Sequence record: PZ445498.1
Length of the DNA: 64,000 nucleotides
Source: a phage
Direction: 5' to 3' (one strand)
Shown: piece by piece, positions 1 to 64,000 of the stretch
How the letters are laid out: the number at the start of each line of letters is the position of its first letter
Position numbering within the stretch: the stretch's first letter is position 1
Notes under the pieces: model-generated
Databases searched by the model: none
Told to the model about the DNA's origin: nothing
What the model saw: the letters and a program-made list of their open reading frames with translations, nothing else
Position numbers and translations under genes: made by a program

Positions 1-1317
1 ATGAAGGTCTCTAGAGATTATATTAACACCACAGATGTTATTGACTTTGGTATTGACAAACGATTTTTCCGTCTGCCAGTCTCTAGCATTCTAGCTCAAG
101 AGGGGATTACGCCTAACGCCCCTCAGGTTGCAATTATTAACGCGCTGGAAGATCCTAGACACCGTTTCGTAACTGCATGTGTATCACGTCGTGTAGGTAA
201 GTCGTTCATCGCATATACACTTGGGTTCTTAAAACTTCTGGAACCCAATGTGAAGGTGCTAGTAGTTGCACCTAACTACTCACTGGCTAACATTGGTTGG
301 TCACAGATTCGTGGTCTTATTAAAAAGTATGGATTACAGACTGAACGTGAGAACGCCAAAGATAAAGAGATTGAATTAGCGAATGGTTCACTCTTTAAAC
401 TGGCTTCCGCGGCGCAGGCTGACTCCGCGGTTGGTCGTTCATATGACTTCATCATTTTTGACGAAGCAGCGATTTCCGACGTTGGTGGTGCAGCTTTCGA
501 TATTCAGTTACGTCCTACCCTAGATAAGCCAAACTCTAAAGCTCTATTTATCTCTACTCCTCGTGGGGGTAACTGGTTCAAAGAGTTCTATGAGAAAGGA
601 TTTAACGAAACGCTACCTAATTGGGTATCTATTCATGGTACATATCGTGATAACCCACGTGCTGACCTGAACGATATCGAAGAAGCGCGTCGTACTGTTA
701 GTAAAAACTATTTCCGTCAAGAATATGAGGCTGACTTCTCCGTATTCGAAGGTCAGATCTTTGATACCTTCAATGCTATCGAGCACGTTAAAGACCTCAA
801 AGGTATGCGTCACTTCTTTAAAGATGATGAGGCTTTCGAAACATTACTTGGTATCGACGTTGGTTATCGTGACCCTACAGCAGTTCTTACTATCAAGTAT
901 CACTATGATACTGATGTTTATTACATACTAGAAGAGTATCAGCAGGCTGAAAAGACTACAGCCCAACACGCTGCTTATATCCAGCACTGCATAGATCGTT
1001 ATAATGTTGATCGTATATTTGTAGACTCCGCCGCTGCTCAGTTCCGTCAGGACTTAGCTTATGAACATGAAATCGCTTCTGCTCCTGCTAAGAAATCCGT
1101 CCTAGATGGTTTGGCATGCCTGCAAGCACTGTTCCAGCAAGGTAAGATCATCGTAGATGCTTCATGTACCTCATTGATCCACGCCTTAGCGAACTACAAG
1201 TGGGATTTCCAGGAAGGTGAAGAGAAATTATCACGTGAAAAACCACGTCATGATGCGAACTCTCACCTTTGTGACGCACTGCGTTATGGAATTTACTCAA
1301 TTTCCCGTGGGAAATAA
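1..1317 (+). CDS. terminase large subunit
   Basis: 438-aa ORF starting at the window edge; Walker A-like motif (VSRRVGKS) near N-terminus; sits directly upstream of the portal gene as in T5-like phages. Confidence 0.85.
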   Translation: MKVSRDYINTTDVIDFGIDKRFFRLPVSSILAQEGITPNAPQVAIINALEDPRHRFVTACVSRRVGKSFIAYTLGFLKLLEPNVKVLVVAPNYSLANIGWSQIRGLIKKYGLQTERENAKDKEIELANGSLFKLASAAQADSAVGRSYDFIIFDEAAISDVGGAAFDIQLRPTLDKPNSKALFISTPRGGNWFKEFYEKGFNETLPNWVSIHGTYRDNPRADLNDIEEARRTVSKNYFRQEYEADFSVFEGQIFDTFNAIEHVKDLKGMRHFFKDDEAFETLLGIDVGYRDPTAVLTIKYHYDTDVYYILEEYQQAEKTTAQHAAYIQHCIDRYNVDRIFVDSAAAQFRQDLAYEHEIASAPAKKSVLDGLACLQALFQQGKIIVDASCTSLIHALANYKWDFQEGEEKLSREKPRHDANSHLCDALRYGIYSISRGK

Positions 1318-1344
1318 ATAAGTATAGGATAGGATACTACTCAG

Positions 1345-1869
1345 TTGGTATCCCATTCCTGCATTTTAAAATCCCCTTTACAAATTCGACATGATTATGT
1401 ATACTATATTCATACAGTTGAGGAGAATACTGTGGCAGGAAATGTAAAATATAAACGTGATGCTATATCACTCATGCGAGACGGTATAAAAAGTCAATAT
1501 AAAAAAGCCGATCGCTGCGAAATCTGTGGTTGTGGTGAAGAATTAGAACTTCATCATTACCATACAGTGTCTCTACTAGTTAAAAAATTTGCTAAAGAAC
1601 TCCAATTGGATTTCACTGACGAAGAAATAGTCCTCTCAAATAGGACGGCATTCTATGAAAGATATAGGCATGAGCTAGTAGATGACACTGTTACCCTTTG
1701 TGTCCACCATCACCAACTATTACATAAGGTGTACACTAAAGAACCACCCCTTTTCTCTGCTAATAAGCAGAAGGTATGGGTTCTTAAACAAAAGGAAAAG
1801 CTACAGAATCCTCAAGAAAAGACACAAGTCAAGACTGAAACTAAATCAGGATTCGCAAGGTTCTTATAA
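1345..1869 (+). CDS. HNH endonuclease (free-standing, homing-type)
   Basis: Cys/His motifs CEICGCGEELELHHYH and CVHHHQLLH typical of HNH nucleases; alternative GTG start at 1432 has a better Shine-Dalgarno (GAGGAG). Confidence 0.7.
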   Translation: MVSHSCILKSPLQIRHDYVYYIHTVEENTVAGNVKYKRDAISLMRDGIKSQYKKADRCEICGCGEELELHHYHTVSLLVKKFAKELQLDFTDEEIVLSNRTAFYERYRHELVDDTVTLCVHHHQLLHKVYTKEPPLFSANKQKVWVLKQKEKLQNPQEKTQVKTETKSGFARFL

Positions 1870-3086
1870 TGGGTTTAAAAAGCTGGATTACTGAAAAGCT
1901 AAATCCGGGTCAACGTATTATAAGAGACATGGAACCAGTTAGTCATCGCACTAACCGTAAGCCATTTACCACTGGACAAGCCTACAGTAAGATTGAGATT
2001 CTCAACCGAACTGCTAACATGGTTATCGATAGTGCGGCGGAGTGTTCTTATACTGTCGGAGATAAATATAATATTGTCACGTACGCTAACGGCGTCAAGG
2101 CAAAGACTCTAGACACTCTCTTAAATGTACGACCTAATCCATTCATGGATATAAGCACATTCCGTAGACTTGTAGTCACTGATCTACTTTTTGAGGGTTG
2201 TGCATACATCTATTGGGATGGCACAGCACTTTACCATGTCCCTGCTGCACTAATGCAAGTAGAGGCAGATGCCAATAAGTTTATCAAAAAATTCATATTT
2301 AATAACCAGATAGACTATCGCGTAGATGAGATTATCTTTATAAAGGATAACAGTTACGTGTGTGGCACAAACTCCCAAATTTCTGGACAATCTCGTGTTG
2401 CTACAGTTATTGACTCTCTTGAGAAGCGTTCTAAAATGCTTAACTTTAAAGAGAAGTTCCTCGATAACGGCACTGTGATTGGTCTTATTCTTGAGACGGA
2501 TGAAATCCTGAACAAGAAATTGCGTGAGCGTAAACAAGAAGAATTACAACTCGATTATAATCCTAGTACGGGTCAGTCTACTGTCCTGATTCTAGATGGT
2601 GGTATGAAAGCAAAACCGTACTCCCAAATATCCTCTTTTAAAGATCTAGACTTCAAGGAAGATATCGAAGGATTTAATAAATCCATCTGTCTTGCCTTTG
2701 GTGTTCCGCAAGTGTTACTTGATGGTGGTAATAATGCTAACATTCGACCAAACATCGAATTGTTCTATTACATGACTATCATTCCTATGCTGAACAAGCT
2801 GACTAGTTCTCTTACTTTCTTCTTTGGCTACAAGGTTACTCCTAATACTAAGGAAGTGGCTGCACTGACGCCAGATAAAGAAGCTGAGGCTAAACATTTA
2901 ACCTCTTTGGTTAATAACGGTATCATGACTGGTAACGAAGCTCGTGAAGAGCTTAACCTTGAACCTTTAGATGATGAGCAGATGAATAAGATTCGTATTC
3001 CTGCTAACATTGCTGGTTCTGCAACAGGTGTATCTGGTCAAGAAGGTGGTAGACCGCAAGGCACTGCCGATGGGGATAAAGAATGA
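1869..3086 (+). CDS. portal protein (pb7-like)
   Basis: 405-aa ORF immediately after terminase and HNH genes; size and position match T5 portal; stop overlaps next start (ATGA). Confidence 0.8.
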   Translation: MGLKSWITEKLNPGQRIIRDMEPVSHRTNRKPFTTGQAYSKIEILNRTANMVIDSAAECSYTVGDKYNIVTYANGVKAKTLDTLLNVRPNPFMDISTFRRLVVTDLLFEGCAYIYWDGTALYHVPAALMQVEADANKFIKKFIFNNQIDYRVDEIIFIKDNSYVCGTNSQISGQSRVATVIDSLEKRSKMLNFKEKFLDNGTVIGLILETDEILNKKLRERKQEELQLDYNPSTGQSTVLILDGGMKAKPYSQISSFKDLDFKEDIEGFNKSICLAFGVPQVLLDGGNNANIRPNIELFYYMTIIPMLNKLTSSLTFFFGYKVTPNTKEVAALTPDKEAEAKHLTSLVNNGIMTGNEAREELNLEPLDDEQMNKIRIPANIAGSATGVSGQEGGRPQGTADGDKE

Positions 3087-3565
3087 TTGATTATGATGGT
3101 CTAAAGGCCATTTTTGGTGAAAAGCTGCCAGAATCTCATATCTTCTTTGCTACGGTTGCAGCACACAAGTTCGTTCCAAACTACGCTACTCTACGTAAAG
3201 AGTTTGGAATGACCACTGCACATACCAACCGCAAGGTTTGGAACAAGTTCAAAGAAGCATACGAAATTACTGCTCCGGTTGTTCCGGCACTAGCTTTCAC
3301 AAAGAATCTGGCTAAAACTCTAGCTGTTGATACTGGTGCAGCAATTAATCTGGGTGTAACAGTTACTGGTGGTACTGCACCATATACTTATGCTTGGACT
3401 AAAGACGGTTCTCCACTAAGTGGTGTTACTGGCCCTAATTTCAACAAAGCTACAGCTGCTGCAGAAGATGCTGGTACTTACAAAGTTGTTGTAACGGATA
3501 GTAAATCTACTTCCATTACTTCTAATGAGTGTGTAACAACTATCAACCCTGCGCCGGAGGCTTAA
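3083..3565 (+). CDS. capsid decoration protein with C-terminal Ig-like domain (pb10-like)
   Basis: 160 aa; C-terminal segment GVTVTGGTAPYTYAWTKDGSPLSGVTGPNF...AGTYKVVVTD has Ig-like signature; located between portal and protease. Confidence 0.65.
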   Translation: MIDYDGLKAIFGEKLPESHIFFATVAAHKFVPNYATLRKEFGMTTAHTNRKVWNKFKEAYEITAPVVPALAFTKNLAKTLAVDTGAAINLGVTVTGGTAPYTYAWTKDGSPLSGVTGPNFNKATAAAEDAGTYKVVVTDSKSTSITSNECVTTINPAPEA

Positions 3566-3568
3566 TAA

Positions 3569-4201
3569 ATGACAAATGCTGCTATTGACTATAACAAGTT
3601 AAAATCAGCACCGGTTCATTTAGACGCTTACATTAAGTCTATTGATAGCGAATCCAAAGAGGGTGTTATAAAAATCCGTGGATTCGCTAATACAATTAGT
3701 AAAGATCGCGCTGGTGACGTAATTCCTGCTTCGGCATGGAAAACGTCTAATGCACTTGCTAACTACATGAAAAACCCGATTATTCTTTTCGGCCACGACC
3801 ATCGTCGTCCAATCGGCAAGTGTATTGATCTTAACCCTACTGAAATGGGTCTCGAAATTGAATGCGAGATTTATGAAAGTTCTGATCCAGCTATCTTCTC
3901 ACTAATTAAAAACGGTGTACTGAAAACCTTCAGTATCGGATTCCGCTGCCTAGACGCAGAATGGGATGAAGCTACTGACATATTTATTATTAAAGATTTA
4001 GAACTATACGAAGTTTCGGTAGTCTCTGTACCTTGTAATCAGGACTCAACGTTCAACCTCGCTAAGAGTATGAATGGTCACGATTACACTGAATGGCGCA
4101 AATCTTTTACTGCAACAAGTTCTAAGGCTGTCCCAGCTCAAGAACGTAATCTTTCTGAACTAGAAAAACTTGCGATAGCTTTAGGCTACGTTAAAGAATA
4201 A
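3569..4201 (+). CDS. prohead protease (HK97-family, pb11-like)
   Basis: 210 aa; motif ILFGHDHRRPIGK resembles the HK97-type prohead protease catalytic region; directly upstream of major capsid gene. Confidence 0.7.
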   Translation: MTNAAIDYNKLKSAPVHLDAYIKSIDSESKEGVIKIRGFANTISKDRAGDVIPASAWKTSNALANYMKNPIILFGHDHRRPIGKCIDLNPTEMGLEIECEIYESSDPAIFSLIKNGVLKTFSIGFRCLDAEWDEATDIFIIKDLELYEVSVVSVPCNQDSTFNLAKSMNGHDYTEWRKSFTATSSKAVPAQERNLSELEKLAIALGYVKE

Positions 4202-4218
4202 CGGAGAATTATTTAAAA

Positions 4219-5595
4219 ATGACTATTGATATTAATAAGCTGAAGGAAGAACTTGGTCTGGGTGATCTGGCTAAATCTCTGGAAGGTCTGACTGCTGCTC
4301 AGAAAGCTGCGGAAGCTAAGCGTCTGCGTGAAGAGCAGGAAGAAAAAGAACTGGCTCGTATGAACGATCTAGTATCTAAAGCTGTTGGTGAAGACCGTAA
4401 GCGTCTGGAAGAAGCTCTGGATCTGGTTAAGAACCTGGATGAGAAGTCTAAGAAGAGCGCAGAACTGTTTGCACAGACTGTAGAAAAGCAACAGGAAACC
4501 ATCGTTGGTCTTCAGGACGAAATTAAGTCTCTGTTGGCAGCTCGTGAAGGTCGTTCCTTCGTTGGTGATAGCGTAGCTAAAGCTCTTTATGGCACTCAGG
4601 ATGCTTTCGAAGATGAAGTTGAGAAACTGGTTCTTCTGTCTTATATGATGGAGAAGGACGTATTCGAAACTGAACATGGTAAGGCTCACGTTAAAGCTGT
4701 TAACGGTTCTTCTTCCGTTTCCATGTCTAGCGAAGCATACGAAACTATCTTCTCTACCCGTATTATCCGTGACCTGCAGAAGGAACTGGTAGTTGGTGCA
4801 CTGTTCGATGAACTGCCAATGTCCAGCAAAATCCTTACTATGCTCGTTGAACCAGAAGCTGGTCGTGCTACTTGGGTAGATGCTTCCAAATTCGGTACTG
4901 ACGAAACTGTTGGTGACGAAGTTAAAGGTCAACTGACTGAAATCAGCTTCAAAACTTACAAGCTGGCTGCTAAGTCCTTCATCACTGATGAAACTGAAGA
5001 AGATGCAATCTTCTCCCTGCTGCCTCTGCTGCGTAAGCGTCTGATCGAAGCACACGCTGTTTCTATCGAAGAAGCTTTCATGTCTGGTAATGGTACTGGT
5101 CAGCCTAAGGGTCTGCTGAAACTGGCTGCTGATGATGGTGCTAAGGTTGTTACCGAAGCTAAAGCTGACGGTTCTGTTCTGGTAACTGCTAAGACTATCT
5201 CCAAGCTGCGTCGTAAACTGGGCCGTCATGGTCTGAAACTGAGCAAACTGGTACTGATCGTATCTATGGATGCTTACTACGATCTGCTGGAAGATGAAGA
5301 ATGGCAGGATGTTGCCCAGGTTGGTAACGATGCTGTTAAACTGCAGGGTCAGGTTGGTCGTATTTACGGTCTGCCGGTTGTAGTTTCTGAGTACTTCCCA
5401 GCTAAAGCTGCTTCTGCAGAATTCGCAGTTATTGTTTATAAAGATAACTTCGTAATGCCGCGTCAGCGTGCTGTTACTGTTGAACGTGAGCGCCAAGCTG
5501 GCAAACAGCGTGACGCATACTACGTTACTCAGCGTGTTAACCTGCAACGTTACTTCGAAAACGGCGTTGTATCTGGTGCTTACGCTGCATCTTAA
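4219..5595 (+). CDS. major capsid protein precursor (pb8-like, N-terminal scaffolding/delta domain)
   Basis: 458 aa; coiled-coil-rich N-terminal roughly 150 aa followed by HK97-fold-like body; strongly biased optimal codons; followed by an intrinsic terminator. Confidence 0.85.
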   Translation: MTIDINKLKEELGLGDLAKSLEGLTAAQKAAEAKRLREEQEEKELARMNDLVSKAVGEDRKRLEEALDLVKNLDEKSKKSAELFAQTVEKQQETIVGLQDEIKSLLAAREGRSFVGDSVAKALYGTQDAFEDEVEKLVLLSYMMEKDVFETEHGKAHVKAVNGSSSVSMSSEAYETIFSTRIIRDLQKELVVGALFDELPMSSKILTMLVEPEAGRATWVDASKFGTDETVGDEVKGQLTEISFKTYKLAAKSFITDETEEDAIFSLLPLLRKRLIEAHAVSIEEAFMSGNGTGQPKGLLKLAADDGAKVVTEAKADGSVLVTAKTISKLRRKLGRHGLKLSKLVLIVSMDAYYDLLEDEEWQDVAQVGNDAVKLQGQVGRIYGLPVVVSEYFPAKAASAEFAVIVYKDNFVMPRQRAVTVERERQAGKQRDAYYVTQRVNLQRYFENGVVSGAYAAS

Positions 5596-5612
5596 TACAG
5601 GCTTTTCAGCCG

Positions 5613-5643
5613 ATAAGGAGAGCTTCGGCTCTCCTTTTTTATT
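5613..5643 (+). terminator. intrinsic terminator after major capsid gene
   Basis: GGAGAGC-TTCG-GCTCTCC hairpin (UUCG tetraloop) followed by a T-run. Confidence 0.8.
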
Positions 5644-5654
5644 GGGAAAAATAA

Positions 5655-6167
5655 ATGCAAATCATCACTGTTGAAGATTATAAACTATATGGGAATTTAA
5701 AACGTCCTGATATGGAAACTCAGGTTGAGATGATGATTAAAGCTGCCAATACGCTGATTACAAGCCTTCTAGGTATGGATGATGCAGATGCGGTAGATCA
5801 ATTAATCACCACAAAACCTAGCCGTAGGAAATATTTCCTGAGTTCTCCTTCAGCCACATCTATTACAAAGATGACTATTAACGAGAATGAAATAGATACG
5901 GAACAGTTTAAACTGTATCCTGATGGTGTTATCCTCCTTAAGTTTAATCCTCCTGAAGGATATATGGATGTAGAGTATACTCAAGGTGGTTTCAATCCAA
6001 TGCCTGAAGATCTTAAACTGGCAGCATGTCTGTTAGTAGATCACTGGCATAAGCAAGATTATCGTCAAGCCAAGACTATTGGTGGTGAGACAGTTACGTT
6101 TAACAATACTAAGTCTGGTATTCCAGAACATATTCGTACAATCATCGAAGTCTATAGGAGAGTGTAA
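5655..6167 (+). CDS. head completion / head-tail connector protein
   Basis: 170-aa ORF directly after capsid gene; position in module; no diagnostic motif seen. Confidence 0.45.
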   Translation: MQIITVEDYKLYGNLKRPDMETQVEMMIKAANTLITSLLGMDDADAVDQLITTKPSRRKYFLSSPSATSITKMTINENEIDTEQFKLYPDGVILLKFNPPEGYMDVEYTQGGFNPMPEDLKLAACLLVDHWHKQDYRQAKTIGGETVTFNNTKSGIPEHIRTIIEVYRRV

Positions 6168-6934
6168 TGGCTCTTTCTGATCTAGCTAGACAAATTATTA
6201 AAGAGCAGCTAGATACTGCAGGACGATCTGAGAATAATAAGAATACTGTTGTATATACAGTTGAGACTGGTTTGAAGGATCCTACAAGAGATGGCACAGT
6301 TGCACAGGTATCTTTCAAATTCTCAAAACCAGTATCACAAGACTTATTAAATGTTAGGACAGCATCTATACTGAAGGCTGTTTCTTCTAACTTAGATCTT
6401 TCTGGTGATTTAGGCGCTCTAGAGAATTTAATTCAAGCAACCGCAGGTAAACGTTCTGCTGTTGGTAAAAAACGTTCTACCGGTAGAGTTCAGGTAAACT
6501 TTGGAGATCCTAGAGATACTGAAGATGGCTATTCAGGTGCAGTAACAGGTGCTTCCGGTCGTTTCGTATCAAATAGTAACATGCGTGCTATTCTTGAGAT
6601 AGTAGCTAAGGAATACTTAATCAAGGATATGAAAAAAGCAGGGGCACCATTGAAGTTCAGAACTGGTCGCTTTGCTAACTCCTTAAAGATTAAAGATGTT
6701 ATGTTACGTGATGCAGAAACTAGTAAAGGTGCTCCAGAGCTGAATGTGACGTATAACTATATGGTTCGTCCTTACTCTGTGTTCAACCCCGCAGTTTCTA
6801 CATATCGAAGACTTTCTCTACGACCTTACCCTGGCGCTCGAAACCCTCAAAAACTTATTGGGGAAGCAATCGCAAAAGCTGCAAGAGACCTGATTCACTC
6901 TAGATATAAAATCAAGGTTAATCAAGGAACCTAA
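6167..6934 (+). CDS. neck / head-tail joining protein (hypothetical)
   Basis: 255-aa ORF, start overlaps the upstream stop; position in structural module. Confidence 0.4.
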   Translation: MALSDLARQIIKEQLDTAGRSENNKNTVVYTVETGLKDPTRDGTVAQVSFKFSKPVSQDLLNVRTASILKAVSSNLDLSGDLGALENLIQATAGKRSAVGKKRSTGRVQVNFGDPRDTEDGYSGAVTGASGRFVSNSNMRAILEIVAKEYLIKDMKKAGAPLKFRTGRFANSLKIKDVMLRDAETSKGAPELNVTYNYMVRPYSVFNPAVSTYRRLSLRPYPGARNPQKLIGEAIAKAARDLIHSRYKIKVNQGT

Positions 6935-6937
6935 TAA

Positions 6938-7423
6938 ATGGATCACAGAACAAGTATTGCACAAGCAGTGGTTGACCGAATCGCCACACAAATGGATGGT
7001 TCACAACCTGACGAGTATTTCAATAACCTTTATGGAAACGTTTCTCGTCAAACTTATAAATTCGAGGAAATCCGAGAATTTCCTTATGTGGCAGTCCATA
7101 TCGGAACTGAAACTGGGCAGTATCTTCCCTCAGGCCAACAGTGGATGTTTTTAGAACTTCCAATCCTCGTGTATGACAAAGAGAAAACAGATATTCAAGA
7201 GCAACTTGAAAAACTCGTAGCTGACATAAAAACCGTCATTGACACAGGTGGAAATTTAGAATATACTGTTAGTAAACCTAATGGATCGACCTTCCCATGT
7301 GAGGCAACTGATATGAGCATTACCTCAGTAGCTACAGATGAGGGTCTACTGGCCCCATATGGTTTAGCGGAAATAAATGTAACAGTGAGGTATCAGCCAC
7401 CTCGTAGGGCACTTCGCAGATAA
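6938..7423 (+). CDS. tail terminator / tail completion protein (p142-like)
   Basis: 161-aa ORF immediately upstream of tail tube gene; size and position. Confidence 0.45.
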   Translation: MDHRTSIAQAVVDRIATQMDGSQPDEYFNNLYGNVSRQTYKFEEIREFPYVAVHIGTETGQYLPSGQQWMFLELPILVYDKEKTDIQEQLEKLVADIKTVIDTGGNLEYTVSKPNGSTFPCEATDMSITSVATDEGLLAPYGLAEINVTVRYQPPRRALRR

Positions 7424-7449
7424 GTTACAGATTAGGAGAATATAAATAA

Positions 7450-8859
7450 ATGTCTTTACAACTATTACGTAATACTCGAATCTTCGTGTCTACGGTTAAG
7501 ACTGGTCACGATAAGACCAACACGCAAGAGATTCTAGTTCAAGATGATATTTCTTGGGGTCAGGACAGTAACTCAACCGATATTACTGTTAACGAAGCTG
7601 GTCCGCGTCCAACTCGTGGTTCAAAACGTTTCAACGACTCCCTGAACGCAGCTGAGTGGAGTTTCTCTACTTACATCCTGCCTTACTTAGACAAGACTAC
7701 GAGTAAGCAGATCGTTCCGGACTACATGCTGTGGCATGCTCTTTCTAGTGGTAAGCCTATCAACCTAGATGGTGATACAGGTGCACACACTAACGAAACT
7801 AACTTCATGGTTAACTTTAAGGATAACGCATACCACGAACTGGCAATGCTACATATTTACATCCTTACTGATAAAGCATGGAGCTACATCGATTCCTGCC
7901 AGATCAACCAGGCTGAAGTAAACGTTGATATCGAAGATATCGGTCGTGTAACTTGGTCAGGTAATGGTAACCAGCTGATCCCTCTGGATGCTGCTCCATT
8001 TGATCCTGATACTGTAGGTATTGATGATGAAACTTACATGACTATCCAGGGTTCTTATATCAAAAACAAACTGACTATCCTCAAAATTAAGGATATGGAT
8101 ACTGGTAAGGCATATGACATTCCGATCACTGGTGGTAGCTTTACAATCAATAACAACATCACTTACCTGACTCCGAACGTTATGTCCCGTGTTAACATCC
8201 CAATCGGTTCATTTACTGGTGCATTCGAACTAACTGGTTCTCTAACTGCTTATCTTAACGATAAAGCTCTAGGTTCTATGGATCTGTACAAAGATCTAAT
8301 TAAGACCCTGAAAGTAGTTAACCGTTTCGAAATCGCTCTAGTACTTGGTGGTGAATATGATGATGAGCGCCCTGCTGCTGTTCTGGTTGCTAAGCAAGCC
8401 CACGTAAACATCCCAACTATTGAGACTGACGATGTACTTGGTACTTCTGTAGAGTTCAAAGCAATTCCTACTGATCTGGATACTGGTGATGAAGGTTATC
8501 TTGGTTTCTCTAATAAGTACACCAAAGCTACTATTGCAAATCTGATTGCAACTGGTGACGGTGGTAAAGCAGCTCCAGTAAAAGTAACAGGTATTACTGT
8601 TAAATCTGCGGGTGATGCAACTTCCGTCGAGAATAGTGCAACTCTTCAGATGACTGTAGATGTTTTACCTGCTGAAGCTACTAATAAGGAAGTAACTTGG
8701 TCTATTTCCTCTGGTACTGCTGCCACTATTGATGCAACTTCTGGGTTACTAACCGCTGATGCTTCTAAGACCGGTGCAGTTACTGTGAAAGCTGTAGCTA
8801 AAGATGGTTCTGGTGTAGAAGGTACTAAGAGCATTACAGTTACTGCTTCTGGTGGCTAA
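7450..8859 (+). CDS. tail tube protein with C-terminal Big_2 Ig-like domain (pb6-like)
   Basis: 469 aa; C-terminal VKVTGITVKSAGDATSVENSATLQMTVDVLPAEATNKEVTWSISSG...GLLTA is a bacterial Ig-like (Big_2) pattern; optimal codon usage. Confidence 0.75.
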   Translation: MSLQLLRNTRIFVSTVKTGHDKTNTQEILVQDDISWGQDSNSTDITVNEAGPRPTRGSKRFNDSLNAAEWSFSTYILPYLDKTTSKQIVPDYMLWHALSSGKPINLDGDTGAHTNETNFMVNFKDNAYHELAMLHIYILTDKAWSYIDSCQINQAEVNVDIEDIGRVTWSGNGNQLIPLDAAPFDPDTVGIDDETYMTIQGSYIKNKLTILKIKDMDTGKAYDIPITGGSFTINNNITYLTPNVMSRVNIPIGSFTGAFELTGSLTAYLNDKALGSMDLYKDLIKTLKVVNRFEIALVLGGEYDDERPAAVLVAKQAHVNIPTIETDDVLGTSVEFKAIPTDLDTGDEGYLGFSNKYTKATIANLIATGDGGKAAPVKVTGITVKSAGDATSVENSATLQMTVDVLPAEATNKEVTWSISSGTAATIDATSGLLTADASKTGAVTVKAVAKDGSGVEGTKSITVTASGG

Positions 8860-8863
8860 TTAA

Positions 8864-9763
8864 ATGTACTACTCTCTAATGAGGGAGTCAAAAGTTATAG
8901 TTGAGTACGATGGCAGGGCTTATCATTTTGATGCCCTGTCAAATTACGATATCAATACGTCCTATGAGGAATTTAAAACTCTTCGTAGGACTATACATCG
9001 TAGAACTAACTATGCTGACTCTATTATTAATGCTCAAACTCCATCTTCAATATCGCTGGCTATAAATTTTAGTAATACCCTTACTGAAGCTAACTTCTTT
9101 GAATGGATGGGCTTTGACCGAGAGGGTAACACATTCTTACTACCACTTTATAGTACAAATATTGAGCCAACAATGTTTAATATACACATAGTTAATAAAG
9201 ATAATAACTGTGTGTACTTTGAGAATTGCTATGTATCTACTGTAGACTTTTCTCTAGACAAAAGCGTTCCTATCCTAAACGTAGGAATTGAATCTGGTAA
9301 GTTCTCTGAGGTATCCACCTCTACTCCTGCTGGTTCTATTGTTCAGGGTGAAGTTATGTCATACAGTCCCCCTAGAGTATCTACCAACAGTAATGTTTTA
9401 CCAGCTCTTTTATCCGCTTCTATGTCATTCCAGCAACAATGTTCTTGGAGGGAAGATAAAAGCGTATTTGACATAAACAAAATATATAATAATAAGAGAG
9501 CTTATGTTAATGAAATGAATGCTTCGGCAACAATTGCATTTTACTACACTAAGCGATTTGCTGGTGATATGTTTTATAATATTGAACCAGAAACTGACAT
9601 ACCATTAACCATCCGGAATGGACATATTTCGATTGACTTCCCTTCAGCACGTATAACAAAACGCCTACAATTCTCGGATATATACAGAGTTGAATGGGAT
9701 GTAATCCCTACTGCAGACTCTGATCCGGTAAGAATCGACTTCTTTGGAGAAATAAAGAAATGA
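8864..9763 (+). CDS. tail-associated protein (p140-like)
   Basis: 299-aa ORF between tail tube and tape measure genes. Confidence 0.4.
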   Translation: MYYSLMRESKVIVEYDGRAYHFDALSNYDINTSYEEFKTLRRTIHRRTNYADSIINAQTPSSISLAINFSNTLTEANFFEWMGFDREGNTFLLPLYSTNIEPTMFNIHIVNKDNNCVYFENCYVSTVDFSLDKSVPILNVGIESGKFSEVSTSTPAGSIVQGEVMSYSPPRVSTNSNVLPALLSASMSFQQQCSWREDKSVFDINKIYNNKRAYVNEMNASATIAFYYTKRFAGDMFYNIEPETDIPLTIRNGHISIDFPSARITKRLQFSDIYRVEWDVIPTADSDPVRIDFFGEIKK

Positions 9764-10164
9764 TCAATTTAAAAGATATTACCCTTGAAACTCGTACTAT
9801 TGAGCTGGCTTACCCAGGTATGCCTAACTTCAAGCTGCAACTGAACTACATGTCTCGTGCTGCATCTAAGCGTGTTATCTCTTCCGCTAAGCGTGACGAG
9901 TGGGTTAACGGTACTATGATTCAAGTTCAGGACGATGATAAGTTTATTGAAGCTTTCGTTGATACTGCAATTGCTGGCTGGACTGGCTTGACTATTGGAG
10001 ACGTTGAGAAACTGATGCTTATCGAAACTGAAGCTGATCCTACTACTGAAGTTCCATTTAGTCGCGATAACGCTATCATGCTTATGCAGAACTCTGCTGC
10101 GTTTGATTCTTGGATCAACCAGACAGTGTTCCACTTAGACACTTTTCGTAGCTCAAAAGCGTAA
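9760..10164 (+). CDS. putative tail assembly chaperone
   Basis: 134-aa ORF upstream of tape measure gene; GGAG Shine-Dalgarno; position. Confidence 0.4.
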   Translation: MINLKDITLETRTIELAYPGMPNFKLQLNYMSRAASKRVISSAKRDEWVNGTMIQVQDDDKFIEAFVDTAIAGWTGLTIGDVEKLMLIETEADPTTEVPFSRDNAIMLMQNSAAFDSWINQTVFHLDTFRSSKA

Positions 10165-10225
10165 GCAGTTACTAGATGCTGTTGCCGATTTTGCTGATAA
10201 ATGCATTAAATCATCAGCATCTAAA

Positions 10226-10594
10226 ATGACAAAACAACAATATTTAATGCTTTGTGAGTCGCTAGGTATTGAACCTGATCCTAAGGCAATGCCTGTTGAA
10301 CTCGAAGATTTTCCACCTATTGTATCTACTAGTATGAATATTTATAACAGTCTTATTGACTGTTTCATACCAGGTGACTTTCCTATTTTTATAGGAAAAG
10401 ACAAAAGTGCACTAGGTGTTTTATTTGATATCTATGGGATTACTGATCCTATAGAGAAAGAGTTTGTTCTACACATCATCAATATATTTGATTCGAAAGC
10501 TGTAGATGCAGCTCGTAAGAGAGCCGAGAAGCATGGTAAACAAAATGGTCGCACTCCGAACATTAAACCGCATGCTAGATCTCGAGCTCAGTAA
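10226..10594 (+). CDS. hypothetical protein (possible tail assembly chaperone partner)
   Basis: 122-aa ORF with weak Shine-Dalgarno; its frame is open from 10139 and overlaps the end of the upstream ORF. Confidence 0.35.
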   Translation: MTKQQYLMLCESLGIEPDPKAMPVELEDFPPIVSTSMNIYNSLIDCFIPGDFPIFIGKDKSALGVLFDIYGITDPIEKEFVLHIINIFDSKAVDAARKRAEKHGKQNGRTPNIKPHARSRAQ

Positions 10595-10629
10595 AAGTTT
10601 CCTCCAATGGGCGTTCCACGATGAGGCTT

Positions 10630-10662
10630 GGCTCTGGGTGATTTGCCCAGAGCCTTTTTTAT
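10630..10662 (+). terminator. intrinsic terminator
   Basis: GGCTCTGGG / CCCAGAGCC 9-bp stem followed by TTTTTT. Confidence 0.75.
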
Positions 10663-10674
10663 TGGGAAAAATAA

Positions 10675-13600
10675 ATGACTGATAAGCTAATACGAGAACT
10701 ACTTATAGATGTAAAGCAGAAAGGGGCAACCCGTACTGCAAAATCTATTGAGAACGTTTCCGATGCGTTAGAAAATGCTGCTGCCGCTTCCGAACTGACT
10801 AATGAGCAGTTAGGAAAAATGCCCAAAACTCTTTACTCCATTGAGAGGGCAGCGGATAGAGCAGCTAAAAGCCTAACTAAAATGCAGGCTAGCAGAAGTA
10901 TGATGGGTATCACCAAATCTATAGATAGTATTGGTGCTAAGTTAGATGACCTTGCTATTGCTATGATTGAGGTATCCGATAAGCTAGAGTCTGGATTTAC
11001 ACATGTTGGTAAATCTGTTAAGGCGATGGGTAACGATGTAGCTGCTGCAACTGAAAAAGTTCAAGATAGATTATATGATACAAACCGTGTTTTGTCGGGT
11101 ACTACTAGAGGCTTCAATGATACTACCACATCCGCAGGTCGTGCTAGTCGTGCTCTAGGTAATACATCTGGTTCTGCACGTGGTGCTACTCGTGACTTCG
11201 CAGCAATGGCTAAAGTTGGTGGTTCTCTACCTCTTATGTATGCTGCTATTGCATCTAACGTGTTCGTTCTACAATCTGCATTCGAACAACTTAAGATGGG
11301 TGACCAGTTAAACCGTCTGGAGAAGTTCGGTACTATTGTAGGTACTCAAACAGGTACTCCGGTACAAACTCTAGCTAGATCTCTACAAGAGGCTGCTGGT
11401 TATGCAATCTCCTTCGAAGAAGCAATGAGACAGGCATCCTCTGCTTCTGCATATGGATTCGATGCTGAACAACTTAATAAATTTGGTCTAGTAGCTCGTC
11501 GTGCTGCTGCTGTTCTTGGTGTTGATATGACTGATGCACTTAACCGTGTAATCAAAGGTGTATCTAAACAAGAAATCGAACTTCTGGACGAACTTGGTGT
11601 TACTATTCGTCTTAATGATGCTTACGCTGACTACGTTAAACAGTTAAATGCTGCTAACACAGGTATCACATATAACGTCAATAGTCTTTCCACTTTCCAA
11701 AAGCAACAAGCATATGCTAACGCAGTAATTGCTGAATCTACTAAACGTTTCGGTTACTTGGATGACGTACTCCGTGCAACTCCATGGGAACAGTTTGCTG
11801 CTAACGCTGATGCTGCACTAAGAAAGGTTCAACAGGCTGCTGCTAAGTATTTAGGGCCGGTAATTGATTCTATTAACGCAGTATTCTATACTTCTCAAGC
11901 ATCTATCTCGGCTTCTGCTGCTAGAGCACAAGAAGAAACTAACCGTCAGATTGACCCAACTAACGTTGGTGCTGTAGCTTTAAGTCTTTTCGCTTCCGAG
12001 GAAGGATATAATAAAGCTCTTGATATGTATAAAGAGTCTCTGGATAAGCGTAATAAACTAAAGACTGAGTTTGATAAACGTATGTCCCAAGCAGATGCTA
12101 GTACTGCTGCCGCTATTAGATTAGTGGGTGAGGGAATGCCTGTTGGATTAGCTGCTGGGGGATTTGAAGTAGGGGGAGTGCGCATAGGTTCTTCCGAAGC
12201 TAACAAAAAGTTTGTAGAAGAAACCGCAGCTATGGGACTACAGGTAGCAAGGTTAGGTAAAGAAGTTGATGACTCTACTGAAAACCTTAATGCTTGGAAA
12301 TCTGCGTATCAAGCTGCTGGTGCTGCGGCTGCTAAGACTAATCCAGAATTTCAGAAGCAGATTAATCTGCAGAAGGATATGAATGACCCTGATGCGGTTT
12401 ATGACTTTAACTCCGCAACTCTGAAAGGACTGACGGAACAGCAGAAAGCATATGATCAGGCTAAGAAAACTGCTAGTGATTTAGCTAACGATATCCAGAA
12501 CATTGCCGAAAATACTAATACTGCGGCTAAAACTAGTGCATCCCTATCGGATACGATTAAGACTATTGAGTCTCTATCTGCCGGCACTGGTAAAAATGCT
12601 GATGAGTATGTTAAGAGTCTGAACTTAGGGTATAATACTCTTAGTGAGATGAAGACTGCCTCACAAGCTCTTGCTGGTTATGTAAAATTAATTAGTAATG
12701 AGACTAAAAATCAGTTAGAAGTTCAGCAAAAGATTGCCGAAGTGTACAACCAGACCAAGGATAAAGAGAAAGCACAGGAAGCGGGTAGACGTCTAGAAAT
12801 CCAACAGTTAGAAGAACAGGAAGCAGCTCTTAAGCGTGTCCTAGAAACTAACAAGGGTAACAAGGCAATTGAGAATGAAATAGCTAAGGTTCAGTTAGAA
12901 CGTATCAAAATTACTAACCAGGACATGGAAGCTCAGAAGAAAGTTAAGGACTATACGGATAAGATTCTTGGTGTTGATCGTGAAATAGCTCTCCTGAATA
13001 ACCGTACTATGACAGATACTCAATATCGTTTAGCTCAGTTGAACCTTGAACTGACTATCGAGAAAGAGAAGTATGTGTGGTACTCCAAGCAGATTGATAA
13101 GCAGAAGGAAGCTGAACAATCAAGACGTGCTCAGGCACAGATTGAGCGTGAAATCTGGAAAGCTAGGTTAGATAATATATCCAGAGTTGCAGCAAAAAGA
13201 CAGGAAGCATTTGAGAATACATTAACTGGCATGTACCCTCTAGCAGGGGAAATGCAAAAGATGGAAATGCAGTTAGAATTCTATAAACAAATGAAAGAGT
13301 TTACTAAAGGTAATGCGGATGAACAGATGCGATGGAATTCTGAGATATCAAAAACTCAAGCACAAATGTCCGCATTAGCAGCCCAAAGAAATGCTCAAAT
13401 GCAACAACAAGTAGGTTCATCTGTAGGAGCTACATATACACCTACAACTGGACTATCTGGAGATGACAAAGCTTTCGCGGATATGCAGAATAGAATGGCA
13501 TCCTATGACCAGGCTATCTCTAAACTATCCGAGCTGAACTCTGAAGCAACTGCAGTGGCACAAAGTATGGGTAACCTAACTAATGCTATGATTCAGTTCT

Positions 13601-14385
13601 CTCAGGGATCTCTGGATACTACATCTTTAGTTGCTGCTGGTATGCAAACTGTGTCTTCAATGATTCAGTATAGTGTTGGTCAACAGGTAAGTGCTATTGA
13701 TGCAGCTATTGCAGCAGAACAGAAACGTGATGGTAAATCTGAGCAATCCAAAGCTAAGATCAAGAAGTTAGAGGCTGAAAAGCTCAAGATCCAGCAAGAT
13801 GCAGCTAAGAAGCAAATCATTATCCAGACGGCAGTAGCGGTGATGCAAGCAGCAACAGCTGTTCCATACCCATTTTCTATTCCTCTGATGGTTGCGGCTG
13901 GTTTAGCAGGTGCTATGGCTCTTGCTCAAGCATCCTCTGCATCTGGTATGTCTTCTATTGGGGACTCTGGTGCTGAGACAGCTGGTTACTTAACTCTTGG
14001 AGAGCGCCAGAAGAACGTAGACGTTTCTATGTCGGCTAACGCAGGAGAACTTTCTTATATTCGAGGGGATCAAGGGATTGGTAATGCTAACTCTTTCGTA
14101 CCTCGTGCAGAAGGTGGTAATATGTATCCTGGAGTTAGTTACCAGATGGGTGAGCATGGTACCGAAGTAATCACTCCTATGGTTCCGATGAAGGCTACTC
14201 CTACTGATGAACTCAAAGGATCTTCAAAGGGTACATCGGGTAGACCTATTGTGCTGAATATCAGTACGATGGATGCGGCTAGCTTCCGAGACTTTGCTTC
14301 GAGCAACAGTGCTGCTTTCAGGGATGCCGTGGAACAGGCTCTTAATGAGAATGGAACCACCCTGAAATCACTTGGTAATTCTTAA
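10675..14385 (+). CDS. tail tape measure protein (pb2-like)
   Basis: 1236 aa; long coiled-coil/alpha-helical Ala/Gln/Lys-rich protein with C-terminal hydrophobic segment; position before distal tail and hub genes. Confidence 0.85.
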   Translation: MTDKLIRELLIDVKQKGATRTAKSIENVSDALENAAAASELTNEQLGKMPKTLYSIERAADRAAKSLTKMQASRSMMGITKSIDSIGAKLDDLAIAMIEVSDKLESGFTHVGKSVKAMGNDVAAATEKVQDRLYDTNRVLSGTTRGFNDTTTSAGRASRALGNTSGSARGATRDFAAMAKVGGSLPLMYAAIASNVFVLQSAFEQLKMGDQLNRLEKFGTIVGTQTGTPVQTLARSLQEAAGYAISFEEAMRQASSASAYGFDAEQLNKFGLVARRAAAVLGVDMTDALNRVIKGVSKQEIELLDELGVTIRLNDAYADYVKQLNAANTGITYNVNSLSTFQKQQAYANAVIAESTKRFGYLDDVLRATPWEQFAANADAALRKVQQAAAKYLGPVIDSINAVFYTSQASISASAARAQEETNRQIDPTNVGAVALSLFASEEGYNKALDMYKESLDKRNKLKTEFDKRMSQADASTAAAIRLVGEGMPVGLAAGGFEVGGVRIGSSEANKKFVEETAAMGLQVARLGKEVDDSTENLNAWKSAYQAAGAAAAKTNPEFQKQINLQKDMNDPDAVYDFNSATLKGLTEQQKAYDQAKKTASDLANDIQNIAENTNTAAKTSASLSDTIKTIESLSAGTGKNADEYVKSLNLGYNTLSEMKTASQALAGYVKLISNETKNQLEVQQKIAEVYNQTKDKEKAQEAGRRLEIQQLEEQEAALKRVLETNKGNKAIENEIAKVQLERIKITNQDMEAQKKVKDYTDKILGVDREIALLNNRTMTDTQYRLAQLNLELTIEKEKYVWYSKQIDKQKEAEQSRRAQAQIEREIWKARLDNISRVAAKRQEAFENTLTGMYPLAGEMQKMEMQLEFYKQMKEFTKGNADEQMRWNSEISKTQAQMSALAAQRNAQMQQQVGSSVGATYTPTTGLSGDDKAFADMQNRMASYDQAISKLSELNSEATAVAQSMGNLTNAMIQFSQGSLDTTSLVAAGMQTVSSMIQYSVGQQVSAIDAAIAAEQKRDGKSEQSKAKIKKLEAEKLKIQQDAAKKQIIIQTAVAVMQAATAVPYPFSIPLMVAAGLAGAMALAQASSASGMSSIGDSGAETAGYLTLGERQKNVDVSMSANAGELSYIRGDQGIGNANSFVPRAEGGNMYPGVSYQMGEHGTEVITPMVPMKATPTDELKGSSKGTSGRPIVLNISTMDAASFRDFASSNSAAFRDAVEQALNENGTTLKSLGNS

Positions 14386-14392
14386 TACTGGA

Positions 14393-14420
14393 GGAGGACA
14401 TAAAGTCCTCCTTTTCTTTA
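14393..14420 (+). terminator. intrinsic terminator after tape measure gene
   Basis: GGAGGAC-ATAAA-GTCCTCC hairpin followed by TTTTCTTT. Confidence 0.75.
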
Positions 14421-14438
14421 TGGAAAAATAAAAATTTC

Positions 14439-14467
14439 TTGATAAAATTTTCCAATCCTATTATAAT
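14439..14467 (+). promoter_or_regulatory. sigma70-like promoter (TTGATA-N17-TATAAT) upstream of distal tail protein gene
   Basis: -35 TTGATA at 14439-14444, 17-nt spacer, -10 TATAAT at 14462-14467; GGAG Shine-Dalgarno before ATG at 14494. Confidence 0.55.
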
Positions 14468-14493
14468 ATTGTTATTAAGAGGAGAAATTAACT

Positions 14494-15108
14494 ATGAGAC
14501 TACCAGACCCATACACGAACCCAGAGCTATCAGGGTTAGGTTTTGAAAGCGTTAACTTAGTAGACAATGACCCTATGATTCGTGATGAATTACCTAATGG
14601 TAAAGTTAGGGAGGTTAAGGTGTCTGCTCAATATTGGGGTATTAATATCTCTTATCCAGAATTATTCCCAGATGAATTTGCTAAATTAGACTCATTCATT
14701 CTAGATTATAAAAGAACAGGTAGCTATATTGATGTGTTATTACCACAATATGAAGCCTTCCGAGTTCGTGGTGATACTAGTGCTGTAAATATTCCTGCTG
14801 GACAAAAAGGTTCAACAGTTATTATGGACACTAAAGGTACACTTCGTGGACTGCCTAAACCAGGCGATTTATTTAAGTTGTCCAATCATCCAAAAGTGTA
14901 TAAAATCACTTCTATCAACATAGCAGGAAATACTTGGAATATAAGTGTTTACCCTGATCTATTCATTACTACTACGGGTAGTGAGAAACCAGTATTTAAT
15001 GGTATTCTATTTAGAACTAAATTAATGAATGGAGACAGCTTCGGCTCTACGTTAAATAGCAATGGTACATATACTGGTATTTCACTTTCCTTGAGGGAAA
15101 GTCTATGA
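14494..15108 (+). CDS. distal tail protein (pb9-like)
   Basis: 204 aa; first gene after tape measure; size matches T5 distal tail protein. Confidence 0.6.
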   Translation: MRLPDPYTNPELSGLGFESVNLVDNDPMIRDELPNGKVREVKVSAQYWGINISYPELFPDEFAKLDSFILDYKRTGSYIDVLLPQYEAFRVRGDTSAVNIPAGQKGSTVIMDTKGTLRGLPKPGDLFKLSNHPKVYKITSINIAGNTWNISVYPDLFITTTGSEKPVFNGILFRTKLMNGDSFGSTLNSNGTYTGISLSLRESL

Positions 15109-17954
15109 AGAAAATTCTTGACAGTGCAAGAGAGTATTTAAGAACCAATAATAAAATAAAAACTGCATGCCTTATTACTCTTGAATTGCCAAGCTCTACT
15201 GGATCAAGTTCTGCCTACATATATCTTACAGATTATTTTAGAGATGTAAGATATAATGGGATTCTTTATACATCCGGTAAGGTTAAGTCTATAACAACAC
15301 ATAAACAAAATAGAGATCTTTCCATTGGTAGTCTTTCTTTTACTATCACAGGTACTGCTGAGGATGAAGTATTAAAACTAGTCCAAAATGGTGTATCATT
15401 CCTAGATAGATCCATCTCAATCCATCAAGCGGTTATTGATGAAGAAGGTAACATTCTTCCTGTAGATCCAGACACTAATGGTCCTTTACTTTACTTCCGT
15501 GGTAAAATCACTGGTGGTGGTATTAAGGATAACATTGGTACTTCTGGAATTAGCACATCCACTATCACATGGAACTGTTCGAACCAGTTTTACGACTTTG
15601 ATAGAGTAAACGGACGTTTCACAGACGATGCTGACCATAGGGGACTTGAGATTGTTGCTGGCCAATTAGTTCCATCTAATGGTGCTAAGCGACCTGAATA
15701 TCAAGAGGACTATGGATTCTTCCACGCTAACAAGAGTATTTCTATTCTTGCTAAATATCAGGTTCAGGAAGAGCGTTACAAGTTACAGTCTAAGAAAAAG
15801 TTATTTGGTCTTTCTAGAAGCTATAGCCTAAAGAAATACTATGAGACTGTGACTAAGGAAGTTGACATCGATTTTAACTTAGCGGCTAAGTTCCTTCCAG
15901 TAGTGTATGGAACTCAGAAAATCCCTGGAATCCCCGTATTTGCGGATACTGAGCTGCATAACCCTAATATCGTATATATAGTATACGCCTTCTGTGAGGG
16001 TGAGATTGATGGATTTCTAGATTTCTACTTTGGTGATGTACCAATGATCTGTATTGATCCTAACGATAGTAAGTCTCGTACTTGCTTTGGTACTAAGAAA
16101 GTAGCTGGAGATACCATGCAACGTATTGCTTCTGGCCAATCAAGCTCTGAACCCTCTGTTCATGGACAGGAATATAGGTATAACGATGGTAATGGCGATA
16201 TACGTATCTGGACTTATCATGGTAAAACAGACCAATCTGCTGCGGATGTTCTAGTTAACATTGCAAAAGAGAAAGGTTTCTACCTACAGAACATGAATGA
16301 GAATGGACCAGAATACTGGGACTCTCGTTATAAACTGTTAGATACTGCTTACGCTATTGTTCGATTTACTATTAATGAAAACAGAACAGAAATTCCAGAA
16401 GTTAGCGCTGAAGTTCAGGGTAAGAAGATTAAGATCTATCATTCAGATGGTAGAGTAACTGCTGATAAGACTAGCTTAAATGGTATCTGGCAAACTCTGG
16501 ACTACCTAACCTCTGATCGCTATGGTGCTAATATCACTATTGATCAGTTCCCTCTCCAGCAACTTATTCAAGAAGCAGCTATTCTGGATATAATTGATGA
16601 ATCCTATCAGGTTTCTTGGCAACCCTACTGGAGATACGTTGGATGGACTGATGCTGTAGGAGAGAATAGACAAATAGTTCAAATGAATACTATTCTCGAT
16701 ACCTCTGAGTCAGTATTTAAAAACGTGCAGGGATTAATAGAGTCTTATGGAGGTGCTATCAACAACTTATCTGGTCAGTATAGAATAACTGTTGAGAAGT
16801 TCTCGAATACTCCACTGGAGATTGACTTCTTAGATACCTATGGTGATCTGGAATTGTCAGATACTACTGGCAGAAATAAATTCAACTCAGTACAAGCCTC
16901 TATATTAGATCCTGCATTAAGCTGGAAAACTAACTCCATTACATTCTTTAACTCTATATTTAAAGAACAAGATAAAGGATTAGATAAAAAACTTCAGCTT
17001 TCTTTTGCAAACATCACTAACTATTATACTGCACGTAGCTTTGCAGATAGAGAACTGAAAAAATCTCGTTACTCACGAACTCTCACATTCTCATTACCAT
17101 ATCATTTCATAGGTATTGAGCCTAACGATCCGGTTGCTTTTACATATGGTCGTTATGGTTGGGATAAGAAATACTTCCTAGTTGATGAAGTTGAAAACTC
17201 TAGAGAAGGTAAGATTAATATTACACTGCAAGAGTATGGTGAGGATGTATTCATTAACTCCGAGCAGGTTGATAATAGTGGTAACGATATCCCTGATGTT
17301 AGTAATAACGTACTGCCTCCTAGAGACTTTATGTACACACCAACACCGGGTGGACAAGTAGGATCTATTGGTAAGAATGGTGAGCTATCTTGGCTTCCTA
17401 GCTTAACTAATAACGTTGTTTATTACTCCATCGTTCATTCTGGACATGCTGATCCTTATATCGTACAGCAACTAGAAACTAATCCAAATCTACGAATGAT
17501 CCAAGAAATTATTGGAGAACCTGCTGGTTTAGCAGTCTTTGAGATTAGAGCTGTAGATATTAATGGTAGACGAAGTTCTCCTGTAACACTATCGGTAGAA
17601 CTTAACTCTGCTAAAAACTTAAGCGTCGTTAGTAATTTCAGGGTTACTAACACAGCTTCAGGAGATGCATCGGAGTTTGTAGGACCAGACGTTAAGTTGG
17701 CCTGGGATAGAATTCTAGAAGAAGATATCATTGATGGAATCTTCTACACTCTCGAAATCTACGATAACCTAGATAGTTTATTAAGAAGTGTACGAATTGA
17801 AGATCAGTATGTCTACGATTATCTACTGATATACAATAAGGCAGACTATGCTCTTCATAACGAGGATGCTCTAGGTATTAATAGGAAGTTACGCTTCCGT
17901 ATAAGAGCAGAAGGTGATAATGGCGAGCAATCTGTGGATTGGGCATCTATTTAA
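15105..17954 (+). CDS. baseplate hub protein (pb3-like)
   Basis: 949 aa; follows distal tail protein gene with overlapping start; size matches T5 pb3. Confidence 0.7.
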   Translation: MKKILDSAREYLRTNNKIKTACLITLELPSSTGSSSAYIYLTDYFRDVRYNGILYTSGKVKSITTHKQNRDLSIGSLSFTITGTAEDEVLKLVQNGVSFLDRSISIHQAVIDEEGNILPVDPDTNGPLLYFRGKITGGGIKDNIGTSGISTSTITWNCSNQFYDFDRVNGRFTDDADHRGLEIVAGQLVPSNGAKRPEYQEDYGFFHANKSISILAKYQVQEERYKLQSKKKLFGLSRSYSLKKYYETVTKEVDIDFNLAAKFLPVVYGTQKIPGIPVFADTELHNPNIVYIVYAFCEGEIDGFLDFYFGDVPMICIDPNDSKSRTCFGTKKVAGDTMQRIASGQSSSEPSVHGQEYRYNDGNGDIRIWTYHGKTDQSAADVLVNIAKEKGFYLQNMNENGPEYWDSRYKLLDTAYAIVRFTINENRTEIPEVSAEVQGKKIKIYHSDGRVTADKTSLNGIWQTLDYLTSDRYGANITIDQFPLQQLIQEAAILDIIDESYQVSWQPYWRYVGWTDAVGENRQIVQMNTILDTSESVFKNVQGLIESYGGAINNLSGQYRITVEKFSNTPLEIDFLDTYGDLELSDTTGRNKFNSVQASILDPALSWKTNSITFFNSIFKEQDKGLDKKLQLSFANITNYYTARSFADRELKKSRYSRTLTFSLPYHFIGIEPNDPVAFTYGRYGWDKKYFLVDEVENSREGKINITLQEYGEDVFINSEQVDNSGNDIPDVSNNVLPPRDFMYTPTPGGQVGSIGKNGELSWLPSLTNNVVYYSIVHSGHADPYIVQQLETNPNLRMIQEIIGEPAGLAVFEIRAVDINGRRSSPVTLSVELNSAKNLSVVSNFRVTNTASGDASEFVGPDVKLAWDRILEEDIIDGIFYTLEIYDNLDSLLRSVRIEDQYVYDYLLIYNKADYALHNEDALGINRKLRFRIRAEGDNGEQSVDWASI

Positions 17955-20012
17955 ATGATTTCGAATAATGCACCAGCCAAGATGGTCTTAAATAGTATTA
18001 TGACTGGATATACTATGGCGTATATCCAGCATTCTATCTATACCGACTACGATGTTATCGGTAGATCATTCTGGCTTAAACTTGGCGAAGAAGTGGATAG
18101 AAGAGATTTCACTGGAATCGACACTTTCTTTGTTATGATCAATAACTTAACTCCTTCAACTACCTATCAGGTTCAGGGAGCGTTTTATGACTCAATTATT
18201 GACTCAGAACTTTTAAATGCAAAAATTGGTATTAACCTCTCTAATGAAACTAACTTTAAAACAAAAGAGAAGCCAATAATTGTTGCAGCAAGATCTGAGT
18301 CAGAACCTGTGGATGTTGGGGTGGGCGCACCAATAGTTGTTGTGGAAACAACTGGTGAAGCAAGCTACTGTACTATTGAGTTAAAAAGTACAGCCACTGA
18401 AGACAGTCCATGGACTAAATATTACATTGGGGCTTTAGGTTCTACTATTAAATTTGGTGGAGTTCCTATCGGAGATTATAAGATCAGAATATCTGGTCAA
18501 GTAACTATGCCTGATGGTGTTACAGTTGATTCTTCTGGGTACTATGAGTTTCCTAATATTCTAACTGTAGCCTATAACTTTGTTCCTCCTACTGCACCTA
18601 TCGATATTGTTTTTAAAGCTGCACGAATTGCTGATGGTAAAGAACGATATGATGTTAGAATTGAGTGGGACTGGGAACGTGGTGCTGGTGCTAATGTTCG
18701 TGAGTTCTTGGTTACTTATATAAACTCCGAAGAATACGCTAAAACCGGATGGGCTAAAGCTCAAAAGATAAACGTGGGTGCTGCCAGAGCTGCAACAATT
18801 ATATCATTCCCATGGAAAGTTGAACATACTTTTAAGGTATCATCAATTGCCTGGGGACCAAATAAACAAGATATAACAGAGTCATCTCCTGTAACATTTA
18901 TTCTGAATGAAGATACTCCTCTAGATAATAGTTTTGTCAATGAGACGGGTATTGATGTTAACTATGCCTTTATTAAGGGTAGTATGAAAGATGGGGAAAT
19001 CTGGAGACAAACATTCCTAATTGATGCAGCTACTGGTGCTATTAACATTGGTCTGCTAGATGAAGAAGGTAAAGCACCTATTTCTTTTGACCCTATAAAC
19101 CGTGTTGTTAACGTTGATGGCAAAGTAATTACTAGAGATATTAATGCTGCGAACTTTATCATGACTAACTTGTCTGGTAAAGATAACCCAGCAATTTACA
19201 CTCAAGGTAAATCCTGGGGGGATAATAACTCTGGTATTTGGATGGGTATGGATAATACCTCTGCCAAAGCTAAGTTAGACATTGGTAATGCTACACAATG
19301 GATACGTTATGATGGTACTACTCTGCGTATTTCTAGTGGTGTAGTAATTGGAACACCAAATGGTGACGTAGATATTGGAACTGGTTTACAAGGTAAGCAA
19401 ACAGTATTTGTTTATAAGTTAGCAACATCTTTACCGGCCAAACCGTTAGAACAAGATTATCCACCTCCTGGTTGGTCAAAAACTCCACCTAACCGTACAG
19501 ATATGACACAAAATATCTATGCGACTACAGGTACACTTGATCCAGTTACTAACAAACTTCTTGAAGGTACTAGCTGGTCTGATGTAGTTCAATGGAGTGG
19601 TACTGAAGGTACTATAGGACATGATGGACAGCGTGGTCCTGGGATGTACTCCATGGGTATTCCTGGATTAGGCGGTTGGGATGATGGACAAGCTAACGCA
19701 TTCTTTCAAAATAACTTTGGAAAACCTCCGGTTAAATACGATGTTCTAACACAATTTAACAGTAATGCTCCACAAACAGCATTTACCCGCCAATGGAACG
19801 GGGGTGGATGGATTAACCCTGCAATGGTTCTTCATGGAAACATGATTGTTAATGGAACTGTAACTGCGGATAAGATTGTGGCAGGAAATGCCTTCTTATC
19901 ACAAATAGGTGTTAATATAATCTACGATAGAAATGCTGCGTTATCAGGGAACCCTGAAGCATACTACAAGATGAAGATAGACCTAAATAGTGGGTATATC
20001 CATATAAGGTAA
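17955..20012 (+). CDS. central straight fibre protein (pb4-like)
   Basis: 685 aa; follows hub gene; position and size. Confidence 0.6.
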
Positions 20013-20017
20013 TTATA

Positions 20018-20440
20018 ATGAGTACAGAAAACCGAGTTATTGATATTGTTGTTGATGAGAAAGTGCCTTATAGTCTTATCATGCAATTTATAGATGTTGA
20101 TGACAGTGTATATCCACCAACAGAAGTTCCTGTTAACTTAACCGGATATTCACTCCGAGGAACTATTAAATCTAGTCTAGATGAGAACGCCGAGGTTCTA
20201 GCTAACTTTAAAACTCAAGTTATTAATGCTGCTCAAGGTGCTGCTGCAATTAGTCTTTCCATTGCAGATACTACTAATATTGGTGAAAAAGCATCTAAAG
20301 AACGTGATAAGTATAACCCGAGACAACGTTTTGCTGGTTATTATGATATCCTAATGACTCGTGATGTGATTGGCTCTGAAGTCAATTCTTTCCGTATTAT
20401 GGAAGGTAAAGTATACATCAGTTATGGAGTAACTCAATAA
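20018..20440 (+). CDS. collar protein (p132-like)
   Basis: 140 aa; immediately upstream of the tail fibre gene. Confidence 0.5.
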
Positions 20441-22933
20441 TGGCACTTAAAACAAAAAATTATTGTACAGCAGATTCTTAACATAGATGATACTACAACT
20501 ACTGCTAGTAAATATCCTAAGTATACAGTAGTTTTAGGTACTTCTATTAGTTCTATTACTGCTGGTCAACTAACAGCGGCTGTTGAGGCCTCTGCTGCTT
20601 CTGCTGCGGCAGCAAAAACTTCTGAAATCAATGCAAAAACTTCTGAGACTAACGCTGAAGTTTCAGAGACTAACGCTAAAGCTTCCGAAGTAGCGGCCGC
20701 TACTTCGGCTACGAATGCTGCTACTAGCGAAACTAATGCATTAGCAAGTAAAAATGCTGCTGCTACATCACAAACAGCAGCAAAAACTAGTGAGACTAAT
20801 GCAAAAACTAGTGAGACTAATGCAAAAACTAGTGAGACTAAGGCAAAAACTAGTGAGACTAATGCAAAAACTAGTGAGACTAATGCAAAAACTAGTGAGA
20901 CTAAGGCAGCAGCATATGCAGCAGCAGCAAAAAATAGCGAGACTAATGCTGCCCTATCCGCTGCCTCTGCCTCTGAATCCAAAGGATTCAGAGATGAAGC
21001 AGAAACATTCGCTACACAAGCCTCTACATCAGCATTAGCAGCAAAAAATTCAGAAACTAATGCAAAGACTAGCGAAATTAACTCAAAAGCTAGTGAAGAC
21101 GCTGCTAAGTTAGCTCAACAAGCTGCATCAGGTAGCGCGAGTACTGCTATGCAAGCTGTGACCACAGTACAGAATCTTAAGTCCGACGTTGAGCAGTTAA
21201 AGAGCGACACGCAAACTATTAAAGACGGTGCTGTTGGAGAAATTAATACCGCTAAAACGGATGCAACAACCAGCATTACCCAGTCAAAAGACGCAGCGTT
21301 AACGGCAATAGGAAGTGCTAAATCTAGCGCGATTGGTGGTGTTAACACAGCCAAGGTTGCTGGTGTTAACGCTATTAATACTGCTAAAACTGAATCACTG
21401 AACGCAATGACACCGCTGAAAGAAGCAGCAGAAGATGCTGCGGCTTTAGCTACGCAAAAGGCTACCACAGCTACGGAACAGGCTACGTCGGCTGCTGGTA
21501 GCGCTACAACGGCAAGCGAGAAAGCTACTAACGCTACCAGTGCAGCAGATAGAGCAGAGACAGCGGCTGCATCCGCAGAACAGGTTATGCAAGCGTCTTT
21601 GAAAAAGGACCAGAACCTTAAAGACCTTACTGATAAAAGCGCGGCGCGGGCTACCTTAAACGTGCAAGGCGCAAAATGTATTACTAGCACCGCGCCGGGA
21701 GATTTCAATGCGCTATCTTCACCTGATGACAAACTAAACTTGCTGATTGCTAATAACGGCACCTGGGGTGTACAAAGCGTAGGGGGAGTTGTTAAGCCGT
21801 TAGTTATTGAACGCGGTGGCACAGGTGCAACAAACGTAAGCCAAGCAAGGAATAATCTTGGAATTGGTGAAACTGCTATACCTGTTTTTGGTGGTATTGC
21901 CCTTGATGCTAAAAATAGCACTACATCCGGTATTCTTTATTTAAGAAATAAGAATCCAGAAAGTGTTCAGATTTCATACTCAAGAATCTATAATGAAATT
22001 CAGGGTGGAGTTGCAAAGGCAACTATTCAAGTAACTAGAGAAGGTGAGGACACAAACTATTATCAGTTTGATGAAGCAGGTAACGCATTAAACTACAATA
22101 CAATAACAATAGGTAGGGGTATTGGTAATGCTCTTGGTAGTAATTCTCTTGTTATTGGTGATACTGACACTGGCTTTAAATGGGGTGGTGATGGTATTAT
22201 TCAAATTCATTGCAATAGTAGTAATATTGCTTCTTTTGATGCGAGAAATATGCACCTTAACGGACTTTTAAATATACGGCCTGTTGATAATAACGCTAAC
22301 GGCATTAGAGTTTCAGGAGCTAGAACTGGCGTCGGTAATGCGTTAATTGGTGGTTCAGTTTCTGGGGGTGCTTATATTGCATGGCGCGATAGAGCAACCG
22401 GAATACTCATAGAGGTTCCAAATCCAGATGTTGCTGTAAGCATATTCAAGGCAGTTCAATGGGGTGCTGAGTGGCTTACTGGATTTGATGTAGCAAGATA
22501 TTCATCAGGTACGACTGAATCTAGATTATTTGTTCGTGGTGCCGAATTTACATTCCACGACAATGGAATTGCATCCGCCGCTAACTGGATTAGTACTTCC
22601 GATATTAGGCTGAAGACCCAATTGAAAGAGATTAAAACGGCTAGAGAGAAGGTTAAAGCAATAAAAGGTTACACTTATTTTAAGCGTAATAATATTGATG
22701 AAGATGAACATTCTTTTTATTCTGAAGAAGCTGGTGTAATAGCTCAAGATGTGCAAACCGTTTTGCCCGAGGCTGTCTATAAGATATCTAATAGTGAATA
22801 TTTAGGTGTAAGCTATAGTGGCGTTACTGCTCTCCTAGTTAATGCTTTTAATGAACTCAATGAAGTTGTTGAAAAGCAACAGCAAGAAATTGATGAGCTC
22901 AAAGAATTGGTAAAACAGTTACTTGATAAATAA
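20441..22933 (+). CDS. L-shaped tail fibre protein (pb1-like) with C-terminal intramolecular chaperone domain; apparent frameshift near N-terminus
   Basis: Frame open from 20441 to 22933 (about 830 codons) with no start codon until 21149; ATG at 20440 is in the +1 frame and stops after 13 codons; heptad KTSETNA repeats; C-terminal SDIRLKTQ...autoproteolytic chaperone-like region. Confidence 0.75.
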   Translation, partial: WHLKQKIIVQQILNIDDTTTTASKYPKYTVVLGTSISSITAGQLTAAVEASAASAAAAKTSEINAKTSETNAEVSETNAKASEVAAATSATNAATSETNALASKNAAATSQTAAKTSETNAKTSETNAKTSETKAKTSETNAKTSETNAKTSETKAAAYAAAAKNSETNAALSAASASESKGFRDEAETFATQASTSALAAKNSETNAKTSEINSKASEDAAKLAQQAASGSASTAMQAVTTVQNLKSDVEQLKSDTQTIKDGAVGEINTAKTDATTSITQSKDAALTAIGSAKSSAIGGVNTAKVAGVNAINTAKTESLNAMTPLKEAAEDAAALATQKATTATEQATSAAGSATTASEKATNATSAADRAETAAASAEQVMQASLKKDQNLKDLTDKSAARATLNVQGAKCITSTAPGDFNALSSPDDKLNLLIANNGTWGVQSVGGVVKPLVIERGGTGATNVSQARNNLGIGETAIPVFGGIALDAKNSTTSGILYLRNKNPESVQISYSRIYNEIQGGVAKATIQVTREGEDTNYYQFDEAGNALNYNTITIGRGIGNALGSNSLVIGDTDTGFKWGGDGIIQIHCNSSNIASFDARNMHLNGLLNIRPVDNNANGIRVSGARTGVGNALIGGSVSGGAYIAWRDRATGILIEVPNPDVAVSIFKAVQWGAEWLTGFDVARYSSGTTESRLFVRGAEFTFHDNGIASAANWISTSDIRLKTQLKEIKTAREKVKAIKGYTYFKRNNIDEDEHSFYSEEAGVIAQDVQTVLPEAVYKISNSEYLGVSYSGVTALLVNAFNELNEVVEKQQQEIDELKELVKQLLDK
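20779..20904 (+). repeat. six tandem 21-bp repeats (GCAAAAACTAGTGAGACTAAT/G) encoding KTSETNA heptads
   Basis: Six near-perfect tandem copies read directly from sequence; degenerate copies extend upstream from about 20610. Confidence 0.9.
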
Positions 22934-22973
22934 AAGAAAACCCCAGTGGACAATCCACTGGGGTTTATTATTA
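22932..22973. terminator. bidirectional intrinsic terminator between convergent late and early blocks
   Basis: CCCCAGTGGA-CAAT-TCCACTGGGG 10-bp stem flanked by an A-run upstream and a T-run downstream. Confidence 0.85.
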
Positions 22974-23234
22974 TCTATTTCCGGCAATAACACCTAGATT
23001 AAATACTGCTAACATAGCACGTAAGGTAGGATCTTCCGACTTACTACACAGCTCTACGAAAGCATCTTCATTCCACTCAATTACATTACCATTTCGATCA
23101 ACTTTGAGAACCACATTATTCATGTTAGGTTCTGCAACTGCAACATGATAAGTAGTCGGTTGTTCAAAGCTACCTACCATATTAGGGTCAACAAAATTAC
23201 TTACTTCCTGAGCTTCCAAAGCCACCTTCTCCAC
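22971..23234 (-). CDS. hypothetical protein
   Basis: 87-aa ORF with GTG start preceded by GAGGAGA Shine-Dalgarno. Confidence 0.4.
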   Translation of the reverse strand: MEKVALEAQEVSNFVDPNMVGSFEQPTTYHVAVAEPNMNNVVLKVDRNGNVIEWNEDAFVELCSKSEDPTLRAMLAVFNLGVIAGNR

Positions 23235-23643
23235 GATCAGTCTCCTCTAGTTCGTCAACGATTTCAAAATGATGGGTTGAGTAGTGTGGTAGTACCACTA
23301 GCTGACAAAGTCTCTCGAAATTCTCCAGAGTTTGCATTTCAGAACCGTAGTTAAACAGGTTCATCTTAATAGTACCACGGTAGTCTGAGTCGATCACTCC
23401 TGCGGTATTTGCGATCATTAGTTTACGCTTACCTAAAGAGCTGCGAGGAACTACCAAACCAAACCAACCTCGCGGAATTTCCACCGCGACACCGGTGTCG
23501 ATCATAAGGGATTTGCCTGGTGCAATAGCACGTAAATCTGCCGCAAGGTTAGTACCAAAGAATGCACGCAGATCCATACCTGCGGCATCATCAGAACCAA
23601 TCTTCGGCATGCAATCTGGATGAGTTAGTTTAATTTTAATCAT
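23197..23643 (-). CDS. dut: dUTP diphosphatase
   Basis: 148 aa with trimeric dUTPase motifs AAGMDLRA, RSSLGKR, GVIDSDYRG and C-terminal GGFGSSG. Confidence 0.85.
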   Translation of the reverse strand: MIKIKLTHPDCMPKIGSDDAAGMDLRAFFGTNLAADLRAIAPGKSLMIDTGVAVEIPRGWFGLVVPRSSLGKRKLMIANTAGVIDSDYRGTIKMNLFNYGSEMQTLENFERLCQLVVLPHYSTHHFEIVDELEETDRGEGGFGSSGSK

Positions 23644-24515
23644 TGTCCTGCGATCTCCAAAATATCTTTCGTAAACTTATCTAATACGTCTTGACCCACA
23701 GCAGCAATAGCATCTACACAATAGGTCGGTAAATCAACCAGAATCAGATTTCGGAAAAGCAACTCCTCCGATGCGTTCAGATTCTGTATATATTTCTGTT
23801 TCCCAGGCAGAGGGAGTTGATCAATAATATCCAGAACATTACCAAATTCACGGATAATATTATAACCACGTTTTGCACCGATGCCTTCAACACCACGGAT
23901 GTTATCACCGAGATCTCCCATGATTGCTTTCAGAGAGATAAACTGATCAACATCATCAACGTTGTGGTGTTCATACATATCACGAAGATGGTATTCACGA
24001 CGTGTAGTAAAAGAGAAGCGAGAAACTCGATCTGTCAAGAGAGTATCCCAGTCACCATCGGTAGAGATCAACCAAACGTGATCATAATAATGACCAATGA
24101 GCTTAACAATATAAGCTGCCATATCATCTGCTTCTACACCACGAATAGTGAAGGTTGGAAATGTGGTTTCACACAACTCGAAAGCATCACGAAGATACTC
24201 AAAGAACTGCTCATCTAGTGCTTTCTCTTCTTCTGTACGTTGTGCATACTTTTCGTCACGGTTCCCTTTGTAATCGGGAAGATGTTCTAAACGGAATACA
24301 GACTTTCCTTTATCGCCGAGAACGATTGTAGTTCTAGCTGAATAGGATTTTGCTAAAGATTGAATTGTAGAAACATAACTTGAAGCGAATGGTTTCTTAC
24401 TATTATTATGTTTGAAGCGGAAGCCTAAGTTAGTTCCATCAACAATCATTAGGTTGCGACTAGAAGCCAGCTCAGCTTCTTCCTCTTCAATAAATTTTCC
24501 CCAGGATTTACTCAT
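23640..24515 (-). CDS. flap endonuclease / 5'-3' exonuclease (D15-like)
   Basis: 291 aa; N-terminal MIVDGTNLGFRF, YKGNRDE and GDLGDNIRGVEGIG motifs of the 5'-nuclease family. Confidence 0.85.
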   Translation of the reverse strand: MSKSWGKFIEEEEAELASSRNLMIVDGTNLGFRFKHNNSKKPFASSYVSTIQSLAKSYSARTTIVLGDKGKSVFRLEHLPDYKGNRDEKYAQRTEEEKALDEQFFEYLRDAFELCETTFPTFTIRGVEADDMAAYIVKLIGHYYDHVWLISTDGDWDTLLTDRVSRFSFTTRREYHLRDMYEHHNVDDVDQFISLKAIMGDLGDNIRGVEGIGAKRGYNIIREFGNVLDIIDQLPLPGKQKYIQNLNASEELLFRNLILVDLPTYCVDAIAAVGQDVLDKFTKDILEIAGQ

Positions 24516-24997
24516 TATTTAATTAAGTCCTCAACAGATGCGTGATGTAACCACGGTTCGAATAACCCGATTACGATTTCCATGTCTTTCTTATTTAACA
24601 CCATATGGGTACGACTCATTAAGTTGTCGACCATCGGGTCTGAGCTATCCAAAGCAATTAACCACTGTCCTCTGTCTTTCTTGAATATTAAGGCTGGTTT
24701 GGAGTTCATCTGTTCACCTTCACGGGAACACTGCTGCCACCACTTCTCTAGAGTGGATTCACCAACGTTAAATAAATTACTTGATATGTTATCATCTTTA
24801 TACCACTTAACTTCGAAGCAGTATTTACTAATGTGTCCGCTTTGTGGTGGAAGGTAGATGTCACCCTTCAGTCCATGGCTCTGGCCAAAAGCACCAGAGC
24901 CTGGAACACGTTCCCACTCAAGACCTGTACGTTCACGCAGTATATCTCTTACCTGATATTCACCACGTTTACCTTTCTCTCTACTATCTACGGCCAT
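24515..24997 (-). CDS. hypothetical nuclease-like protein (possible PD-(D/E)xK fold, D14-like)
   Basis: 160 aa; GDIY...FEVKW resembles a D-x(n)-E-x-K nuclease motif; between SbcC-like and flap endonuclease genes. Confidence 0.35.
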   Translation of the reverse strand: MAVDSREKGKRGEYQVRDILRERTGLEWERVPGSGAFGQSHGLKGDIYLPPQSGHISKYCFEVKWYKDDNISSNLFNVGESTLEKWWQQCSREGEQMNSKPALIFKKDRGQWLIALDSSDPMVDNLMSRTHMVLNKKDMEIVIGLFEPWLHHASVEDLIK

Positions 24998-25000
24998 GTT

Positions 25001-26839
25001 TTATTCTAAGTAGGAAAATCCTTCTGCATCTTTTTTGACAGTAATCTTATGGGCTAATGGATGCGTATGCCCATGAGAAACTATGATGGAATTCAGACTA
25101 TCTTCCTCATTTAATAATTCAACGAGGGTATCAAGTCCTTTCGTATCAATAAAGCTAATAACTTCGTCAAGGAACAGAAGATTAATATTAACTTTACTAA
25201 TAGATGTTAACAGCATTCGAATAGCTAACAGAGTTGCTAGGTTAATTCTACTTTGCTGACCAGTAGAGCAGTTCTCCATACTGGTACGGTTCCCCTCATT
25301 GAAGATTACTACTTGTAATTTCGTTTCATCAAGCTCAAATCCAAGTGCGAACTTACCACCCGTCATAATAGAAAGATATTTATTAATCAATTCCTCAAAT
25401 ACTTTCACACTATGCTCTAATTTATATCCTACCAGATTTTTCAATGCAGTGATCAGAATATCAAGATCAGCAACAGCTTCTGATACTCCATCCAGTTTGG
25501 ACGTTATCTCAGACATTTCTGCCTCAGCTTTCTCAATCTGTTCTAGTTTCGCTTTATATTTTGCATTGGCTAATTCGACATTTGCATTATGCTCTTTGGC
25601 AATTGCAACTTTAGAACGGCCATCAGCGATTTCCTGTTCTAATTGTCGGATTTGCACCTGTAGGATCTGCACATTGAGTTCTTCAAAAGAAGCATCACTC
25701 ATTGAATTTTTGAACTCGTCTCTAGCTGCTACTGCCTTATCCAAAGCATCCTTAGTTCTAGTATATGCAGTGTACTCGACTTGTTCTTTCTTCAACTGCT
25801 CTAGTGTAGCTTCAAGAGATTGTTTCTCTTTAAACAGAGGATCATATTCTATTCTAGCCATATCCATTGCTTTTTGAGCAGCAGTTGTATCAAGGTGAGT
25901 ACCACAAGTAGGACATTCAGTATTTGAAGCCTCTTGCTTGAACTTCTGATAACGTTTCTTGACTTCTCCCGCACGTGAGGTAACAATCGTTAGATCACGC
26001 GTAACACTTGAGATCTCTTCAGATTGGTCAGTGGGCGCAAGGAAATTTTTGAAAGGCTCGAAAGATTGTTCGGCAACTTGTACAGCTTTGTCCAAATTAC
26101 GGAGTTTAGTAATATTAGCCTCTTGTGATTTGGCTAATGCCGCCTTAATTTTCGACTCAGTAAGTTCTTGTGCTAACGGTTCTTCATCAAACTCTGGAAC
26201 TTCAACTGGCTCTTGTAAACTTCCGAGATTACCTTTTCCATTGAGGATCTTCGTAATTACAGCCATCTGGCCTTGCAAGTTACTTAACGTACTTGCCACT
26301 TCTTTACGATCAGCCTTAATAGTTTCTGACATCTCTTTATACTGTTCCTGATTAAACAGATTAACAAGAAAAGCTTTACGTGTCGCGTCGGTTGCTTTGA
26401 GGAAGTCTAGATTGGAACCTACAGATTGATAGATCAGTTTAGTGAATGTTTGGAAGTCACCACCCATAATCTCTTCAATCATCTTATATGTTTGGGTTGC
26501 TGTGTGTCCACTGATATCTTCTCCATTCTTAATCAGTGTAACCTTAGCAGTTGATTTAACTACTTTATGCAATTCATACTCATCTTCATCTTTCGAGAAG
26601 TAAGCATGCATATCATACTCTTTCTTCGGAGAACCCCAAGAGAATAAGGCGTCCTTCTTGATACCACGTGAGTTCTTGTTATAAAACAATTCCTCAATAA
26701 CAGTAGCAATAGTGGACTTCCCTAGACCGTTTCCTCCGATTAACTGAGTAACTGGATTCTTATCGAAATGAATTACGATATCCTTACCGTAAGACATAAC
26801 GTTGCTGAATTTTAGTGTCTTAATTATAATCTTTGACAT
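25001..26839 (-). CDS. SbcC/Rad50-like recombination ATPase (D13-like)
   Basis: Walker A GGNGLGKST near N-terminus, long central coiled coil, C-terminal signature/Walker B region LLFLDEVISFID; probable start at the internal ATG 26839 (MSKIIIK). Confidence 0.75.
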   Translation of the reverse strand: MSKIIIKTLKFSNVMSYGKDIVIHFDKNPVTQLIGGNGLGKSTIATVIEELFYNKNSRGIKKDALFSWGSPKKEYDMHAYFSKDEDEYELHKVVKSTAKVTLIKNGEDISGHTATQTYKMIEEIMGGDFQTFTKLIYQSVGSNLDFLKATDATRKAFLVNLFNQEQYKEMSETIKADRKEVASTLSNLQGQMAVITKILNGKGNLGSLQEPVEVPEFDEEPLAQELTESKIKAALAKSQEANITKLRNLDKAVQVAEQSFEPFKNFLAPTDQSEEISSVTRDLTIVTSRAGEVKKRYQKFKQEASNTECPTCGTHLDTTAAQKAMDMARIEYDPLFKEKQSLEATLEQLKKEQVEYTAYTRTKDALDKAVAARDEFKNSMSDASFEELNVQILQVQIRQLEQEIADGRSKVAIAKEHNANVELANAKYKAKLEQIEKAEAEMSEITSKLDGVSEAVADLDILITALKNLVGYKLEHSVKVFEELINKYLSIMTGGKFALGFELDETKLQVVIFNEGNRTSMENCSTGQQSRINLATLLAIRMLLTSISKVNINLLFLDEVISFIDTKGLDTLVELLNEEDSLNSIIVSHGHTHPLAHKITVKKDAEGFSYLE

Positions 26840-27797
26840 ATTTAGCAGCTCTAGCCAAGATTCTATCAATGTCGTCTTGAGACAGCTTTTCAACTTCACG
26901 GAAGTAAAGTTCCAGCTCGCCTAACATATCAAGATCAACAAGATTTAACTTAGCATCTTTAGTAACTCGATGGTTAATCTTTTTATCTAAGAGATCGGAA
27001 TCTTTAATAGACTTTAACTGAACGACGTCACCAGTGACTTCATAAATTACACGGTCATAGTCACTAGGCTCCATTTCCTCACCAACTCCGATTGTTTTAC
27101 GAATCAGTTGAGGTAAGTCACCAAGTTCAATCCATTCTACTTTTAATGTGTCGGTATCAACGATAAAACAACCATTTGTACCTTTTGTGCGTTCTCTGTG
27201 GAACGATGTAGTTAATGGAGATCCTGGATAAAGAAGTCTAGTAGAACCAACAGTTTGACTATTAGTATAAGAATGTAAATCGCCAGCAATTACAGTGTCA
27301 TAACAGTTATACCTCGTTAGATCAATCTCTGGTTTTACATGCGGAGGGATTTCACCACGAACATGCGTGAAACATAGTTTTGATTCAGATGGTTTCCACT
27401 TTGGTTTGTGGATTTCATCATAAGGGATAATATCAAATTCAGGAGAACGATATGGTTTAGTAATGACTTCCCAATTTCCGTTTGTTACTTTATTAATAAC
27501 TCCTGCATAATGATACAGACATGAAATAGTTTTAGTTAACATTTCATGGTTCCCTGTGAAGATCTTGCCTGGATGGTCAAGTCTTGACATGAACTGTTCA
27601 AGAAGTTCTATTTCTTCCGACGATGGGTCGGCAACATCAAGAATATCACCACCAGCAATATGCAGATCACAGTTATGATTATGGAATATGTCATTTAACC
27701 GTTCTCCTAGCATCAGGAAGCGACGCTTCTGCCATTCCTTTGGAACTTTATCTTGTCCTAATTTGATATGATGATCAGCACTAAATAGTATTCTCAT
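26820..27797 (-). CDS. SbcD/Mre11-like nuclease (D12-like)
   Basis: 325 aa; calcineurin-like phosphoesterase motifs MRILFSADHH and TGNHEM. Confidence 0.75.
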   Translation of the reverse strand: MRILFSADHHIKLGQDKVPKEWQKRRFLMLGERLNDIFHNHNCDLHIAGGDILDVADPSSEEIELLEQFMSRLDHPGKIFTGNHEMLTKTISCLYHYAGVINKVTNGNWEVITKPYRSPEFDIIPYDEIHKPKWKPSESKLCFTHVRGEIPPHVKPEIDLTRYNCYDTVIAGDLHSYTNSQTVGSTRLLYPGSPLTTSFHRERTKGTNGCFIVDTDTLKVEWIELGDLPQLIRKTIGVGEEMEPSDYDRVIYEVTGDVVQLKSIKDSDLLDKKINHRVTKDAKLNLVDLDMLGELELYFREVEKLSQDDIDRILARAAKYVKDYN

Positions 27798-27802
27798 AAG
27801 TT

Positions 27803-27830
27803 AAAAAGAAAGGGAGCCGTAGCTCCCCTT
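27803..27830 (-). terminator. intrinsic terminator/attenuator inside the replication gene cluster
   Basis: On the minus strand a GGGAGC-TACG-GCTCCC hairpin followed by a T-run, between the 27837-28610 gene and the SbcD-like gene. Confidence 0.5.
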
Positions 27831-27836
27831 GGTTTA

Positions 27837-28610
27837 TTAGTCGTCCAGATCGCTAGCAGCTTCAGCGTCGATGCCTTTCTGAGAACCAGCATCACCACCA
27901 GACTTAGCGTCACCGCCGTCTTGCTTCTCACGACCTTCCATGAAGGCAAGAATAGCTTCTTTCTGCTCTTCGTAGGACGGAACCGGGTAGGTTTCTTCCA
28001 GAGAAGGAACTTTTTCGAACTTGATGAACTCACCAGTATCATCACACATAGCTTCACCGAGGATATCAACATCAGCGGCGTGCAGTTTAGACTCAGCACT
28101 GGTAGGATCTTTCAGTTTCATCTGGAACTGCATTGCTGCGATCTGCTGTACATCGTACTCAGTATCGAAGCCTTTACCTTTCTTCTCGATAGAAATATCG
28201 ATATCGAATGGATCTGCCAGTTCAAGCTGCTTCATGATAGACTGGATGCCTTTCAGGATAGTAGCTTTAACTTCCATAACTTTCAGTTTGTTATCGGAAC
28301 GGTCGATAACGAAGGCGATGTAGTTTTTCTTCGGTTTCAGCGGAACACGATTACCATCTTTGTCCAGCTCTTTTTCGAAGAAGCCCATTTCGTGAATCGG
28401 GTCAGCTTTACCGCGAACGAAGCTCTCTTTAGTACGGTTGAAACGCAGGCACTCAAACGGAGCTGCATTACCATCTTTGTTAGTCAGCCAGTAGACATAA
28501 CGTGGAAGAACACCAGAAACGATACGAACACGAGTTACACCGTTGTTGAATTTCAGGAAGTCGATTTTATCGTTAGAACCGCCAGTAGTTTCGCCCCAAG
28601 ACTTAGCCAT
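27837..28610 (-). CDS. abundant early protein with acidic C-terminal tail (possible ssDNA-binding protein, D11-like)
   Basis: 257 aa; strongly optimal codon usage; C-terminus GGDAKSGGDAGSQKGIDAEAASDLDD resembles SSB acidic tails; function not proven. Confidence 0.35.
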   Translation of the reverse strand: MAKSWGETTGGSNDKIDFLKFNNGVTRVRIVSGVLPRYVYWLTNKDGNAAPFECLRFNRTKESFVRGKADPIHEMGFFEKELDKDGNRVPLKPKKNYIAFVIDRSDNKLKVMEVKATILKGIQSIMKQLELADPFDIDISIEKKGKGFDTEYDVQQIAAMQFQMKLKDPTSAESKLHAADVDILGEAMCDDTGEFIKFEKVPSLEETYPVPSYEEQKEAILAFMEGREKQDGGDAKSGGDAGSQKGIDAEAASDLDD

Positions 28611-28965
28611 ATTTTATTTCCTCTTTAAAGATTATCTTCGATTTATTGATTGCAATTAGTGGGTTAGTATCGATTACAGAACGTGGTATCCATACGGGAA
28701 CATATTGCATGTCCAAACTCGGATCGTTTGTAAACTTATATTCGGCATAATTTCGTAGACTTAGAATTCCTAGATATTCTGCCAGTTGTCTATTAGACAA
28801 TTTGTAAGGGTTATCAACAATAGTTGATTCATTCAAGATGAATGAAGAACCGACCAGTAGTTGGTGAGCATCAGGCTCTGCAAGCATTCTATTAAATAGC
28901 TTGACAATCAGGTCGGAGTTTCCTCTAGCTAAGAGGTAAATTCTCTCGTAATCAAAGAATTTCAT
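28603..28965 (-). CDS. hypothetical protein
   Basis: 120-aa ORF downstream of tandem early promoters. Confidence 0.4.
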   Translation of the reverse strand: MKFFDYERIYLLARGNSDLIVKLFNRMLAEPDAHQLLVGSSFILNESTIVDNPYKLSNRQLAEYLGILSLRNYAEYKFTNDPSLDMQYVPVWIPRSVIDTNPLIAINKSKIIFKEEIKYG

Positions 28966-28992
28966 TTTTGTCTCTCATCAATTTATGTATAT

Positions 28993-29022
28993 ATTATACA
29001 TTAAATCGGGAGGATTTGACAA
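28993..29022 (-). promoter_or_regulatory. early sigma70-type promoter (minus strand)
   Basis: Reverse complement gives TTGTCA-N18-TATAAT followed by ATAAATTGATGAGAG leader. Confidence 0.6.
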
Positions 29023-29093
29023 GTACAATTTTTATTTTTCTGCTTCGGACTTTCTTATCAATCCGAAACTTTCTCTCTCAAATTTATGTGTAT

Positions 29094-29122
29094 ATTATAC
29101 AATAATTATGAGCAGTTGCCAA
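29094..29122 (-). promoter_or_regulatory. early sigma70-type promoter (minus strand)
   Basis: Reverse complement gives TTGGCA-N17-TATAAT followed by ACACATAAATTTGAGAGAG leader. Confidence 0.55.
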
Positions 29123-30458
29123 ATGCAATTTTAGCTAATTGTACTGCTTTCTCCGGAGTCATAGTAATAGTTTTCCATGCATTATTGCGATACACGGCCA
29201 TACGTCCAGAAGCCTGTCTTAAACCAGTACCTCCTTTCATAATTAAATCTACAACAATCGGATCTAGTTTTCCGTCAACAATACGTTGAACGCGACCTGC
29301 TAGCTGTTCTATGAGAGATTCATTATTAATGAGACTTCCCATTATTAAACAAGATAGCTCGTTAAGAGAAATACCTTCTGAGAAGATACTCTGAGCTGCT
29401 GCAAGTACACAAGGTCCGCCCTCCGCTACATCTTTCTGGATTCTCAATCGATCATCCAAAGGAGTTGCACCTATAATCTCATAGGTTGTAACACCACGTT
29501 GTGCGAGAGCTTCTAGTATTGTTTGAATTAGTTCTGTTCTATCACTTACAAAGAGAACCTTATGCCCCATAGACACATATAAATGAGCTAGATTTATAAT
29601 AGTCTCTCGATATTCAGGATGGTTATACACATCGTTAGCACGTAATGCCCACGGTACGTTCTGGTTTCCTGATAACTCAACAGGCACGGAGTACCTATGG
29701 ATTGTGGGTGGAACAGTGTTATTGACAGGCGGACTAAAGATCTTATATCCAAAGAAATCTTTGAACATAACTTGTAGGCCATCTTTACGTTTTAACGTAC
29801 CCGATAAACCAATCTTGTAGCGAGCACACGAGATCTCTAAGAAATTAGTGAAAGTTGTAGCCACACAGTGGTGAACTTCATCAACTATAACAGTACCGAA
29901 CACCTTAGAAAGATTATTCGCATGTTTATTCACGGTTTGTATATTACTGACCACGATTGGTGGATCAATATTATACTTTCCAGAACCTATAATACCAGGC
30001 TCGAATCCAAACCATTTACGAACTTCTGCAGCCCACATTTCCCGTATGGATGTGTTGGTGCAGATTACCAGAGTTTTCTGGCCAAACTTATATGCAAGAG
30101 CTAAAGCTAGGATAGTTTTACCAAATCCGGGCTTACCATTGATAATACAAGTATCATCACACTCTTCATATATAGGGAGTTGATCTTCTTCACGCAGCTT
30201 GAACTGAGGTTCTGGTATTTTTACCGGAGCTAACGTGCGTTTATCAACTAATTCGTATTTTACTCCCTTAGCATCTAGCAAATCCAGACGCGTAATGGGA
30301 ATCCACTTAATCTCTTTAGCAACAACACCACTATTCTTATACATAATAGGGTATTTACTAGTCATTGTCTCGATGTGGTAAGTGGTTTGTTTACTACAAT
30401 AATCCCAGAGTTCATCATCGGGCTTGAAATAGGCTTTATTAGATATAACAACCTTCAT
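29106..30458 (-). CDS. SF2 DNA helicase (D10-like)
   Basis: 450 aa; Walker A GKPGFGKT, DExH box VIVDEVHH, helicase C-terminal motifs. Confidence 0.8.
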   Translation of the reverse strand: MKVVISNKAYFKPDDELWDYCSKQTTYHIETMTSKYPIMYKNSGVVAKEIKWIPITRLDLLDAKGVKYELVDKRTLAPVKIPEPQFKLREEDQLPIYEECDDTCIINGKPGFGKTILALALAYKFGQKTLVICTNTSIREMWAAEVRKWFGFEPGIIGSGKYNIDPPIVVSNIQTVNKHANNLSKVFGTVIVDEVHHCVATTFTNFLEISCARYKIGLSGTLKRKDGLQVMFKDFFGYKIFSPPVNNTVPPTIHRYSVPVELSGNQNVPWALRANDVYNHPEYRETIINLAHLYVSMGHKVLFVSDRTELIQTILEALAQRGVTTYEIIGATPLDDRLRIQKDVAEGGPCVLAAAQSIFSEGISLNELSCLIMGSLINNESLIEQLAGRVQRIVDGKLDPIVVDLIMKGGTGLRQASGRMAVYRNNAWKTITMTPEKAVQLAKIAFGNCS

Positions 30459-30952
30459 AATTTTATTCTAAGTCTAGGAATTTCAGGCTCCTCTTGATGG
30501 ACTTGGTAAATAACAGGGCTATTATTTACCAGAATATAGCTTATATAAGCTGGAACATAGGATAGTACGAATGGATATGGAACTTTGGCCACATAACATT
30601 GATAATTTCCATTATAAATTCTTGCAGAATGCAGAACTTTAGACGTGATAACATCATAGAACGTAGTTTTCTTCCAATTAATAAGATTTCCATCAGAATC
30701 TATGAACTGGCTACGCTTTGACCCAACTAATTGGGACAACATTGATATTCTACCACGAATAGGATAGAGCTTATAAGGTAATTCTTTCCGCTTCTCGAAT
30801 AGGTCTAACCTACGTTGAGAGAATGTGCCAGGCAACTTCCTGTTATCTAGCACATATTTATTATATCTTGTTGTAATTACGGAATAATCACCTTCCTGCT
30901 CAATTGATACAAACGCCCGTAAAGCATATACGGGCAATTTGAAATCAAGCAC
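30455..30952 (-). CDS. hypothetical protein
   Basis: 165-aa ORF between polymerase and helicase genes. Confidence 0.4.
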   Translation of the reverse strand: MLDFKLPVYALRAFVSIEQEGDYSVITTRYNKYVLDNRKLPGTFSQRRLDLFEKRKELPYKLYPIRGRISMLSQLVGSKRSQFIDSDGNLINWKKTTFYDVITSKVLHSARIYNGNYQCYVAKVPYPFVLSYVPAYISYILVNNSPVIYQVHQEEPEIPRLRIKL

Positions 30953-33512
30953 CGAGAATCCTTTTCACGTTATCCAGATCTTTACATACAGCAATAAACT
31001 TATCATCCTTGTACTTGCTGTGGTCTGGATGCTCTTTATCCATTGCAGCTAACTTCTTATACTCGAAATCTGCATCGAGTAATACACCCTTAACATAACG
31101 AGTATATTCATCATCATCAATACAAGCGATTGATGGGTGCTGTTTCTTCATCTTACCACAAGAGTAGTCGCGAGAACCACCTTTCTCAGAATCAGAATCA
31201 ATACCGATTGGGCAGCCAGGGATACTAATACCACGATCCTTCTGGATGTTACGAATCAGAATCTCGTTATACTGATCGATCAGATCTTCACGTACAATGG
31301 CAACCACGGAGTCGTGAACCAACATGACGATCTTCATCTCTTTTCCTAGACCCAGTGACAGGATTTCTTCATCAGCATCAATAGCACCTAACAACAGGCT
31401 ATCAGAAGATGCAGACTGAATGATTGCGTTAAATCCAGAACGGATTTCTTCACCCTGAACACCACGATCTTCGGAATGGATGTTGTGCAGACGACGCTTA
31501 CGACCAAAGTGACTATAGATGAATCCAAAGTTCTTGATCTGATCGTGGCACTTATCAATCCAACGCTTAAGCTGAGGGAACTGACCGAAGTAAGTTTCGA
31601 TATAGTCCTTAGCATCTGCAACGGTACATTCAACAAACGGTTCGCCTGTCTTAGCAGCCTGTTCCAGAAGAGCTTCGTTAACAGAATGAGCTACTTTAGC
31701 TGGGCCAGAACCATACAGAATACCGAAGGTAATTGCCTTAGCAGCCTGACGCAGAGCTGGGAACAACTTCTTAACATCACGCGGTTCACAGGTCAGTTTA
31801 AATACCATGTGTGCAATGTTTGAGTGGAAGTCAGGGTATTTATCTGGCTCATTCTTCATGTTGATAAATACTTGTTGCATATTTCTGTCACCAGACAGAA
31901 CAGCAGCGTAATAAACTTCCGCAGTTGTCAAGTCCCATGCGATTACACGATATCCCGGGGGAGCTACTACACAACCCTTGATAATAGATTCATCACGTGG
32001 TAGCTGTTGCAGGTTCAGCTTACCAGAAGAACTCAGACGACCAGAAGTAGTCATATGTTCATGGAAACCAGTACGAATGCAACCATCTGCATCAATGCTC
32101 AGAAGAATCTTCTCAACATAAGTAGAGATCAGCTTAGTCAGCTTACGAATCTCTAGCAGAGTCTTAGCAATTGGATGCTGAGTAGCCAGTTCGTTCAGAG
32201 CTTCTGCGTTTGTAGAATCTGCACCTGTATCCGTCAGTTTACCAGTTGGAGTCAAACCAACATAATCAAACAGAAGAACACGGAGTTGCTTAACAGAGTT
32301 AGGGTTAAATGCTTCGTTCTGGTCTTTTTCTAGCTGAACGACTTCTGGATAAGTATACAGTTTCTCACGAGCCTTGTTCAGATTGTGAGTTAGCTGATAC
32401 TGAGCTTCTTTCAAGCGATCAACAGAAATCGGTACACCACGATCTTCCACACGTTGCAAGAATACACAACCAGGCATCAGAACGTCATAGTATAGACTGC
32501 AAAGCTTTTCATTCTTCTCAATTTTCGGTAAGAAGAAGTTATGCAGACGCAGAGTAGCATCGGTATCTTTTGCAGCATAAGGCCACATAATATCAAATGG
32601 AATCAGATCATAGCTGAAATCCTCTTTTTTGATCTTATGTGCCTTGCAATAATCATCCTTGAACTTATCCAGTTCAAAGTCATAATCGCCCATGTCAGTA
32701 TACTTCATAGCCAGAGATTTCAAGCCGTGAGTACCACGACGTTCATCAAGAACATAGTGTTGCAACATGGTATCATGAAGTCTACGCTCTTTATGTGCTT
32801 TCTCGAAGGAAAGTCCTAGATGATAGGAGTAAAAGTGCATATCGAACTTCAAGTTATGAAAAACGATCTGATGATTCTTGCTATCCAGAATTTTCTGGAG
32901 ATAATGTACAGCTACTTCGGTGATGCTATCAGAGTCAATATAAACACCCTGATACTCTTGGTGAGACATAGAAACACCAAGAAGATAACCATCACGAGCA
33001 TACAGAGCTGAGGTTTCGGAGTCGAATGCGATAGGTCCGATAACCATATTATACACCATCTTGATGTATTCTTCAGCTTCATCTGGATCAGTAATAGGGC
33101 GATAATCACCAGCTTTTGCAATCTTCTCACGACCATTAATAATGTCATGAATACTTTCTACAGTTGCATCGAAAACTGGTTTCATTTCAGGTTTAAAGTG
33201 TAACTGAGCTGGACTAATACTTGCAATCCAATTGGCATAGCCACCATGCTCTACACGTTTACCAGTATAATCACCGATACCTTTCTTACCTGCGAAATAC
33301 AGGAAAGGTTCAGCACCGACTAGCACAACAAAATCGTAATCATTCGGATCAAACGGGTTATCTGGAGTTCCGATTGTAATATGCTTTTTCAGCAAACGAC
33401 CAGATAACTTCTCGTTACACATATGGAATACATCAACTTCCTCCCCATAAAGCTGGAAGTGTTTATCATAACGAGTGTTATTTAGAGCTTTATCAACTAC
33501 TGCAATTTTCAA
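30945..33512 (-). CDS. DNA polymerase, family A, with 3'-5' exonuclease domain
   Basis: 855 aa; Pol A motif B (KAITFGILYGSG) and exonuclease-domain acidic motifs; apparent TTG start codon preceded by AGGAG Shine-Dalgarno. Confidence 0.9.
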   Translation of the reverse strand: MKIAVVDKALNNTRYDKHFQLYGEEVDVFHMCNEKLSGRLLKKHITIGTPDNPFDPNDYDFVVLVGAEPFLYFAGKKGIGDYTGKRVEHGGYANWIASISPAQLHFKPEMKPVFDATVESIHDIINGREKIAKAGDYRPITDPDEAEEYIKMVYNMVIGPIAFDSETSALYARDGYLLGVSMSHQEYQGVYIDSDSITEVAVHYLQKILDSKNHQIVFHNLKFDMHFYSYHLGLSFEKAHKERRLHDTMLQHYVLDERRGTHGLKSLAMKYTDMGDYDFELDKFKDDYCKAHKIKKEDFSYDLIPFDIMWPYAAKDTDATLRLHNFFLPKIEKNEKLCSLYYDVLMPGCVFLQRVEDRGVPISVDRLKEAQYQLTHNLNKAREKLYTYPEVVQLEKDQNEAFNPNSVKQLRVLLFDYVGLTPTGKLTDTGADSTNAEALNELATQHPIAKTLLEIRKLTKLISTYVEKILLSIDADGCIRTGFHEHMTTSGRLSSSGKLNLQQLPRDESIIKGCVVAPPGYRVIAWDLTTAEVYYAAVLSGDRNMQQVFINMKNEPDKYPDFHSNIAHMVFKLTCEPRDVKKLFPALRQAAKAITFGILYGSGPAKVAHSVNEALLEQAAKTGEPFVECTVADAKDYIETYFGQFPQLKRWIDKCHDQIKNFGFIYSHFGRKRRLHNIHSEDRGVQGEEIRSGFNAIIQSASSDSLLLGAIDADEEILSLGLGKEMKIVMLVHDSVVAIVREDLIDQYNEILIRNIQKDRGISIPGCPIGIDSDSEKGGSRDYSCGKMKKQHPSIACIDDDEYTRYVKGVLLDADFEYKKLAAMDKEHPDHSKYKDDKFIAVCKDLDNVKRILGA

Positions 33513-33573
33513 ATTTAGTCTCCTTTTGGTAAGTAAGTATAACTTCAGTGTTTCTTCTCTAACTTACCAATAT

Positions 33574-33603
33574 ATTATACCAAATCTTTGAGCGATTCGG
33601 CAA
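33574..33603 (-). promoter_or_regulatory. candidate promoter for DNA polymerase gene
   Basis: Reverse complement TTGCCG-N18-TATAAT; followed by a 9-bp inverted repeat TTGGTAAGT / ACTTACCAA in the leader. Confidence 0.4.
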
Positions 33604-34465
33604 CTAAAATTTCAATACGTTGAGCCAACATATCGATCTCTTCTTTATTTAAGTCACCTGGGTCTTTGCCTTCTGGAAGAAGGAAGTTACCAACTACAGG
33701 TGTTAAACGCGTTTTTGTACGAATTAGCTTCGCTAGTGCTTGTGCGGCTTTATTACCAGAGGCATCATTATCTAATAGGATAACTACTACTCTTACTCCA
33801 GCAATAATGTAAGGACTGAACTTATCGGCAATGTTATCAGATGTAAACTGATGTGTACCAAAGCAGCAAGAAGCATAATCCACACCGTTATCTTCTAGAT
33901 TTAACATATCAAAGATACCTTCAACTAGAACAAGAACTGGTGTATTATATCGTACAGGAAAAATCGGTGGTGAAACTTGTTTTGGTTTTACTAAGTATTT
34001 AGGAGGGGCAGAACTGTTTATAGAACGTCCCAGGAATAGGATATTGCGTCCAACAGCATCTGTTATTGGGAATACAATTCTGCCTTCCCAGTCTGCTTGA
34101 TGTTGGAAAGCAAAATATTTCTTCAAGGTCTTAGAACTGATACCTCGGAAATCACCTTCGAAAAGGTAAGCAGATTCAGGAATTGCAAGATTCGTAGATC
34201 CATTCCTAATCTCTGAAATCTTTTTACGTACTTGTGACAATCTTGGGGACTGTCTGTACTGAGTCTCATTAAAATAATGGTAAATGCTCGGTATTCCTCT
34301 ACCGAAGCCACAGCTCAAGCAATGCATAATACCTGATTCAGGATCAATACGCAAGCTTGGGTGTTTATCATCATGATCTGGATTGAGACAACAGATGAGG
34401 ATGTCCCCACCTGTGTCTTTGTATTCAATGCCTTTCAGATCAAGTAGTTCTGTTATTCTACTCAT
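33575..34465 (-). CDS. DNA primase (zinc-binding + TOPRIM)
   Basis: 296 aa; N-terminal zinc-finger C-x(n)-H...C-x2-C (CCLNPDHDDKHPSLRIDPESGIMHCLSC) and TOPRIM-like acidic motifs. Confidence 0.8.
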   Translation of the reverse strand: MSRITELLDLKGIEYKDTGGDILICCLNPDHDDKHPSLRIDPESGIMHCLSCGFGRGIPSIYHYFNETQYRQSPRLSQVRKKISEIRNGSTNLAIPESAYLFEGDFRGISSKTLKKYFAFQHQADWEGRIVFPITDAVGRNILFLGRSINSSAPPKYLVKPKQVSPPIFPVRYNTPVLVLVEGIFDMLNLEDNGVDYASCCFGTHQFTSDNIADKFSPYIIAGVRVVVILLDNDASGNKAAQALAKLIRTKTRLTPVVGNFLLPEGKDPGDLNKEEIDMLAQRIEILVAESLKDLV

Positions 34466-35934
34466 ATATCGCTGGCCTGTTCACCTGTTGAATTTTCAGC
34501 TTTGTCTTTCTTAGCACGTTTAGGTTGAGCTGGTTTATCCTTTTCAATAGGAATAACGAACTCAGCTTCCATTTGCGCAATATCTTCCATTGCTAGGTTG
34601 GTAGTGTTATCCATTCGCAGAGTTTCCCAGTTCATCTTAGGCATAAACTTCACACTATCAGAGGAACGAGTCTTAACGAAGTCAAACATAATAGCACCTT
34701 GACCATTATCAGCTTTTGCAGCATTAAGATTAGCAGCCATATCTGCGGAATCAAGAATCCCTTTAGACATACGCGTTCTACCATCTTGGTCAATCTGATA
34801 AGGAGCAACACCAGCCACGTTATGTTTCTGGCAGATAGATTTGAAAGACGAACTAACAACCATCTGTTCTTTCCAGTCATACATGTCAATGGTCTTTGAA
34901 TCTGGAAGTCTTGTTTGGTTAATATAGTCTAGAAGAGCTACAGTAACCTTATCACCATACTTAGCAACTAGTTTATTTAATTCTACGTCAACCGTCGTAA
35001 TAGACAGTTCAGGATCGTAAACGATGATCATAGGAGTGTGAAGCTCATAGCCTTCAAGGAGTTTACTTTCCATATCATAGAAGTCACTCATTTTAGCCAT
35101 AGTGTATTGCTTAACGAAGTTATCGAAAAGCTCTTCACCACCATTAAACATCCTAGCCCTAGTTCTGGCTAATCTCAACAGAGCAGCACCTTCAAGAGTG
35201 TTGTTACGCATTGCTAATGCAGATACTCCAGCTAACATAGCCAGATTACGTCTAAACACTTCGTGCTCTTTCATCTCAATTGAGAAATATGGAGCAATGT
35301 CTCCATTCAAATATTGCTGAACCTGTATGTTTGAGCAGATAATGGATTTACCAGTACCACGCCAACCACCAAGCAGTAACGTTTCTGTGCGAGCTAAACC
35401 AATTTGAGCGTCGAACTCATTACAAATACCAAGAGCGATCAAGTTCAGTTTGGTATCTTCTTCTCTCTGGAAAATACGCATTGTGTCTGCGTTGAATACC
35501 TTTCCAGTATTCGTTACTTTCTCTTCTAATTTTAAGTGAAGGGAGGCAACTCGGTTGAGAATTTCTCCCTGATCCAGCATTGTTAAATCTTGAAGCACGT
35601 CTGTTTCTAGAAGTTTCAGGAATAGATCCTGTGTATATTCGGCTTCTAGGACTTCAAGCGCCTGTTCCATGCTCACTTCTGGAATTTGAGTGTTAGCTAA
35701 GACGACAAGAGCTTGAGAAAGGCGGGCGTTCCTATTGGCCTCAAGCATCAGTGCGTCAATGGACGGCATTGCGTTATATTTCTTATAATAATTCTGGACG
35801 GCTTGGTAAATTGAGGAGAAAGCGTCATTAAAATGATCTTTATGCAGTTTTGAGAATGTTTCCAATGCTATTTGCTTCTGTTCAGAAGCGAGAAGCATCT
35901 TCAACACTACAGCTTGCACGTTAAACAAGGTCAT
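34462..35934 (-). CDS. replicative DNA helicase (DnaB-like)
   Basis: Walker A GGWRGTGKS in C-terminal RecA-like domain; start uncertain (35934 preferred; upstream in-frame ATG at 35985 lies inside a terminator hairpin). Confidence 0.7.
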   Translation of the reverse strand: MTLFNVQAVVLKMLLASEQKQIALETFSKLHKDHFNDAFSSIYQAVQNYYKKYNAMPSIDALMLEANRNARLSQALVVLANTQIPEVSMEQALEVLEAEYTQDLFLKLLETDVLQDLTMLDQGEILNRVASLHLKLEEKVTNTGKVFNADTMRIFQREEDTKLNLIALGICNEFDAQIGLARTETLLLGGWRGTGKSIICSNIQVQQYLNGDIAPYFSIEMKEHEVFRRNLAMLAGVSALAMRNNTLEGAALLRLARTRARMFNGGEELFDNFVKQYTMAKMSDFYDMESKLLEGYELHTPMIIVYDPELSITTVDVELNKLVAKYGDKVTVALLDYINQTRLPDSKTIDMYDWKEQMVVSSSFKSICQKHNVAGVAPYQIDQDGRTRMSKGILDSADMAANLNAAKADNGQGAIMFDFVKTRSSDSVKFMPKMNWETLRMDNTTNLAMEDIAQMEAEFVIPIEKDKPAQPKRAKKDKAENSTGEQASDI

Positions 35935-35957
35935 TCTCCTTTGCACGCTTTCGTGCC

Positions 35958-35990
35958 TTCTAAATGCAAAAAGGGGAAGGAGCATAGCCC
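35958..35990 (-). terminator. intrinsic terminator after D5-like gene
   Basis: On the minus strand AAGGGGAGGG...CCTTCCCCTT hairpin followed by TTTTT. Confidence 0.55.
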
Positions 35991-36016
35991 CCTCCCCTTA
36001 GGTTTAATTTACCAGA

Positions 36017-36784
36017 TTATTCAGCAGCCGCAGCTTTTGCATCCAGTTTAGCACGCTTAGCGGCACCATCATAGTCCTTAGCAACCAGACCACGACGAGA
36101 CAGCATAGATTTAACACCGCGCTCAGACTTACCAGTTTTCTCAGCGATCTCAGCAACAGTCATGTTAGCCAGATCCAGACCTTCTAACAGATCTTCACGA
36201 GTTTTAGCACTTGAAGTTTCCTGTACCGGCATAGCAGCGATACGACCTTCACGAAGCAGGCTCAGAGCTTTACCACGGATCTGCTTAATATTGCGACCGA
36301 AGTGAGCAGCGATAGCTTCAATAGTAGCACCAGCAACAACCTGATTAACGAAATCAGTTTCTTCGTCAGGAGTGAAGGAACGAACAGCAGCAGCTTTTTC
36401 AGTTGGCTTAACAGAAGCGGTCATTTCCAGACTCAGGATCTTACCCTGTACCTGCTTAGCACCGAACTGACCACCAGCTACAGCAGCAGCGATTTCAGCG
36501 TAAGTATACTGACCAGCATGAGCGTTCAGGAAATCAACCAGTTCAGCTTCTTGTTCAGGAGTCCACGGGGATTTCTGTACTTCGTTAGCTTTCTGTACTT
36601 CGAAACCTTCTTTACGCAGCTTAGAGCCAACAGAGCGAGCGGTAACGTCTTTACCAGTCTCGGTAGCCAGTTCAGCAGCGATAGCAGCTACTTGTTCTTG
36701 AGAGATTACAGCAACACCCAGAGCAGTGGCTTTTGCTTTCAGAGACTCGGTTACACCTTCTACGTTCCAGTTCAGTTTAGACAT
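36017..36784 (-). CDS. abundant early DNA-binding protein (D5-like)
   Basis: 255 aa; strongly optimal codon usage; repeated helix-turn-helix-like modules (TVAEIAEKTGKSERGVKSMLSRRGL). Confidence 0.5.
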   Translation of the reverse strand: MSKLNWNVEGVTESLKAKATALGVAVISQEQVAAIAAELATETGKDVTARSVGSKLRKEGFEVQKANEVQKSPWTPEQEAELVDFLNAHAGQYTYAEIAAAVAGGQFGAKQVQGKILSLEMTASVKPTEKAAAVRSFTPDEETDFVNQVVAGATIEAIAAHFGRNIKQIRGKALSLLREGRIAAMPVQETSSAKTREDLLEGLDLANMTVAEIAEKTGKSERGVKSMLSRRGLVAKDYDGAAKRAKLDAKAAAAE

Positions 36785-37559
36785 TATTATTTTTCTCCAA
36801 TAGTTCTTTAATCGACAGGATTTCTATCCCATTCGTTTCGGCTTTCTTATAAGATGAGGAAGAACGTTTTGATTCATCCTCACAGATTAGGTATTTGACG
36901 TCTTTGGTAACGGACTTCTTAACCGTATATCCTAGACTTTCTAAATAGTTTGTTGCATCCGTTCGATTTGCAAAATCTTGCAAAGATCCGGTAATACAGA
37001 CCGTGATTCCATTTGGCTGGGCAACTAAATCATCAGTAATGATGATATCAGCTTTAGCACCTCGAATACCAGTTGAGAATTTCCACGGTAATTCAATAAC
37101 ATCCTTGCCTTGTGGGGAATTTAGCCAGGTTTTGTAATTTTCTCCAGCCTTGCCGTCAGCCTTCACATCGTGGAAGCTAGTGCAATTTTGGGACAGTTTC
37201 TTTGCTGCAACCTCTCCAATAAGAGGAATTCCTAAAGAACCGAGAACTGAACCAAAGTCAATGTCTCCGCGAACCTTAGTATTTAACTCGCTAATCAACT
37301 TAGTGGCAACCTTGCTACCCACAGCTCCGACCAAATCTTCTTCGGTCAGGTAAAACAGTTCTGAGATCTTAGTCAGTTCCAGCTTCTCAATAGTTTTTGG
37401 GCCAAAGCCCTTTAACTTCATTTTTGTGCAGAAGTTCTCGATTAACTTACTTGATTGCGCTGGACAGTTGGACTTATTCCTACAGAATAATTGCCCGTTG
37501 ACAAGATCTAGCTTAGAACCACAAGAGGGACATTGTGTTGGAATTTCGATTTTCATCAA
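36777..37559 (-). CDS. NAD-dependent DNA ligase, C-terminal subunit (Zn-finger, HhH, BRCT)
   Basis: 260 aa; starts with Cys4 zinc finger CPSCGSKLDLVNGQLFCRNKSNCPAQ; C-terminal BRCT-like region. Confidence 0.8.
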   Translation of the reverse strand: MMKIEIPTQCPSCGSKLDLVNGQLFCRNKSNCPAQSSKLIENFCTKMKLKGFGPKTIEKLELTKISELFYLTEEDLVGAVGSKVATKLISELNTKVRGDIDFGSVLGSLGIPLIGEVAAKKLSQNCTSFHDVKADGKAGENYKTWLNSPQGKDVIELPWKFSTGIRGAKADIIITDDLVAQPNGITVCITGSLQDFANRTDATNYLESLGYTVKKSVTKDVKYLICEDESKRSSSSYKKAETNGIEILSIKELLEKNNNV

Positions 37560-37586
37560 ATTTCTTCCTTATCAATTTATATAAAT

Positions 37587-37615
37587 ATTATAGCAAGTAT
37601 TTAAGCATTTAGCAA
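37587..37615 (-). promoter_or_regulatory. early promoter inside the ligase inter-subunit spacer
   Basis: Reverse complement TTGCTA-N17-TATAAT followed by ATTTATATAAATTGATAAGGAAG leader. Confidence 0.6.
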
Positions 37616-37679
37616 CTACAATTTTAACTAACTTTGCTTACCCTCGCCATAACTTTCTATCCCTCAACTGAATGATAAT

Positions 37680-37708
37680 AGTATATACCTAAGCGGCGAA
37701 AATGTCAA
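37680..37708 (-). promoter_or_regulatory. second candidate promoter in ligase spacer
   Basis: Reverse complement TTGACA-N17-TATACT. Confidence 0.45.
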
Positions 37709-37758
37709 TAACCACTTTATAATTCCGACATGGTAAACGGGTAGCAAAGGGTTACGAA

Positions 37759-38733
37759 TTAGTCGTATACTCGCTCTACTATACAAGGGATTACACCACC
37801 AGCACGAATCACTCGAATCTGGCAACCGATCTCTAAATCGAGAGCGTTAATATAATCAACGTTATTAAGAGTTGCTTTAACGATTGTGGCATCATCAATA
37901 ATCACCGGCTCGAAATAACCAACTGGAGTTACTTTACCAGAAGCCCCTACTTGCCATTCAACTTTAACAAGTGTGGTAATTTCGCCTTCTTCATCCTCTT
38001 TAATAGCAAATGCACCACGAGGAAATTTATTAGTCCAACCTTCACGGAAGAATTTATTGTTGTCGTTAATACGAACAACTTTACCGTCCGTCGGAATCCA
38101 TTTAAAAAAGGAACGAACATTAACAACTGTCAAGAAGTTCTCATTCTCTAGCCAAAGCATATCTTTTAAATAGGCTTCTGTAATACCGACTGTTTCCGCT
38201 GAACACTGTATACCATATGCAACGAAGATTAAACCACCTTCACCAATACGTTGCATGAAATCATCGCTGTCTTTCAGGTTAATAGCACCCGAAGCGTAGT
38301 TACGTTTGTTCTCTACTTCTTTAGTAATGAGAACTTCACCAGTGATTTGAGTTGGTACTTTTTGGGAAATAGTTTTGGGGATGTTCAGCATTTTAACATT
38401 ATGCGTTACATCATTCCCTAGAATACCGTTACCACGAGTTAACGCTTGAACAAACTCACCATTAATATATAATAGAGAAATCGCACAACCATCTAACTTA
38501 TCAGTTTCAACCTGACCAAGTGGGTTGAATGGAGCTTTATCACCACGATCGTAATAGACTTTCTGCAAAGAATACATACGATACAAATGAGGGATATCAC
38601 CTTTCGGTCCGATTTCTTCCTCTAGTGGGAATCTTTTAATCAGACGATCATATTCTTCATCGGAAATAAGACTCATTCCCTGGTAGTACGCTTCTTGACA
38701 ACGTTTAATAAAGTCTTTTACATTATTCATCAT
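37759..38733 (-). CDS. NAD-dependent DNA ligase, N-terminal subunit (adenylation + OB domains)
   Basis: 324 aa; adenylation motif KLDGCAISL (KxDG) and OB-fold region. Confidence 0.8.
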   Translation of the reverse strand: MMNNVKDFIKRCQEAYYQGMSLISDEEYDRLIKRFPLEEEIGPKGDIPHLYRMYSLQKVYYDRGDKAPFNPLGQVETDKLDGCAISLLYINGEFVQALTRGNGILGNDVTHNVKMLNIPKTISQKVPTQITGEVLITKEVENKRNYASGAINLKDSDDFMQRIGEGGLIFVAYGIQCSAETVGITEAYLKDMLWLENENFLTVVNVRSFFKWIPTDGKVVRINDNNKFFREGWTNKFPRGAFAIKEDEEGEITTLVKVEWQVGASGKVTPVGYFEPVIIDDATIVKATLNNVDYINALDLEIGCQIRVIRAGGVIPCIVERVYD

Positions 38734-38941
38734 CTGCGATTTCCATTTTGAGTTCTTTACTATACTGCGCAGCCATACCAGCTAAATCAGCAGCTTCTTT
38801 CAACCACGCATCTTTGTACGCTTTCTGGTTTGGAGTGCCGATACTATCCTGGTAATTGATTCTTGCTATGGAGAGCAAATTAAGTTTTGCTTGAATCTTT
38901 GGAAGTGTTATTATCATTGCCATAATTGATCCTCTCATCAA
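38723..38941 (-). CDS. hypothetical protein
   Basis: 72-aa ORF directly downstream of an early promoter. Confidence 0.35.
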   Translation of the reverse strand: MMRGSIMAMIITLPKIQAKLNLLSIARINYQDSIGTPNQKAYKDAWLKEAADLAGMAAQYSKELKMEIADDE

Positions 38942-38952
38942 TTTATATAAAT

Positions 38953-38981
38953 ATTATATATGAAAACTGAGTCGAAAGCAA
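38953..38981 (-). promoter_or_regulatory. early sigma70-type promoter (minus strand)
   Basis: Reverse complement TTGCTT-N17-TATAAT followed by ATTTATATAAATTGATGAGAG. Confidence 0.65.
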
Positions 38982-38992
38982 GTACATTTATA

Positions 38993-39025
38993 AAGAAAAA
39001 GCCAAGAACTAGGCATTCTTGGCTT
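38993..39025 (-). terminator. intrinsic terminator
   Basis: GCCAAGAA / TTCTTGGC 8-bp stem; T-run on the minus strand. Confidence 0.6.
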
Positions 39026-39317
39026 TGAGTTCTTCAGCTCGTTTCTGTACTTCATGCAAGACCTCTGATTCACTGAGGATTTGCGTAAAAGCGTAGAATA
39101 GCTGTGATGTAGTTTCTAGGGTATAAGGAAAAGAGAAGCCGGATTTCGTTGGAAACCACTCTCCAGTAATATCTTGGAGCCAGTAACGAATTCCCATGTA
39201 TAGATTCCCACGAAATTCAGATACGGTTAGTCTTACTTGTTCCCCCTCCTTCTCCCAAAGCATGATGGACTGGTCGTCAACGTGTCCTTCATAGTTTTGA
39301 TTTACTTGATCGCTCAT
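39009..39317 (-). CDS. hypothetical protein
   Basis: 102-aa ORF. Confidence 0.4.
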   Translation of the reverse strand: MSDQVNQNYEGHVDDQSIMLWEKEGEQVRLTVSEFRGNLYMGIRYWLQDITGEWFPTKSGFSFPYTLETTSQLFYAFTQILSESEVLHEVQKRAEELKAKNA

Positions 39318-39332
39318 TTACATATCCCAAAT

Positions 39333-39358
39333 ACACAAAAAGCCCCATATAGGGGCTA
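39333..39358 (-). terminator. intrinsic terminator
   Basis: AGCCCC-ATATA-GGGGCT hairpin with T-run on the minus strand. Confidence 0.6.
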
Positions 39359-39367
39359 ATTGGTTTC

Positions 39368-39664
39368 TTATCGGCCTACTGGAGAAGCACGATCTAACTC
39401 TGACTGGAGGCTCGTCACACGGCGAACTTTCGCAACAGGAATGAAACGGAAGCTATCATTAGTACGAGAGAAAACGAGGATTTCATCCTCTTTCGGCTTA
39501 CGGATGCGCTCACGTTTAATACGCTCAGCCAGGTATTTATCCTGAGCTGGATCAAATTCCATCGTACCCTGAAGGTACGTGGTTCCTTTCTGACGAAGTT
39601 TTTCGTAATGAAGATAAAACTCACCAAATTTTTCGCATTGAGCAATAATTTCAGCTTTATTCAT
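39368..39664 (-). CDS. hypothetical protein
   Basis: 98-aa ORF. Confidence 0.4.
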   Translation of the reverse strand: MNKAEIIAQCEKFGEFYLHYEKLRQKGTTYLQGTMEFDPAQDKYLAERIKRERIRKPKEDEILVFSRTNDSFRFIPVAKVRRVTSLQSELDRASPVGR

Positions 39665-39700
39665 AACTGTATTCCTTGTGTTGGTGGATTTATCTAAGAA

Positions 39701-40111
39701 TTACTTAGTAATAGCTCTGATAGCTTCTGCCAGATGAGCAGCTGCTTTACCGGTCAGCTTGTCGACGATCGTGTCGTCCAGGAAGTCCGGTGCTAAGCCA
39801 GCATCAGAGAATGCAGAGCGAAGATCGGAGTGAGCCTGAGCTTTGGAAGTACGAGAACCACCAGAAGCTTTTTCTCCAGTAGATGCGCTTGATTTAGAAG
39901 TAGAGCCAGCAGCTTTCTTGATATACAGACCTGCTTTGGTCAGCTTCATACGAAAACCGTTCGGAGTTACACCATTTTCCTGAGCAATTTCGCTAACAAT
40001 TTCCATGCTAACGCCCGGACGCTCATCTTCTGGGAATTGCTCCATACGAGCAACGTAGTCGGAAGACATTTTTTCGAACAGTTCATCAGTCCACTGAGTT
40101 GGAGTAGTCAT
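39701..40111 (-). CDS. hypothetical protein
   Basis: 136-aa ORF downstream of early promoter at 40170-40198. Confidence 0.4.
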   Translation of the reverse strand: MTTPTQWTDELFEKMSSDYVARMEQFPEDERPGVSMEIVSEIAQENGVTPNGFRMKLTKAGLYIKKAAGSTSKSSASTGEKASGGSRTSKAQAHSDLRSAFSDAGLAPDFLDDTIVDKLTGKAAAHLAEAIRAITK

Positions 40112-40169
40112 ATTTTTCGATTTCCTTAATTAAGAATTAAACAGAATAGTTCTTTCAAACTATGAGAAT

Positions 40170-40198
40170 ATTATATCAAGAATTACAGGATTAAGCAA
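40170..40198 (-). promoter_or_regulatory. early sigma70-type promoter (minus strand)
   Basis: Reverse complement TTGCTT-N17-TATAAT. Confidence 0.6.
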
Positions 40199-40215
40199 CT
40201 GAAATTTTTCAGTAG

Positions 40216-40491
40216 TTACTCCACCAGGCCAACAGCAAGCATATCATCAATGCTGGCAATCTCCCAATCGTCGGCAATAGCTTCGCACACTGTTAACGTA
40301 ACAACCTCACTATAGGGATAATTACCAGCTACCCAGATATGTTGGGTAACTACATCTGAGTCAGCGTCTAAAGTTATTAACACTAAGCCATTATTGTCAT
40401 TATCCCAGCTTCTACGATATAGAGTTTTTACTTCCCCATCTTTAAGCAAATCTGTTAATTTACTCACTGCGTCTTCCTTTTTCTTTATCAA
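40216..40491 (-). CDS. hypothetical protein
   Basis: 91-aa ORF. Confidence 0.35.
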   Translation of the reverse strand: MIKKKEDAVSKLTDLLKDGEVKTLYRRSWDNDNNGLVLITLDADSDVVTQHIWVAGNYPYSEVVTLTVCEAIADDWEIASIDDMLAVGLVE

Positions 40492-41164
40492 GTTTCAGGG
40501 CAGCTTTAACAGCTTCATTGACTAATGTGATTACTTCTTCACGGCTATACTTGAATCCTAAAGCCTTAACATCGACTCCCAGCTCTTGAAGGTGTTTTAC
40601 AGAAGCTAACTCGTAATTCATATAGTGAACGTTCTGTTGTTTACCTTCTGATAACAACCAAACACGGTAGCAGCCAACTGGGTTAGTCATTGCTTTCTTG
40701 ATTTCACCAATACACTGATAGCCAGGAACCCAAACAAGTTCACCAACTTCAAATTCTTCCGCCATTGCATCATCTGGAATCAACGGAGGATTCAATGGAT
40801 CAACGATATCGTTAATTCGAAGCAGGGCACCATAACGTTCAAGAACAGATTTAACCATAGCTACGGAACGATAGTTACGATCGGCAATTTCTTCAAAAGA
40901 ATCGCCAGATAAATACTGTTCAATTACGTTTGCAAGCTCAACACCTTCAATCAGTGTTCCGCGCTTCTTCTTTTTCATTTCCGCAACCTGAACCTGACGA
41001 TCTCTCCATTCTTCGATCATTCGTTCCATAGTTGGGTTAGAAGAAACACCGAGCATTTCACATGCTGCTTTCTTAGTACCACCATTCTCCAGATGTTCAA
41101 TGACCTTTTTAAAGGTTTCATCAGGGATTTCATGGATAAGTTTCTTTCTACGAGAACCAGCCAT
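40460..41164 (-). CDS. hypothetical protein with N-terminal helix-turn-helix-like region
   Basis: 234-aa ORF; segment KKAACEMLGVSSNPTMERMIEEW resembles an HTH. Confidence 0.4.
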   Translation of the reverse strand: MAGSRRKKLIHEIPDETFKKVIEHLENGGTKKAACEMLGVSSNPTMERMIEEWRDRQVQVAEMKKKKRGTLIEGVELANVIEQYLSGDSFEEIADRNYRSVAMVKSVLERYGALLRINDIVDPLNPPLIPDDAMAEEFEVGELVWVPGYQCIGEIKKAMTNPVGCYRVWLLSEGKQQNVHYMNYELASVKHLQELGVDVKALGFKYSREEVITLVNEAVKAALKLDKEKGRRSE

Positions 41165-41196
41165 ATTTAAAACTCCTCTCTCAAATTTATGAATCT

Positions 41197-41225
41197 ATTA
41201 TACAGAAAATTTTTGCAAGATGCAA
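41197..41225 (-). promoter_or_regulatory. early sigma70-type promoter (minus strand)
   Basis: Reverse complement TTGCAT-N17-TATAAT followed by AGATTCATAAATTTGAGAGAGGAG. Confidence 0.55.
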
Positions 41226-41233
41226 GTAAATTT

Positions 41234-41467
41234 TTAGGATTCTTTGAGCAAAGAAGCAAGCTCAGCATAGACTTTATCTAACTCAAAGCCAATGCGAAGA
41301 GACACACGAGTCTTCCGTTGTTTAAGTAACCATATGGAGACGTTAGGGATGCCAGCGAGACGAGGTGGTACAACCCTACATAGTTTCTCCGCGGTATCGT
41401 AAACAGAAGTTTTACGTTCTTTTACTGGAAACTTCCTTGTTTCCCACTTTTTATTCTTCACTGTCAT
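41234..41467 (-). CDS. hypothetical protein
   Basis: Start placed at internal ATG (MTVKNKK) preceded by GGGAG. Confidence 0.35.
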   Translation of the reverse strand: MTVKNKKWETRKFPVKERKTSVYDTAEKLCRVVPPRLAGIPNVSIWLLKQRKTRVSLRIGFELDKVYAELASLLKES

Positions 41468-44240
41468 TTCTAGCTCCCAATTCAGCAAGAGCTTCCTCAT
41501 GCATCTGACGTTCTTCATCTGTCATAAACTTAACTGGAATCGGCATACATTCGATCTTACAGTAAGTTCTGTACCAGTCCACAATCTTTTCCGTATCCAG
41601 ATCTTTACCGATACCCATCATGCCAAGATACATACGGGCATATTTTGGGTTAGCGCTCTGACCTGTCTTAAGGAAGAAATCCTTCTTCTTATTCTTAAGA
41701 GCTTCGATAAACGGTTTGATTGTTACATTTGAACACTTCTTGATATCTTCCCAAAACATGTCGTGCATCTTATGGAAGAATGCAGCTCTATCGTTTGGTT
41801 TATCCTTGATATACTGTTCAACGTGTTCCACTGTTACATCTTTAATAGAATCCAGATGATAATAGCGAACCAGAAGTAACTTGGCTTCATAGGCATCTGC
41901 ATGACGTGGTGCGCAATATTCAGGAGTTGAGTACAAAATAGCTTTGATTCGCTCTTCTGTATACTCTTTGCCTGCACCTTCGATAGTTCCCCAGCTTTCA
42001 CTGAAAATATCAATAGTTGCACCCTGATCAAGTAGATAATAACGCAAAGTACTAGTATAGTTTCTAGATTCCAGCTCACGACGACGTGCGTACAGTTGTT
42101 GGGCTAACTCAATCCAACCTTCGTCAATATTATACTGCTCGGAACCGGCAGAAAATCCACTCGTAGATTTATCAATAAAATAATAAATGTTCTGAGCACC
42201 ACGGTCGCGCCTGATTGCTTGAAAACGCATGTTTGGCGCTTGGTTTGAGGTTCTAGTGATTACGAATACGTTATCAAAATAGTTAAAGTCAACACCACTC
42301 GTTACAGATGGACTACATAATAAACAATCAATCTGTTGATCAATTAGCTCATTAGTTGTATAATCCAGAATACGTCGGATATCTACATCAGACGTAGAGT
42401 TTGAGTGAATTTCTTTAACTAACGCACCAGTATTACGACGTAATGCCATTCCCTTCTCATTCAGTTCATCCGGGCCACAGTCAGATACTAGGATTGATTT
42501 CTCCCCCATCTCTAAAGATGTTTGAAGTGCAACCCAAATACTGGATTCATCAGGGAATTCATAAGCATGAGCTTTCGCCAGCATTTTACGGTGGTGATTA
42601 TAAAATGCGACTGGTTTATCAAAATCAATCAAAGAACCATAGGCTTCAATCGTTTCTGCACTGATATCACCATCGGATAAGATAACAGTTTTAGCAGTAA
42701 TAAGGATATCACGAAGAACCTGAATACATTCACGACGGTTTTTAACAACCGGAGCGAATAACAGATCATTCATTACTGCGTCACATTCATCAATAAAGAT
42801 CGTATCAATCTGACCCACAAAGCTCTTGAACTTATGGATAGAGTGAATAGTTGAAGACATACGATCAATGGCACCACGTTTGAAGTTCAGCATATCAACT
42901 GACTTATCATACTGACCAGCACCGAATTTCTTCGCGTTAGAAGATACAAGTGCCCTAGTATTTGTGATTGCAATAAAGTTTCCTGGAAGAACACCTGCAT
43001 CTAGCCACTTAGTTACTGCGGTAGTTTTACCCGTACCAAGACTTGCCTTAACAAATGTTAAATGTCCTTTTGGTGGTACAATGTTAATTTTCAGGTATGG
43101 AACTTCTGGTGGAGAATCTGTGTCTAGACGTTTTAATGGTACACCTTTTAAGTTTGGTGGAATCTCACGTTTGGAGTTATTTACAAAGGCTTTGAGAGCC
43201 TGCTTACGACCGTTATTAAAGTAATCTTGAATATTACGACTATTATCTTTAGTCGTAATATACTCAGATAAAGCTGGTTTAATCTCACGTTCTAACCACG
43301 TAAAGTCAACACCATCTTCTAACGCTCTGTGATAAAGTTTTGGGATAATACGCAGGTACACTCCATCCTCAGCTTCTTCTAGTTCGCTGATGGTTTCTTC
43401 CACTTTATCAGATGCAGCCTTCTTGCCTTTAATTTGATCAAGTAAGGAGTAGAACTCTTCTTTAAACTCACCTCTAGTTGTCTCAAAGTCAACTAGGTTA
43501 TTAGGTAGATTCACCTTCGAACCCTTAACATACACAAGGCGTGGTTTATTCTCCGCTTTAAACGGATCGACTATACCATCATCAAATAAGGGATCTGCGA
43601 AATAGTGAAGCTGAACAGAAGAATAATAAGCTAAGTCAGCAATATCAAAGCCATACTTTTGCTTACTACTGTCATTGATAGATGTAAATAAGAACTTTAA
43701 CTGTCCCTGCGTTACCTTGACATTAGATTCTAGCATTAAGTGCATTCGGATACCTGGTTTTAATCCAGCCGAAGACGATGCATGGGCAATAAACCCTGCA
43801 TCAAGAGGAAACATATCCTCACTAATACTATTCAACATCTTAATAATATGACGTGCCATGCCAACAAGATTAAACTTGTCATAGCCACCAGTATCTACAA
43901 TACCATCCACGTCCATAGCAATAATATGACTAGGATTGGATACGTTAAAGTTTCCCCTGGTACGACGCACATTATCTTTTGGAGCTAAACATTTACCACG
44001 AATAGCTACAATATGCGGGTCTTTGGTAAGACGACGCATGATAGGTAACATTTCAGCAAGGTTTTGCGGGTCAAGTTCTTCAAGTACATCAAATTTGAAG
44101 GGCATGGAAGCTGGTTTACCTTCTGGATGCTCTTTAGAGAATCGCTTTGCAAAGGTGTAATCTTCCACTTTGATCTCTTTCCAGATGCCAGTGGCTTTAT
44201 CTCTGGAAAATCCTGCGTGACCTTGTAGGATTGAGAACAC
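41451..44240 (-). CDS. replication origin-binding-like protein / P-loop NTPase
   Basis: Walker A LGTGKTT and Walker B IFIDECD; start placed at GTG 44240 with AGGAG Shine-Dalgarno rather than the upstream ATG at 44363. Confidence 0.55.
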   Translation of the reverse strand: MFSILQGHAGFSRDKATGIWKEIKVEDYTFAKRFSKEHPEGKPASMPFKFDVLEELDPQNLAEMLPIMRRLTKDPHIVAIRGKCLAPKDNVRRTRGNFNVSNPSHIIAMDVDGIVDTGGYDKFNLVGMARHIIKMLNSISEDMFPLDAGFIAHASSSAGLKPGIRMHLMLESNVKVTQGQLKFLFTSINDSSKQKYGFDIADLAYYSSVQLHYFADPLFDDGIVDPFKAENKPRLVYVKGSKVNLPNNLVDFETTRGEFKEEFYSLLDQIKGKKAASDKVEETISELEEAEDGVYLRIIPKLYHRALEDGVDFTWLEREIKPALSEYITTKDNSRNIQDYFNNGRKQALKAFVNNSKREIPPNLKGVPLKRLDTDSPPEVPYLKINIVPPKGHLTFVKASLGTGKTTAVTKWLDAGVLPGNFIAITNTRALVSSNAKKFGAGQYDKSVDMLNFKRGAIDRMSSTIHSIHKFKSFVGQIDTIFIDECDAVMNDLLFAPVVKNRRECIQVLRDILITAKTVILSDGDISAETIEAYGSLIDFDKPVAFYNHHRKMLAKAHAYEFPDESSIWVALQTSLEMGEKSILVSDCGPDELNEKGMALRRNTGALVKEIHSNSTSDVDIRRILDYTTNELIDQQIDCLLCSPSVTSGVDFNYFDNVFVITRTSNQAPNMRFQAIRRDRGAQNIYYFIDKSTSGFSAGSEQYNIDEGWIELAQQLYARRRELESRNYTSTLRYYLLDQGATIDIFSESWGTIEGAGKEYTEERIKAILYSTPEYCAPRHADAYEAKLLLVRYYHLDSIKDVTVEHVEQYIKDKPNDRAAFFHKMHDMFWEDIKKCSNVTIKPFIEALKNKKKDFFLKTGQSANPKYARMYLGMMGIGKDLDTEKIVDWYRTYCKIECMPIPVKFMTDEERQMHEEALAELGARNDSEE

Positions 44241-44736
44241 AACAATACTCCTATGTTGGTTATTCGGATATCTTTCTTTAGGACTATTCAAAAGAATAGA
44301 ACAACTATTACTACCATTTACACAAACATTAATCATCATCAAGCAGTATGAATAAGTTATCATACCTCAGTGCTGCGCTCTCTTAACTCTTATCCAGATC
44401 AGAACCTAGGTCATTGGCCGCTAAGCCGATTCTGATTGCCCTCACTATCCTATTGGTAGGTGGCTACTGGACGTGTCACCATTCGCTGCTCTTTTCGTTC
44501 GCACCCCCATATAAAGCTCTGCCTATATAACGAGCTAAATATGCACGGTTTGGATTTACCTTTCCGAATTCAGGGTACGCAGATCACTTAATTGATAATT
44601 AACTAATGCAGTATAAACACTAGTAATAGTTAAAACAACCCTTAATGGGGCAGCCTAACTGTTCCGTATTGCGGATTGTAAACAAGAAAAATTAGCAAAA
44701 TCAATTTTTACTAATGTCTCTCAATTCAATATAAAT

Positions 44737-44765
44737 ATTATATCAAGATTTTGAGCATCCTGCAA
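44737..44765 (-). promoter_or_regulatory. early promoter about 490 nt upstream of the origin-binding-like gene
   Basis: Reverse complement TTGCAG-N17-TATAAT followed by ATTTATATTGAATTGAGAGA leader. Confidence 0.55.
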
Positions 44766-44856
44766 GTAAAATTTTTCCGAAGGTGCTATCAGTGTCTTTG
44801 AGCACAGAGAAAACCGAGCCAAAATGACTCGGTAATCAGGATTGGGCTAACGAAAA

Positions 44857-45252
44857 TCAATCATCATTTAGACCTGGGACATAGATCCCAATGCGATTTA
44901 ATTGACCTTTAGCTTCTTCGAGAATATCTTCGGTGTACTCCCAAATATCATCTTCTACTTGCAAAAGATAAGGGGATTCACCAGTTTCGGGGTCACGTGT
45001 AATGGCTAAGCCACGTGAATGGAATATAGAGAAGTTGAGGGCAACAATCAAGCCCATGCTGGACAATTCATTCCAGTCAGCTTCCCAACCATCATCTTCA
45101 TCTTCGTCCACAAATACACCTACACTAGGGTCTGTTACAGAAGTAAACGGAAATGTTACACTAACCTTGTCAACCCCCAACCAACGTGCAAGGAGCCCCT
45201 CAGCACGCTCTACCAAACTAGGATCTATCTGACGCCAAAATACTTGTTCCAT
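44857..45252 (-). CDS. hypothetical protein (tandem paralog A)
   Basis: 131 aa; shares W.EL..MGL..ALN...F....TGE.P......D.W.Y..E.....L.R.G...PGL pattern with the adjacent gene. Confidence 0.45.
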   Translation of the reverse strand: MEQVFWRQIDPSLVERAEGLLARWLGVDKVSVTFPFTSVTDPSVGVFVDEDEDDGWEADWNELSSMGLIVALNFSIFHSRGLAITRDPETGESPYLLQVEDDIWEYTEDILEEAKGQLNRIGIYVPGLNDD

Positions 45253-45261
45253 TCTGCCTCC

Positions 45262-45690
45262 TTAAGCAGTTAAACCTGGGATCATATACCCGAAACGACG
45301 AAGTTTCTGAATCCCCTCATTTACTTCCTCGGGCGAATATGACCAGCCATCACGTTCATTTACCTGGAAAGCAGGAGCTTCACCAGTGCGATAATTTACA
45401 ATAAGACGGTGATTTGCAGGCATAAACAGCTTATGATTCAAGGCAAAAACCAGACCCATTTCATCGAGTTCTTTCCAGTCTACAATCTCTTCTACTCCCT
45501 CCCCTAAATCCACGCTAACTCCAATACACGGAGCTTCCTCTAGCGGGCCTTTAAAGGATAAGAAGATATCGTTATTCTCACACCAAATCTTGAGCAGATT
45601 GATGGTTTCATTATACATACCATTAGGGAGAGAGCGCCAGAAGTTGAGAAGCATAGGATTTACCTCTTTCATGAAAATATTATTGAACAT
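45262..45690 (-). CDS. hypothetical protein (tandem paralog B)
   Basis: 142 aa; paralogous to 44857-45252. Confidence 0.45.
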   Translation of the reverse strand: MFNNIFMKEVNPMLLNFWRSLPNGMYNETINLLKIWCENNDIFLSFKGPLEEAPCIGVSVDLGEGVEEIVDWKELDEMGLVFALNHKLFMPANHRLIVNYRTGEAPAFQVNERDGWSYSPEEVNEGIQKLRRFGYMIPGLTA

Positions 45691-45692
45691 GC

Positions 45693-46232
45693 TTATACCT
45701 TAAGTTTCTGAAGAGCCTTACACATTTCAAGATTTGGACTAAACTCCAGCATATAGCTGATAGCGTTTAAATCTTGAAGGTTTATTCCAGTCCTGCCGTT
45801 TACAATAACAGAAGGAAATTGATACATCATAGCACCAGCATCATCTAGGACACACCAATGCTTGAGCTTATATTTTTCTACAAAACGTAAAACAGAATTA
45901 CCCCGAGATAAACCACCTCCAGTAAAGTCTGTTGTACCAAGAAAACGATCGATCAAACCGAGTCCGGTCATAATCTGAACGTTCTCCATTTCATTTCGTA
46001 CAGAAAACCATGAAGATACCCCAACAATCATTATTGGGGGTGGCTTAAGAAAGTTCTGAAAAGCCTGGAGTAATGGCTTGTAAACCCAATCACCACCAAA
46101 GAATAGCTTCTCACTATCTGGAGCATGATGGTGAGAGATGCTCGAATTGAGCACCCCATCAATATCCAGGAAAATCACAGGAGTATTACTTATTTCCACC
46201 AGTAGCATCCCACGTCCAGACTTTAACTTCAT
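45693..46232 (-). CDS. HAD-superfamily phosphatase-like protein
   Basis: Motif I FLDIDGVLN (DxDG[TV]); start probably at an internal Met. Confidence 0.5.
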   Translation of the reverse strand: MKLKSGRGMLLVEISNTPVIFLDIDGVLNSSISHHHAPDSEKLFFGGDWVYKPLLQAFQNFLKPPPIMIVGVSSWFSVRNEMENVQIMTGLGLIDRFLGTTDFTGGGLSRGNSVLRFVEKYKLKHWCVLDDAGAMMYQFPSVIVNGRTGINLQDLNAISYMLEFSPNLEMCKALQKLKV

Positions 46233-46371
46233 CAGTAAAAGGAACTGGAACCTTCAATTCACCTTTACCCCACATAACAGATAGGAACAGAGAATAAATG
46301 GTAATCATACCGATTAGGTTGACAAACCATACTAGACCTTTCCAGATACCCTTAAAAATCTTCTTCACCAT
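46186..46371 (-). CDS. small membrane protein
   Basis: 61 aa from ATG 46371 with GGAGGGAG Shine-Dalgarno; one hydrophobic helix (LVWFVNLIGMITIYSLFLSVMW). Confidence 0.4.
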   Translation of the reverse strand: MVKKIFKGIWKGLVWFVNLIGMITIYSLFLSVMWGKGELKVPVPFTDEVKVWTWDATGGNK

Positions 46372-46534
46372 ATTCTCCCTCCTTAATAAGGAACTCTTTC
46401 CATTCTGCTGTATCCTCATAGATAACGCAGAAATCATCACTCTTCCATGAGAAGTCATCAGTAGCAAATTCGAAACGGTAGCACCAACTACCATCTGGCC
46501 ATATTAAAAGATCACACATGCTTTTCTGGGACAT
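46352..46534 (-). CDS. small hypothetical protein
   Basis: 60 aa from ATG 46534 with GGAGGGA Shine-Dalgarno. Confidence 0.35.
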   Translation of the reverse strand: MSQKSMCDLLIWPDGSWCYRFEFATDDFSWKSDDFCVIYEDTAEWKEFLIKEGEYGEEDF

Positions 46535-47363
46535 AAATATTTCCCTCCATAAAAGCTTCAACTTGATCAATAAAGTGTTTATTACCAAAAACTTCGGCAG
46601 CTCCAGCACGCCATACAGTAACACCACGTTTCTCATACTCAAGCTGTTCGTCATAACGAACTTGTGGGTTAACAACCATCATCTTAGTTCCACGACATAC
46701 AGCAGGAAATAATTCCCAGTTGAAGTTGATAACTTGGTTACTACAACCCACCACAATAACCATGTCATTGCTAGTAAGAGTATCAAACAGGTTGATTTGA
46801 CCCATGTACCACGGAGCTGTCTCACCAAAGAACACCACGTTTGGTTTTACCCATTCGTAATCTTCAGGGGCAATCGCAGTATACCCAACATCTTCGATGA
46901 TTTGATTGCGACCCTGACGATAGATCACCTCTTTCAAGTACCCGTGAGCGTGAATTATTTCATCACGAGGGATACCAGCACGTTCCAGAAGGTCATCAAC
47001 GTTAGTAGTGAAGTTCTTCACGCTATCCGCACCATAACGCTGGAACCATTCTGCAATTCGCAGATGGGCAATGTTAGGCTCAACAGTCTGTAGTTCCTGA
47101 CGACGCATGTTGTAGAACTCATGAGTCTTGAGATACAGATCGTTACCATCTTCATCAATGCCAGGGAAACGAGCACTGAAGTAGTTAGGATCATCTTCAC
47201 CACAGAAGCGACGGAAGCCAGCTTCAAAGTTAGGCAAGCTACATACTTCCTCTAGATCGTACTCATCCCACAAGGATTTCCCACTAGCAGTATCAGTACG
47301 GAAAGCACGAACACCACTATCTACACTCAAACCTGCACCACTAACAACGATTAGTCTACGCAT
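46512..47363 (-). CDS. Sir2-family (sirtuin-like) NAD-dependent protein, lacking zinc-ribbon cysteines
   Basis: 283 aa; sirtuin motifs GAGLSVDSGVRAFR, TTNVDDLLERAG, HAHG, VVFFGE and VVGCS align with bacterial CobB; no Cys-x2-Cys pairs between HG and VVFFGE. Confidence 0.75.
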   Translation of the reverse strand: MRRLIVVSGAGLSVDSGVRAFRTDTASGKSLWDEYDLEEVCSLPNFEAGFRRFCGEDDPNYFSARFPGIDEDGNDLYLKTHEFYNMRRQELQTVEPNIAHLRIAEWFQRYGADSVKNFTTNVDDLLERAGIPRDEIIHAHGYLKEVIYRQGRNQIIEDVGYTAIAPEDYEWVKPNVVFFGETAPWYMGQINLFDTLTSNDMVIVVGCSNQVINFNWELFPAVCRGTKMMVVNPQVRYDEQLEYEKRGVTVWRAGAAEVFGNKHFIDQVEAFMEGNIYVPEKHV

Positions 47364-47557
47364 TATACGATTCCTTGCTTGAATCCTTCGATGATATTTT
47401 GGAGCAGAATTGCTTCTTCTGGGCGAACCTTCTCTTGCTTAATAAGCATATCCAAACCAGCAATACAGGTAGCTACTCCAGCATTATACCCAGCATTCCA
47501 CTGCTCCATAAGCATATTTTCTAAATTACTTTTTAGATTCTGATTCAAGAAGTCCAT
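47363..47557 (-). CDS. hypothetical protein
   Basis: 64 aa from internal ATG with GGAGGA Shine-Dalgarno. Confidence 0.3.
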   Translation of the reverse strand: MDFLNQNLKSNLENMLMEQWNAGYNAGVATCIAGLDMLIKQEKVRPEEAILLQNIIEGFKQGIV

Positions 47558-47729
47558 AAAGTTTTTCCTCCAATTCCATAATACGATTTTCGTAAGAAGC
47601 ACGCAGCTTCTCGATGGACAAAGCACGAACTGTAACTTCATCTGAATTGATCGCTAGCTGAGCTAGATCTTCTGTTTCCATACGTCCGTTGTAAATTAAG
47701 CGATATTTAAGATGTTTTACGTTTTTCAT
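47526..47729 (-). CDS. hypothetical protein
   Basis: 67-aa ORF. Confidence 0.3.
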   Translation of the reverse strand: MKNVKHLKYRLIYNGRMETEDLAQLAINSDEVTVRALSIEKLRASYENRIMELEEKLYGLLESESKK

Positions 47730-47738
47730 TCTTGTTCC

Positions 47739-48020
47739 TTAGTTCTGTACTGTAAATTCATTCTTATCACAGTGAGCATAATAATACCCATACATACGAT
47801 AAATTTTCACAGCCTTAGTAGACCCCTTCGATTCTTCATAATCAATCCAGAGCCACTTGTCTTTACCTACATAATGTACCCGAAACTTCTTAACTTTCTT
47901 ATCATTCCATGTTGCAACAACACGACGATAATCAAATCCGCCCAACCAATCTAGAGCCTTACGTTCTTCACTAGGCTCTCCAAGATAGGAAACATCTACT
48001 TTCGGAAGCAATTCGCTCAT
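47739..48020 (-). CDS. hypothetical protein
   Basis: 93-aa ORF downstream of promoter 48049-48077. Confidence 0.4.
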   Translation of the reverse strand: MSELLPKVDVSYLGEPSEERKALDWLGGFDYRRVVATWNDKKVKKFRVHYVGKDKWLWIDYEESKGSTKAVKIYRMYGYYYAHCDKNEFTVQN

Positions 48021-48048
48021 AGCTTTCTCCTCTCAAATTTATAAATCA

Positions 48049-48077
48049 ATTATACATAAGTTTTAGCTCGAAAGCAA
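48049..48077 (-). promoter_or_regulatory. early sigma70-type promoter (minus strand)
   Basis: Reverse complement TTGCTT-N17-TATAAT followed by TGATTTATAAATTTGAGAGGAG. Confidence 0.65.
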
Positions 48078-48085
48078 ATAAAATA

Positions 48086-48118
48086 AAAGCCAGATCGACT
48101 AGCGACCTGGCTGATTCA
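48086..48118 (-). terminator. intrinsic terminator after nrdD
   Basis: AGCCAG...CTGGCT hairpin followed by TTTTATTTTATTT on the minus strand. Confidence 0.6.
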
Positions 48119-49993
48119 TTATTTAGCTCTTACATCTGCATGCTTGATTCGTCCCATAACCTCATGCTGTTTACCTGGGTTAAATGGGCGTGCACCTGGA
48201 TTACCAAGGTACCCACAAACACGACGTGTTACCTCAAGAGTCTCAGGATCATGGTTGCCACAAATTGGGCATTTAAATCCATCTTCAGAAGCAATTGTTT
48301 CGCCTAAGAATCCACACTCACCACAAGAATCAACTGGAGTATTAATACCAAAGTAGTGAACTTTACTTGCAGCATAGTTAATTACCCATTCTAGGGCATC
48401 TGGGAATTTCTTCATGTCAGGTAATTCCACGTAGGAAATGCACCCACCAGAAGCAATAGGAGTAAAGTTAGACTCATAATCAAATTTCACATTTGGAGCA
48501 ACCTTACGTTCTACATCAAGGTGATGGGAGTTAGTGTAATATCCTTTAGCCAGAATATCCTCATGCTCTGGGAAGTACTCACGGTCTAGACGACAGAAGC
48601 GATCACACAGAGATTCAGATGGTGTAGCATACAGACTATAACCTAACTGAGTCTCTTCCTTCTTCTGATCAGCACGATCACGCATATATTGTAGCACACG
48701 TTGAACGAACTTGATACAAGACTCAGACATTGTATCTACATCTTTACCAAACATGAGCTGCAACATTTCGTGGCAACCAATATATCCTAGAGATACGGAA
48801 GCACGCTTGTAGAAATGATCAAATACATATTCATCTGGCCCCAGACGTAATCCAAAGGCTCCTGACATATAGAGGATGGGCGCAGCTTTAGCTTGAATGT
48901 ATTTTAAGCGATCAACCCTCCACTCCAATGCTTTTAACGCGGTATCCACACGCAGCTCAAGCAGATCGAAGAATAGATCAATATTTCCTTCCGCTTCGAT
49001 AGCGATTCGAGGAAGGTTTACGGAAACAACGCCTAAGTTGTTACGACCAGAAGTTTCACCATCTTCCGCAGCAGCCAGGAATGAACGACAGCCCATAGAG
49101 ACTTTGTAGTCTCCCGTAACTTCTACAACCTTATCATAACTGATGTAGTCAGGATACATACGTTCAGCAGTACATTTCATAGCTAACTTCTTGATATCAT
49201 AGTTAACATCACCAGGTTTCATGTTTACGCCATCACGCAAAACAAATACCAGTTTAGGGAAGATAGCTGTACGTTTATTGATACCCAAACCATCCATACG
49301 CACTTCTAGGATTGCTTTCTGTACAAGACGTGCTTCCCAAGAAGTTCCTAGACCAAACCCAAAGGTAATAAACGGACTTTGACCATTAGAGTTGAACATC
49401 GTATTGATTTCATACTCCAGGCCCTGACAGGCATCGTAAACTTCTTTCTCAGTCATTTCCGTAGCCATTACAGATGCTTTGGCTTCATCCTTAGTCCAAC
49501 GTTTTGCAAACGCATGATTCTTATCATAAGACTTACGAACATAAGGAGCCAGTACTTCATCTAATCGGTCTACAGAAGTACCACCATATTGATGGGAGCT
49601 AACCTGAGTAATAATCTGAGCTGTAATAGCAGCCGCAGTAGTAATGGAGTTTGGCGTACTGATTTCAGCATTACCAACCTTCATACCGTTTTTCAACATA
49701 TCTTCCAAAGCAACCAGGCAACAGTTAGTCATACCTAATGCAGCGTAATCAGCATCATGGAAGTGAATATCACCAATCATGTGAGCATTTCGAATCTGGA
49801 TTGGCATTTCTTCCAGAATCAGATATTTACTCAATTCCCCTGCAAGCATATCCCTTTGTGTAGGGAAACGTTCTGAGGGCTTATTGGCATTATTAAACAG
49901 CAGCTCTTCATCTGCTGAACCTTCGATAATTTCTTTGCAGTTTCGAATTAAGGACTGCATTCCTTTATATTTTAGTTCTTCATTGCGATTCAT
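48119..49993 (-). CDS. nrdD: anaerobic ribonucleoside-triphosphate reductase (class III)
   Basis: 624 aa; C-terminal glycyl-radical motif RVCGYLG preceded by a Cys cluster (CGECG...CPICG). Confidence 0.85.
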   Translation of the reverse strand: MNRNEELKYKGMQSLIRNCKEIIEGSADEELLFNNANKPSERFPTQRDMLAGELSKYLILEEMPIQIRNAHMIGDIHFHDADYAALGMTNCCLVALEDMLKNGMKVGNAEISTPNSITTAAAITAQIITQVSSHQYGGTSVDRLDEVLAPYVRKSYDKNHAFAKRWTKDEAKASVMATEMTEKEVYDACQGLEYEINTMFNSNGQSPFITFGFGLGTSWEARLVQKAILEVRMDGLGINKRTAIFPKLVFVLRDGVNMKPGDVNYDIKKLAMKCTAERMYPDYISYDKVVEVTGDYKVSMGCRSFLAAAEDGETSGRNNLGVVSVNLPRIAIEAEGNIDLFFDLLELRVDTALKALEWRVDRLKYIQAKAAPILYMSGAFGLRLGPDEYVFDHFYKRASVSLGYIGCHEMLQLMFGKDVDTMSESCIKFVQRVLQYMRDRADQKKEETQLGYSLYATPSESLCDRFCRLDREYFPEHEDILAKGYYTNSHHLDVERKVAPNVKFDYESNFTPIASGGCISYVELPDMKKFPDALEWVINYAASKVHYFGINTPVDSCGECGFLGETIASEDGFKCPICGNHDPETLEVTRRVCGYLGNPGARPFNPGKQHEVMGRIKHADVRAK

Positions 49994-50020
49994 TATACCC
50001 TCCTTCTCTAACTAAGACTA

Positions 50021-50049
50021 CTATTATAACTCATTAGAAGGCGGATGTC
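50021..50049 (-). promoter_or_regulatory. consensus sigma70 promoter for nrdD
   Basis: Reverse complement TTGACA-N17-TATAAT; AGGAGG Shine-Dalgarno before the ATG. Confidence 0.7.
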
Positions 50050-50102
50050 AACAATATTTTACTATAAAGTTCTGTAACATGATCTGAGTCAAAAAATTTT
50101 AT

Positions 50103-50131
50103 TTGCCAACCTCTATTAAAAATAGTATAAT
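50103..50131 (+). promoter_or_regulatory. sigma70-type promoter (distal, divergent from nrdD)
   Basis: TTGCCA-N17-TATAAT. Confidence 0.5.
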
Positions 50132-50242
50132 CACGCGCCCGTGTACGCGATATAAAATGATTATCTAGTACCATACATCTCCCAATAAAAGCAAGCAAAT
50201 TTTTTATTTAAATGCAATATCATAGGCTTATTTAAAATTGTA

Positions 50243-50271
50243 GTTGCTTTCTCCCGTATATATTGGTATAA
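50243..50271 (+). promoter_or_regulatory. early promoter upstream of phoH
   Basis: TTGCTT-N17-TATAAT. Confidence 0.6.
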
Positions 50272-50345
50272 TATATTTGTAAGTTGATAAACAAGATCTT
50301 TTTGTTGATCCTCTGTTAGCGAAGTACACTATAGGAGTGTTATTT

Positions 50346-51098
50346 ATGGGAAAAGCACGTCAAAAAAGAGAGAACCGCAATGGTTCAAGAAAGCGTGGCA
50401 ACAAGTATGAGAGTAACGTAATTCAAGCAGATTTCTCTGGTGATTACGCCAATCCAGTTGCTAAATCCCTAGTTGGTAAAAACCGTGAGCAAAAATCATA
50501 TATCAATATGATCAAGAACAACACAGTGACTGTGGGTATTGGTGAACCAGGTACTGGTAAAACCTTTATTCCGTCCGTTCTTGCAGCTCAGGAACTCGTA
50601 GACATTCACTCAGATATTGAGCAAGTGATCCTCGTGCGTCCGAACGAACCTCTAGGTAAATCTCTTGGTATGCTCCCAGGTGATCTGGCAGAAAAGCTAG
50701 AGCCTTGGTTGGAACCAATAGCCGATGGCATGAAATGGTCAATCGGTGATCACGCCTACAAAGGATATGTCGAACGTCAGAAAATTAAATTCCTGGCTAT
50801 CGAACATGCCCGTGGCCGAACTTTCAACAACTCCTATGTAATTGTCGATGAAGCTCAGAATATCTCCGTTGAAGCAATGATCTGTCTCTTGACTCGTGTA
50901 GGACAAGATTGTCGTTTAATTATCTGTGGGGATATAGCTCAGAAAGACATCAAGGGTGATTCAGGTCTAGCACTTCTTATGGAAGTCTATGAGAAGTACG
51001 AAAACTCTCCTTTCTCTATGATCGAACTGATCGACAACGTTCGCTCACCAGAGTCTAAAGCATTCTACGATATCTTTAAGGATATGGGGAAGGTGTAA
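50346..51098 (+). CDS. phoH: PhoH-like ATPase
   Basis: Walker A GEPGTGKT and Walker B VIVDEAQN; start at ATG 50346 with AGGAG Shine-Dalgarno. Confidence 0.8.
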   Translation: MGKARQKRENRNGSRKRGNKYESNVIQADFSGDYANPVAKSLVGKNREQKSYINMIKNNTVTVGIGEPGTGKTFIPSVLAAQELVDIHSDIEQVILVRPNEPLGKSLGMLPGDLAEKLEPWLEPIADGMKWSIGDHAYKGYVERQKIKFLAIEHARGRTFNNSYVIVDEAQNISVEAMICLLTRVGQDCRLIICGDIAQKDIKGDSGLALLMEVYEKYENSPFSMIELIDNVRSPESKAFYDIFKDMGKV

Positions 51099-51099
51099 T

Positions 51100-51342
51100 A
51101 TGGGAAACGTCGTACATCTGCACCGCAAAACTAAGATCCACCGTACTTCATTGAGTGCTGCTAATATGATTACACGTAAGGAAGGGGAAGAAAGTCCTAA
51201 GACTACCCTAGCGTGGAAAATTGTAGCCTCTAATCCAAATCGGCCTTTCAACTATAATGAACTGAGTACTTCTATAGACATTCTTATGGCTAAGGAAATA
51301 CGACAGAAACTAACTGATATGACCGATAAACTTAAATGGTAA
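51100..51342 (+). CDS. hypothetical protein
   Basis: 80-aa ORF translationally coupled to phoH; followed by a terminator. Confidence 0.4.
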   Translation: MGNVVHLHRKTKIHRTSLSAANMITRKEGEESPKTTLAWKIVASNPNRPFNYNELSTSIDILMAKEIRQKLTDMTDKLKW

Positions 51343-51349
51343 GACAGAC

Positions 51350-51383
51350 GAGCCTGGGTATGAAAATATCCGGGCTCTTTTTA
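51350..51383 (+). terminator. intrinsic terminator
   Basis: GAGCCTGG...CCGGGCTC stem followed by TTTTT. Confidence 0.6.
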
Positions 51384-51398
51384 TCTGTAAAATTGTAC

Positions 51399-51427
51399 TT
51401 GCAAAATGACTCAAAACAAAGTAGAAT
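51399..51427 (+). promoter_or_regulatory. early promoter upstream of nrdA
   Basis: TTGCAA-N17-TAGAAT; the ORF-track start at 51406 falls inside this promoter. Confidence 0.55.
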
Positions 51428-51465
51428 ATCTCCTAAATCCTGATAACTACAAAAAGGAAAGCCAA

Positions 51466-53799
51466 ATGAGCCATCGTATAGAAAAAGTAATTAAACGTGA
51501 CGGTACTGTTCAGGACTTTGCTCCTGAAAAACTCAATGATTGGGCTGCATGGGCATGTAAAGATACTGACGTAAGTTGGTCTGCCGTAGTTATGGCTGCC
51601 CTGAAAAATCTACCCAAAGGTGTTGTAGACTCCGATACACTCCAAGATGTGTTAATTAAAGCCGCTGAAGGTCTTATAAAAGACAATCCAGCATATGATA
51701 CTGTAGCAAAGGAATTACGTCTTGCGCAGATGCGTAAACGCCTATATGATTCCTTCGAACCACCTTCTCTGCGTTTCTTCCACGATCATATGGTTCGTGT
51801 TGGCGCTTGGGAAGACATGAGTGCATGGATTAGCGATGATCAGTTTGATGCTCTGAATCAAGTTATTGATCATGATCGCGATCGTTTATTCACTAGTGGT
51901 GGACTGAAACAGTTCTTCGACAAGTATTCCCGTCGTAATATTGCAACTGGTGAAATTTATGAAACTCCGCAGTTTGCCTACATGGGTATGGCAATGGCGA
52001 TGTTATCTCAACCTAACTGGACAATTCTAGATGCAATCGACCTCTACAATGCAATGTCGCTCCACAAAATCAACGTTCCTACGCCGCCACTGGTTGGTCT
52101 GCGCTCTAGTGACCGTGGATTTGCTAGTTGCTGCCTCGTGGATTCCACTGACACGCTGGATTCAATCGACACAGCCGAGCACATCGTCTTCAAAATGGTC
52201 GCAGCCAGAGCGGGAATCGGGTATCATCTTGAAAGCCGATCAATTGCTGATCCGGTGCGAAATGGGGCATTCCCGCATTCCGGAAAACTGCCATATTATC
52301 GACACATTGACCGATCAGTAAAAGCTAACACTCAGCAAACCCGTGGCGGTTCTGCTACTGTGTCTTATCCATACTTCGATCCTGAAATCATTCAGTTGAT
52401 GCAGGTTAAGCAGCAACGTGCTACAGACGAGAATAAAATCGATAAGATGGATTACTCTCTGAGCTTTAACAACCTTCTATTAAAACGTTACCTGAAAAAC
52501 GAAGATATTACGCTAATGTCCTACTTCTACGCACCAGAAGTTCATGAAGCGTTTTATGGCGAAGATGAGGCTAAGTTTGAAGAAATCTACGTGGCAGCGG
52601 AGAAACGTGTGGCTTCTCTTACAAAGATCGACCACGAAGGAAAAACAATTCCAGCAGCTCCTAGAATCTCTGCAAAAGAAATCCTAGATACTTGGTTACG
52701 TATCCGTATGGAAACAGGGCGTATGTATGCTCATCACATTGGTGAATCTAACCGTCATGGTAACTTCCTTGACCCGATTCGTATGACCAACCTATGTGTT
52801 GAAATTACTCAGCCAACCAGGCCATTCCATCACATTACGGAGCTGTATAAGACCCAAGATCAGTTAGATGATATGCGTCCAGAAGATATTGGCGAAGTAT
52901 CTCTGTGTAACTTAGGTGGAGTTGTACTAGGACGCATGGAATCTCTGGCTGAATGGGAAAAAACTTGCTACATTCTTCTGAAATTCGTTGATACCATCAT
53001 TGAAATTCAGGACTATCCGTTCCCTACTATGGAATACACGGCTAAGAAGCGTCGTAACGTAGGTATTGGTCTGATGAACGCAGCAGGTGCAATGGCAGCA
53101 GAAGGTCTGGCTTACGAAGGTGAAGAAGCCCGTAACTGGATTCACCGTGAAGCTGAGAAACTTTCTTACTTCCTGCATAAAGCCTCTGTACGTCTGGCTA
53201 AAGAACAAGGTGCATGTGACTGGTTTAATCGTACTAAACCATCCAAGGGGACTCTGGTAATCGACACGTATAAGAAAACTGTTGATGAACTGGTAACTGT
53301 AGATCTAGAAATGGATTGGGAATCTCTGCGTGCAGATATTCTGAAATATGGTATGCGTAACTCTGTTCTGACTGCTCAGATGCCCGGTGAAAGTTCCTCT
53401 GTACTGCTAGGTGTTACTAACTCTATCGAACCGCCTCGTAAGATTGTATCTATCAAGGGTAGTGCAGTGAATAAAGTAATTGCAATTGCTCCAGGTGCAA
53501 CTGATTGGGATACATTAATGAGTTATAAACTGGCTTATGATGTAGATCGTATCGAGTGGGTCAAATGGGTAGCAACCATGCAGAAATTCTTCAGTCAGTC
53601 TATAAGTACGAATATGTACTATGACTACACCAAGTTTGAGAATGAAATTATTCCTGGCCCAGTAGTAGTTCGTGATTTCATGACTGCTGTTAAGTACGGT
53701 TGGAAAACTTTCTACTATGCAAACTTTAACACCGAGAATGGTGGTGGTGCAGGGGAAGAAACTGCTGCTGGATGCGCATCTGGTGGTTGTCAATTATAA
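51466..53799 (+). CDS. nrdA: ribonucleoside-diphosphate reductase, large subunit (class Ia)
   Basis: ATP-cone-like N-terminus, catalytic Cys-containing core, C-terminal Cys pair (CASGGCQL); start at ATG 51466 (MSHRIEKV) after AAGGAAA. Confidence 0.9.
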   Translation: MSHRIEKVIKRDGTVQDFAPEKLNDWAAWACKDTDVSWSAVVMAALKNLPKGVVDSDTLQDVLIKAAEGLIKDNPAYDTVAKELRLAQMRKRLYDSFEPPSLRFFHDHMVRVGAWEDMSAWISDDQFDALNQVIDHDRDRLFTSGGLKQFFDKYSRRNIATGEIYETPQFAYMGMAMAMLSQPNWTILDAIDLYNAMSLHKINVPTPPLVGLRSSDRGFASCCLVDSTDTLDSIDTAEHIVFKMVAARAGIGYHLESRSIADPVRNGAFPHSGKLPYYRHIDRSVKANTQQTRGGSATVSYPYFDPEIIQLMQVKQQRATDENKIDKMDYSLSFNNLLLKRYLKNEDITLMSYFYAPEVHEAFYGEDEAKFEEIYVAAEKRVASLTKIDHEGKTIPAAPRISAKEILDTWLRIRMETGRMYAHHIGESNRHGNFLDPIRMTNLCVEITQPTRPFHHITELYKTQDQLDDMRPEDIGEVSLCNLGGVVLGRMESLAEWEKTCYILLKFVDTIIEIQDYPFPTMEYTAKKRRNVGIGLMNAAGAMAAEGLAYEGEEARNWIHREAEKLSYFLHKASVRLAKEQGACDWFNRTKPSKGTLVIDTYKKTVDELVTVDLEMDWESLRADILKYGMRNSVLTAQMPGESSSVLLGVTNSIEPPRKIVSIKGSAVNKVIAIAPGATDWDTLMSYKLAYDVDRIEWVKWVATMQKFFSQSISTNMYYDYTKFENEIIPGPVVVRDFMTAVKYGWKTFYYANFNTENGGGAGEETAAGCASGGCQL

Positions 53800-53808
53800 T
53801 AAAAACAA

Positions 53809-53836
53809 GGAGATCTTCGGGTCTCCTTTTTCTTTG
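53809..53836 (+). terminator. intrinsic terminator after nrdA
   Basis: GGAGATC-TTCG-GGTCTCC hairpin followed by TTTTTCTTT. Confidence 0.8.
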
Positions 53837-53845
53837 AAATTTTAC

Positions 53846-53874
53846 TTGCTAATCGCTACCAGATTTGCTATAAT
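53846..53874 (+). promoter_or_regulatory. early promoter driving the HNH endonuclease gene
   Basis: TTGCTA-N17-TATAAT. Confidence 0.65.
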
Positions 53875-53898
53875 ATCTCTATATTAAGGAGATATACT

Positions 53899-54417
53899 GT
53901 GAAACCTCAACTAACAAAAGAATTTCTAGAGAAATATCTAGAACTCAGAGAAGATACTCTCTATTGGAAGCCAAGAGAGACTAATAAAGGTGGATTTAAT
54001 ACTAGATTTGCTGGAAAACCTGTAGGAGCCGTCAATGGAAATGGCTACCTATGCTTCCGACTTAACGTGGAAGGTTATAGATGGGAATTAAGAAATCATG
54101 TAGTAATCTTCTGTCTCTATTATGGATATTACCCAACTAAGACAGTAGACCATAAAGATACAAATAAACTTAATAACCATCCTTTAAATCTACGAGAATC
54201 AACCGATGCTGGTAATGCCCAAAATAGGGGAGCCGGTAAAAACAATACCCATGGACATAAAAACCTAGAGCCTCTTAGTTCAGGAAACTGGAGGGTTAGG
54301 ATAACACACAACGGTACTGTTTACAGATCTTCCGCAATGCCTCTAGAAAAAGCTCTAGAACATAGAGATATTAAACTTAAAGAATTTCATGGCGAATACG
54401 CTAATAATGGAGAATAA
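53899..54417 (+). CDS. HNH homing endonuclease inserted between nrdA and nrdB
   Basis: 172 aa, GTG start after AGGAG; motif GYRWELRNHVVIFCLYYGYYPTKTVDHKDTNKLNNHPLNLR typical of HNH_3-type homing endonucleases. Confidence 0.7.
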   Translation: MKPQLTKEFLEKYLELREDTLYWKPRETNKGGFNTRFAGKPVGAVNGNGYLCFRLNVEGYRWELRNHVVIFCLYYGYYPTKTVDHKDTNKLNNHPLNLRESTDAGNAQNRGAGKNNTHGHKNLEPLSSGNWRVRITHNGTVYRSSAMPLEKALEHRDIKLKEFHGEYANNGE

Positions 54418-54420
54418 TTA

Positions 54421-55566
54421 ATGACAACCTTACTAAATCTGAACTGGAATCCTGATTCTGAAGAGCTATTTCTCGGAGATGCCCTGGGAGTAGCAGACTA
54501 TGTTCGTGTTGCTCATCCAGAGCTAGAACGACTCGCACTATTACAGAGGAGCCAGTTTTGGACTGAAACTGAAATCAGTCTAGAAAGTGACAAAAAGCAA
54601 TGGCCTAATCTTCCAAGAGAAATACAAGAAATCACTCTGCTGAACTTAGCTTGGCAGGTTCAAACAGATTCTTTCATTAGTCGTGCTCCTGAGGCAGCTA
54701 TTATGCCACTTGTAAGCCGTCCTGAATTGGAAGGTATGCTCAAGCAGTGGAGCTACTTCGAAGATCTGCATAGCCGTGCATATAGTAACATTATTCGTAA
54801 CGTTCTGACTGATCCAGCAGAATTTATTGATTCTGTAACTAAAAACCAAGAAGCATTTGCACGTATCGCAGATTCTGTTGAACTGTTTGATGAATTGTAT
54901 CTGTTAGGCCAGTATTTCCTTGCAGTACGTGATCATCGTGGTGATAATACTTATCCAGAAACTGAGTTCCCTGAAGTTAAACGTGAAACTCAGGCTAAAC
55001 TGTTAGACGCTTACTTTGCAATCTACGGTCTGGAAGCAATGCAGTTCTACGCATCCTTTGCATGTACCTTTGCTCTAGCAGAGAACGATATTCTGCAAGG
55101 TATTGCTAAGAACCTGCAATTAATCGCTAAAGATGAAGCTCTACATACTCAAATGTCTAAAGCTATCATCCAGATTATGTTCCAGCAGTTTGATAAAGAT
55201 CTGGTAGATGAAGCATTAGCTAAAGCACCAACACAACTCCTAAAAACTCTGAAAACTGAGATTGAATGGGGTCACTTTATCTTTAAAGGCCGTAGTCTGA
55301 TTGGTTTGAACGCAGAACTGCTTGAAGAATACCTTTACTTTGTAGGACGTAACGCATTTATGCACATTGGTGTAGAATGGCCAAGCCACTTACCTGTAAT
55401 TACTAAGAACCCTATTCCGTGGATTATGAACTGGCTGGATACTACTTCCTTACAGCCTGCCCCACAAGAAATCCAGATTGGTGCAGCATATCGTGTGGGT
55501 CAGGTAACTGAAACTTCTGCTGATACCCTGAAAGATCTGGGTAACGAATTTGAGGGCATGTTCTAA
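54421..55566 (+). CDS. nrdB: ribonucleoside-diphosphate reductase, small subunit
   Basis: 381 aa; di-iron ligand motifs (E..H) and FYASF radical-site region. Confidence 0.85.
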   Translation: MTTLLNLNWNPDSEELFLGDALGVADYVRVAHPELERLALLQRSQFWTETEISLESDKKQWPNLPREIQEITLLNLAWQVQTDSFISRAPEAAIMPLVSRPELEGMLKQWSYFEDLHSRAYSNIIRNVLTDPAEFIDSVTKNQEAFARIADSVELFDELYLLGQYFLAVRDHRGDNTYPETEFPEVKRETQAKLLDAYFAIYGLEAMQFYASFACTFALAENDILQGIAKNLQLIAKDEALHTQMSKAIIQIMFQQFDKDLVDEALAKAPTQLLKTLKTEIEWGHFIFKGRSLIGLNAELLEEYLYFVGRNAFMHIGVEWPSHLPVITKNPIPWIMNWLDTTSLQPAPQEIQIGAAYRVGQVTETSADTLKDLGNEFEGMF

Positions 55567-56096
55567 TGATAGCAGCAATCTATGCAACTGGGCCGAATGG
55601 GGAGTTCGGCCTCAATGGTAAACTCCCTTGGGGTTCTTTCAAAGAAGAACTAAATACTTTCTATGCTACTTTGGATTCTCTAGCACCTGATAATATTATT
55701 GTAGGAGCAGGAACTTGGTTAGCCTTCCCTGAGACTCTGCAAAAAAGAATACTAGGAGATTCTGACCTATTTATTTATGCAAATAGACCACTACCTAACT
55801 CTGTAGGATCAGCTACACGCATAAGCAACATTGGATACCGTCTGCCTGATTTTCTCAAGGAAGAGGTAACTGTAGTATTAGGGGGAGCAACTCTGCTTCT
55901 TGAAATGTATGTCAAAAATCATCTAGATATGGCGTATATCTCTACTATTACTTCAGCCACACCATTATCTGCTGATGTACATCTGCATCATCATATTACT
56001 TTAACTAATTCAATGGCAACTAGAATGGACTATGTGGCAGGACAGAATGCAGATAAAACGCTTTCATTCTTACAAGAATTGGTGATATTTAAATGA
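55566..56096 (+). CDS. frd: dihydrofolate reductase
   Basis: 176 aa; N-terminal [22 protein letters not shown] matches the DHFR signature. Confidence 0.8.
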
Positions 56097-56947
56097 AGCA
56101 ATATATTGAAACTGGAAAACGTATTCTTGAAGAGGGTGTATGGGTAACGAATCCTAGAACAGGGGTTCGTTGCCTAACCATTATTGATGCAGACTTTACC
56201 TTTAACGTAGGAGCAGGAGAACTGCCGCTAGTAACTACTCGTAAAGCATTTGCTAAACAAGCAATAATGGAAATGATCGGATATCTCCGTGGGTACGACT
56301 CAGCAGCACAATTCCGCGCTATTGGTGTTAATACATGGAATGCTAATGCAAATGAAAATATTGCCTGGCTAGGTAATCCATTCCGTAAAGGCGAGGATGA
56401 TATGGGACGAGTTTATGGTGTTCAAGGACGTCATTGGACTAATTCTGATGGTATGGTATTTGATCAGTTAGCCAAAGTCTATCATAATTTGAAAAGAGGG
56501 ATTGACGATCGTGGAGAAATTTTAACTTTTTGGAACCCTGGGGAATTTCGTAAAGGATGCCTACGTCCATGTATGCATACCCATCAATTCTCTATTTTAG
56601 GTGATACACTATACCTAAACTCTTTCCAGAGGTCTAATGATTTCTTGCTGGGCCAAGTATTTAATATGGTGCAATGCTATGCACTTCTAGCTATTATGGC
56701 ACAGATTACAGGTCTTAAGCCAGGTATTGCTCGTCAAAAGATTATTAATCTTCATATCTATGAAGATCAGTATAATGTTCTGATGGAGCACAAGCAATTC
56801 GATCGTGAACCTTTTGCACCTCCTACTTTAGAAATCAATCCAAATATTAGAACTTTGGATGATGTATTAACGTGGGTAAGTAAGGATGATTTTACTGTTC
56901 GTGGCTATGAACACCATCCTGCTATTGCATATCCATTTACGGTGTAA
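56093..56947 (+). CDS. td: thymidylate synthase
   Basis: 284 aa; catalytic-Cys region [11 protein letters not shown] and downstream [14 protein letters not shown] pattern resembling ThyA. Confidence 0.8.
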
Positions 56948-56950
56948 CAT

Positions 56951-57304
56951 ATGTTAATTATACTATTATTTGTCATATTCTTTCTAAAACATTTTATGGC
57001 CGATTATCCACTCCAAACACCATATATGCTAAGAAAGACGCATAAAATAGGGTGGAAACTTCCATTATTAACCCATTCGCTAGTACATGCTGGATTAACA
57101 TTTGCAATTCTAATCCTATTCACATCACCAGGAATGTCTATAGCTTTAGCTATTATGGAATTAATTCTACACTTTATTATAGATTATTGGAAAGCACAAC
57201 GCTGTAAATACGCTATAAGCGATGCTAAGTTTTGGATAGCTTTAGGATTTGATCAGTTACTACATTATCTGACATACGCCCTAATAATCTTGATTATAAT
57301 CTAA
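56951..57304 (+). CDS. integral membrane protein (hypothetical)
   Basis: 117 aa with 3-4 hydrophobic helices. Confidence 0.45.
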   Translation: MLIILLFVIFFLKHFMADYPLQTPYMLRKTHKIGWKLPLLTHSLVHAGLTFAILILFTSPGMSIALAIMELILHFIIDYWKAQRCKYAISDAKFWIALGFDQLLHYLTYALIILIII

Positions 57305-57310
57305 TTCAAA

Positions 57311-57335
57311 TAGCCCTTCGGGGCTATTATATTTA
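57311..57335 (+). terminator. intrinsic terminator
   Basis: AGCCC-TTCG-GGGCT hairpin followed by ATTATATTT. Confidence 0.6.
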
Positions 57336-57343
57336 AATTTCAT

Positions 57344-57372
57344 TTGCTTACTGAGTGAAATTCAAATATAAT
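57344..57372 (+). promoter_or_regulatory. early promoter
   Basis: TTGCTT-N17-TATAAT. Confidence 0.65.
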
Positions 57373-57402
57373 ATACTTCTAATTTGACAGAAGGATTTAA
57401 TA

Positions 57403-57981
57403 ATGACAGCCATAGTAGCATTTAAATATAAAGATAAAGTATACTTAGCTGGTGATCGTATGGGTTCTAATGGCTATACGAAACTGCTGGTTAAAAATCC
57501 GAAAGTATTCAAAATCTCTGATGATTTGTACTTCGGATACACTAGTTCCTTCTACATGGGACAATTACTAGAGCATAGCTTTACTGTACCACCACGTTTA
57601 GCAGATATTTCTGATGATAAATATTTATACACGGAAATAGTACCTAAATTACGTGATATGTTTAACCAGAAAGATTTTGGCGAAAAGAAAAATGAAAAAT
57701 ATGCTGAACCTAATCTGGGACAATTTATTATGCTCTACAAAGGAAGAATCTTTATTTTCCAATCTAATGCTTCTATTCTAGAAGTTGAATATGCCGGTGT
57801 AGGCTGTGGAGGAGAAGATGTACTTTCCAGTATTCGTACAGGTTTAGCTATTGCGGATTGTCGAGCCACAGATTTAGATGTAGATGATATATTTGAAATC
57901 ATTGATCTGGCTTTTACGCATTGTGCAGATTATATGTGTGGTGTATCTTCTCAACATGATGTTTTAGTAATTGGAGAATAA
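57403..57981 (+). CDS. HslV/proteasome-beta-like (Ntn-hydrolase) peptidase homolog
   Basis: 192 aa; N-terminal MTAIVAFKYKDKVYLAGDRMGSNG parallels HslV [20 protein letters not shown] (Thr right after Met); later GVGCGG parallels HslV GSGG. Confidence 0.5.
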   Translation: MTAIVAFKYKDKVYLAGDRMGSNGYTKLLVKNPKVFKISDDLYFGYTSSFYMGQLLEHSFTVPPRLADISDDKYLYTEIVPKLRDMFNQKDFGEKKNEKYAEPNLGQFIMLYKGRIFIFQSNASILEVEYAGVGCGGEDVLSSIRTGLAIADCRATDLDVDDIFEIIDLAFTHCADYMCGVSSQHDVLVIGE

Positions 57982-57983
57982 AT

Positions 57984-58253
57984 ATGTCTATTCTTTTATC
58001 TGCTCTAGAAGCAAAACAAAATACTATTGCTAGCATTAAAAAGGAAGTAATTGACCTAGAATCACTTATTGCCGTAGAGATTGACAAAGCTATTAAAGAT
58101 AAAGAATTTAATTGTCACATCCAGGGATTAACTGAATACTCAGAAAACGCTAGAAATAGCGTCATGCAAAAACTTAGCAAACTAGGTTATGTTGTGGAAG
58201 CTAAGTATGAGCAACGTGAAGGTTTTTGGCTTGAAATTGATTGGAGCAAATAA
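57984..58253 (+). CDS. hypothetical protein
   Basis: 89-aa ORF. Confidence 0.4.
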   Translation: MSILLSALEAKQNTIASIKKEVIDLESLIAVEIDKAIKDKEFNCHIQGLTEYSENARNSVMQKLSKLGYVVEAKYEQREGFWLEIDWSK

Positions 58254-58729
58254 TGTCGGTTTTCCACATATATACAGATGGTGCATGTAAAGGCAATCCT
58301 GGTTTAGGTGCGTGGGGATTCGTTGTCTATAATGATAATGATGATCGTATTGGCTCTAAATCTGGCTTCAGCCCTAAAACTACTAATAACGAAATGGAAC
58401 TTACTGCAATTGTAGAAGTTCTTCGTTGGTCTACTAAGAAAGATAATCGTCCAGTAATTATCTACACTGATTCTGCTTACTGCAAAAATGGTATGGAAAG
58501 CTGGATGTGGTCTTGGCAGAAGAAAGGCTGGAAGAAGGGAGATGGTGAAACTCCTCTTAATCTAGAACTCTGGCAAGAAGCATTTAAACTAACTCAACAG
58601 TATATTAACTTCCATGATACCAATCCAACCTTTGTTAAGGTTAAAGGTCACTCAGGTATTCGTGGTAATGAAGAAGTTGATGCTCTATGCAATACTGTAA
58701 TTACTGAGCAAGAACTTGCTGAGATGTAA
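58241..58729 (+). CDS. rnh: ribonuclease H (RNase HI-like)
   Basis: 162 aa; YTDGACKGNPGLGAWGFV and downstream acidic catalytic residues. Confidence 0.8.
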   Translation: MEQIMSVFHIYTDGACKGNPGLGAWGFVVYNDNDDRIGSKSGFSPKTTNNEMELTAIVEVLRWSTKKDNRPVIIYTDSAYCKNGMESWMWSWQKKGWKKGDGETPLNLELWQEAFKLTQQYINFHDTNPTFVKVKGHSGIRGNEEVDALCNTVITEQELAEM

Positions 58730-58749
58730 TAAATAATTTAAAAATTCAC

Positions 58750-58778
58750 TTGCTTAAAGCCCTCGAATTTAGTATAAT
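58750..58778 (+). promoter_or_regulatory. early promoter
   Basis: TTGCTT-N17-TATAAT. Confidence 0.65.
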
Positions 58779-58805
58779 ATTCGTATTGAAAGTGAGGAGG
58801 GCTTT

Positions 58806-59084
58806 ATGCGAATTTACAACTCAAATTCATTAGGATTTAAACCTTTGAGAAAACGCGCACAATCTCCGCGTCAGATCAGAAAGGCAAATATTGGTGAGCC
58901 AGAAACTAGGCTTCCACCACCTCCGGAGCAGCGTCTAGTTTATCTAGATGAAGAATTAGCCGAAAGGGAACGCAAAGCTCAAGAAGAAATTGAGCGCAAG
59001 AAACTGTGTACTGCTCCTGCATATAACAAGGGTGGTTATCAGTACGTTTCCAGTGAGGAACAAGCTAAGATGATCGGCAGATAA
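58806..59084 (+). CDS. hypothetical protein
   Basis: 92-aa ORF with GAGGAGG Shine-Dalgarno. Confidence 0.4.
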   Translation: MRIYNSNSLGFKPLRKRAQSPRQIRKANIGEPETRLPPPPEQRLVYLDEELAERERKAQEEIERKKLCTAPAYNKGGYQYVSSEEQAKMIGR

Positions 59085-59100
59085 TTTTTAAAAAATTCAT

Positions 59101-59129
59101 TTGCTAAACGCTTCAAAATTTCGTATAAT
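59101..59129 (+). promoter_or_regulatory. early promoter
   Basis: TTGCTA-N17-TATAAT followed by ATATCTCATAAATTGATCAACAAAAAGGAAA. Confidence 0.65.
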
Positions 59130-59167
59130 ATATCTCATAAATTGATCAACAAAAAGGAAAACAAATA

Positions 59168-59683
59168 ATGGCTAAGCAGAAAAACGCAAAAACTCAGGCA
59201 GCTCCGGCAGTTAAAACTTTCGCTCAGACCGAAGCCAATCGTAAGGCTCGTCTGGAACGTCATCTGCGTAAGCATCCTACTGATGCTCAGGCTCAGACTG
59301 CCCTGAAGTCTGCGGCTCCGGTTCGCCAGAAGCCGAAGGCCAAGAACTCTACTCGCGCAACTGCTAAGCAGGTTGTGTTCATCAAGGGTGAAGGTCATAA
59401 GTCTGTACCTGTAACTCTGAGCTTTAACGGCGGTGCTGAGATGTTCGCCCGCAACGGTATGGCTCTGAAAGACTACGAAAAAGCAGTCAATCAGAAGCGT
59501 AAGCCAATGGCTGACGTAATGCGTGAATCCCGTGGACAGTTTGGCTCCGTTAAACCGAATATTTTCGGTGTAGAGTATAGCCGTGACAACGTTCGCGCTC
59601 TGTGCTACGGTATCGGTATTAAGTTTACTGGTGCTTCTGATCGTAAATCCGCTAAACCTACTCGTAAGCGTAAAGCGAAGTAA
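59168..59683 (+). CDS. highly basic, highly expressed hypothetical protein
   Basis: 171 aa; Lys/Arg-rich; strongly optimal codon usage. Confidence 0.45.
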   Translation: MAKQKNAKTQAAPAVKTFAQTEANRKARLERHLRKHPTDAQAQTALKSAAPVRQKPKAKNSTRATAKQVVFIKGEGHKSVPVTLSFNGGAEMFARNGMALKDYEKAVNQKRKPMADVMRESRGQFGSVKPNIFGVEYSRDNVRALCYGIGIKFTGASDRKSAKPTRKRKAK

Positions 59684-59744
59684 TGATTGAGGGGGCGAAA
59701 GCCCCATATACTAACTCTTTCTCTGACTAATCAAGGATATTTTT

Positions 59745-59960
59745 ATGTTCTCTAAGAAACCACGTTCCGTTACTGAAATCGTTGCTTCCTTTACCACTAT
59801 TACTGATGAACTTCAAGCTCGTATTGAAGCTGACCAGAAAACTGCTGCTGATATTCAGAAACAGCAGGAAGAACTCGCTCTGAAACTGGCTGAAACCAAT
59901 AAGAGTGAAAAATCTGCTCAAACTATTAAGGAAAATATCCTTAAACTGCTGGGCAAGTAA
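59745..59960 (+). CDS. hypothetical protein
   Basis: 71-aa ORF. Confidence 0.4.
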   Translation: MFSKKPRSVTEIVASFTTITDELQARIEADQKTAADIQKQQEELALKLAETNKSEKSAQTIKENILKLLGK

Positions 59961-60001
59961 TTTAAATCAGGGGGCGAAAGCCCCTCTTATTTGGAGAAAC
60001 T

Positions 60002-60214
60002 ATGCGTAACTTCGTTGCAAAGAATGATTTTAACCGTGCTAGCACTCACAAGTCTGCTAGAGACTACACTCGTCTTTCTAAACATGAGCTTCTAGAAGAG
60101 ATCATGGAAGAAAACTGGGATGTTAACGAAAATGGAACAGACCTGTTTGAAGAAGAGGAACTTCCTCTGAAAGACCCCAAACAGTGGGAGTCTATTAAAG
60201 AGACAGCTCTTTAA
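60002..60214 (+). CDS. hypothetical protein
   Basis: 70-aa ORF with GGAG Shine-Dalgarno. Confidence 0.4.
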   Translation: MRNFVAKNDFNRASTHKSARDYTRLSKHELLEEIMEENWDVNENGTDLFEEEELPLKDPKQWESIKETAL

Positions 60215-60244
60215 TAGTTTTCTACAACAATAAAGGACATAATT

Positions 60245-60946
60245 ATGAAATTCAAGCCCTTTGGTATGCTGGACATTGAATCTCTAGGTACTCCAGGAAA
60301 TTGCGGTACTACTCATATTGCAATGCCTTCTTTCGCTTTTGTAGCTATGCACGGAATTGATAAAGATCCTGATCTGGTATTCGTTACTCTAGACGTTCAA
60401 GATCAGCTTAATGCGGGTGCTAAGGTAACTGCCTCTACTATTGCATTCTGGATGGATCAAGCTAAAAACAGTCCATCTGCGCTCCATATTATGGAGGCTC
60501 TGAACGGTCGCAATCCAAAACTGATTGCCTTCCGTGATGGTAAGCATCACTGCACTAATGATGTAGGCTCCAATTACGCTGCCTTCTCTATGGCTCAGAA
60601 CATTATGGAATTGTCTCTAGGAGATAATGCTCTGTATTACGGCAATGGCCCAGAGTTTGATATGACTATCTACTCTGCAAATACGTTCCATGCCGGAACC
60701 CATGAAGAAATAGTTCCGTGGAAATTCTGGAACTTAGGTAACGTTCGATCTTTCCGTAATCAGTGGATGCAAGCTGGTTATACTTATAAAGATCTAGAAG
60801 CCGAAGGTGCTAGCTGGGCAAAAGCTAAAATGGAAAAGATGGACACCATTCGTTATGGAATCTATCCTGTGAAGCATGATCCAGCATTTGATGCTTTAGT
60901 TGAAAGTTATTGTGTAGCCGTCATGATCGAAAAAATCAAAATTTGA
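60245..60946 (+). CDS. DEDDh-type 3'-5' exonuclease-like protein
   Basis: 233 aa; Exo I motif LDIESLG and Exo III-like H-x4-D (KHDPAFDALV). Confidence 0.45.
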   Translation: MKFKPFGMLDIESLGTPGNCGTTHIAMPSFAFVAMHGIDKDPDLVFVTLDVQDQLNAGAKVTASTIAFWMDQAKNSPSALHIMEALNGRNPKLIAFRDGKHHCTNDVGSNYAAFSMAQNIMELSLGDNALYYGNGPEFDMTIYSANTFHAGTHEEIVPWKFWNLGNVRSFRNQWMQAGYTYKDLEAEGASWAKAKMEKMDTIRYGIYPVKHDPAFDALVESYCVAVMIEKIKI

Positions 60947-60947
60947 T

Positions 60948-60976
60948 TTGCTTTCAGCTCCAAAATTCTGTATAAT
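60948..60976 (+). promoter_or_regulatory. early promoter
   Basis: TTGCTTTCAG...TTCTGTATAAT then ATATTCATAAATTTGAGAGAACAA; matches the architecture I recall for T5 early promoters. Confidence 0.7.
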
Positions 60977-61016
60977 ATATTCATAAATTTGAGAGAACAA
61001 CAAAAGGAAAATAATT

Positions 61017-61199
61017 ATGCCAGTATCTAAAAACGTCCGTAAAAATGGTAAAGTAGCAAAACGTAACCTGGGTCTGCGTCGTATGGCTGAGCGTCAGTCC
61101 GGCATCCAGAAAATCTTTAATGTGCTGAATCGCGCCAACCCGAATATTGATAACAGTTCTGATACTGTTCTGCGCACTCTGCTGGCAATCGGTCTGTAA
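61017..61199 (+). CDS. hypothetical protein
   Basis: 60-aa ORF. Confidence 0.4.
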   Translation: MPVSKNVRKNGKVAKRNLGLRRMAERQSGIQKIFNVLNRANPNIDNSSDTVLRTLLAIGL

Positions 61200-61251
61200 T
61201 AGACTGTTTTTTAAAACAAATTCAAATCTCAAACTTCATATAAGGAAGCAA

Positions 61252-61893
61252 ATGATGACTACTCGTATCTCTAAAACTCGTGCTCTGGCAACTATCAAGT
61301 CTCTGGAATCTAAAATCCGTAAAGCTACTGAACAACAGCTTTTGATTGCTGTTGGTGAAGGTAAAGACAAGAATCAAGTTGTCGTTGGTGCTGCAATCGA
61401 AGTAGATGCTCTGTCTACTCGTATTAAAACTGATTTCCAGTCTCTGCTGGATATGATGACCCAGCGTGATCAGCTGAAAGCAGCGCTGATCAAGAGCAAT
61501 GCTGAAACTGTTGTAGAGATCGGTTCCCGCTCTATGACTGTTGCGGAAGCAATCGAAGCTAAGCGTTCTATGGAACTCAAAGCTCAGTTGCTGGCTAACA
61601 TGCGTAAGCAGTTCCATGCTGCTACTGTTAAGTTTAACACTCAGAAGGCTCAGTTTGATGCCAAGTATGAGCGTTTGCAGGATACCATGGCTACCCGCGA
61701 CAAGAAGACTTCCGAGGATGAAGTTAAGATGCAGCTTAACCTGCTGGAACTCAAGAACACTCCATTCCTGATCGATCCGCTGGAGCTGGAAAAGCTGATC
61801 AAGCAACACGACGAAGAATACCAGGACTTTGCAACCAACGTTGACTTTGTTCTGTCTGAGTCCAACGCCTCTACTTTTATCGAAGTAGAGTAA
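61252..61893 (+). CDS. hypothetical protein (highly expressed)
   Basis: Start at ATG 61252 after AAGGAAG; optimal codon usage. Confidence 0.45.
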   Translation: MMTTRISKTRALATIKSLESKIRKATEQQLLIAVGEGKDKNQVVVGAAIEVDALSTRIKTDFQSLLDMMTQRDQLKAALIKSNAETVVEIGSRSMTVAEAIEAKRSMELKAQLLANMRKQFHAATVKFNTQKAQFDAKYERLQDTMATRDKKTSEDEVKMQLNLLELKNTPFLIDPLELEKLIKQHDEEYQDFATNVDFVLSESNASTFIEVE

Positions 61894-62273
61894 TAATTTA
61901 AAAGACTAGTAAATCGGTAGACGAAAGCCCAAGCATCTTACCTCGCAGCAGCGGTTGAAATACGAGGTTAAATAAGACCGCTGACCATACTATAAAGTAT
62001 AATCTATTGGAGATTATGTTTATTACACCAGCCTCTTAAGCTGAACTGTAAAAACGGTCGTTGGTAGTACCAACACAACTTCAAAGATCAACGCTCAAGT
62101 ATGAAAGCTGAAAAGTTAAAAGCACTCAAACTTCTAACCTTCTAAAGCTAAAAGATGCAAAGTATTCGTTGATGATTCAAACCCTAGATCAAAGGTACAT
62201 GGCTCATAAGATATGGCCTGTGGCGCCTCTAGGCTGTTTATCGGTTTACTAGTCTCTCAATTTAAAAATGTAT

Positions 62274-62302
62274 TTGCTAATTAGTTTAGTTTTCTATATA
62301 AT
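62274..62302 (+). promoter_or_regulatory. early promoter
   Basis: TTGCTA-N17-TATAAT followed by AAATTGATGAGA. Confidence 0.65.
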
Positions 62303-62332
62303 ATATTTTTAAATTGATGAGACGAGGCTATT

Positions 62333-62650
62333 ATGATTTTTCATATTCTAATTGATGATGTTCGTGACCTACATGGGATGGATATTATCATTCGAACCCC
62401 CGAAGCCGCTATTGAGTTTCTGAATACAACCGATACCACCGGACATTTCGTTTATATGGATAACGATCTGGCTGTAGATGGTATGGAAGGTTATCAAATT
62501 CTTCGTTTACTCCTAAAATTTGGTCAGAGACCCAAGAAAGTGGTACTAGTAACCTCGAACCCAGTAGCTAAAGAGACCATGCGTAATGATCTCTTAGACG
62601 AAGGGTATCAAGAAAGCCCTAATCGTATTGAGTACGATTGGCCGGAGTAA
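62333..62650 (+). CDS. CheY-like receiver-domain-like protein (stand-alone)
   Basis: 105 aa; ILIDDV (acidic pocket), VYMDNDLAVDGMEGYQIL (phospho-acceptor-like D followed by GM.G), VVLVTS (conserved Thr/Ser position). Confidence 0.4.
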   Translation: MIFHILIDDVRDLHGMDIIIRTPEAAIEFLNTTDTTGHFVYMDNDLAVDGMEGYQILRLLLKFGQRPKKVVLVTSNPVAKETMRNDLLDEGYQESPNRIEYDWPE

Positions 62651-62655
62651 ATAAA

Positions 62656-63105
62656 ATGAAGGCAGCTTTGCTTTTAATAGCTGCCCTAACCTATAGCTTC
62701 AATAGTCATGCGACCTACGACTCAAAGCAGATTGATTGCATTGCAAAAAATATCTACTTCGAAGCACGAGGTGAGGGCACTAAAGGAATGATCGCAGTTG
62801 CACAGGTTACTAAAAACCGTGTTAACTCTGGTACTTTTCCTGATTCTTACTGTAAAGTAGTATATCAGTCTAACCAGTTCTCTTGGGTGGCCAAGAGACC
62901 AAAAGTTGATAAAACCGATGAGGCTTGGCAAGTTGCTAAGAATTTAGCTAGAGTGATATACTACGTTGATTTACCACAAGATCCAACACATGGAGCGTTA
63001 TACTTCCATAGTGGTAAAGATAAACCGTACTGGACAAAGAAGTTTAAGAAAACAACGAAGATTCAAGGCCATACGTTTTACAAGCCTGTGGTTAAGAAAA
63101 CTTAA
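62656..63105 (+). CDS. SleB-like cell wall hydrolase with N-terminal signal peptide
   Basis: Start at ATG 62656 (MKAALLLIAALTYSFNSHA signal-like); Hydrolase_2 pattern NIYFEARGE...AVAQVTKNR...GALYFHS. Confidence 0.6.
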   Translation: MKAALLLIAALTYSFNSHATYDSKQIDCIAKNIYFEARGEGTKGMIAVAQVTKNRVNSGTFPDSYCKVVYQSNQFSWVAKRPKVDKTDEAWQVAKNLARVIYYVDLPQDPTHGALYFHSGKDKPYWTKKFKKTTKIQGHTFYKPVVKKT

Positions 63106-63113
63106 AAAATTCG

Positions 63114-63142
63114 ATTGCTTAAAGCCTTAAATTTCTGTATAA
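63114..63142 (+). promoter_or_regulatory. early promoter
   Basis: TTGCTT-N17-TATAAT followed by AACTGTATAAATTGATGAGAGG. Confidence 0.65.
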
Positions 63143-63154
63143 TAACTGTATAAA

Positions 63155-63346
63155 TTGATGAGAGGAAAGCGAACAATGAAAACCTTAGTAATTATTGGTG
63201 TTAACACTCACGGTATTCGTACTACGAAAACAGTTAAAACTACTAACGTTGCTGAAATTACTACAAATCCTAAGAAGTTTGATTTCGCCAAAGTCTCAGC
63301 AGTTATGACAGAACAATCTTTTAACCAAGCACTGGGAATTAAATAA
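63155..63346 (+). CDS. hypothetical protein
   Basis: 63-aa ORF. Confidence 0.4.
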   Translation: MMRGKRTMKTLVIIGVNTHGIRTTKTVKTTNVAEITTNPKKFDFAKVSAVMTEQSFNQALGIK

Positions 63347-63789
63347 TGGAAGAGAATATTCTAGATGTTTTGCGTAGGGCTTTGCAGGAATCCAAGTTTA
63401 ATGGTTCTGATAAAGAAGTAGCTAAAAGCTACCAGACCATAATCGGAGATCTTCAGCGTGTTGATAAAGACTTCATTACTTCTGAACAGTTTGTATCTTA
63501 TCTAAAAGCTCAACTGAAAAGCATTAATCAGACGAAAGCTAAACTTCACGGTCAAGACCTTGATAATTATAGCTTGCAGTCTGCTCAGTATGAATATATA
63601 CTGAACAAATGGTTACAGCAGTATCTGCCGCCTCAGTTATCTGATTCTGAGATTCGCAAATACTTTGCAGAATTAGTTAAGTTGAATCCTGGGATTACAA
63701 AAGGTATGCTGATGAAAGCGATTAAGGAAGAGTTTCCTGGTCGTTACGACGGTGGCATTGCTGCTCAGGTTGCTGGCGAATTTAATTAA
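63346..63789 (+). CDS. GatB/YqeY-domain-like protein
   Basis: 147 aa; C-terminal GITKGMLMKAIKEEFPGRYDGGIAAQVAGEF resembles the YqeY-family C-terminal motif. Confidence 0.45.
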   Translation: MEENILDVLRRALQESKFNGSDKEVAKSYQTIIGDLQRVDKDFITSEQFVSYLKAQLKSINQTKAKLHGQDLDNYSLQSAQYEYILNKWLQQYLPPQLSDSEIRKYFAELVKLNPGITKGMLMKAIKEEFPGRYDGGIAAQVAGEFN

Positions 63790-63797
63790 AAATTGAT

Positions 63798-63826
63798 TTG
63801 CTAAACGCCTCAAAATTCTGTATAAT
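63798..63826 (+). promoter_or_regulatory. early promoter followed by at least 170 nt with no ORF
   Basis: TTGCTA-N17-TATAAT followed by AGATTCATAAATTAGAGAACAG; no start codon with Shine-Dalgarno before the window end. Confidence 0.6.
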
Positions 63827-64000
63827 AGATTCATAAATTAGAGAACAGCGAGCCGATTACGCTGAGTGAGTTTAGTGATTCCTACTAGGATAGCTATTCC
63901 ACTGAATAGAGTCGGTGAGTTTAGAATGATCACCTGTTAGAGTTCCGAGTCCAGTCCGGTATATCCGGCCAAGTGACTAGAGTAACGAATATAGGTTCGA

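What the first reader, a model, noticed from the sequence alone, without database searches (positions are those of the whole stretch)
62333..62650. Stand-alone receiver-domain-like protein
The 105-aa protein has the hallmark spacing of a CheY-like receiver domain: an N-terminal acidic pair (ILIDDV), a central phospho-acceptor-like motif VYMDNDLAVDGMEGYQIL (compare D-L-x-L-P-G-M-D-G), and a VVLVTS strand carrying the conserved Ser/Thr. No output domain or kinase is nearby. A phage receiver could act as a phosphate sink or decoy for host two-component signalling.
Basis: partly seen in the sequence, partly recalled or inferred. Interest (0 to 1): 0.5.

Follow-up and report, generated by a model that had tools for sequence, protein, structure and literature searches.

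The report
Phage cREC-type receiver-fold protein
This 105-residue protein of a T5-like phage does have a receiver (CheY-like) fold, but it belongs to the already catalogued "cREC" branch, which is never found with signalling kinases and is predicted, not shown, to process cyclic phosphates in RNA-repair or NAD-related phage-host conflict.

Summary

The protein is not a canonical receiver. The only Pfam hit is PF20274 cREC_REC (56 bits, cut-off 27); PF00072 does not match. Helices alpha1 and alpha5 are missing, and so is the conserved beta5 lysine. Across 192 non-redundant relatives, D8, D9, R11, R21, D43, D45, T/S74 and N76 are 94-100% conserved.

Orthologues are already named [quoted passage not shown]. 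The literature describes the family as never linked to histidine kinases and experimentally uncharacterised.

My own sampling of nine lineages found relatives next to a Pnkp-type RNA-repair enzyme, RNA ligase, TROVE/Ro, NAMPT+Macro and tRNA clusters, and never next to a kinase. This phage also encodes SIR2, a HAD_SAK_2 RNA-repair phosphatase, NadR/PnuC and a tRNA array.

The kinase-decoy idea is therefore unsupported. A phosphoesterase or phospho-ligand role in RNA-end or ADP-ribose processing is more likely.

In passing: the 370-nt gap just upstream looks like a conserved, covarying structured RNA with no Rfam match.

The parts
62274..62302 (+). Sigma-70-type early promoter of the gene: TTGCTA, 17 nt, TATAAT.
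   Evidence: Promoter scan, 10 of 12 matches. It is one of 14 exact TTGCT-N18-TATAAT sites in the window, against 0.05 expected by chance. No transcript data were available, so promoter function is inferred.
62324..62327 (+). Shine-Dalgarno GAGG, 5 nt upstream of the ATG.
   Evidence: Read directly from the sequence.
62333..62650 (+). Coding sequence of the stand-alone cREC (PF20274) receiver-fold protein, 105 aa.
62354..62365 (+). D8-D9-V10-R11, the acidic pair after beta1 plus a family-specific arginine.
   Evidence: D8 98%, D9 98% and R11 94% conserved in 192 non-redundant relatives. D8/D9 align with CheY D12/D13.
62393..62395 (+). R21, directly after beta2. A cREC-specific invariant residue.
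   Evidence: 98% Arg. Position relative to strand E18-20 taken from the model.
62459..62467 (+). D43-N44-D45 after beta3. D43 is the phospho-acceptor-equivalent Asp, and D45 is an invariant second Asp at the D+2 position.
   Evidence: D43 100% and D45 99% conserved. D43 aligns with CheY D57 and D45 with N59.
62552..62560 (+). T74-S75-N76 after beta4. T74 is the conserved Thr/Ser of receivers, and N76 is cREC-specific.
   Evidence: T/S74 100% (T 72%, S 27%) and N76 98% conserved. T74 aligns with CheY T87.
62656..63105 (+). Downstream SleB-like cell-wall hydrolase gene. Its ATG is 5 nt after the cREC stop codon, so the two are probably co-transcribed. I do not consider them functionally linked.
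   Evidence: Pfam Hydrolase_2 at 92 bits. In My1 and DU_PP_V the hydrolase has no cREC gene in front of it.
46512..47363 (-). SIR2-family protein in the same genome. An inferred partner acting in trans in NAD-dependent RNA-end processing.
   Evidence: Pfam SIR2 at 78.8 bits. Iyer et al. 2022 describe the SP15-type (T5-like) sirtuin + HAD module as a predicted RNA-repair system. The link to cREC is my inference only.
45693..46232 (-). HAD_SAK_2 phosphatase ('Swiss Army Knife' RNA-repair HAD). An inferred partner acting in trans.
   Evidence: Pfam PF18143 at 65.9 bits.
60245..60946 (+). Rv2179c-like 3'-5' exoribonuclease-family protein 1.4 kb upstream. This is RNA-related context only.
   Evidence: Pfam PF16473 at 31.7 bits against a cut-off of 27. 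Public records annotate it as 'metallopeptidase'.

Best explanation
The gene encodes a real, widely conserved, stand-alone member of the cREC family (Pfam PF20274, 'cyclic-phosphate processing receiver').

Shown: the fold is a trimmed receiver domain. It has the five-stranded sheet and three helices but lacks helices alpha1 and alpha5. All family-invariant residues (D8, D9, R11, R21, D43, D45, T/S74, N76) sit in the loops at the C-terminal ends of strands beta1-beta4, where receiver domains bind phosphate and metal. It has no kinase partner and no output domain, and it lacks the receiver beta5 lysine. It is therefore not a two-component signalling module.

Inferred: the pocket acts on a phosphorylated nucleotide. 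The most likely reaction is opening or removing a cyclic phosphate, either a 2',3'-cyclic phosphate at cleaved (t)RNA ends or the cyclic phosphate of an ADP-ribose derivative. D43 would act as nucleophile or phosphate-metal ligand, D45 as acid/base, and the two arginines would replace the missing lysine.

In this T5-like phage the gene is expressed from its own early promoter. It would act in trans with the phage's SIR2, HAD_SAK_2 phosphatase, NadR/PnuC NAD-salvage genes and large tRNA array, as part of a counter-measure to host nucleases that cut tRNA or to NAD/ADP-ribose-based immunity.

No phage RNA ligase is annotated, so sealing, if it happens, would have to come from the host or be unnecessary.
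For: Membership:
- Pfam cREC_REC at 56.1 bits against a cut-off of 27, and no other family.
- Orthologues at 86-88% identity are already named as this family by UniRef and NCBI.
- The nearest viral structure models carry the same name.

Fold:
- AF2 pLDDT 92.4.

Active-site-like conservation:
- D43 100%, D45 99%, D8/D9 98%, R21 98%, N76 98% and T/S74 100% in 192 sequences below 60% identity.
- All of these lie directly after strands E4-7, E18-20, E39-42 and E69-72.

Context in independent lineages:
- A 913-aa Pnkp-type protein (kinase, Metallophos, PNKP_ligase) ends 67 nt upstream of a cREC gene.
- RNA_ligase and Metallophos in another lineage.
- TROVE/Ro plus HAD.
- NAMPT, Pribosyltran and Macro.
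- A CTP_transf_like gene 450 bp downstream.
- KVP40 cREC lies 2 kb from its tRNA cluster.
- tRNA genes lie within 6 kb in about six of ten lineages, and a tRNA-His ends 10-20 nt before the cREC start in two loci.

Same genome:
- SIR2 and HAD_SAK_2.
- NadR-like and PnuC genes 4.4 kb downstream, and a tRNA array from 2.6 kb downstream.

Literature:
- The family is defined and given this prediction in PMC7824862 and PMC9503650.
- T5-like phages are targets of tRNA-cleaving defences (PMC13056530; PMC11464382).
Against: No member of the family has been characterised by experiment (PMC9503650), so the chemistry is prediction only.

In this phage the gene is not in an operon with any RNA-repair or NAD gene. 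Its immediate neighbours are a coiled-coil-like ORF and a periplasmic cell-wall hydrolase. SIR2 and HAD_SAK_2 are 15 kb away on the other strand.

The gene's position differs in My1. The syntenic region of DU_PP_V lacks cREC although that phage has SIR2, so there is no strict co-occurrence.

Three of nine sampled lineages had uninformative neighbours. tRNA regions of large phages are also general dumping grounds for small accessory genes, so tRNA proximity is only suggestive.

No RNA ligase or polynucleotide kinase is annotated in the genome, which leaves a repair pathway incomplete. I could not inspect model coordinates, so the clustering of the invariant residues is inferred from topology, not measured.
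Confidence: 0.6

Rival explanations
1. Phosphate sink or decoy for host two-component systems. The protein accepts phosphoryl groups from host histidine kinases or acetyl phosphate on D43 and so drains or confuses host signalling.
For: The receiver fold is present. The acidic pair, the acceptor-equivalent Asp and the Thr/Ser are conserved. Single-domain receivers that act as phosphate sinks exist in bacteria (my own knowledge).
Against: PF00072 does not match. Helix alpha1, the main kinase and HPt docking surface by my own knowledge of RR-HK complexes, is deleted. Alpha5 and the beta5 lysine are also absent. The family is reported never to be linked to kinases, and none was seen in my sampling or in the phage genome. 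The family is spread over phages of unrelated hosts, whereas a decoy would be expected to track host-specific kinases.
Confidence: 0.05
2. Non-catalytic sponge or sensor. The pocket binds, without cleaving, a phosphorylated nucleotide signal such as a cyclic ADP-ribose isomer, a cyclic oligonucleotide or a 2',3'-cyclic-phosphate species. The protein would sequester an immune second messenger, as other small phage sponge proteins do.
For: It is a small stand-alone protein of about 100 aa expressed early. It has an invariant charged pocket with two arginines suited to phosphate binding. The family shows NAD/ADP-ribose contexts. Small phage sponges for immune nucleotides are known (my own knowledge).
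Against: Four invariant carboxylates at a site that is catalytic in the parent fold suggest chemistry or metal binding rather than binding alone. Adjacency to Pnkp and RNA ligase in other lineages points to RNA ends rather than soluble signals. There was no match in the defence-related PADLOC library, though that library holds defence proteins, not anti-defence ones.
Confidence: 0.2
3. A protein-binding adaptor (pseudo-receiver) that modulates a host or phage protein, for example a transcription, RNA-processing or envelope factor, without acting on any nucleotide.
For: Pseudo-receivers that work by protein-protein contact are known (my own knowledge). In this phage the gene is probably co-transcribed with a cell-wall hydrolase, and its local neighbours give no enzymatic clue.
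Against: The residues conserved across 192 distant relatives are exactly the phosphate and metal site, while the surface helices vary. The hydrolase linkage is not conserved. The alpha4-beta5-alpha5 face that receivers use for output is truncated.
Confidence: 0.1

Closest known systems
cREC / cREC_REC family (Pfam PF20274), defined by Iyer, Anantharaman, Krishnan, Burroughs and Aravind (Viruses 2021, PMC7824862; Viruses 2022, PMC9503650)
   Same: It is a full-length match above the Pfam threshold. The size is the same, about 100 aa and stand-alone. It has the same invariant residues. It is of phage origin and has no kinase. RNA-repair and NAD genes are present in the same genome.
   Different: In this T5-like phage the gene is not operonic with RNA ligase, Nudix, sirtuin or 2H genes, as it is in the neighbourhoods used to define the family. 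The candidate partners are dispersed, 4-15 kb away. It has Ala at position 47, where 93% of the family has Gly.
Canonical response-regulator receiver domains (Pfam PF00072; CheY, Spo0F)
   Different: There is no PF00072 hit. Alpha1 is deleted and alpha5 is absent. There is no conserved beta5 Lys. It has extra invariant residues R11, R21, D45 and N76. It has no kinase partner.
HAD-superfamily phosphatases (DxD nucleophile and acid/base motif)
   Same: This is a functional analogy only. An invariant Asp-x-Asp at the end of a central strand next to a phosphate and metal site resembles the HAD motif I arrangement. The active-site similarity between HAD enzymes and CheY is established in the literature (my own knowledge).
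   Different: It is not a member. The DxD follows beta3, not beta1. There is no cap domain and no HAD motifs II-IV. The structural neighbours are receivers, not HAD enzymes. The true HAD enzyme of this phage is the separate HAD_SAK_2 protein.
2H phosphoesterases (LigT, CPDase)
   Same: The predicted job is the same: opening 2',3'-cyclic or 1''-2''-cyclic phosphates in RNA-repair and ADP-ribose contexts (PMC9503650).
   Different: The fold is unrelated and there are no HxT/S motifs. The similarity is in proposed role only.

Membership tests
cREC (Pfam PF20274) | Sequence matches the family profile above the curated threshold. | tested here: met
   56.1 bits against a cut-off of 27, E=6e-15, model positions 2-86 of 88. 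It is the only Pfam hit.
cREC (Pfam PF20274) | Receiver-like Rossmannoid alpha/beta fold. | tested here: met
cREC (Pfam PF20274) | Conserved catalytic-type aspartates shared with receiver domains. | tested here: met
   D8, D9, D43 and D45 are present here and 98-100% conserved in 192 relatives.
cREC (Pfam PF20274) | Never associated with histidine kinases. | tested here: met
   No kinase in the phage genome annotation. None in nine sampled lineages. All 120 listed relatives are PF20274-only.
cREC (Pfam PF20274) | Gene-neighbourhood or fusion link to RNA-repair or NAD/ADP-ribose-processing genes. | tested here: inconclusive
   The feature is met in other lineages: Pnkp adjacency, RNA ligase, TROVE and NAMPT+Macro. 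In this phage there are only loose links: NadR/PnuC 4.4 kb away, tRNAs 2.6 kb away, and SIR2 and HAD_SAK_2 15 kb away. The immediate neighbours are unrelated.
cREC (Pfam PF20274) | Cyclic-phosphate phosphoesterase activity, which gives the family its name. | not testable with these tools
   This is a prediction only. The family was stated to be experimentally uncharacterised as of 2022, and no later paper turned up.
Canonical response-regulator receiver (PF00072) | Matches the Response_reg profile. | tested here: not met
   No hit even at E<=10. One distant relative gave only 17.3 bits against a cut-off of 30.2. hhalign to four canonical receivers gave probability 64.5% and E=6e-5, which indicates a remote relationship only.
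Canonical response-regulator receiver (PF00072) | Acidic pair, phospho-acceptor Asp, and Thr/Ser. | tested here: met
   D8/D9, D43 and T74 align with CheY D12/D13, D57 and T87.
Canonical response-regulator receiver (PF00072) | Invariant Lys at the end of beta5 (CheY K109). | tested here: not met
   No alignment column exceeds 28% Lys, and the C-terminal region has no conserved basic residue. The profile alignment ends before beta5.
Canonical response-regulator receiver (PF00072) | Complete (beta-alpha)5 topology, including alpha1 and alpha5. | tested here: not met
   The model has a 10-residue loop between beta1 and beta2 and ends after a short beta strand. There is an 8-residue gap at alpha1 in the profile alignment.
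Canonical response-regulator receiver (PF00072) | Cognate histidine kinase or phosphotransferase partner. | tested here: not met
   None is encoded by the phage. Use of host kinases cannot be tested with these tools.
HAD phosphatase superfamily | DxD motif after beta1, with HAD motifs II-IV and the HAD Rossmannoid fold with squiggle and flap. | tested here: not met
   There is no HAD profile hit. The structural neighbours are receivers. The DxD follows beta3.

The most novel reading that the evidence does not exclude
cREC is a receiver domain converted into an enzyme. D43 forms a covalent aspartyl-phosphate, D45 (the D+2 position) acts as acid/base as in HAD phosphatases, and R11 and R21 replace the lost lysine. 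The enzyme opens 2',3'-cyclic phosphates on tRNA fragments made by host anticodon nucleases, or the cyclic phosphate of ADP-ribose by-products or immune signals. T5-like phages would then carry a dispersed 'end-healing' pathway without a ligase (cREC, SIR2, HAD_SAK_2, NAD salvage) that hands repaired ends to host enzymes. That would complement their tRNA array as a counter-defence.
Probability: 0.2. Interest if true: 0.6.

Novelty: already known. Interest (0 to 1): 0.27.

Why it matters
As a discovery it matters little. The family has been in Pfam and in two comparative-genomics papers since 2021-2022, and orthologues of this very protein already carry the family name.

Its value is practical. 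cREC has never been tested at the bench, and T5-like phages are easy to grow and engineer. They are also now known to be direct targets of tRNA-cleaving host defences. A 105-aa stand-alone member in such a phage is a convenient entry point for finding out what this receiver-derived domain does. It sits in a genome that also has SIR2, a HAD_SAK_2 phosphatase, NAD salvage genes and a tRNA array.

The residue-level description here gives concrete mutants to make: loss of alpha1, alpha5 and the lysine, and gain of D45, R11, R21 and N76.

The structured element just upstream may be the more original observation from this stretch of the window.

Tried and rejected
- NCBIfam, PADLOC and a PDB sequence search gave nothing useful for the protein.
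- Rfam gave nothing around the gene or in three related loci apart from tRNAs.
- The search for related loci with the diverse alignment failed in both collections because no conserved 7-10-column stretch exists. I used the search for homologous proteins plus look-up of encoding contigs instead.
- The afdb50 fold library was unavailable, so BFVD was used.
- Model coordinates are not exposed, so I could not measure distances between the invariant residues.
- A first conservation script was mis-registered by three residues because of trimming. It was redone correctly.
- The co-occurrence test of cREC with SIR2 and HAD_SAK_2 was uninformative. Within T5-like phages it reflects shared ancestry, and DU_PP_V has SIR2 but no cREC at the syntenic site.
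- I considered a functional link to the co-transcribed cell-wall hydrolase and rejected it, because the pairing is absent in My1 and DU_PP_V.
- I considered filing the protein as HAD-like and rejected it on fold and motif position.
- Literature searches for any experimental work on cREC found only the two defining papers. A paper on DRT9 and the T5 tRNA region does not concern this gene.

Full report

Yes. The ORF listing returns an ATG-initiated ORF at 62333..62650 (+) of 105 aa. Its translation contains ILIDDV, VYMDNDLAVDGMEGYQIL and VVLVTS (DNA). The gene has a GAGG ribosome-binding site 5 nt upstream of the ATG. It also has a TTGCTA-17-TATAAT promoter at 62274-62302. That promoter is one of 14 exact sites of this type in the window, where 0.05 are expected by chance.

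The window comes from a T5-like phage (Demerecviridae, Epseptimavirus). It is about 98% identical to Salmonella phage SLAM_phiST45 and Escherichia phage TrudiRoth/Bas30, where the gene is 'hypothetical protein' bas30_0077.

**2. What family is it?**

Pfam gives a single hit, PF20274 cREC_REC ('cyclic-phosphate processing receiver domain'). It scores E=6e-15 and 56.1 bits against a cut-off of 27, covering residues 4-87. The canonical Response_reg family PF00072 does not appear even at E<=10.

Other libraries add little:
- PHROG 1479 (unknown function) matches at 1.6e-29.
- NCBIfam, PADLOC and PDB sequences give nothing.

Orthologues at 86-88% identity are already named 'Cyclic-phosphate processing Receiver domain-containing protein' by UniRef and NCBI. 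One phage record (HMD-P3) annotates the gene that way too.

**3. Fold**

An AlphaFold2 model built on 17 homologues is confident (pLDDT 92.4, pTM 0.86). Its elements are strands 4-7, 18-20, 39-42, 69-72 and 100-102, and helices 23-32, 53-62 and 77-90.

- Foldseek agrees, with DesR, NarL, GacS-D1 and NtrX at TM 0.55-0.60.
- Among viral models, the nearest are proteins already carrying the cREC name (TM about 0.7). Canonical receivers of giant-virus kinases come lower.

**4. How it differs from a signalling receiver**

The model has only a 10-residue loop where helix alpha1 should be, and it ends without alpha5.

I ran a profile-profile alignment of 59 diverse cREC proteins against four canonical receivers. 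The relationship is remote (probability 64.5%, E=6e-5). The mapping is D8/D9 to CheY D12/D13, D43 to D57, D45 to N59, G53 to G65 and T74 to T87. There is an 8-residue gap at alpha1, and the alignment stops before beta5.

I aligned all 258 retrieved family members to the family profile and filtered to 192 sequences below 60% identity. Conservation at key positions:

| Residue | Conservation |
|---|---|
| D8 | 98% |
| D9 | 98% |
| R11 | 94% |
| R21 | 98% |
| D43 | 100% |
| D45 | 99% |
| G53 | 99% |
| T/S74 | 100% |
| N76 | 98% |

No column exceeds 28% lysine. The receiver lysine is therefore missing. Two arginines, a second aspartate two residues after the acceptor position, and an asparagine have been added.

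All these residues lie immediately after strands beta1-beta4, which is the receiver phosphate and metal site. That placement is inferred from topology, because I could not read model coordinates. From my own knowledge, alpha1 is the principal docking surface for histidine kinases and HPt domains, so its loss argues against kinase interaction.

**5. What the literature says**

Only two papers in the searchable library discuss the family.

Iyer et al. [quoted passage not shown] They describe it as linked to NAD/ADP-ribose-processing genes and RNA ligases, and they posit a cADPr or 2'-3' cyclic-nucleotide-processing enzyme.

Iyer et al. 2022 (PMC9503650) add the following:
- cREC, NADAR and SLOG 'remain experimentally uncharacterized'.
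- cREC is often fused to Nudix.
- cREC sits with sirtuin, tRNA ligase, kinase and MazG genes in V5- and Mydo-type phages.
- A separate sirtuin + 'Swiss-army-knife' HAD module occurs in SP15-type (T5-like) phages.

**6. Independent check of the context claim**

An exhaustive profile search found 406 representatives, nearly all about 100 aa and stand-alone. All 120 listed hits of a second search carry PF20274 only. I looked up encoding contigs for nine diverse members:

| Locus (call) | Neighbours of the cREC gene |
|---|---|
| L013 (46) | A 913-aa Pnkp-type protein (AAA_33 kinase, Metallophos, PNKP_ligase) ends 67 nt upstream |
| L014 (47) | RNA_ligase 5.3 kb upstream, Metallophos 1.3 kb downstream |
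| L010, L015 (44, 48) | TROVE/Ro, HAD and BRCT downstream |
| L008 (43) | Pribosyltran, NAMPT and Macro upstream, HD_4 downstream |
| L004 (41) | A CTP_transf_like gene 450 bp downstream |
| L006, L012, L016 (42, 45, 49) | Uninformative |

None had a histidine kinase.

In the unrelated myovirus KVP40, the homologue (38% identity) lies 2 kb from a 27-tRNA cluster. It is 1.1 kb upstream of the annotated 'RNA-binding protein' KVP40.0300, which carries DUF2828 and DUF7788.

tRNA genes lie within 6 kb of the cREC gene in about six of ten lineages. In L010 and L015 a tRNA-His ends 10-20 nt before the cREC start. This broadly corroborates the published association. I did not establish a base rate, and tRNA regions of large phages collect many small accessory genes.

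**7. Context in this phage**

The immediate neighbours are not informative:
- A 212-aa ORF with no Pfam hit lies upstream.
- A SleB-like cell-wall hydrolase starts 5 nt after the cREC stop codon.
- DUF7616 and a weak YqeY-like protein follow.

The hydrolase pairing is not conserved. In My1 the cREC gene sits elsewhere in the same early region. In DU_PP_V the syntenic 6.4 kb has no cREC at all.

At the genome level the phage encodes:
- an Rv2179c-like exoribonuclease-family protein (60245-60946);
- SIR2 (46512-47363, minus strand) and HAD_SAK_2 (45693-46232, minus strand), which is the SP15-type module of Iyer et al. 2022;
- NadR-like NMN adenylyltransferase/kinase and PnuC 4.4 kb downstream;
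- a tRNA array starting 2.6 kb downstream, beyond the window's 3' end.

No RNA ligase or polynucleotide kinase is annotated.

The SIR2 clade is present in 980 phage records and HAD_SAK_2 in 467. Co-occurrence with cREC inside T5-like phages is explained by shared ancestry, and DU_PP_V breaks it, so this test adds little.

T5-like phages are documented targets of tRNA-cleaving defences. These include bacterial Schlafen, which cuts host and T5 tRNAs (PMC13056530), and PARIS (PMC11464382).

**8. Most likely mechanism**

*Shown:*
- The fold is a trimmed receiver.
- There is an invariant acidic and basic pocket at the receiver phosphate site.
- There is no kinase, no output domain and no lysine.
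- The gene has an early promoter.
- Relatives are embedded in RNA-repair and NAD/ADP-ribose neighbourhoods.

*Inferred:*
- The pocket handles a phosphorylated nucleotide. The most plausible substrate is a 2',3'-cyclic phosphate at cut (t)RNA ends, or the cyclic phosphate of an ADP-ribose derivative produced by NAD-dependent 2'-phosphate removal.
- D43 would act as nucleophile or ligand and D45 as acid/base. This arrangement recalls the DxD motif of HAD phosphatases. That is my analogy, not membership.
- In this phage the protein would work in trans with SIR2, HAD_SAK_2 and NAD salvage.

I put membership in cREC at about 0.95. The 'not a two-component decoy' conclusion is about as strong. The cyclic-phosphate or phosphoester role is at roughly 0.45-0.5. 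The composite statement gets 0.6.

*Rivals:*
- a non-catalytic nucleotide sponge or sensor (0.2);
- a protein-binding pseudo-receiver (0.1);

**9. Novelty and score**

This is an already known family, and the protein itself is already catalogued, although its function is untested. Interest is 0.27.

The main value is that a tractable T5-like phage offers a clean system for characterising cREC for the first time. The residue map above supplies ready-made mutants.

**10. Noticed on the way**

The 439-bp gap directly upstream of the gene is unusually conserved. It is at least 90% identical in about 440 T5-like phage records and is almost never annotated. It is near-identical in HildyBeyeler, where the adjacent cREC protein is only about 52% identical.

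*Folding:*
- On the plus strand it folds much better than shuffles (-100.8 kcal/mol, z=-4.5).
- On the minus strand it folds better still (-116.9 kcal/mol, z=-6.2).

*Covariation:* I aligned it with the divergent copies in My1 and DU_PP_V (53-54% identity).
- The plus-strand consensus structure has 64 pairs, 31 of them with changes on both sides.
- 95.3% of cells are paired, against 34-45% when partners are slid by 1-3 columns. There are 31 compensated pairs against 1-5 in the slid controls, and 0 of 500 shuffles reach the observed values.
- The structure includes a 21-bp closing helix (61903-61923 with 62235-62255) with 13 compensated pairs.
- It also includes a hairpin with an invariant loop TCATAAGATAT, whose stem changes from GGC/GCC to AGT/ACT.
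- An invariant ATCTTA upstream is complementary to that loop.

*Open points:*
- Rfam has no match.
- Only three effectively independent lineages were available.
- The strand is unresolved. The minus-strand alignment fold is similar. Invariant G.U pairs in the closing helix lean towards the plus strand.
- A mobile element with terminal inverted repeats is not excluded.

This looks like a candidate new structured RNA of Demerecviridae, independent of cREC. In My1 and DU_PP_V it abuts the hydrolase gene with no cREC in between.

Noticed in passing
window 61895-62263 (also L020 1543-1930, L003 9724-10119, L040 2993-3387): The intergenic gap upstream of the gene looks like a conserved structured RNA of about 370 nt.

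- It is at least 90% identical in about 440 T5-like phages and unannotated.
- MFE z-scores are -4.5 on the + strand and -6.2 on the - strand.
- Across window, HildyBeyeler, My1 and DU_PP_V, 64 pairs are predicted and 31 are compensated on both sides. 95% of cells are paired against 34-45% in slid controls, and 0 of 500 shuffles match.
- It has a hairpin with an invariant loop TCATAAGATAT, and an upstream ATCTTA complementary to that loop.
- There is no Rfam match.

The strand is unresolved, only three independent lineages were available, and a MITE-like element is not excluded.
   Followed up: partly
window 45693-47363 (- strand): SIR2 (46512-47363) and a HAD_SAK_2 'Swiss Army Knife RNA repair' phosphatase (45693-46232) are separated by one small ORF. 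This is the sirtuin + HAD module that Iyer et al. 2022 predict to be an NAD-dependent RNA-end repair system in SP15-type phages. Most public records call the HAD protein 'hypothetical'.
   Followed up: partly
L020 1985-2806 (Escherichia phage HildyBeyeler); protein P0030; also JLBYU43: In some Tequintavirus phages the same slot holds a 273-aa ORF: an HNH_3 endonuclease domain followed by cREC. The record annotates it as 'intein-containing', with the 'intein' at residues 3-171. The sequence does not obviously begin or end like an intein. It may be a homing-endonuclease gene fused in frame to the cREC gene.
   Followed up: partly
window, 14 sites from 26802 to 63826 (for example 62274-62302, 63115-63143, 63798-63826): There are fourteen exact TTGCT-N18-TATAAT promoter-like sites, where 0.05 are expected. 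On each strand they point in the direction of the local genes. Several are followed by a shared ATAAATTGATGAGA-like leader. They resemble the classical strong T5 early promoters, by my recollection.
   Followed up: partly
L002 8004-8716 (KVP40), L010 6001-6682, L015 6001-6679: In KVP40-like Vibrio phages the cREC gene is followed by a 124-aa ORF that overlaps it by 11-19 nt, a conserved pair. A Ro/TROVE-type gene and a tRNA cluster lie close by. The 124-aa partner has no Pfam family above its cut-off.
   Followed up: no
window 60245-60946 and 63346-63789: Two neighbours appear to be misnamed in public records. The 233-aa protein annotated 'putative metallopeptidase' matches the Rv2179c-like 3'-5' exoribonuclease family (31.7 bits). 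The 147-aa protein annotated 'recombination-related exonuclease' or 'tRNA amidotransferase' has only a weak YqeY-like match (24.9 bits, below the cut-off of 27).
   Followed up: no
window 62059-62075 (- strand): A terminator-like hairpin with a T-run reads on the minus strand, inside the conserved intergenic element. All nearby genes are on the plus strand. This could matter for deciding which strand of the element is transcribed.
   Followed up: no

What the first reader, a model, noticed from the sequence alone, without database searches (positions are those of the whole stretch)
63798..64000. Strong early promoter followed by non-coding sequence running off the window end
The TTGCTA-N17-TATAAT promoter at 63798-63826 is followed by at least 170 nt with no Shine-Dalgarno/start combination. 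The sequence is hairpin-rich (CCGGTATATCCGG) and the last bases, ATAGGTTCGA, resemble the 5' half of a tRNA T-arm (GGTTCGAATCC) cut by the window edge. T5-like phages carry a tRNA cluster, so this may be its first transcript, but I cannot see a complete cloverleaf inside the window.
Basis: partly seen in the sequence, partly recalled or inferred. Interest (0 to 1): 0.45.

Follow-up and report, generated by a model that had tools for sequence, protein, structure and literature searches.

The report
Promoter and start of phage RNAX
The window ends with a strong T5-type early promoter and the first 168 bases of the phage's copy of "RNAX", a roughly 1-kb structured non-coding RNA that T5's reference genome already lists as a stable RNA of unknown function and that runs up to a tRNA-Arg gene; it is not a truncated tRNA.

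Summary
TTGCTA-N17-TATAAT at 63798-63826 is one of nine T5-type early promoters in the window (none in shuffles), and no plausible gene follows it.

The "T-arm" reading is wrong. The 98%-identical phage SLAM_phiST45 is identical over the last 168 nt of the window, and there the sequence continues GGTTCGAGACTTC. ARAGORN and Rfam find no tRNA at that point.

In that relative, about 1010 nt of G+C-rich DNA (about 0.49, flanks 0.36-0.39) with no conserved ORF follow the promoter. This stretch ends exactly at tRNA-Arg(UCU).

T5's RefSeq record (NC_005859) and phage 5 (AJ604531) annotate the same interval as promoter P16-17, then rnaX ("RNAX, stable RNA with unknown functions"), then tRNA-Arg. So the entity is already known, but only by name. 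I found no Rfam family and no paper on it.

Comparing 34 distinct copies (634-1290 nt), all from T5-like phages, shows a modular RNA with helices supported by compensatory changes. The 5' end is paired from +1. The 3' domain is conserved and ends in a 17-bp hairpin. Most relatives carry an embedded tRNA-like element, which this phage has replaced with a plain hairpin.

The window holds only the variable 5' domain, which T5 itself lacks. Function remains unknown. The closest analogues are GOLLD and ROOL.

The parts
63346..63789 (+). Upstream gene, given for context only. It encodes a 147-aa YqeY-like protein, annotated in relatives as 'tRNA amidotransferase', 'YqeY domain' or 'exonuclease'. Its stop codon lies 8 nt before the -35 box.
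   Evidence: ORF. Weak Pfam YqeY match of 24.9 bits, below the cut-off of 27. Annotations in relatives.
63798..63839 (+). T5-type sigma-70 early promoter, the ortholog of T5 'P 16-17'. -35 TTGCTA is at 63798-63803, -10 TATAAT is at 63821-63826, and the conserved downstream box AGATTCATAAATT follows.
   Evidence: 0 mismatches; 9 copies in the window against 0 in shuffles. T5 and phage 5 annotate the homologous sequence as promoter P16-17.
63833..63833 (+). Inferred transcription start: the A that lies 7 nt after the -10 box. T5 RefSeq starts rnaX 7 nt further downstream, which corresponds to window 63840.
   Evidence: Inferred from the spacing and from my own knowledge of T5 promoter PN25, where transcription starts at the A of TTCATAAAT. 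The T5 promoter feature spans 75 nt, consistent with -55 to +20 around this base. It has not been mapped experimentally here.
63833..64000 (+). First 168 nt of the RNAX ortholog, which is about 1010 nt in this phage class. This stretch belongs to the variable 5' domain (D1) and is cut by the window end.
   Evidence: 100% identical to nt 1-168 of the SLAM_phiST45 interval, L001 4832-5842. That interval is syntenic with the annotated rnaX of T5 and phage 5. It has no ORF and no Rfam hit.
63833..63845 (+). 5' strand of stem P1, AUAAAUUAGAGAA. Its partner, UUCUCUAAUUUAU, lies about 215 nt downstream and outside the window (L001 5046-5058).
   Evidence: The minimum-energy fold of the whole domain closes with this stem. 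All 13 pairs are Watson-Crick. There are compensatory changes in L012, L048, L008 and L024, and pairing is 85% against 42-60% in shifted registers.
63846..63864 (+). Hairpin P2, CAGCG-AGCCGAUUA-CGCUG, the most conserved element of the 5' domain.
   Evidence: Conserved in all copies that have the domain. In the Pectobacterium phage it reads CAGCA...UGCUG, a G-C to A-U compensatory change.
63865..63903 (+). Variable hairpin P3. Other lineages carry a different hairpin at the same position.
63904..63913 (+). Conserved junction GAAUAGAGUC. Its AGAGU probably pairs with the ACUCU next to the 3' strand of P1.
   Evidence: Nearly invariant columns. The pairing is inferred by eye and was not tested formally.
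63914..63934 (+). Hairpin P4, GGUGA-GUUUAGAAUGA-UCACC.
   Evidence: Minimum-energy fold. Shared with bastian and the Sugarland-type copies.
63956..63968 (+).
   Evidence: The Sugarland-type copies have CCGG-AUA-CCGG at the same place.

Best explanation
Window 63798-64000 holds two things. The first is the ortholog of T5 early promoter P16-17. The second is the first 168 nt of the ortholog of T5 gene rnaX (RNAX).

RNAX is a non-coding, G+C-enriched RNA of about 1010 nt in this phage class and 634-1290 nt across T5-like phages. It fills the whole interval between the promoter and tRNA-Arg(UCU).

Proposed mechanism, which is inferred rather than shown:
- Host RNA polymerase starts at about 63833 early in infection and transcribes RNAX, tRNA-Arg and the downstream gene or genes up to the terminator that T5 annotates there.
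- RNase P cuts at the 5' end of tRNA-Arg, which releases RNAX with a defined 3' end.
- The 5' end is paired from nucleotide +1 in stem P1. The 3' end sits 5 nt after a conserved 17-bp hairpin. Both ends are therefore shielded from 5'-end-dependent and 3'-exonucleolytic decay, so the RNA accumulates as a stable species.

The RNA is a string of domains, each closed by its own helix:
- a variable 5' domain D1, the part seen in the window, which T5 lacks;
- a second variable domain;
- a conserved core that in most relatives carries a tRNA-like element with a non-canonical anticodon loop, replaced in this phage by a plain hairpin on the same stem;
- a conserved 3' domain containing the palindromic loop GUCAUGAC, present in every copy examined.

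The cellular function is unknown. My best guess is a structural or scaffold RNA of the kind that phages encode beside tRNA islands.
For: Identity:
- The window matches SLAM_phiST45 at 98.1% over 63000-64000, and 63833-64000 is 100% identical to the start of the unannotated gap there.
- That gap (L001 4789-5842) lies between the YqeY-like gene and tRNA-Arg.
- T5 RefSeq annotates the syntenic interval as promoter P16-17, misc_RNA rnaX 'stable RNA with unknown functions' (719 nt) and tRNA-Arg. Phage 5 does the same, with 785 nt.
- The 3' block of L001 is about 80% identical to T5 and scores 205 bits with a covariance model that scores T5 at 173 bits.

Non-coding nature:
- G+C is 0.47-0.50 against 0.33-0.42 in the flanks.
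- No ORF is shared between classes.

Structure:
- Core block: 27 pairs, 88.9% of cells paired against 36-46% with slid partners. Ten pairs have changes on both sides, against 0-3 in the controls, and 0 of 500 shuffles reach the observed value.
- 3' block: 30 pairs in 7 helices, 98.8% paired against 27-47%. Nine pairs have changes on both sides, against 0-2, and 0 of 500 shuffles reach it.
- Terminal hairpin: 17 pairs, with compensatory changes in Eos and Sugarland.
- P1.

Distribution:
- 524 phage records match.
- Motif scans of IMG/VR, JGI metagenomes and GTDB genomes return only T5-like genomes or chance hits that fail the model.
Against: - Nothing here shows that the RNA exists or is stable. 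That rests on a one-line GenBank note, and I found no paper behind it.
- RNase P release and end protection are inferences from anatomy.
- In the Sugarland-type phages and in L009 and L020, ORFs rather than the tRNA follow the terminal hairpin, so the 3' end cannot be made the same way everywhere.
- The window's own 168 nt belong to an accessory domain that T5 lacks. They fold no better than shuffles on their own.
- The helices were derived from the same sequences they were tested on. The sequences represent only about 8 independent lineages, which inflates the shuffle statistics.
- Sequence beyond 64000 is taken from a relative, not from this phage.
Confidence: 0.8

Rival explanations
1. The interval is only a long 5' leader or spacer of the tRNA-Arg precursor, made of decaying tRNA genes. 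It would have no function of its own and would be degraded after RNase P cleavage.
For: Most relatives carry a tRNA-like element inside the interval that passes Rfam's tRNA threshold (33-38 bits). Annotators call it a pseudo-tRNA, tRNA-OTHER or tRNA-Sec. Length and module content vary widely, from 634 to 1290 nt, and whole domains are missing in T5. T5-like phages gain and lose tRNA genes.
Against: Helices that are not tRNA-like keep pairing through compensatory changes. The tRNA-like element itself shows compensatory changes in its T, D and acceptor stems, not decay. The 3' domain and several 9-12-nt motifs survive across subfamilies in which the surrounding sequence no longer aligns. Where the tRNA-like element is lost, the stem beneath it is rebuilt with a different sequence.
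Confidence: 0.12
2. One reading: a tRNA gene, the first of the cluster, begins near the window end, with GGTTCGA as its T-loop.
For: GGTTCGA matches the T-loop consensus. With thresholds lowered to 80%, ARAGORN reports a 'tRNA-???' with a 2-nt anticodon at L001 4877-4962.
Against: The continuation is GGTTCGAGACTTC, not GGTTCGAATCC. ARAGORN at default settings and the Rfam tRNA model at E up to 10 find nothing there. The relaxed ARAGORN run gives comparable calls inside protein-coding genes of the same locus, so that hit is noise.
Confidence: 0.02
3. The interval works at the DNA level, for example as a transcription-primed replication origin or a packaging or recombination site. The promoter would serve that role rather than making a functional RNA.
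For: A strong promoter followed by a long non-coding, compositionally distinct stretch is also the anatomy of some transcription-activated origins. This comparison rests on my own knowledge of ColE1, T7 and T4 origins. A homing HNH endonuclease gene has inserted in the locus in some relatives.
Against: Strand-specific compensatory changes that include G-U pairs point to selection on RNA, not on duplex DNA. No repeated protein-binding sites or A+T-rich unwinding element were seen. The T5 annotators list it as an RNA.
Confidence: 0.03
4. The interval encodes one or more small proteins. Several genome records do annotate hypothetical proteins inside it.
For: Records for fp01, SelmaRatti, Sugarland and the K7 recombinants annotate 45-106-aa ORFs inside the interval.
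Against: No ORF is conserved between classes. The recurrent 45-codon ORF starts with GTG inside the tRNA-like element and has no ribosome-binding site. Indels between classes are not in multiples of three.
Confidence: 0.02

Closest known systems
T5 rnaX (RNAX, locus tag T5s08, NC_005859.1 40848-41566) and rnaX of Salmonella phage 5 (AJ604531.1 12898-13682)
   Same: Same promoter (P16-17), same neighbours (YqeY-like gene upstream, tRNA-Arg(UCU) immediately downstream) and same strand. The P1 stem, core block, 3' domain and terminal hairpin are homologous.
   Different: This phage's copy is about 1010 nt, against 719 and 785 nt. It has a 5' domain of about 200 nt that T5 lacks (phage 5 has a shorter version) and an extra second domain. 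It has replaced the embedded tRNA-like element with a plain hairpin. No record of this phage class annotates it.
GOLLD and ROOL large ornate RNAs (Rfam families; cryo-EM nanocages, PMC12286853)
   Same: They are encoded by phages and prophages, often next to tRNA islands, and are roughly 0.6-0.8 kb or longer. GOLLD has a conserved 3' region and a variable 5' region, and sometimes carries tRNAs in its linker. Their function is unknown. RNAX shares every one of these contextual traits.
   Different: No Rfam family matched any RNAX copy in permissive scans (E up to 10; up to 1); I did not confirm that the library includes GOLLD and ROOL. So there is no evidence of homology. Oligomerisation of RNAX is untested. 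RNAX is confined to T5-like phages of enterobacteria.
MALAT1/mascRNA and NEAT1/menRNA, long ncRNAs whose 3' ends are made by RNase P cutting at a downstream tRNA-like structure (PMC8457004, PMC9777231, abstracts only)
   Same: A long non-coding RNA abuts a tRNA-shaped element, so tRNA-processing enzymes can define its 3' end without a terminator.
   Different: Those are eukaryotic nuclear RNAs stabilised by a triple helix. Here the downstream element is a genuine tRNA-Arg, and the protection would come from a simple hairpin. The processing step has not been shown for RNAX.
The other T5 'stable RNAs of unknown function' (RNAI, RNAIII, RNAIV, RNA1, RNA2, RNA2H, RNA3), and T4 species 1 and 2 RNAs (rnaC, rnaD) in the T4 tRNA cluster (the T4 RNAs from my own knowledge)
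   Same: They are non-tRNA stable RNAs embedded in a phage tRNA region. Some are described as tRNA-like, and their function is unknown.
   Different: They are 73-172 nt, while RNAX is 4-10 times longer. BLAST finds no meaningful similarity between RNAX and the rest of the T5 tRNA region: one 25-nt match at E = 0.01.

Membership tests
T5 rnaX (RNAX) | Lies between promoter P16-17 (just downstream of the YqeY-like gene) and tRNA-Arg(UCU), on the same strand | tested here: met
   The promoter and the YqeY-like gene are in the window. The tRNA-Arg lies 1010 nt downstream in the near-identical relatives. The T5 and phage 5 annotations are. The downstream part is seen only in relatives.
T5 rnaX (RNAX) | Sequence homology to the annotated rnaX | tested here: met
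   Full-length L001 against T5: promoter plus P1, a core segment of about 40 nt, and about 350 nt of the 3' domain at 79-89%. Covariance model R1 scores 205 bits for L001 and 173 bits for T5. For the window's own 168 nt, homology extends to phage-5-type copies (97% over 36 nt; 78% over 124 nt). It does not extend to T5, which lacks this domain.
T5 rnaX (RNAX) | Non-coding | tested here: met
   No conserved ORF and no ribosome-binding site paired with a start codon.
T5 rnaX (RNAX) | Accumulates as a stable RNA in infected cells | not testable with these tools
   The only support is the GenBank note. No paper was found.
tRNA | Cloverleaf detectable by ARAGORN or the Rfam tRNA model at or across the window end | tested here: not met
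   The relaxed ARAGORN hit is noise.
T5-type sigma-70 early promoter | -35 and -10 hexamers with a 17-nt spacer, plus the conserved downstream box ATTCATAAATT | tested here: met
   The ortholog is annotated as a promoter in T5. Promoter activity was not tested.
GOLLD / ROOL | Match to the Rfam covariance models | tested here: not met
   No Rfam family matched in permissive scans of the window end, L001 and seven diverse relatives. I assumed, but did not check, that the library includes GOLLD and ROOL.
GOLLD / ROOL | Phage-encoded, adjacent to a tRNA island, several hundred nt long, with many covarying helices | tested here: met
   Context. Size. Covariation. The description of the families comes from PMC12286853.
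GOLLD / ROOL | Self-assembles into RNA-only multimers | not testable with these tools
   The only hint is the 8-nt palindrome GUCAUGAC in a hairpin loop, present in 34 of 34 distinct copies. About 0.7 such palindromes are expected by chance in 170 nt, so only its invariance is notable.

The most novel reading that the evidence does not exclude
RNAX may be a previously unrecognised class of large ornate phage RNA, an enterobacterial counterpart of GOLLD and ROOL. It would self-associate through its invariant palindromic loop or loops (GUCAUGAC, and UCGCGA in most copies). It would act with or on tRNAs or tRNA-binding factors during T5 infection, for example as a cage, a scaffold, or a decoy for tRNA-targeting host defences. 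Because T5 and E. coli are genetically tractable, this would be the first such RNA whose function could be dissected directly.
Probability: 0.15. Interest if true: 0.75.

Novelty: already known. Interest (0 to 1): 0.45.

Why it matters
As a gene call the finding is ordinary. It is the start of a gene that T5's reference annotation has listed under the name rnaX (locus tag T5s08).

What deserves attention is how little is attached to that name. RNAX is a 0.6-1.3-kb RNA driven by one of the strongest classes of E. coli-recognised promoters. It is present in all 524 matching T5-like phage records, and many of its helices are supported by covariation. Yet it has no Rfam family, is left unannotated or mis-annotated as small ORFs or pseudo-tRNAs in nearly all deposited genomes, and has no function assigned.

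Large structured RNAs beside phage tRNA islands, such as GOLLD and ROOL, are a current open problem. RNAX offers a candidate in a classical model phage.

In practical terms, annotation pipelines should stop calling ORFs and 'tRNA-Sec' or 'tRNA-OTHER' genes in this interval.

Tried and rejected
- **tRNA at the window edge.** ARAGORN at default and relaxed settings and the Rfam tRNA model were run. This reading is rejected.
- **Any Rfam family, at permissive thresholds.** The only hits were true tRNAs, the embedded tRNA-like element in relatives, and chance matches such as Atu_C9 and SNORA2 inside the upstream gene on the minus strand.
- **Coding potential.** Rejected.
- **Paralogy with the other T5 stable RNAs, or repeats elsewhere in the window.** None found.
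- **Similarity to E. coli DNA, as a test of host mimicry.** None at E up to 0.01.
- **Homologues outside T5-like phages.** Three motif patterns were scanned against IMG/VR, one against JGI metagenomes and one against GTDB genomes. Hits in L047, L052, L053 and L055 lie in dense coding-looking sequence with no other RNAX motif (read by eye). The seven MAG hits are about the number expected by chance and fail model R1.
- **CsrB-like GGA-motif sponge.** I counted about 15 GGA motifs by eye in 1 kb, which is about the random expectation. The idea was dropped.
- **MAFFT Q-INS-i structural alignment.** Not installed.
- **RNAalifold on MAFFT alignments of the whole RNA.** It recovered only a few helices, because variable modules throw the alignment out of register. 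I therefore tested well-aligned blocks separately.
- **Model R1.** It finds the Sugarland-type copies only weakly (15-17 bits) and misses the Pectobacterium phage, so it did not add deep covariation.
- **Literature searches for RNAX, T5 stable RNAs and T5 transcriptomics.** Nothing on this RNA was found.

Full report
**1. What is in the window**

The last 1 kb of the window is 98.1% identical to Salmonella phage SLAM_phiST45 and 95-97% identical to many other Epseptimavirus genomes (family Demerecviridae, T5-like). The gene order is a cell-wall hydrolase, a DUF7616 protein and a YqeY-like protein.

Eight bases after the YqeY-like stop codon comes TTGCTA-N17-TATAAT, at 63798-63826. Simple hexamer scoring does not distinguish this site from chance: 10 sites scoring at least 9 of 12 were found, against 7.6 expected. 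The extended T5 promoter architecture does distinguish it. The 42-nt pattern TTGCT-N18-TATAATANATTCATAAATT matches 63798-63839 with no mismatch. It occurs nine times in the window at up to 3 mismatches and never in 100 shuffles.

No plausible ORF follows the promoter on the + strand. ARAGORN finds no tRNA anywhere in the window, and Rfam finds nothing at the window end.

**2. What lies beyond the edge**

Window 63833-64000 is 100% identical to L001 4832-4999 of SLAM_phiST45, so that record is a fair proxy for the continuation.

The terminal GGTTCGA continues as GGTTCGAGACTTCTTG, not as a T-loop. Neither ARAGORN nor the Rfam tRNA model (E up to 10) sees a tRNA there. A hit from ARAGORN with relaxed thresholds is of the same quality as hits inside protein-coding genes.

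Instead, the promoter is followed by 1010 nt that no record of this phage class annotates. This stretch has G+C of 0.47-0.50, against 0.33-0.42 in the flanks. It has no ORF with a ribosome-binding site. It ends exactly at the first base of tRNA-Arg(UCU).

**3. It already has a name**

The T5 RefSeq record NC_005859.1 annotates the syntenic interval as promoter 'P 16-17', then misc_RNA rnaX, then tRNA-Arg. The rnaX entry reads 'RNAX, stable RNA with unknown functions' and covers 719 nt. The record 'Bacteriophage 5 tRNA gene region' (AJ604531) begins with the same promoter and a 785-nt rnaX.

T5 lists seven other short 'stable RNAs' in its tRNA region. RNAX is by far the longest and shares no meaningful sequence with them.

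The other T5 record, AY587007, leaves the interval blank except for a pseudo-tRNA. Other genomes call small hypothetical proteins, 'tRNA-OTHER', 'tRNA-Sec' or nothing at all.

I found no paper on RNAX in the held library and no Rfam family. The evidence that the RNA is actually stable is therefore a database note that I could not trace.

**4. Comparative anatomy**

The interval matches 524 phage records. From the fetched loci I extracted 34 distinct copies, 634-1290 nt long. They are mosaics of modules.

*(a) Stem P1.* The RNA's first 13 nt, AUAAAUUAGAGAA, pair with UUCUCUAAUUUAU.
- In this phage class the two strands enclose a 5' domain of about 200 nt. In T5 they enclose only a short loop (about 5 nt).
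- Pairs are kept through double changes in the Pectobacterium phages (three positions), in Eos, and in one T5-class variant (two positions).
- Pairing is 85% in register, against 42-60% in shifted registers.
- The whole domain folds with z = -3.55.

*(b) A second closed domain.* It is present in this class and in the Sugarland, Eos and bastian types, and absent from Tequintavirus. Its closing helix reads CGAUGG/CCAUCG here and UGGUGG/CCACCA in Sugarland (read).

*(c) The core.*
- It begins with an almost invariant block, GUGGGGUG...AACACUGCC.
- In most relatives a tRNA-like element follows. This element passes the Rfam tRNA threshold (33-38 bits) and has a canonical T-arm, but its anticodon loop is non-canonical and not conserved. 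In Sugarland that arm is 14 nt longer.
- In the window's phage class the element is replaced by an unrelated hairpin. The stem beneath it is rebuilt as CCAGA/UCUGG in place of GCCGUCC/GGUCGG.

*(d) A variable linker.*

*(e) The conserved 3' domain.* It has at least seven helices nested inside a long-range GUGG/CCAC pairing. One hairpin loop carries the palindrome GUCAUGAC, which is present in 34 of 34 distinct copies.

*(f) The terminal hairpin.* This 17-bp A+U-rich hairpin sits 5 nt before the tRNA.

**5. Formal pair counts**

| Block | Pairs | Cells paired | Slid-partner controls | Pairs changed on both sides (controls) | Shuffles reaching observed |
|---|---|---|---|---|---|
| Core | 27 | 88.9% | 36-46% | 10 (0-3) | 0 of 500 |
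| 3' block | 30 | 98.8% | 27-47% | 9 (0-2) | 0 of 500 |

Two caveats apply. I derived the helices from these same sequences, and the sequences represent only about eight independent lineages.

A covariance model of the 3' block scores 170-218 bits on every Markadamsvirinae copy. It scores only 15-17 bits on the Sugarland-type copies and finds nothing in the Pectobacterium phage.

**6. Distribution**

Exact-motif scans of IMG/VR, JGI metagenomes and GTDB genomes recover only T5-like genomes and chance matches. The chance matches lie in dense coding-looking sequence (read by eye) or fail the model. There is no similarity to E. coli DNA.

**7. How it probably works**

Shown here:
- The promoter belongs to the phage's early-promoter family.
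- The interval is non-coding.
- The interval carries conserved, covarying RNA helices.
- It abuts a tRNA.

Inferred:
- Transcription starts at A63833. This rests on the spacing from the -10 box and, from my own knowledge, on the start site of T5 promoter PN25. T5's annotation places the RNA start 7 nt later.
- RNase P cleavage at tRNA-Arg creates the 3' end of RNAX.
- P1 at the 5' end and the terminal hairpin at the 3' end protect the RNA from decay, which would explain a 'stable RNA'.

The 3'-end mechanism cannot be universal. In the Sugarland-type phages and in L009 and L020, ORFs follow the hairpin, and at least one ORF in the locus is an inserted HNH endonuclease gene.

Function is unknown. 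The contextual resemblance to GOLLD and ROOL is close. Those RNAs are phage-encoded, sit next to tRNA islands and have no known function. GOLLD additionally has a conserved 3' region, a variable 5' region and tRNAs in its linker (PMC12286853). There is no model-level homology, however: no Rfam family matched.

**8. Verdict**

- The tRNA reading is wrong in detail but right about context.
- The feature is an ortholog of an already annotated but uncharacterised gene.
- The 168 nt inside the window are the variable 5' accessory domain, not the conserved heart of the RNA.

Noticed in passing
L003 (AY587007.1) 2215-2286 and 2871-2945: In the AY587007 T5 record, the tRNA features of this region sit 68 nt away from where ARAGORN and Rfam place the tRNAs. 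tRNA-Arg is annotated at locus 2939-3013 but found at 2871-2945. The pseudo-tRNA is annotated at 2283-2354 but found at 2215-2286. As annotated, the tRNA-Arg overlaps the next CDS.
   Followed up: partly
L009 1277-1756 and 2343-2852; L043; L020: Some Epseptimavirus genomes carry ORFs inserted into the RNAX locus. A 159-aa HNH endonuclease (Pfam HNH_3, E = 3e-9) sits directly after the promoter in place of the 5' domains. A second ORF of 169 aa, with no Pfam match, sits between the terminal hairpin and tRNA-Arg. These look like homing-endonuclease insertions that remodel the RNA gene.
   Followed up: partly
L003 2667-2750 (T5 RNAX): T5 alone has an insertion of about 80 nt that duplicates the AGUCACCUUGAC-UAAACUGGAA hairpin region of the 3' domain. 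Close relatives such as SelmaRatti, fp01 and Kenya-K36 lack it.
   Followed up: no
window 63346-63789: The gene just upstream of RNAX is named inconsistently across records: 'tRNA amidotransferase', 'recombination-related exonuclease' or 'YqeY domain protein'. Pfam gives only a sub-threshold YqeY match (24.9 bits against a cut-off of 27). A YqeY or GatB-tail-like, possibly tRNA-binding, protein next to an RNA that carries a tRNA-like element may be worth testing as a partner. Sugarland-type phages have RNAX without this neighbour.
   Followed up: partly
window 37574-37615, 38940-38981, 41184-41225, 48036-48077 (- strand); 50244-50285, 60948-60989, 62274-62315, 63115-63156 (+ strand): There are eight further copies of the extended T5 early-promoter architecture, which includes the conserved initially transcribed box ATTCATAAATT. 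They switch strand between about 48 and 50 kb, which marks a divergent early-transcription boundary in the window.
   Followed up: no
L001 5610-5632 and 5667-5678 (beyond the window; equivalent positions in all relatives): Two conserved hairpin loops of the RNAX 3' domain contain palindromes. UCGCGA is in 25 of 34 copies, with CGCGCG in T5. GUCAUGAC is in 34 of 34 copies. Palindromic loops can form kissing dimers. This is a hint only, because palindromes of this length are not rare by chance.
   Followed up: partly
L012 / L048 (Pectobacterium phages) about 1550-1660: In the Mccorquodalevirinae copies, the promoter-proximal AUAAAUUAAAG pairs with CUUUAAUUUAU about 100 nt downstream and encloses an extra domain. 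A second P1-like stem (UAGUAAAGAA/UUCUUUACUA) then closes the domain that is homologous to the one in the window. This amounts to a duplication of the P1 principle.
   Followed up: no
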